Origin: Octopus bimaculoides
Lineage: Eukaryota
Direction of reading: 5' to 3'
Length of the DNA: 63,527 nucleotides
NCBI RefSeq assembly: GCF_001194135.2
Contig: NC_069003.1
Coordinates: 6,962,428-7,025,954, forward strand
Shown piece after piece: positions 1-63,527 of this stretch (positions are counted from its first letter, which is position 1; each line of letters begins with the position of its first letter). Made by a program: the position numbers and the translations under genes. The notes beneath the pieces are model-generated. The model made no database searches, was not told the DNA's origin, and saw nothing but the letters and a program-made list of their open reading frames with translations.

Positions 1-70
1 TATATATATGTATATAAATATACATCAACTTTAAATAGAGCTCAAAACTGATCCGTTGAAAATATATATA

Positions 71-102
<32 letters not shown>

Positions 103-380
103 AATAAATATATGTATGTATGTATGTATGTATGTATAATTCAGGTAATATTACATTGGGTGGTGCAAGGTAATTGGTACATACAATTAATGCTGAGATT
201 GTTTTGCTTCCTAAGACTCGATCTTTAAGTGCAGCTAAAAGCAGGAATGTAATAACTACCTAACAATAATTGGCTATAAGGTGGTGTTTCCATTGAGCAG
301 GTGCAAGTATATGCACAATAGGATAAATGCAGAACCAAGTAAAACAACTGGTATTAGGTTATATTATGACGTTTATATAT

Positions 381-600
381 TTAACCTTTTAGCCTTTGAA
401 CCAGCCATATCCAGCCCAACTATGCCTCTTGTTTTAAGTTCAAAGTGGCCAGGCCTAGCCTACTCTACAAAGCCATCCTAAAAATAAACAATAATATCAT
501 TGAAATCTCAAAGCTATGAGACAATACAGGATTAATTCAAAACAATGTGAATAAATAAGCTTTACACTTGGCAGAGTAATTTGAACATGAAAAAGTTAAA
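381..600. mobile_element. piggyBac-like MITE (TTAA-bounded), degenerate
   Basis: Begins TTAACCTTTTAGC and ends AAAAAGTTAAA; internal sequence is the reverse complement of the 62819-63032 element. Confidence 0.4.
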
Positions 601-760
601 CACAAAGGTTGGCTTGTTACATTATTAAAGATCATAAGGAGGAAGGAAAGAAGTACAGCTGTTTCAAGAATTGTTGCTCAGATAAAACAGGGAAATGCAC
701 CATCTGAACATCTATTCTCGAAACAGCTGTCAAAGACTGTCTGCATGCTTTCCAATTTTC

Positions 761-925
761 TTATTCGTTTGTCCATGGACAAGATATCTCAAGAACCACT
801 GGATGGATTTGGATGAAACTTTCAGGGATGTTTGGCCTTGTGACTGGCACAAACTGATTAGATTTTGGGATCAATCCAGTACTGGACAAGGATTTTGGAT
901 TATTTTTCTGTTTTTTTTTTACTTA
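761..925 (+). mobile_element. Partial second copy of the Helentron-type (HINE/DINE-1-like) element at 1836-2183
   Basis: Near-identical to 1865-2015 (ccatggacaagatatctcaagaaccactggatggatt...gatgaaactttcagggatg). Confidence 0.5.
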
Positions 926-1835
926 ACACACACAAGCACACACATATCTATTCAAACACACACACACACATGCACGCACACAAAAACACACACACACATG
1001 CACGCACACACAAACACACACACATGCACGCACACACAAACACACACATAAACATACAGGGATTCAGCAAAATAATGTAACTACCACTTTTTATTCAATT
1101 ATTTATTCCTATTGACAATATGACAAATTCAAATGTTCTATTTATATGTGTTTAGATCCATTATATTGTATATACCTTGTATTTCCAATGCATCTCACTA
1201 TTATTCTTTTGCTGCAGTAATATATCTATATACACATGTATATGTATATGTANNNNNNNNNNNNNNNNNNNNNNNNNNNNNNNNNNNNNNNNNNNNNNNN
1301 NNNNNNNNNNNNNNNNNNNNNNNNNNNNNNNNNNNNNNNNNNNNNNNNNNNNNNNNNNNNNNNNNNNNNNNNNNNNNNNNNNNNNNNNNNNNNNNNNNNN
1401 NNNNNNNNNNNNNNNNNNNNNNNNNNNNNNNNNNNNNNNNNNNNNNNNNNNNNNNNNNNNNNNNNNNNNNNNNNNNNNNNNNNNNNNNNNNNNNNNNNNN
1501 NNNNNNNNNNNNNNNNNNNNNNNNNNNNNNNNNNNNNNNNNNNNNNNNNNNNNNNNNNNNNNNNNNNNNNNNNNNNNNNNNNNNNNNNNNNNNNNNNNNN
1601 NNNNNNNNNNNNNNNNNNNNNNNNNNNNNNNNNNNNNNNNNNNNNNNNNNNNNNNNNNNNNNNNNNNNNNNNNNNNNNNNNNNNNNNNNNNNNNNNNNNN
1701 NNNNNNNNNNNNNNNNNNNNNNNNNNNNNNNNNNNNNNNNNNNNNNNNNNNNNNNNNNNNNNNNNNNNNNNNNNNNNNNNNNNNNNNNNNNNNNNNNNNN
1801 NNNNNNNNNNNNNNNNNNNNNNNNNNNNNNNNNNG

Positions 1836-2183
1836 GTGGAGGTATTGTTTTCAGTTGCATTTATTTGTTTGTTTGTCCATGGACAAGATATCTCAAGAAC
1901 CACTGGATGGATTCGGATGAAACTTTCAGGGATGTTTGGCCTTGTGACTGGCACGAACTGATTAGATTTTGGGATTGATCCAGTACCAGACAAGGATTCT
2001 AGATTATTTTTCTGTTTTTTTAAATTAATTTTTGAGAGCGATCAGGTTCATTTTCAGTATTCTCGTTTGTGAGAGGAAACGAGTTTATTTCAGATATTCT
2101 CATTTTAAAAATCATCTCTGACTAATCGTTGAGAAGACGTTGGTGTTGCCTTGGTGGAGGTTTGCGCTCTCTGAGTGCTCTTG
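1836..2183 (+). mobile_element. Non-autonomous Helentron-associated element (HINE/DINE-1-like)
   Basis: 5' GGTGGAGGTATTGTTTTC arm, (tgtt)n, core ggatgaaactttcagg...ttagattttggg..gatcc, 3' subterminal CCTTGGTGGAGG followed by small hairpin GCGCTC-TCT-GAGTGC; abuts (TAT)n; 5' end is in the N-gap. Confidence 0.55.
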
Positions 2184-2782
2184 CTATTATTATTATTATT
2201 ATTATTATCATTATTATTATTATTATTTTGTAGGTCGTGTATCAATGAATTCCTAGTGTCATAATTGCTTGGTTGGAAATTGAACAATAAAGCGATGCAT
2301 TGTAATGAAACTATGTTACACATGAATGAGTACGACATATCTATTTCTCCCTCCCTCTCTCTCTCTCTCACTTTCTCCCCTTCTCTAACTATCTATCTAT
2401 CTGTTTATCTATCTCCATCTCCCACTTACTCTTTCTCCCTCTCTCTCTCTCTCTCTTTCTTTCTACCTCCCTCTCTCTCTCACCCTCTCTTTCAATCTCT
2501 CTCCCTCCTTCCCTCTCTCTCTGCAACAAATTAGGTTAGCTCATTATAAATTTTTCCATCAAGGTCATTTACAAATTGGGAGTCAAACATACATAAAAAT
2601 TACTTACATATTTTATAAATGTCTCTGTATGGTTAAATAAAAGTTTGCATTTAGCAGTTCGGCAATAGCGACCGATAAATTTTAATAGTCGGGGTGAATT
2701 CTTCAAAAGTGGTGCCCCAGCATGGCTACAATCTAACGACTGAAACAGGAAGAAAGAAAAACAGAAAAAAGATATTATTTAA

Positions 2783-2938
2783 AGGAGTGGTTGTGTGGTA
2801 AGTAGCTTGCTTACCAACCACATGGTTCTGGGTTCAGTCCCACTGTGTGCCACCTTGGACAAGAGTCTTCTACTATAGCCTCGGGCTGACCAAAGCCTTG
2901 TGAGTGGATTTGGTAGACAGAGACTGAAAGAAGCTTGT

Positions 2939-2939
<1 letters not shown>
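2783..2939 (+). mobile_element. tRNA-derived SINE family A, 5' half (3' half remnant near 3340-3400)
   Basis: aggagtggttgtgtggtaagtagcttgcttaccaaccacatggttctgggttcagtcccactg (A/B-box-like); many copies in the window. Confidence 0.8.
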
Positions 2940-2990
<51 letters not shown>

Positions 2991-2994
<4 letters not shown>

Positions 2995-3278
2995 TGCTGC
3001 TGCACTGGCTCCTGTGCAGGTGGCACGTAAAATACACCATTTTGAGCGTGGCCATTGCCAGTACCGCCTGACTGGCCTTCGTGCCGGTGGCACGTAAAAG
3101 CACCCACTACACTATCGGAGTGGTTGGCGTTACGAAGGGCATCCAGCTGTAAAAACTCTGCCAAATCAGATTGGAGCCTGGTGTAGCCATCTGGTTTCAC
3201 CAATCCTCAGTCAAATCGTCCAACCCATGCTAGCATGGAAAGCGGACGTTAAACGATGATGATGATGATGATGATGAT
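2991..3278 (+). mobile_element. 5'-truncated RTE LINE 3' UTR, inserted in the SINE A internal (TA)n
   Basis: Ends catgctagcatggaaagcggacgttaaac(gat)n; same family as the tail of the RT-bearing LINE at 32508-33615. Confidence 0.75.
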
Positions 3279-3829
3279 ATATATGTGTGTGTGTGTGTGT
3301 GTGTATGTGTTTGTGTGTCTGTATTTGTGTGTTTGTGTGTCTGTATTTGTGTGTTTGTCTGTCTGCCATCGCTTGACAACCGATGTTGGCATGTTTACGC
3401 AGAATGGTTGCATGTGAGAACTTGTAGCGGTGTCAAATCAACTGTGATGGAGCTGGTGGGGTGCGGGGTGGGGGTGTTCATGGTGAGTGTTATATTAATT
3501 AATGTTATATTAATTAACCACAATTAGAGGTCAATTAACATAAGTTTGGCATACTTTGACACAAACTAATGTGCAATAAGCTGTATCGGCCTTTGCCTTT
3601 CCTTTGGATAACACCGGTGGCATGGAGAAAGGAGGTTGGTATTCATAGGCAACTGCTGGGCTTCTGTAGACAACCTTGCCCGGACTTGTGCCTTGGATGG
3701 GAACTTGTTAGGTGTAATGTCATGGTCATTCATGACTGAAAAGGGTATTTTGTATATACAGAACGGGGCACAGAGATCTCCCACAGTGTGGATGAATATC
3801 AAAAGAGAACATAACCATCCAGGAAAAAA

Positions 3830-4150
3830 TTTATTATGTTTTTGAATAGTACATAAAAAAACAGTTTATTTTACTGGGTTTTAAAAACTATATTAGACAA
3901 ATGGCAGCTGTTGTTGGCAATACATTGATGCAGTCATTCCCAGAAGTTCTCCATGACTCTATGTCTCAGGTGGTATTGTGTTGATTTCCTCATGAATTCT
4001 TTCTTTCAGGTCCTATAGAGTTTGAGTTCAATGTTGGAAAACTTTTTACTTTAGGTATCTCCGAAGGAAGAAGTCACAAGGGCTTAAACCTAAGTGACCT
4101 TGCCGGCTGCCCCACGTCTCTCCTCAAAGTTGTTGAATAATTAATGATGA
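3830..4150 (-). mobile_element. Degenerate Tc1/mariner transposase C-terminal remnant
   Basis: Minus strand reads, across frameshifts and stops, ARS..LSPCDFFLxxYLK..VFQH....DLKERIHEEINTIPP...RVMENF...LHQCIANNxCHLSNIVFKT (WPxRSPDLxPxDFFLWGYLK type). Confidence 0.6.
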
Positions 4151-4934
4151 ATACGAAAATGGCAGAACCTGAGAAAAGAAAGGAGTTTTTGAATAATCAA
4201 TAATAAATGGTAGATCTCAGCTTTCCAAATGAAACCTGTACCCCATTTCTACTTCTGTTTGCATCCACATGGTATATCTTCCCAATGTGGGAGATCTTTA
4301 TGCCTCACCCTGTATATATATATATATATTTGACAGGAATGGCAACAAAAGAAAGAAAGAGACCTCGATATTATGCAAATAGAGGAATTTATCTGTAAAA
4401 ATATGTGACACTTATTCAGGAGTTTTATCATGGCTACTGAATAAGTGTCACATATTTTTACAGATATATNNNNNNNNNNNNNNNNNNNNNNNNNNNNNNN
4501 NNNNNNNNNNNNNNNNNNNNNNNNNNNNNNNNNNNNNNNNNNNNNNNNNNNNNNNNNNNNNNNNNNNNNNNNNNNNNNNNNNNNNNNNNNNNNNNNNNNN
4601 NNNNNNNNNNNNNNNNNNNNNNNNNNNNNNNNNNNNNNNNNNNNNNNNNNNNNNNNNNNNNNNNNNNNNNNNNNNNNNNNNNNNNNNNNNNNNNNNNNNN
4701 NNNNNNNNNNNNNNNNNNNNNNNNNNNNNNNNNNNNNNNNNNNNNNNNNNNNNNNNNNNNNNNNNNNNNNNNNNNNNNNNNNNNNNNNNNNNNNNNNNNN
4801 NNNNNNNNNNNNNNNNNNNNNNNNNNNNNNNNNNNNNNNNNNNNNNNNNNNNNNNNNNNNNNNNNNNNNNNNNNNNNNNNNNNNNNNNNNNNNNNNNNNN
4901 NNNNNNNNNNNNNNNNNNNNNNNNNNNNNATATA

Positions 4935-4973
<39 letters not shown>

Positions 4974-5035
4974 TGAGAAAATAAAAGCAGTCAGAATTTT
5001 GGATAATTCTTTATTAGCACTTTCATTCATTCATC

Positions 5036-5102
5036 GAACTCCTCAAGACGAAATCAATCATTTTGATTTTGTCTTGATGAGTTCAATAAATGAACTCATC
5101 AA
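5036..5102. other. Two overlapping, mutually exclusive hairpins
   Basis: 5036-5057 pairs with 5063-5084 (22 bp, one GU, one mismatch); 5074-5085 pairs perfectly with 5091-5102 (12 bp). Confidence 0.7.
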
Positions 5103-5147
5103 CATACAATACACACACACACACACGTCTGTGTGTGTGTGTGTGTG

Positions 5148-5430
5148 TGAAGGGACATGGCTTAGTGGTTAGGGTGTTGTTACACTCACGATTGTGAGAT
5201 CGTGAGTTCGATTCTCAGACTAAGTGTTGCTTTGTGTTCTTGAGCAAAATACTTCATTTCACGTTGCTCTGCAATCATTTCAACATCTGACATGTGGCAT
5301 CTGTTGCACCTGTACAGGTAATACCAATCTGATCGTGGGAGTGAACTTATGTCCACACAAACATTTGATCCCTATAAACAAATCATCTGTGTGGTTGTTT
5401 GGTAAGAAATTGTCAAACCCTCATACATCA
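5148..5430 (+). mobile_element. tRNA-derived SINE family C
   Basis: ggcttagtggttagggtgttg...gagttcgattctc...ttcttgagcaaaatacttcatttcacgttgctc; related copies near 8420, 19930, 21045, 21995, 40545, 52760(-), 57480(-). Confidence 0.7.
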
Positions 5431-6174
5431 TCTAACGACGGGAGAGTCCAATATATATAATGAGATAAATGGGCAGAGGCTCACTAGAAGTGTTTCAGAC
5501 ATGTCGTTATTAATGAACAAATCAATCACATCATATAAAAGACTGTTTACTTCTTGTGAGGTAAGAGAGTAAGTTGAGGATGGCTAGCTTGATGTTAAAT
5601 ATGTGGTAATAAATCTGTCAAAACCCCCAAAGAAAGAAGAATGGATCCAGGTTAGAAACCGGTTCTTTCTCTATTGGCAAGAAATCTTGAAATAAAACTG
5701 AATAAGAACATACATACATACATACATACATACAAACATACATACATACATACATACAAACATACATACACACATACAAAGTTACCCTGTTGCTGACATT
5801 GAAATTTCAATCACGGAGGCTTGGATCTAGGTTAGAAACCAGCTCTTTCTCTATTGGCAAGAAATCTTGAAATGAAACTGAACAATGACATACATACATG
5901 TATGTATGTATGTATGTATGTGTGTGTATGTGTGTGTGCATTTGTGTTCGTATATATACATGACAAACAGACTGACAGACAAGGAGAAAAAGTCAATAGA
6001 TTGATAAAGACATACTGAACAAAAGAAAGAAGTATTTGCATTGATATAGATAGGTGCATATATATATACACACATATATATATATATACACTTACACACA
6101 CACATAGGCAAATCCTTATATACACCCACTCACAATTTTCATTTTCATTTATTATGTTGAATGATCTAGAACGT

Positions 6175-6370
6175 ACCACTGCCACTACTACCACCACCAC
6201 CTCAACCACGAAGTTACCACTCCCAACATTACCACCGCCATCATTAACTACAGCCATTACCATCAACACCACCACCACCACCACTACCACCACCATCACC
6301 ACCACCACCACTATTATGATTACTACCTCCACCACCAGCACCACTACCTCTACCATCATTAACACACCCA
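6175..6370. repeat. Imperfect (CAC/TAC)n trinucleotide microsatellite
   Basis: Direct reading; source of the spurious poly-Thr and poly-Val ORFs. Confidence 0.9.
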
Positions 6371-6539
6371 CCGCGTATACACAAGTGTCTATGTGTCTGT
6401 AATGTGTATGCAATTGAGTATTTAGTGCCGAGATAATACATACATACATACACATACATACATACATACATACATACATACACACATACACACACACACA
6501 CGTTGGTAGGTAGATGTAGACTTAGACAGACAGACAGAC

Positions 6540-6585
<46 letters not shown>

Positions 6586-7952
6586 TCCCTTTATATGTGT
6601 GTCTCTATATATATATATATATACACACACACACGTATGTATGTATATGTGTGTGTGTATATCTATATCTATATATATATATATATATATATATANNNNN
6701 NNNNNNNNNNNNNNNNNNNNNNNNNNNNNNNNNNNNNNNNNNNNNNNNNNNNNNNNNNNNNNNNNNNNNNNNNNNNNNNNNNNNNNNNNNNNNNNNNNNN
6801 NNNNNNNNNNNNNNNNNNNNNNNNNNNNNNNNNNNNNNNNNNNNNNNNNNNNNNNNNNNNNNNNNNNNNNNNNNNNNNNNNNNNNNNNNNNNNNNNNNNN
6901 NNNNNNNNNNNNNNTCTCTCTTTCTCTTTCCCCTCTATTTCTTTTCCCTTCGCTCTCTCTCTCTCTCTCTCTCTCTCCTTCTCTTTATCACTCTTTTTTC
7001 TTTTCTCTTCTCTTTCTTTCTATCGCTTTATCTATTCTCTCATATTTTGTGTATATTTAATTCATAGACATTTCGGGTCTTGTATCTTAAATGCTGTTCT
7101 CCTCGCACGCGATCAGTAGCCGGAGATGGTGCATCGGAATTAAATGTGCCCACAAACAGGCGACAACAATAAACACCAACATCAATAACAACGACAGCAA
7201 CATTGCTGTGATAAAATGTAAACATATTTGAAAATAACAACAGAAGAAAAAGCGTGGATCTCAAAAACAGAACAAAATCTTGCCCTCAATTTTTCTAAGG
7301 CAACTCGTTAGCTTTTCACTTATAACTTCTAGGCTTTAATAAACAAATTTGCTTTAAACCTTTAAAAGAAACTTTTGTTCAGAACGTATATGAAAGCAAC
7401 TTGTTTCATTTTTTTACAAGTAATTTGTTTAAAAGTTTTAGAAGCAATTATTTGAGCCTTTTTCTTTTTTATCAGCGAACTGTTTTTTTTTTAAAGATCT
7501 ACATTTAAGAAGTGAATTATTTCAAACCTTTTCGTGCAACTAAGAGGATACACACCAACTTCTAAAAGTTCCCGTGGTAATTTCAAAGTGTTACAAGCAA
7601 CATCAGAACCGGCTTCTTAATCAATCAGGATAAAGTGACGGTAAATAGGACTAATTACAGAACAAGCATCATTGATAGCGCACAAGCAAACTTCTTTGGT
7701 AAATCACTTTGATATATATATCTTCAGAAAGATATTTTGTTCTTTGACATTTATTCCAAAACTTTTCACAATATTTTCATATTGACAATAGATTTTTTTT
7801 AAGGTAGTAAAAAAAATCATTTTTTAATTTCTAAAAGAAAAACAAATTCTTAAAAGTTGGAACGAAATATTAATCAGAAAAAAAAATTCAGTGATTCTGA
7901 TTAATTATATTTAAGCAGTTGCTAAAACGTTTGTTTACTACAATCAAGGAAG

Positions 7953-8171
7953 ATGGTTAGTGCGGAAAGCAAAAAAACAAAGCCCTCAATCGGTTCTTCC
8001 TTCTATTTATCAGTTTGGTGCAGCTTCCTCCTGTTACTTTTAAGGAGTGAAACTTGCCATGGTAGTCTGATGTCGTTTGTCGACAATAGTTACCAGAAAC
8101 TGAATGGCCGACAACAAATTATCCAAGTTGAAGGTATAAATGTTTTTGGCAAGACTTACAGTTTTATAAAG
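7953..8171 (+). CDS. NIDO-domain type I membrane protein, coding exon 1 (signal peptide + NIDO N-terminus)
   Basis: ATG...MVSAESKKTKPSIGSSFYLSVWCSFLLLLLRSETCHG-SLMSF...INVFGKTYSFIK; donor AAG/GTAAGT, phase 0; joins exon 2 to give FGKTYSFIKVSRNGFIRF, matching the NIDO-associated F.G..Y..lyVS.NG.isF pattern. Confidence 0.85.
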
Positions 8172-9280
8172 GTAAGTGCTTGATAAAATACACTTATCTG
8201 TCGCTCTCCTCTCTCGTTCTAATGAACTTAACTCACCATTTCCACCCTCATGTACCTCACTTCATCCTAGCCGTGTGCATCTCTCTTTCACACTACAACC
8301 CCCAACGCCCTTCACATTGTCTTTACCGCCGGCTACTCCCCCCTCACTTCCTCCCTAACTAATATTCACGACTGACCATACTTCCACCTGTGTTCACCAC
8401 TCTCTGTATTTCCCTCTTGTCGAGGCGCATGGATTGGTGGTTAAGGTGTTGGAATCATGATTGTAAGATTGCAGTTTCGATTCCTAGACCGGGCGATGCA
8501 TTGTATTCTTGAGCAAAACGCTTCATTTCACATTGCTCCAGGCCACTCAGCTGGCCAAAATGAGTAATCCTGTGATGGACCCGTGTCCTGTCCAGGTGTG
8601 AAATTTATACGCCATGGAAACCAGCCCTTATGAGTCAGCATGACTCGAGAAGATAACCTTTACTTCGGCTCATCTGCTACCCGCTTCCCCACACTTTCAA
8701 ACTTACCCACCCATACCACTTCTCTTTTATTCATCTTCATCTAACTTGCACGTATGCCCTGACACATACATCTTCACCAAAATCCTTTTTCTCTTCCAAC
8801 TGGGATTGCTATGTATCTCCTCCTCTACAGCAACACACCTGTTCCTGTCTCTCTCTGCTATACTTTATATCAAGTGGTTCTCAACTTGTTTATTATGAGC
8901 TTCAGATCCAAAGACTGCCATCAATATCATCTATTTGTTTATCCTTCATCTCATTTTGTATTTTGTCCAGCCCACAATTGCTTCTGTGTAAAGCCCTTGT
9001 GGCTAATTTTATGAAATAAAGAAGCCTGCTTCCCAACCACATGGTTCCAGGTTCAGCCCCACTACATGGTACCTTGGGCAAGTGTCTTCTACTATAACCT
9101 CGGGCTAATCAAAGCCTTGTGAGTGGATTTGGTAGATGAAAACTATATATATATAGTTGAGGTGTGTTCTATTAAGAACGTATAAGAGTACAAAATGTTG
9201 CTATTAATCTATTTCATTCAAGGTAAATACTACAAACCTTGCCTACCTCAGGGTATCCCTGATATATATATATATATATA

Positions 9281-9355
<75 letters not shown>

Positions 9356-9624
9356 GTATATATNNNNNNNNNNNNNNNNNNNNNNNNNNNNNNNNNNNNN
9401 NNNNNNNNNNNNNNNNNNNNNNNNNNNNNNNNNNNNNNNNNNNNNNNNNNNNNNNNNNNNNNNNNNNNNNNNNNNNNNNNNNNNNNNNNNNNNNNNNNNN
9501 NNNNNNNNNNNNNNNNNNNNNNNNNNNNNNNNNNNNNNNNNNNNNNNNNNNNNNNNNNNNNNNNNNNNNNNNNNNNNNNNNNNNNNNNNNNNNNNNNNNN
9601 NNNNNNNATATATATATATATATT

Positions 9625-9835
9625 ATTCGTTTACTCTTTTACTTGTTTCAGTTATTTGACTGTGGCCATGCTGGAGCACCGCCTTTAGTCGGACAAATCA
9701 ACCATTCTTTGTAAGCCTAGTACTTATTCCGTTGGTCTCTGTTGCCAAACCACTAAGTTACTGAGACATAAACACACCAGCATCAGTTGTCAAGCAATGG
9801 TGGGGGAACAGAGAACAAACACAGACACACACATA
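9625..9835 (-). mobile_element. SINE family A, 3' half (5' half at about 11270-11365, displaced by the LTR insertion)
   Basis: Reverse complement of the 3' half of the 16870-17246 copy. Confidence 0.75.
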
Positions 9836-9861
9836 AATGTATACATATATATATATATATA

Positions 9862-11255
9862 TGTAAGGGACGACCGACGTCGGGGGCACCAATTGTAAGG
9901 GAGGACCGACGTCGGGGGCACCAATTGTAAGGGAACGACCGTGCGAACTCATAAAAGGAGAAATGGTGACGAATGGAAAAACAGAGGACTCCTTTTATTT
10001 AAACGAGTCACACGGTCGAACACAAAATATATATATCAAATGGATGATATAGATGATATGTTATGCGACGATAACATAGATGACCAGTAATGAAAGACCA
10101 CAACCGTATTAGATGAATAACAGAGATATTTATTATGGCGTTAAAGATGTATGTCTGTGTGAGAGTGTGAATGCGACATATAAGAACATAATCAAAGACA
10201 GGCCGTCATACAAAGAAAAGTGTGTATNNNNNNNNNNNNNNNNNNNNNNNNNNNNNNNNNNNNNNNNNNNNNNNNNNNNNNNNNNNNNNNNNNNNNNNNN
10301 NNNNNNNNNNNNNNNNNNNNNNNNNNNNNNNNNNNNNNNNNNNNNNNNNNNNNNNNNNNNNNNNNNNNNNNNNNNNNNNNNNNNNNNNNNNNNNNNNNNN
10401 NNNNNNNNNNNNNNNNNNNNNNNNNNNNNNNNNNNNNNNNNNNNNNNNNNNNNNNNNNNNNNNNNNNNNNNNNNNNNNNNNNNNNNNNNNNNNNNNNNNN
10501 NNNNNNNNNNNNNNNNNNNNNNNNNNNNNNNNNNNNNNNNNNNNNNNNNNNNNNNNNNNNNNNNNNNNNNNNNNNNNNNNNNNNNNNNNNNNNNNNNNNN
10601 NNNNNNNNNNNNNNNNNNNNNNNNNNNNNNNNNNNNNNNNNNNNNNNNNNNNNNNNNNNNNNNNNNNNNNNNNNNNNNNNNNNNNNNNNNNNNNNNNNNN
10701 NNNNNNNNNNNNNNNNNNNNNNNNNNNNNNNNNNNNNNNNNNNNNNNNNNNNNNNNNNNNNNNNNNNNNNNNNNNNNNNNNNNNNNNNNNNNNNNNNNNN
10801 NNNNNNNNNNNNNNNNNNNNNNNNNNNNNNNNNNNNNNNNNNNNNNNNNNNNNNNNNNNNNNNNNNNNNNNNNNNNNNNNNNNNNNNNNNNNNNNNNNNN
10901 NNNNNNNNNNNNNNNNNNNNNNNNNNNNNNNNNNNNNNNNNNNNNNNNNNNNNNNNNNNNNNNNNNNNNNNNNNNNNNNNNNNNNNNNNNNNNNNNNNNN
11001 NNNNNNNNNNNNNNNNNNNNNNNNNNNNNNNNNNNNNNATACTCTATCACGTGACCTTATTAGGGGCCGTGATTGGTCAGTTTGCGTTCTGGCGGGAAAG
11101 GTTCGAAGAAGTTGCCGATTCGAATAATAATCCGTCACGTGATGACAAGGAATGGGTTCTCTACTACGCTCGCATTTATTCATATTTAAATGAGAAGATT
11201 GTATGTAATGGCAATAGTAGTTTTGTATCTAATGGCGATAGGTAGTTTCACTACA
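9862..11255 (-). mobile_element. Solo LTR-like element (TGTA...TACA) inserted in (TA)n; contains an N-gap
   Basis: Starts TGTAAG and ends CTACA, with TATA on both sides; two 32-bp tandem units at 9862-9925; E-box TCACGTGA, GATTGG (CCAAT) and GGCGGGAAA (E2F-like) near the right end; TTTATT (AATAAA on minus) near 9995. Confidence 0.6.
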
Positions 11256-12479
11256 TATATATATATATATACGACGGGCTTCTTTCAGTTTCCGTCTACC
11301 AAATCCACTCACGAAGCTTTGGTCAGCCTGAGGCTATAGCAGAAGACACTTGCCCAAGGTGCCATGTATCTCTACTATAGCAAGACACCTGTGCCTATCC
11401 CTCTCTCATACTTTAAGCCTTTCACCACCTGGTATAAAGAAACCCACCACCCTCTCTACTATAACTCCGCTCTGTCGAGGTTACCTTCTCTTCATTCTGT
11501 AAATTATTTGGTGACCTCATTAATGCCAGTGCTATGAAAAATGGTATGCTGTACACTCTGTAAATCGGTTGGCATTACGAATGGTAACCAGCTGTAGAAA
11601 CTATGCTGAAGCAGACTTCATGGGTCAATTCAGTCCTCCAGCTCGTTGACTCCTATTAAACCGTCAGACTCATGCTACCATGGAAGATGGATGATAAATA
11701 ATGATACTTATGATGATGTTGATGATGAAAATGATGAATACAATGTGCATCAGTGCATCTTCATATCTCTTATATTTCCACAACAAAAGTACTCCGCTTC
11801 TTTAAATGGACAATTTTTCCTCAGATGTATAAATAAACGTGGGTTTATTTCTTAGTTTTTGTTGTGTTTTTCAGAAAACACTTTATCTCTATTCTGACTA
11901 TTTCACACTTGTTTTACTTGGAAATAATCTTTACGTTCAATTTCCTCTGTGTTGCATCTTAATTTGACTATCCTTTCACATTCTTCTGACACTTGCTGTA
12001 GGGTTACATCCTGGTTTTGTTCTAGCTTTGTGAGAATTCTAGTTCTAACTTCTGCATCCTTTTTCAGCAGTAAGTCCCTGTGTAAAAATCAGTCATTTTA
12101 ACAATACCCCCTTGTATATGTAATTATATGTTTGTATATAAACATAAATTTTGTGGATATTACATTAAAGGAATAACAACAGATCATTTACCGATGTCAG
12201 TGCTCAATTCTAAAAGTAGAATCAAATACTGTATAAAGTTAGTTTTGACAGGGACTTCCAAGGTTTACCAAACTGCTTATTGAACCAGAGAGTGAAGTCA
12301 CCATTAGGCGAAAAACCAGAAGTACCAGTCAAAATTAATGTTATATTTGCATGTATATAAATATAAAGATATGCATTCTGCTAAATATTGATATATATAT
12401 ATATATATCTATATATATATATATATATATACAGAGAGGGAGAGAGAGAAATATAGACCTACATAACAATAATCGTGAC

Positions 12480-49487: not shown

Positions 49488-49786
49488 AATAATAATAATA
49501 ATAATAATAATCCTTTCTACTGGAAGCACAAGGCCTCAAATTTGGGGGGAAGGTCTAGTCGATTACATCGAACCCCAGTACTCAACTGGTACTTAATTTA
49601 TCAACCCCGAAAGGATGAAAGGCAAAGTTGACCTTAGGGGAATTTGAACTCAGAACGTAGCGGCAGGCAACATATCACAAAACATTTTGCCCAGTGTGCT
49701 AACAATTCTGCCAGCTCGCCACCTTAGTAATAACAATAATAATAATAATAATTTCTTTATTAACCACCAAAATTTTACAAGAGATT

Positions 49787-49995
49787 GCCAGTACCGCCTG
49801 ACTGGCCTTCGTGCCGGTGGCACGTAAAAGCACCTACTACACTCTCGGAGTGGTTGGCGTTAAGAAGGGCATCCAGCTGTAGAAACTCTGCCAAATCAGA
49901 TTGGAGCCTGGTGTAGCCACCTGGTTTCACCAGTCCTCAGTCAAATCGTCCAACCCATGCTAGCATGGAAAGCGGACGTTAAACGATGATGATGA
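49787..49995 (+). mobile_element. RTE LINE 3' UTR fragment (young)
   Basis: Nearly identical to 25905-26110. Confidence 0.8.
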
Positions 49996-50423
49996 TTGAG
50001 AATGATGCAATACAATATGATGTGATGTGGAGTTACATGAAAGCATGTAAATGGTGAAAGTAATAAAATAATAATAATAATAACGATTGTTCTAACAAAA
50101 TGTCATTTTATTGATACTAACACAGATAAATAGATGTAAAATGGTTTCTAAAAAAAATCTTTTGACTTCACCTGTAATCATTTCCACACTAGAACACCTG
50201 TATTTGAGGTGAACTTTCACATCCCAGGTCCTTGGTTATCAATGTTTGTTGGCATATGGCAGTGTAGGTTTCTTTTCGTCTTTTATTTCTTTTGCCATTG
50301 AATGTTATGTATAAAAATCAATGGAAGCTTTCAGTACAATATCTCATAAAAGTGGGGTGGTAAGAAGGGGCTGACCTTGTGAGTGGATTTTGTAGATGGA
50401 AACTGAAACGCGTCATATTTGCA

Positions 50424-50462
<39 letters not shown>

Positions 50463-50927
50463 GCACACACACACACACACAAACATACATACTTGTGTGT
50501 GTGTATATATATATCTATATACTGGTGTGTATATGTATATACACACCACCACAAGCACAGACCACTTTCTGCAGCAAATTCAAAAGCAACTATATTTCAC
50601 AATTAAAACATTCCCTCGCCTCTAATCACCGCGAAAGGCTGAAAGAGACTCAAAATTAAAACGTAACCTAACTAACCCCGTTATTTTTACATCCTTTTGC
50701 CACACCATTATTCCCCCCCCCCCCGATCTTTCCACCACCCCCAGTGGCTCAGTGTCACACCCTTTGGGAACCACTGACGTAGGTCCATGTACATCCAACT
50801 TCCAATCAGGTATTTTTGTTTTCCAATTTACTTTTAGTGTTATATGCATTTGAATAGTTTCCAGAGTGCAACAATTACTACACAGCCTACTAGTATACAC
50901 TAGTGATACAGGTAAAGGCTATGCAAT

Positions 50928-51198
50928 TGTTGTATAGTGAAACTGTGTACCCCTCCCAGTAAAAAGTGGTAGGAACCAGCCATTATAAATAGACCACTAG
51001 CCAGTCGTCAAGAGAGGGTCGAGAGTCGACAGTTCTAGTTGGTGTCTTGTGGAACTATCAGCGATAGTAAGACAGAAGTAGTTAGTGTATTACTATTCCA
51101 ATATGAAGAGATACAACGGTATGCAATGACTAGTAACTATTGTGGCTACTAGTGTAAAAACAACAACTACACCAGTGGGAGGAACCCACTTTACAACA
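50928..51198 (+). mobile_element. 271-bp solo LTR with 5-bp TSD
   Basis: TGTTGTA...TACAACA terminal inverted heptamer; GCAAT at 50923-50927 and 51199-51203; TATAAATA at 50984. Confidence 0.8.
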
Positions 51199-51638
51199 GC
51201 AATATGTATTGTTATAATGAAGAATTCAACTAAATCTTCTGTTTTATTGTTCTCATAAACCTATGTATATCATTCTAAACCCCTCCTTTATTTTCACTTT
51301 TTAACCCTCACACATCTCTCTCTCTCTTCCTATCTTTCTAGATCTCCATTCACTGACCTCTCTCTATCTACGTATCCCTCTATATTTCAATCACTGATCT
51401 CTATCCATCTACCTGTATCTCACTCGTTAGCCTATACCTGTCTACCTACCTCTGTATATCTCATTCACTGACCTCTCTCTGCCAATCTCTCCCTCTTCAC
51501 TCTCCCCCTTTGTTCTCAGTCTATCAATCTACTTATTTCTCTGTCTCCCACTTTCTGTTGTCACTCTACTTACCTACCTATTTACATGTATCTATATACC
51601 TCTTTTTCTCTCTCTCTCTCTCTCTCTGTCCACTTCAG

Positions 51639-51793
51639 GTGAGCGTAATCAAGCAGTACGTCTGATAACTGTCCCTCGCTTCCAAGCAGAATGTTCCTTT
51701 GTTCTTGTCAACCTTCGAACACTTGATTGTGAGGTGATTAAGCTTCATAACGACATATCACAGACGCCAGCCAGCCCTCAAGTTGATAAATAA
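51639..51793 (+). CDS. POLD2: POLD2 exon 10 (terminal)
   Basis: ERNQAVRLITVPRF....VLVNLRTLDCEVI...* vs human EDQTVLLVTVPDF...CLVNLRSLACQPI; predicted total about 469 aa. Confidence 0.93.
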
Positions 51794-51806
51794 ATACAAT
51801 AACAAT

Positions 51807-51812
51807 AATAAA
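51807..51812 (+). terminator. POLD2 poly(A) signal (a second AATAAA overlaps the stop codon)
   Basis: AATAAA followed by a T/GT-rich downstream tract. Confidence 0.5.
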
Positions 51813-51925
51813 CATTTTCAAAATTTTGTATTTCAACTTTTTGGGGTTTACTTCTTTTGTTTGATTTTGTTTTTTTAAATAAAACTATTTTGTAAAATGA
51901 ATACACACACTCACTCATATGTATA

Positions 51926-51962
<37 letters not shown>

Positions 51963-52319
51963 NNNNNNNNNNNNNNNNNNNNNNNNNNNNNNNNNNNNNN
52001 NNNNNNNNNNNNNNNNNNNNNNNNNNNNNNNNNNNNNNNNNNNNNNNNTATATATAAATATATATATATATATATAAATGTTTCTTTTCCTTGTTTCAGT
52101 CATTTGACTGCTGCCATACTGGAGCACCGCCTTTAGCCGAGCAAATCAACCCCCAGGACTTATTCTTTGTTAGCCTAGTACTTATTCTATCAAAGTCTTT
52201 TTGCCAAACTGCTAGATTACAGAGACGTAAACACACCAACATCGGTTGTCAAGCGATGATGGGGGACAAACATACACACATATATACGACGGGCAGTTTT
52301 TTTCTGGCCTTTCTAATAA

Positions 52320-52640
52320 GATACAAGATGATAGAAGCAGTAGGCACAATCGTAGAAAATAATATTAAAGAAGTCGCCACATAAAGCCTTGTTCATTGCC
52401 ATAGAAGTAGATGAAACAACATATTTCATGTACAACTCAGTGTTCTACAGTATTGAGGTATGTGTTGGACTCTGATATCAAAGAAGTCTTTATAGGATTT
52501 GACATTGTTAAGGACAGAGCTGTTGGAGGTGTAACAGTGTGTATAAATACAACTGTTGTGAGAAACTTGTAGCTTGCCAAGTTGGTATGGGTGCATTTGA
52601 AAGTTTAGAAAAGGACTATGGAAACTTTTTTGGTATCATA
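52320..52640 (+). mobile_element. hAT transposase remnant (first catalytic Asp region)
   Basis: KALFIAIEVDETT / CTTQCSTVLRYVLDSDIKEVFIGFDIVKDRA across a frameshift; matches hAT F.I..DETTD.S...Q.S.VLRYV....I.E.F.GF. Confidence 0.65.
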
Positions 52641-54297
52641 AGACTGACTGGATTTAGCTGGAATTTACAATGCACAAGTGTTTTGAGATAAATCCATTAA
52701 AACTTTGCTTGATTTTTATATTTGAAAATAAACTGACCCAAACGTTCAATACAGGTACAACTTTTTTTTGCCAACTGAGTGGAGTGGGACAAAGTAAAAT
52801 AAAGTGTCTTGCTCAAGTACGCAATGCATCGCCAGGAATTGAACTCATGACCATATGTTTGTGAGCCAAATGCCTTAACCACTAAGCCATGTGCCTTCAT
52901 AAAGTGGTTATATGTCTAGAATATTCAAAATATTTTAACAATTTTTTTTTTATGTAATTCCTATTAATATTTAGGAGTGGCCATGTGTTAAGAAGCTTGC
53001 TTCCGAACCACATGGTTTCCAGGTTCAGACCCCTTGTGTCATGTATGAAGCACCAGTTCTGTTACCATGTATAAAGCACCCATTCCAGTACTGCTTATAA
53101 AGCACCAAGTACACTCTGTAAAGCAATTGGCACTAGGAAGGGTAGGTATCCAGCTGTAGAAACTGCCAAAACAAACAACTAGTAACTGATGCAGCTCTCC
53201 AAGGGGCCAGATCCTATCAAACCCATCCAATTTATACCAGTATGGGAACCAGACATCCAACATAATCATCTCTTATATACCACATATGATGATCCAGCTC
53301 TGGCTGGATTTGAACTCAGAATGCAAAGAGCTAGAACAAATATCAGAAGACAAGATATAAACTGTTGCCACCATCCCGTCAGTTCGGCCATCTACAATCT
53401 CATCATTTGTTGGCATGAAATCAAAAGCTTTCACTGTTCATATTATTTGTTACCCAATGCAAACAAAGGACACATCTGCAGCACAGTCCTTTAGTCTCTG
53501 ATCTTAATTAATCTCAAGTTAGTAAAGAGATTAAACGATGATCTTTTGTATTAAGTAAATTGATTCTTTAAATCTTTATAATTACAGTAATTGGCACAAA
53601 TTCTTTACTGAACACTTTCAAGACAAAAACCAAAACAGTAACAACCACCACCATCACCATGGTTGAGAACCACATTCTGTATGTTTCAATTTATGCAAGT
53701 TAATACATGAAAAGCAAAATAGGAATTTTGAAAGTTTCTTTGAAACTAGTTTTTAAATATCCAATGGGCCCAGAATAAAATAGTAATCAAAGGGGTGCTT
53801 AGATGAAAAAAAATGGTGGAAAATCCCTAATCTGCACTGTTACACCAAAAAAGTAGTAAAGTCCTTCTCCATCCATCTCTCTGCTCTCCCTACTTAAGAA
53901 TGGGTGGAGGAGTCTAACATGGAAGGAGGAACAAAAAAAAGAAAAAGACTAATATTTGATAGTTTGTCAAGATTTATTAATGTTTTATGTCCAAGGAGGG
54001 GAGTGGATTAGCGATTTATTTAATCAACATCACAGATTAACTCCCAGTGATTGGCCACAGCAGCAGTAAGTAGTGGTGGCGATGGTAGTAGTAGCAGCAG
54101 CAGCAGCAGCTATACTAACACCACTGTTAAAGACACTGCACCATTCATTATTTCAGGACACAACATTTCAAAACAATCAGCTTCGATCACTTTTGTGTTT
54201 CCTTGTCACGAAAAAAATTCTCTTTTCAATTCCAGTGTCACTTTGTTAACATTTAAAAACAGAAACACAAACACCAACACACACATATACATATACA

Positions 54298-54449
54298 ATG
54301 GGAGGCCCTGGAGGAAAAAAGCCCCCGAAAGATCCGGATGAGGAAGAAGATGACCCCATGAACAACCCTGAACTTGTGAAGATAATTATTGGGCAATTTA
54401 AATACCAATTAAAAATGGACAGGATGATGGTCTCAGAATCTATCAAGCT
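54298..54449 (+). CDS. Heterotrimeric G-protein gamma subunit, exon 1
   Basis: MGGPGGKKPPKDPDEEEDDPMNNPELVKIIIGQFKYQLKMDRMMVSESIK(L); KYQLxMxR..xS is characteristic of the G-gamma13/G-gamma30A-type GGL domain; donor CT/GTAAGT, phase 2. Confidence 0.8.
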
Positions 54450-55369
54450 GTAAGTAAATGATGGTATTTGTTTGTGTCTGTAGGAAATAGGGGTTAGTTA
54501 TAATCAGTATAAATGTGGTCTGTGACCTTTGGAATGCAGTTGGGGTCTTCTGCAGATGTCAATTTTGGGTATGCAGTGTGAACTTTAACTAACACTCCAT
54601 CGGTTAAGAAAATAAGAGCTCCAGTTGATACGATCAATAGAACAGTCTGCTTGTTAAATTAGCATACAAGTGGCTAAGTACACCACAGACACGTGTACCC
54701 TTAACGTAGTTCTAAGGGAGATTCAGTATGACAAGCGTGGCCCTTTAAAATACAGGCCCTGTTCATTTTTGCCTGCTGAGTGGAGTGGAGCAAAGTGAAT
54801 TAACTGGTACTCCATCAGTTATGACAATGAGCGTTCCAGTTGATCCAATCAACAGAGCAGACATATGCACACACACACACGCACAGTATAGGAATGGCTG
54901 TGTGATAAATAGCTTGCTTACCAACCGCATAGTTCCAAGTTCAGTCCCACTACGTGGCATCTTGGGTAAGTGTCTTGTACTATAGCCTCGGGCCAACCAA
55001 AGCCTTATGAGTGGATTTGGTAGACAGAAACTGAAAGAAGCCCATCGTTTATATGTGTTTGTATGTCAACGTTTGTCACCCTGACATCGCTTGATAACCA
55101 ATGCTGGTGTGTTTACTTAGCAGTTCGGCAAAAGAGACCGATAGAATAAGTACTGGGTCAATTTGACCAACTAAAGGCGGGGCTCCAGCATGGCCACAGT
55201 CAAATGACTGAAAGAATAAAAGAATATATATATTCACATATACATACATACATACATACATACACACACTCACAGAAATATATAGATTTACATATAGATA
55301 CACACAAATATATATATATATATATTTGTGTGTGTATGTATATGTAAATCTATATATATATCACTAGCC

Positions 55370-55527
55370 ACTACACATTTTTTTCTCTGTTTGTTTCTGT
55401 GTTCCTTTCTGTGGAAGAGTGTAGGCTCGAAACATTAAAGACTTTTTCACTTCCCGAGCGTTAAACTAATACATCTGTTTGTTTTCTACACCATCTGTCT
55501 TCGTCTTTTGTTTTTTTTGTGAATTCT

Positions 55528-55530
<3 letters not shown>
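55370..55530 (+). mobile_element. Penelope-pLTR-like repeat fragment with hammerhead-like motif (55405-55440)
   Basis: CTTT-CTGTGGA-A-GAGT(GTAG)GCTC-GAAA-CATT-AAAG; reverse complement of 39381-39500. Confidence 0.5.
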
Positions 55531-55570
<40 letters not shown>

Positions 55571-55850
55571 CACGCACACACATATATTTAGATATACATA
55601 TACATATCTATATGTTTATACACACACATATATATATATGTATGTATATGTACATATATGTATATATATATATATATATATGTGTATATATTTGTGTGTA
55701 TGTGTGTGTATATATGTATATCTATACATATATATGTGTATATATATATATATATTTGTGTGTATGTGTGTGTGTATATATGTATATCTATACATATATG
55801 TATGTGTGTGTGTGCGTATATATATATATATTTGTGTGTGTGTGTATATC

Positions 55851-55888
<38 letters not shown>

Positions 55889-56504
55889 TGGATGTCCTTC
55901 CTAATGCCAACCACTTGACCGAGTGTACTGGTTGCTTATTACATTGTGGCAGGCACAGGTACTCACCACGGTCATCTGTTACATGGTGCCAGCATATGTA
56001 TATGTGTGTGTTTGTGTGTATGCTGAGATCTAATTGTAGAGGGTACCTGAAGAAGGGGCAGACCCAGGAAGATGTGGGATGAAGTGTTGAGAAAGGATTT
56101 TCAGACACTGGGCCTTACAGAGGAAGTGACAAGGAACCGGGAGATGTGGTGATTTGCTGTACTTGATAAGATACCTCAAGCTAAGTAAACTCACTCTCTT
56201 CCACACCTACTGGCTTGTCCTTTACAGGTGCCGGTGCCATTTAAGAAAGCACCTGTGCCGTGCTGCATTAACGGACCTGTGCCTGTGCCACATGAATGCC
56301 CCCATTCCGGTGGCATAGCACCCAGCATACTCTGTTAAGTGGTTGGTGTTAGGAAGGGCACCCAGGCATCTAAACCATTCCACAACAGACAGTTTGAGTC
56401 TGCACAGCTCCCTGCTAGCCAGCTGCATGTCAGACCATCCAACCCATGCCAGCATGGAAAGAGGCTGCTAAACGATGATGATGATGTATATATATATATA
56501 TAGA

Positions 56505-56912
56505 TGCTGGTGTGGTTGTGTGGTAAGAAGCTTGCTTACCAACCACATGGTTCTGTGTTCAGTCACACAGCGTGGAACCTTGGGCAAGTGTCTTCTGCTA
56601 TAGACTTGGGCCAACCAAAGCCCTGTGAGTGGATTTGGTAGATGGAAACTGAAAGAAGCCTGTCATACGTATGTATATATATATGTATATGTTTGTTTGT
56701 GTGTTTTTCCCCCCCATGACCACCACCATCACTTGAAAACCAATGTTGGTGTGTTTACATCCCCGTAACTTAGCGGTTCAGCAAAAAAGAGACCGATAGA
56801 ATAAGTGCTAGGCTTACAAAGAATAAGCCCCAGGGTTGATTTCTTCGACTAAAGGCGGTGCTCCAGCATGGCCGCAGTCAAATGACTGAAACAAGTAAAA
56901 GAATAAAAGAAT
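56505..56912 (+). mobile_element. SINE family A, near full length
   Basis: Same head, central microsatellite and tail as 16870-17246; further copies at 54892-55222, 59738-60150, 60165-60605 (+) and 15560-15860, 23758-23935, 37262-37540, 38620-38985, 42600-42870, 52082-52290, 57640-57800 (-). Confidence 0.85.
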
Positions 56913-57942
56913 ATATATGAAATTATAGTTTATTTCTTTTTAATGAGTCAGACATAATCCTCTGTTTGAAGTTTCTAATTTAAGGAAGTCAATCAGGATT
57001 ATTTATTTATTTATCAACATATCCAAAATGAAAAACCAGTTTTATTTTCCCACAGTTAAAATAACTAAATCACGCAGTAAATATATCAGCTCACAAAATA
57101 TATTTATATACTGTACAAGTTGATGATCAAACCTACATTGTGGATTTTAAATAGTTCAGCTGTTGGTAGGTCAAGTTTTCAAAAATAACTAAGATCACTG
57201 GAATTAATTTGCTGTCTCTATAATGCCTTATCATTTATCTTTTACTAGTTTCGGTCACTGGATTCTGGCCATGCTGGTGCACCGTTTGGAAGGGTTTTAC
57301 TCAAATGAATTGCTTCCAGTAATTCTAACTTTTGTTGTTGTTGTTGTTTTTGTCATTTTGGGAGCAGTTTGTGCCTCTTGTTAAGGGGGTGCACACCAGA
57401 TGGCACTGTCCCCTCACTAATTCAATGGTGCAGCCTCAGATTTACTACACTTTAGCATTATTACACCAGTGATGTTGCAACTCATTTCTACAGCTGAGTG
57501 AACTGGAGCAACGTGAAATAAAATATCTTGCTCAAGAACACAACACATAGCCCAGTCCAGGAATCGAACTCACTACCTCATAATTGTGAACCCAATTCTC
57601 TAACCACCGAGCCATATGCCTTCACACACACACTCACAGCAGGCTTCTTTCAGTTTCCATCTACCAAATTTACTCACAGGGCTTTGGTTGGTCCAGGGCT
57701 ATAGTAGAAGTCCTTTGCTCAAGTTGCCATGCAGTGCAATTGAACCTTGAACCCAGTGGTTACAAAGCAAACTTCCTACCAGATCAGCCACACCTGTTCC
57801 TAGCCATATATGTAGCTTTTATGTTTCTGTGGTTTAAAATGTACAAATGCGTGACTGCAGCCCATAAACCAATGCCTTGATCTATTGTTTCTTGTTGCAA
57901 GGAATATCTTCCCTAATGCTGTCATTTTTTTCATGTTTTCAG

Positions 57943-58060
57943 GCACATGGAGAAAATTGATGAGAAAATCAAGACTGATTATATGATCCATTCTGCACCA
58001 AAATCCGAAAACATTTGGATTGACAGCGGCAACAAAAGTAGTGGATGTCTTGTATTGTAA
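57943..58060 (+). CDS. G-protein gamma subunit, exon 2 (ends in CaaX CLVL*)
   Basis: Acceptor gttttcag/, phase 2; HMEKIDEKIKTDYMIHSAPKSENIWIDSGNKSSGCLVL*; aligns with D.li..p...N.W......CaaL; 89 aa total. Confidence 0.82.
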
Positions 58061-58173
58061 GGCCGCAGAACAGCACAGAATGTTTCCAGCAAAATTACAT
58101 CAATTGGTACTCAACTGGGTTCCATATGGCCTTTGGGAGTTGTTATAAGATTTTGCTGTTAAAATTTATGCAC

Positions 58174-58179
58174 AATAAA
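58174..58179 (+). terminator. Candidate poly(A) signal of the G-gamma gene
   Basis: AATAAA 114 nt after the stop codon. Confidence 0.4.
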
Positions 58180-58948
58180 ATTTGTTATACCTCACCAATA
58201 CACAGAATATTTCAAAAATTTTTTTAGAAAATTCCTAATAATATTTAATTATAAAAACAGGTTAGTTGTCTCTAGTTCTACAAAAGGAAACCAATAATGG
58301 ATCAATAATTAATTTTAATGAGGACTACATGTTTATTGATCATGTGACTGAATTAAAACATGCTGTACAATTTCTTTTTGCACGTGAAGTAGACTATATA
58401 AACTAGTGAGTGAACACATGGAGTTTTTGGCAATATGAAGTTGGCAACGAAGACAGTTGGAGAAAAGATGTGATGTGACCAGTTGACGTGAACCAGGTGA
58501 CAAAAAACCACATTCCGTAAAGACATCCAGCCGAGTATGACCAGTTCTTCTACTCTGAGCAAGTTGGCTTGCTGGACTGGCCTGCAGTTTGCCACCTGCT
58601 GACTGTTGAAGCTGTGTTGGTGTCAGGAGGCTGCATTTTGCAACAACACTGGCTAGGAGGGTTCATTCGAATAAAATAGGAATCAAAATGGTTGAGAACC
58701 ACTAGCTAAGATTGTAAAATTATAATAACCTTAATTATGTATCTGTTTTAGTGTTTAATTAATAAAATATTATAGAGTAATTGCCTGGAAAATACAGTCT
58801 ATGATTCAGGTTCAATTCCCAGTTACTTTTCTTTTTTGTTATTTGTTTCGGTCAACCCCATTAATTATTTTTTGAGCCTAGTGGTTATTCTATTAGTCTC
58901 TTTGCTGAACTGCAAAGTTACAGGGATGTAAACACCAGTTAAACACTA

Positions 58949-59011
<63 letters not shown>

Positions 59012-59239
59012 TTCAGCCATGCTGGCATTACAGCACAAGATTGATTACCATTCGTTTGAGATTAAATGAATAGGATCCATTTCATCTCAATCTCATTCTA
59101 TTTTCTATTAGAAATCTTTAGGGGATACTGTAACCAGAACAAGAAGATTAGTTTTGCACCTAGACATAAATTTCATAAACTACAAAATATAAATATCCAC
59201 AATGACACACCTGTTATAACTCCTTACCTCGATTTGAAT

Positions 59240-59690
59240 CTACGTGAAGGTATTTAGAATGTCCAAACTTATTTCTGCAAGTGTGCTACGCACTGGTGCT
59301 GTCATAGTTTAATCAATAAGCATAGGAGCGAGGTAAATGCAGTAAAAATAAGGGGGGTCAGTGGGGCCCCATTTAAGCGGCCCTTCAGAAATTGAACCTC
59401 CTTATGATACTATCTGGGAGTTCATGGTATGAAATTCATTGTCATTGCTCCGATTTGGTCGCCAAAGCCATGTATTTAGTTTGAAATGCAGTAAAAATAG
59501 GGGGTTCAGTGGGGCCTTGATTAGGCGGCCCTTAAAAAAAATAGACCTCCTTAGGACATTCCCTGGGATTAGGGGAGTTGCTGGTTTGAGTTTCGTTGTC
59601 CTTGCACCAACGGTGTAGGAAGAGTTAACGAACATAAAATCGTAACAGACAGAGAAACATCACTCAAATTTATAATAGGACAAAGATTCT
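59240..59690 (+). mobile_element. Non-autonomous Helitron/Helentron-like element with an internal direct duplication of about 150 bp
   Basis: aaatgcagtaaaaata.ggggg.tcagtggggcc occurs twice (about 59337 and 59485); ends acagacagagaaacatcactcaaatttataatagg..agat. Confidence 0.4.
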
Positions 59691-61722
59691 ATACATACAT
59701 CTCTACTTTATACACATGCACATATTACATATATATAGGCGCAGATGTGGTTGTGTGATAAGAAGCTTGCTTCCCAACCACATGGTTCCAGGTTCAGTCC
59801 CACTGTATGGTACTTTGGGCGAGTGTCTTCCATTTTTGCCCTGGGCCAACTAAAGTTTTGTGAGAGGATTTGGTAGAGAAACTGAAAGAAGCCCGTCATA
59901 TATATATATATATATATATATATATCTATCTTTGTGTGTATGTATATTTGCTCCACCCACATTGCTTCAGAACTAATGTTGGTGTACATATGTCCCTGTA
60001 ACCTAGCAATTTGGCAAAATGATACTGATGGAATAAGTACCAGGCTTACAAAGAACGACACCTGGTGTTGATTTCTTCAACTGTAACCCTTTAAGGCAGT
60101 GCTCCAGCATGGCCAGAGTCAAATGACTGAAACAAGTAAAAGAATAAAAGAAGAATACGATATGTATGAGTGGCTGTGTGGTAAAGTAGCTTGCTTACTA
60201 ACCACATGGTTCTGGGTTCGGTCCCACTGTGTGGAACCTTGGGCAAGTGTCTTCTACTATAGCCTTGGACTGACCAAAGTCTTGTGTGTGGATTTGGTAG
60301 ACGGAAATTGAAAGAAGTCTATCGTATATANNNNNNNNNNTGTGTGTGGATTTGGTAGACGGAAATTGAAAGAAGTCTATCGTATATATATATATATATA
60401 TGGGGGCGGGGGCATCTGTGTTTGTCGCTCCCAACATCGCTTGACAGCTGATGGTGGTGTGTTTACATCTCCATAACTTAGTGGTTCAGCAAAATAGATC
60501 GATAGAATAAGTACTAGGCTTACAAAGAATAAGTCTTGGGGTTGATTTGTTCAACTAAAGGTGGTGCTCCAGCATGGCCGCAGTCAAAGGACTGAAACAA
60601 ATAACAGAATATATATATATATATATAGATGCACTCATATATTTATCTGTGTGTGCACATATATTAATATATATATATATATACACACACACATATACAT
60701 ACACAACTCAATGTTGTTTGGAGAAAACAGCTTTTCTTTTATGAATGCCATATTGAAAACACGACAATTCTAGTTTTGTGTTTTTTTTAATTACCCAAAC
60801 GATGTTGCTTTGGGTTTTTCACATTTTCACATGACTTCCTCGCTAAATAGGACATAAGCAGGAAAGCTTGAAGTTTCAATTAAAATTTGTGTGCATATGT
60901 GTGTGTGTGTGCGCACACACGCGCATGCACTTGCACATACAGGATGTTTACAATTAGAAGGGTGGAAGTGTGGAAACTGTAAAGGTAATTCATGAACACC
61001 CTATATCATCTGCTCGATCATTTGTCGTCATCATTTACCGTTGATTTTCCATGCTGGCATGTGTTAGACGGTTTGACAGGGACTGGTAAACCAGAGAACT
61101 ATACCAGGTTCCAGTCTGATTTGGCTTGGTTTTTACAGCTAGATGGCCTTCCTAACACCAACCACTCCAAGAATGTAGTGGGTGCCTTTAACATGTCACT
61201 GTGCCACGGATACCTTTTATGTGTCACCAACACTGGCCATGACTAAGATTTCACTTTGCTTGACATCTCTTCTCAAGCACAGCAAATGTATTTCTTTATT
61301 GCCCACAGGGGGCTAAACATAGAGGGATCAAACAAGGAATTAAGTCGATTACATCGACCGCAGTGCATAAGGGGGTACTTATTTAATTGACCTCGAAAGG
61401 ATGAAAGGCTAAGTCGACCTCAGCGGAATTTGAACTTAGAATGTTGCAGCAGACGAAATACCACTAAGCATTTCGCCCAGTGTGCTAACGTTTCTGCCAG
61501 CTCACTGCCTTACACAGCAAATTGCTTACCCCACTCTCACAAAATTGCTGGTCTTCTGCCTATTGTGGAAAGAGTTATTATTAACACGGTGGCACATAAA
61601 AGCACTCGTTACACTCTCGGAGTGGTTGGCATCAAAATAAGACTGGAGTCTGGAGATTGAACTATGTAAAATGTTAGAGAAAGAAACCTAGCTGTTTTCT
61701 TGTAATATATATCAAAACATAT

Positions 61723-61933
61723 AAGGTGGCCCAAAGGTAGATTTACAGTTATCACGTAAGCACTTTAGATTTCTTTTAAAACATTTTATTACATCTAAAT
61801 TTTTATCTTACAAATAACTAAATTAACGTAGAATAATAGTTTCATATTTGTTTATAATAAAGATCTGAACTGTTAATATATGAATGCGAAAGAGATAGTT
61901 GAATAACTGTAAACCTACTTTTGGGCCAACCTG
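61723..61933. mobile_element. Tc1/mariner MITE, about 210 bp
   Basis: TIR AGGTGGCCCAAAGGTAGATTTACAGTT / AACTGTAAACCTACTTTTGGGCCAACCTG, followed by TA. Confidence 0.7.
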
Positions 61934-62420
61934 TATTTATTGCAAGAAACAGCCGGGTTTCTTTCTCTGAATATTTTATTAACATGGTTTAACATGTTTT
62001 TGGTCACTGAAATATGTTCTCTCAGAGTATTTTTTCTCACCTATGCAAGTGAACATATGGGAAACAAAGCTTCTATAAAACTAGGTTTTAACTGCCATGC
62101 TGTATTCCCGCCATAGCAGGAATGCATTAGACATCATCTCTGTTGGATTCCTAATAAAACGGTAATGAAGAACACAGAAAAAGATGCAGTTGATTCAGTC
62201 CATTAGCTTGCCTGCAATTGTTAATCTTGAGCAAACTTTTAGTTTGTTTGCTCAGGAACCCAAGTGGAGAGTCAAGATAGACACAGGGGCCCCAGGTCTG
62301 AGAGGGTTAAATATCAAATGGTTATGTTGTGGGAAGTACCAGAATAAAATTGTCATCAAAGGCGTCCACAGGTAAAAAATAATTGAGAACCACTGATGTA
62401 GACTGGCATTATGTACATGT

Positions 62421-62639
62421 AAGGCGGCGGTGAGCTGGCAGAAACGTTAGCATGCTGAACGAAATGCTTAGTGGTATTTCGTCTGTCTTTACGTTGTGAG
62501 TTCAAATTCCACCGAGGTCAACTTTGCCTTTCACCCTATCGGGAGGTTGATAAATTAAGTACCAGCTACGTACTGGGGTCGATCTAATCGACTGGTCCCC
62601 TCCCCCAAAATTTCAGGCCTTGTCTCTAGAGTAGAAAAG
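62421..62639 (+). mobile_element. Intact SINE family E copy with 13-bp TSD
   Basis: GGCGGTGAGCTGGCAGAAACGTTAG head, B-box-like GAGTTCAAATTCC; ATTATGTACATGT at 62408-62420 and 62640-62652. Confidence 0.85.
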
Positions 62640-62818
62640 ATTATGTACATGTGAGTGCTTGTGCATTTTAAGATTGAGATTGCCTTCGCTTACCTCCGCT
62701 GGTAATGGGATATTGTCGGTGTTCAGCTTCTGAACACTTTGGCCCTCTCAAGTTCCTCAATGTCCCCACATTCCTTCAGCCTCTTCACTGCCTTTCTTCC
62801 AGGCCAACAAATGCTTAA

Positions 62819-63032
62819 ACCCTTTAGCATTCAGATTACTATCAAATGTAAATTATTATCTTATTCATTGTTTTGAATTAATCATGCCTTATCTTGTAGC
62901 TTCGAGATTTCCATGACACATTCGAATATTTTTAGAATGACATTGCAGGGTAGTCGTGCAAGGCCCGATCCGGTCAGTTTGAACACAAAACAAGTATTTG
63001 GACAAGATATGTCTGGTTGGAATGCTAAAGAG
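62819..63032. mobile_element. piggyBac-like MITE
   Basis: TTAA-ACCCTTTAGCATT ... AATGCTAAAGAG-TCAA termini. Confidence 0.6.
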
Positions 63033-63527
63033 TCAACTCTTACTGGTGTGTTAAGTGACATTTCATCTCCCTTCAGAAAGTATTTAATCAAATTTGGTAT
63101 ATGCAAGATGGATATACTGTATCAACCTGAGAGGACAAAAAGCACTGCATTCTAAATTCTTGACACTGGCACTGTTACAACTCTTCTAATACAGATTCCA
63201 GCTGAGTTCATTTCGCACCAAGGTCAACTTCACCATTCAGGGGTCAAAAAAAAAAAAAAAAAAAAGTTGGTTTCAAATCTTGGCACAAGATCAACAAGTT
63301 AAGGGGAAGGGTTAAGTTGACTAGATTGACCCCAATGCTGACTATGAAGGTTCATTGCCTTAAGTAAATAAATACCCCAAAAGGATGAAAGGTAAAGTTG
63401 ACCTCAGTGGAATTTGAACTCGAACTCCTGACTCCAATATAGTGGTTTCAAATTTTGGCACAAGGCCAGCAAGTTCAGGAGAGACAGTAAGAGTTACATC
63501 GACCCCAATGCTTATTTTATCAACCCC

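What the first reader, a model, noticed from the sequence alone, without database searches (positions are those of the whole stretch)
54298..58060. Divergent G-protein gamma subunit with a basic/acidic N-terminal extension, missing from the ORF track
Seen: two exons with canonical splice sites join to an 89-aa protein MGGPGGKKPPKDPDEEEDDP-MNNPELVKIIIGQFKYQLKMDRMMVSESIKLHMEKIDEKIKTDYMIHSAPKSENIWIDSGNKSSGCLVL. Known: G-gamma subunits end in CaaX, and X=L directs geranylgeranylation. KYQ..M.R..xS marks the G-gamma13/Drosophila G-gamma30A (sensory) class, and the squid photoreceptor G-gamma is known for an unusual charged N-terminal extension. Inference: this is a lineage-specific paralog. The normally conserved DPL and NPW/F motifs have become DYM and NIW, so G-beta partner choice or membrane targeting may differ. 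It could be a cephalopod photoreceptor or chemosensory G-gamma.
Basis: partly seen in the sequence, partly recalled or inferred. Interest (0 to 1): 0.72.

Follow-up and report, generated by a model that had tools for sequence, protein, structure and literature searches.

The report
Octopus G-protein gamma gene, already annotated
This is a real, expressed two-exon gene for a small G-protein gamma subunit of Octopus bimaculoides that public databases already list, and it is the older sister copy of the octopus version of the squid visual gamma subunit, not that visual subunit itself.

Summary
RNA contigs from four runs of the same species carry the junction. The peptide passes Pfam's G-gamma cut-off and ends in CaaX (CLVL).

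It is not new. The identical protein is RefSeq XP_014776860.1 / UniProt A0A0L8GZF7, "guanine nucleotide-binding protein subunit gamma" of Octopus bimaculoides. It was absent from an ORF list only because the unspliced frame stops after 51 codons.

Its nearest relatives are the squid visual G-gammas (48-54% identity), then amphioxus and vertebrate GNG13. However, O. bimaculoides has a second gene of this type on another chromosome (P0010, 84 aa, same intron position). P0010 is 64-69% identical to the squid visual subunit and shares its N-terminus. Distance trees (94-97% bootstrap) and a shared 2-residue deletion place this window's gene outside the squid + P0010 + Argonauta group. It is therefore the older sister paralogue, not the visual orthologue.

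The gene is conserved: two related species hold the same spliced mRNA, and dN/dS is about 0.06. The "DYM" motif is shared with amphioxus, and squid also lacks that proline. The tissue of expression could not be determined.

The parts
54121..54297 (+). 5' untranslated part of exon 1. It has no upstream ATG and an in-frame TAA at 54247. The CA-rich tract at 54252-54297 attracts reads from elsewhere in the genome.
   Evidence: RNA contigs start at 54121 (X2), 54124 (X7) and 54150 (X3).
54298..54449 (+). Coding part of exon 1, codons 1-50 plus 2 nt. It encodes the MGGPGGKKPPKDPDEEEDDP extension and the first helix, including KYQL..R.M.SES.
   Evidence: tblastn; RNA contigs.
54450..57942 (+). Phase-2 intron of 3493 nt (GTAAGT...TTTTCAG). 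It holds high-copy interspersed repeats (about 54650-55200 and 57636-57690) and TA/ATAC microsatellites (55240-55887).
   Evidence: The intron sits at the same position and phase as in the paralogue P0010.
57943..58060 (+). Coding part of exon 2, codons 51-89 plus the TAA stop. It encodes the second helix, DYM, NIW, the KSSG insert and the CaaX box CLVL.
58061..58730 (+). 3' untranslated region. AATAAA signals lie at 58174 and 58670. Contigs end at 58186/58204 (short form) and at 58669/58730 (long form).
   Evidence: Use of the two poly(A) sites is inferred from where contigs end, not from poly(A) reads.

Best explanation
The window carries the already annotated Octopus bimaculoides gene for a G-protein gamma subunit of the GNG13-like class (XP_014776860.1).

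Inferred mechanism, from what is established for the family:
- The 89-aa product folds only together with a G-beta subunit.
- The helix from about residue 24 forms the coiled coil with the G-beta N-terminus.
- The second helix and the segment around Trp76 (NIW) pack on the beta-propeller.
- Cys86 of the CLVL box is geranylgeranylated (X = Leu), then trimmed and methylated, which anchors the beta-gamma dimer to the membrane.
- The disordered, proline/glycine-rich N-terminal extension (3 basic then 7 acidic residues) is a cephalopod feature shared in type with the squid visual G-gamma.

Evolution: cephalopods duplicated the normally single GNG13-type gene. One copy became the visual G-gamma (squid GBG_LOLFO, D. 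pealeii AAQ88308, octopus P0010, Argonauta P0011). This gene is the other copy. It split off before squids and octopods separated. It keeps several ancestral states (KYQL, DYM, full-length loop before N-x-W) and is held under strong purifying selection within Octopus.

It therefore most likely serves a G-protein pathway other than the main rhabdomeric Gq cascade, at modest expression levels. Which pathway or tissue is not known.
For: Shown by tools:
- The spliced ORF and the RNA junction.
- The Pfam G-gamma hit above the gathering score.
- The exact database identity and name, and the location on chromosome CM046623.1.
- An exhaustive phmmer search of 1.84 billion representatives finds only itself, the squid visual G-gamma cluster (E 2e-13, 50% identity) and amphioxus GNG13-like (E 8e-6).
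- A second O. bimaculoides paralogue, P0010, lies on CM046612.1 with the identical intron position and phase.
- Identity matrix: this protein against squid 48-54%, and against P0010 40%. P0010 against squid is 64-69%.
- NJ bootstrap is 94-97% for (squid + P0010 + Argonauta) excluding this protein, 99-100% for all cephalopod sequences together, and 0% for an octopod-only duplication.
- A 2-aa deletion is shared by squid, P0010 and P0011 but not by this protein, amphioxus or GNG13.
- Identity to amphioxus is 39% for this protein against 40% for P0010 and 26-29% for squid, so it is not an unusually fast branch.
- A cephalopod-only profile hits GNG13 best in the PDB: 24 bits, against 16 for transducin gamma, with gamma-2 not listed.
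- Orthologous spliced mRNAs exist in two related species. Against organism C there are 7 synonymous and 2 conservative changes (dS 0.158, dN 0.009, dN/dS 0.06).
- AF2 gives a confident helix at 24-62 and low confidence for residues 1-20.

From the literature: one GNG13 orthologue is typical per animal genome (Krishnan et al. 2015, as cited in bioRxiv 10.1101/2023.09.14.557824).
Against: - The phylogeny rests on about 85 aligned residues, a distance method and only six cephalopod sequences.
- No squid, cuttlefish, Nautilus or Argonauta orthologue of this copy was found in the protein collections. An old duplication therefore requires loss or non-annotation in those lineages.
- G-beta binding, prenylation and the non-visual role are inferred, not shown.
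- The Foldseek matches are all G-gamma chains but not significant (E >= 2.9).
Confidence: 0.8

Rival explanations
1. It is the octopus photoreceptor (visual Gq) G-gamma, the direct orthologue of the squid visual subunit, as the first reader suggested was possible.
For: The best non-self hit in the exhaustive search is the Doryteuthis pealeii visual G-gamma. The two share the charged N-terminal extension, the KLH.EKI.EK core and the KS[SG]GC insert before the CaaX box.
Against: - O. bimaculoides has another gene, P0010, that is far closer to the squid protein (64-69% against 48-54% identity) and has the same MNKLQGKKK-EEEEEREIP start.
- Bootstrap support of 94-97% excludes this protein from the visual clade.
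- The clade-defining 2-aa deletion is absent here.
- Expression is zero to very low in three deep raw-read runs, and contig depth is only 6-12 in the runs that hold it.
Confidence: 0.07
2. It is a recent, Octopus-genus-specific duplicate of the visual G-gamma that evolved quickly. On this view its basal position in the tree is a long-branch artefact.
For: It was found only in O. bimaculoides and, as RNA, in two close relatives. The annotated Argonauta proteome and the squid proteins in the collections show only the visual type.
Against: - Bootstrap support for grouping it with P0010 and Argonauta is 0%.
- It lacks the deletion shared by squid and octopod visual copies. It retains KYQL and DYM as in amphioxus, which would need reversions.
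- It is no further from amphioxus than P0010 is (39% against 40%).
- Current evolution is slow (dN/dS 0.06).
- The two copies lie on different chromosomes and both retain the intron.
Confidence: 0.12
3. It is a decaying or non-functional gene copy whose open frame is fortuitous.
For: Expression is low in the raw-read runs sampled. The canonical DPL and NPW prolines are lost.
Against: - The ORF is intact, the splice sites are canonical and the CaaX box is present.
- It is spliced and expressed in three species.
- There are 7 synonymous against 2 conservative replacement changes (dN/dS 0.06).
- The same proline losses occur in the biochemically characterised squid visual G-gamma and in amphioxus.
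Confidence: 0.01

Closest known systems
Squid visual G-protein gamma subunit (Loligo forbesii GBG_LOLFO, 87 aa; Doryteuthis pealeii AAQ88308.1, 84 aa)
   Same: It has the same architecture: a basic-then-acidic N-terminal extension, the PEL..II.Q.K.QL helix, KLH.EKI.EK, T-D-aromatic/His-hydrophobic in place of DPL, N-x-W with the proline lost, a KS[SG]G insert before the CaaX box, and a Leu-rich CaaX box. Identity is 48-54%.
   Different: - The N-terminus differs: MGGPGGKKPPKDPDEEEDDP against MNKMQGKKK..EEEEERE.
- This protein has KYQL (squid KRQL) and DYM (squid DHI).
- It has two extra residues before N-x-W.
- It lacks the extra residue in MTDIMK.
- Its CaaX box ends in Leu, where squid has CLLV.
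- It is not the orthologue. That role belongs to octopus P0010.
Octopus bimaculoides paralogue P0010 (84 aa, chromosome CM046612.1) and Argonauta hians P0011
   Same: P0010 is from the same species and has the same two-exon structure. Its phase-2 intron lies in the same Leu codon of KL|H, and intron length is similar at about 3.4 kb. It belongs to the same G-gamma class.
   Different: Identity is only 40-44%. P0010 and P0011 have the squid-type N-terminus, DHM, NPW, the 2-aa deletion and a GGGGC tail.
GNG13 (vertebrate G-gamma13) and amphioxus GNG13-like proteins
   Same: They share the LKYQL..R.M.S..I motif, Trp in N-P-W, and the length of the loop between D-x-x and N-x-W. Amphioxus also has TDYM[LI]H. 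GNG13 is the best PDB match of the cephalopod profile.
   Different: Identity is 25-31% to vertebrate GNG13 and 38-41% to amphioxus. GNG13 has no N-terminal charged extension and no KSSG insert. Vertebrate GNG13 keeps DPF and NPW.

Membership tests
Heterotrimeric G-protein gamma subunit (Pfam PF00631, G-gamma/GGL) | Match to the family HMM above the curated gathering score | tested here: met
   33.4 bits against a cut-off of 27.1, E 4.7e-8. Residues 28-89 match profile positions 9-69 of 69.
Heterotrimeric G-protein gamma subunit (Pfam PF00631, G-gamma/GGL) | C-terminal CaaX prenylation box on a free-standing protein of about 65-90 aa. This separates true gamma subunits from the GGL domains of RGS proteins. 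| tested here: met
   The 89-aa ORF ends in C-L-V-L followed by a stop. X = Leu directing geranylgeranylation is established knowledge and was not assayed.
Heterotrimeric G-protein gamma subunit (Pfam PF00631, G-gamma/GGL) | Two-helix extended fold that packs on G-beta | tested here: inconclusive
   The AF2 monomer gives one long confident helix at 24-62 (pLDDT 86-93) and a short one at 75-78. All eight Foldseek hits are G-gamma chains but with E >= 2.9. No multimer prediction was available.
Heterotrimeric G-protein gamma subunit (Pfam PF00631, G-gamma/GGL) | Obligate dimer with a G-beta subunit; prenylated in vivo | not testable with these tools
   Needs co-purification and lipid analysis.
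GNG13-like class of G-gamma | Closer to GNG13-type proteins than to the gamma-2-like or transducin-gamma classes | tested here: met
   The only non-cephalopod hit of the exhaustive search is amphioxus GNG13-like. The cephalopod-only profile scores GNG13 at 24 bits (E 3.3e-4), against transducin gamma at 16 bits, with gamma-2 above E 1. The margins are modest.
GNG13-like class of G-gamma | LKYQL...R.M.S motif and Trp in the N-P-W motif | tested here: met
   FKYQLKMDRMMVSES and NIW align with GNG13 LKYQLAFQREMASKT and NPW. The Pro of NPW is replaced by Ile.
GNG13-like class of G-gamma | D-P-[FL] motif after the second helix | tested here: not met
   The motif is DYM here. The proline is also absent in amphioxus GNG13-like (DYM), squid visual G-gamma (DHI) and P0010 (DHM). 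The feature therefore does not define the class outside vertebrates.
Cephalopod visual G-gamma (orthologues of squid GBG_LOLFO) | Being the octopus gene most similar to the squid visual subunit | tested here: not met
   P0010 is 64-69% identical to the squid proteins, and this protein is 48-54%. Bootstrap support of 94-97% excludes it from the clade.
Cephalopod visual G-gamma (orthologues of squid GBG_LOLFO) | MNK[LM]Q-polyK-polyE-REIP N-terminus and the 2-residue deletion before N-x-W | tested here: not met
   The N-terminus is MGGPGGKKPPKDPDEEEDDP and the loop is full length (SAPKSEN).
Cephalopod visual G-gamma (orthologues of squid GBG_LOLFO) | Abundant expression in retina / rhabdomeric photoreceptors | not testable with these tools
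Depth is low wherever it was measured.

The most novel reading that the evidence does not exclude
This copy may be a doubly lipidated G-gamma. Its N-terminus, MGGPGGK, fits the N-myristoylation pattern (PROSITE PS00008). The visual-type paralogues, squid proteins and amphioxus proteins do not fit it. The motif is conserved through synonymous changes in two related species. Together with the geranylgeranyl CaaX box, this would give a beta-gamma dimer with two membrane anchors. It could serve a non-visual sensory pathway, such as chemotactile or dermal light sensing, in octopods. The pattern is very permissive, and no tissue or lipid data support the idea.
Probability: 0.08. Interest if true: 0.5.

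Novelty: already known. Interest (0 to 1): 0.17.

Why it matters
It matters little beyond annotation hygiene, because the gene model, its product and its family name are already in RefSeq and UniProt.

The one useful increment concerns copy number. Octopus carries two genes of the normally single-copy GNG13 type, and the one in this window is not the counterpart of the biochemically studied squid visual G-gamma. Anyone transferring "visual G-gamma" function to octopus by best hit from this locus would pick the wrong gene. Anyone studying cephalopod sensory G-protein signalling has a second, conserved beta-gamma component to place.

Tried and rejected
- A word-indexed search with the single protein found only the protein itself.
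- The widened profile search was flooded by vertebrate GNG13 and added no mollusc sequences. The unnamed hits I inspected were all vertebrate GNG13 fragments.
- Tissue identity of the runs is coded and could not be recovered.
- Literature searches for the accession and for cephalopod G-gamma expression gave nothing specific.
- Biopython's rooted support values were meaningless. I replaced them with explicit bipartition counts.
- tblastn of the octopus, squid and amphioxus proteins against the window found no tandem copy or extra exon.
- The AF2 monomer plus Foldseek search gave only non-significant G-gamma matches.
- I considered an alternative start at Met21, which would give a 69-aa product of typical G-gamma length. 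I rejected it as the main product. ATG 54298 is the first ATG of the mRNA, it is in good context, and codons 3-4 change only synonymously between species.
Full report
**1. The observation**

- An ATG at 54298 opens 152 coding bases that end at 54449, directly before GTAAGT.
- A polypyrimidine tract and CAG end at 57942, and exon 2 runs from 57943 to the TAA at 58058-58060.
- Joining the two exons gives a 270-nt reading frame. Its translation is identical to the 89-residue peptide in the finding.
- The intron is 3493 nt and splits the Leu51 codon, CT|G.

This is not only a paper splice.
- RNA contigs from four runs of the same organism (X1, X2, X3, X7) continue from 54449/54450 straight into 57943. 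At 57943 the loose end reads ...CAGGATGATGGTCTCAGAATCTATCAAGCT, which is the end of exon 1.
- One 1056-nt contig covers 54121-54450 plus 57943-58669.
- The 177-nt leader has no ATG and has an in-frame TAA at 54247, so 54298 is the first start codon.
- Read unspliced, the frame stops after 51 codons at a TAA overlapping the donor. That is why a plain ORF list does not show the gene.

**2. What it is**

- The peptide passes Pfam's curated threshold for the G-gamma/GGL domain: PF00631, 33.4 bits against 27.1, covering residues 28-89.
- It ends in the CaaX box CLVL.
- The identical sequence is already public as XP_014776860.1 / UniRef A0A0L8GZF7, "guanine nucleotide-binding protein subunit gamma", Octopus bimaculoides. 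It lies on chromosome record CM046623.1 at 7,016,725-7,020,487.
- The gene is therefore annotated. No paper in the searchable library mentions the accession.

**3. Relatives**

- An exhaustive phmmer scan of 1.84 billion cluster representatives gave three hits at E <= 0.001. These were the protein itself, the cluster of the Doryteuthis pealeii "visual GTP-binding protein gamma subunit" (E 2e-13, 50% identity), and amphioxus "gamma-13-like" (E 8e-6).
- A profile search added three proteins. These were Loligo forbesii GBG_LOLFO, an Argonauta hians protein, and a second O. bimaculoides protein, P0010 (84 aa), encoded on a different chromosome, CM046612.1.
- P0010 has the same phase-2 intron in the same Leu codon of K-L|H and a similar intron length. 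The two are therefore ordinary intron-bearing paralogues, not a retrocopy pair.
- A cephalopod-only profile matches GNG13 best among solved structures: 24 bits, E 3.3e-4. Transducin gamma scores 16 bits and gamma-2 does not appear at E <= 1.
- A preprint citing Krishnan et al. 2015 states that animals typically have one GNG13 orthologue. Octopus therefore has one more than usual.

**4. Which paralogue is the "visual" one**

- P0010 starts MNKLQGKKKDEEEEEREIP, almost letter for letter like the squid visual subunits. It is 64-69% identical to them. The window's protein is 48-54% identical to squid and 40% to P0010.
- In neighbour-joining bootstraps with three distance models, squid + P0010 + Argonauta form a group that excludes the window's protein in 94-97% of 500 replicates. 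All cephalopod sequences group together in 99-100%. An octopod-only grouping of the two octopus paralogues never appears.
- Independently of distances, squid, P0010 and Argonauta share a two-residue deletion before N-x-W. The window's protein, amphioxus and GNG13 lack it.
- The window's protein also keeps KYQL and DYM as in amphioxus.
- It is no further from amphioxus than P0010 is (39% against 40%), so a long-branch artefact is not the obvious explanation.

The best reading is that the duplication preceded the squid-octopod split. P0010 is the visual orthologue, and this gene is the sister copy.

There are three caveats. The alignment has only about 85 columns, a distance method was used, and no squid or Argonauta counterpart of this copy appeared in the collections. 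Such a counterpart would have to be lost or simply unannotated.

**5. Is it functional**

- RNA contigs of two related species (coded B and C) carry the same spliced message.
- Across the full coding sequence, species C differs at seven synonymous sites and two conservative replacement sites (F34L, M65I). This gives dS 0.158, dN 0.009 and dN/dS 0.06.
- That rules out a decaying copy. It also supports translation of the N-terminal extension, because codons 3 and 4 change only synonymously.
- No editing-like differences were seen in the exons in the same-species runs.
- Expression is modest wherever it could be measured. Contig depth is 6-12 in the runs that hold it. In three deep raw-read runs, two show no reads on exon 2 and one shows a depth of 2-4.
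The tissue question therefore stays open.

**6. Mechanism (inferred from the family)**

- The confident helix from residue 24 to 62 corresponds to the two G-gamma helices that bind G-beta. In solved complexes these are kinked.
- Trp76 takes the place of the Phe/Trp of NPF/NPW.
- Cys86 is the prenyl acceptor, with Leu at X directing geranylgeranylation.
- Residues 1-20 are predicted with low confidence, are rich in Pro and Gly, and run basic then acidic, as in the squid protein.
That argument is weakened because the DPL proline is absent from every member of this group, including the squid visual subunit and amphioxus. Squid also lacks the NPW proline.

**7. Speculative extra**

Uniquely among the relatives examined, this protein starts Met-Gly and fits the permissive PROSITE myristoylation pattern. 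I record this as the most novel reading not excluded, at low probability.

**8. Verdict**

It is partly wrong about novelty, the significance of the motifs and the photoreceptor candidacy. The feature is an ordinary, already annotated gene. The only added value is the paralogue assignment.

Noticed in passing
window 54650-55200 and 57636-57690 (inside the intron): Short interspersed repeat copies have enormous RNA contig depth (10^3-10^5) in every run of three species. They show many A>G differences relative to the window. These could reflect divergence within a high-copy repeat family or A-to-I editing of repeat transcripts.
   Followed up: no
window 58196-58257 (3'UTR): A roughly 60-nt segment of the 3'UTR behaves as a repeated element. 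Its depth is 100-1000 in other species' runs and in X26, with many unrelated flanks.
   Followed up: no
window 58174 and 58670: Two AATAAA signals coincide with two sets of contig ends (58186/58204 and 58669/58730). This suggests short and long 3'UTR forms.
   Followed up: partly
L002 10001-13589 (O. bimaculoides CM046612.1:43,920,999-43,924,587): This is the second GNG13-type G-gamma gene of the same species (P0010, 84 aa), with the identical intron position. It is the likely true orthologue of the squid visual G-gamma. An adenosine/AMP-deaminase-domain gene lies about 7 kb downstream.
   Followed up: partly
window 16251-16837: Long open frames on both strands are made of a perfect short-period repeat (GQLPT/GQLPA units on one strand). 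This is a minisatellite, not a gene.
   Followed up: no
window 1253-60340 (15 runs of N, 4322 bases in all): Assembly gaps are scattered through the window and are mostly flanked by TA/CA microsatellites. None lies inside the G-gamma gene.
   Followed up: no
window about 44298-51793, + strand (L001 1-7496): The public gene calls place the 3' part of a 470-aa product with no Pfam hit upstream of the G-gamma gene. A poly(A)-binding-protein-like gene (RRM_1, MLLE) lies on the minus strand beyond the window's right end.
   Followed up: no
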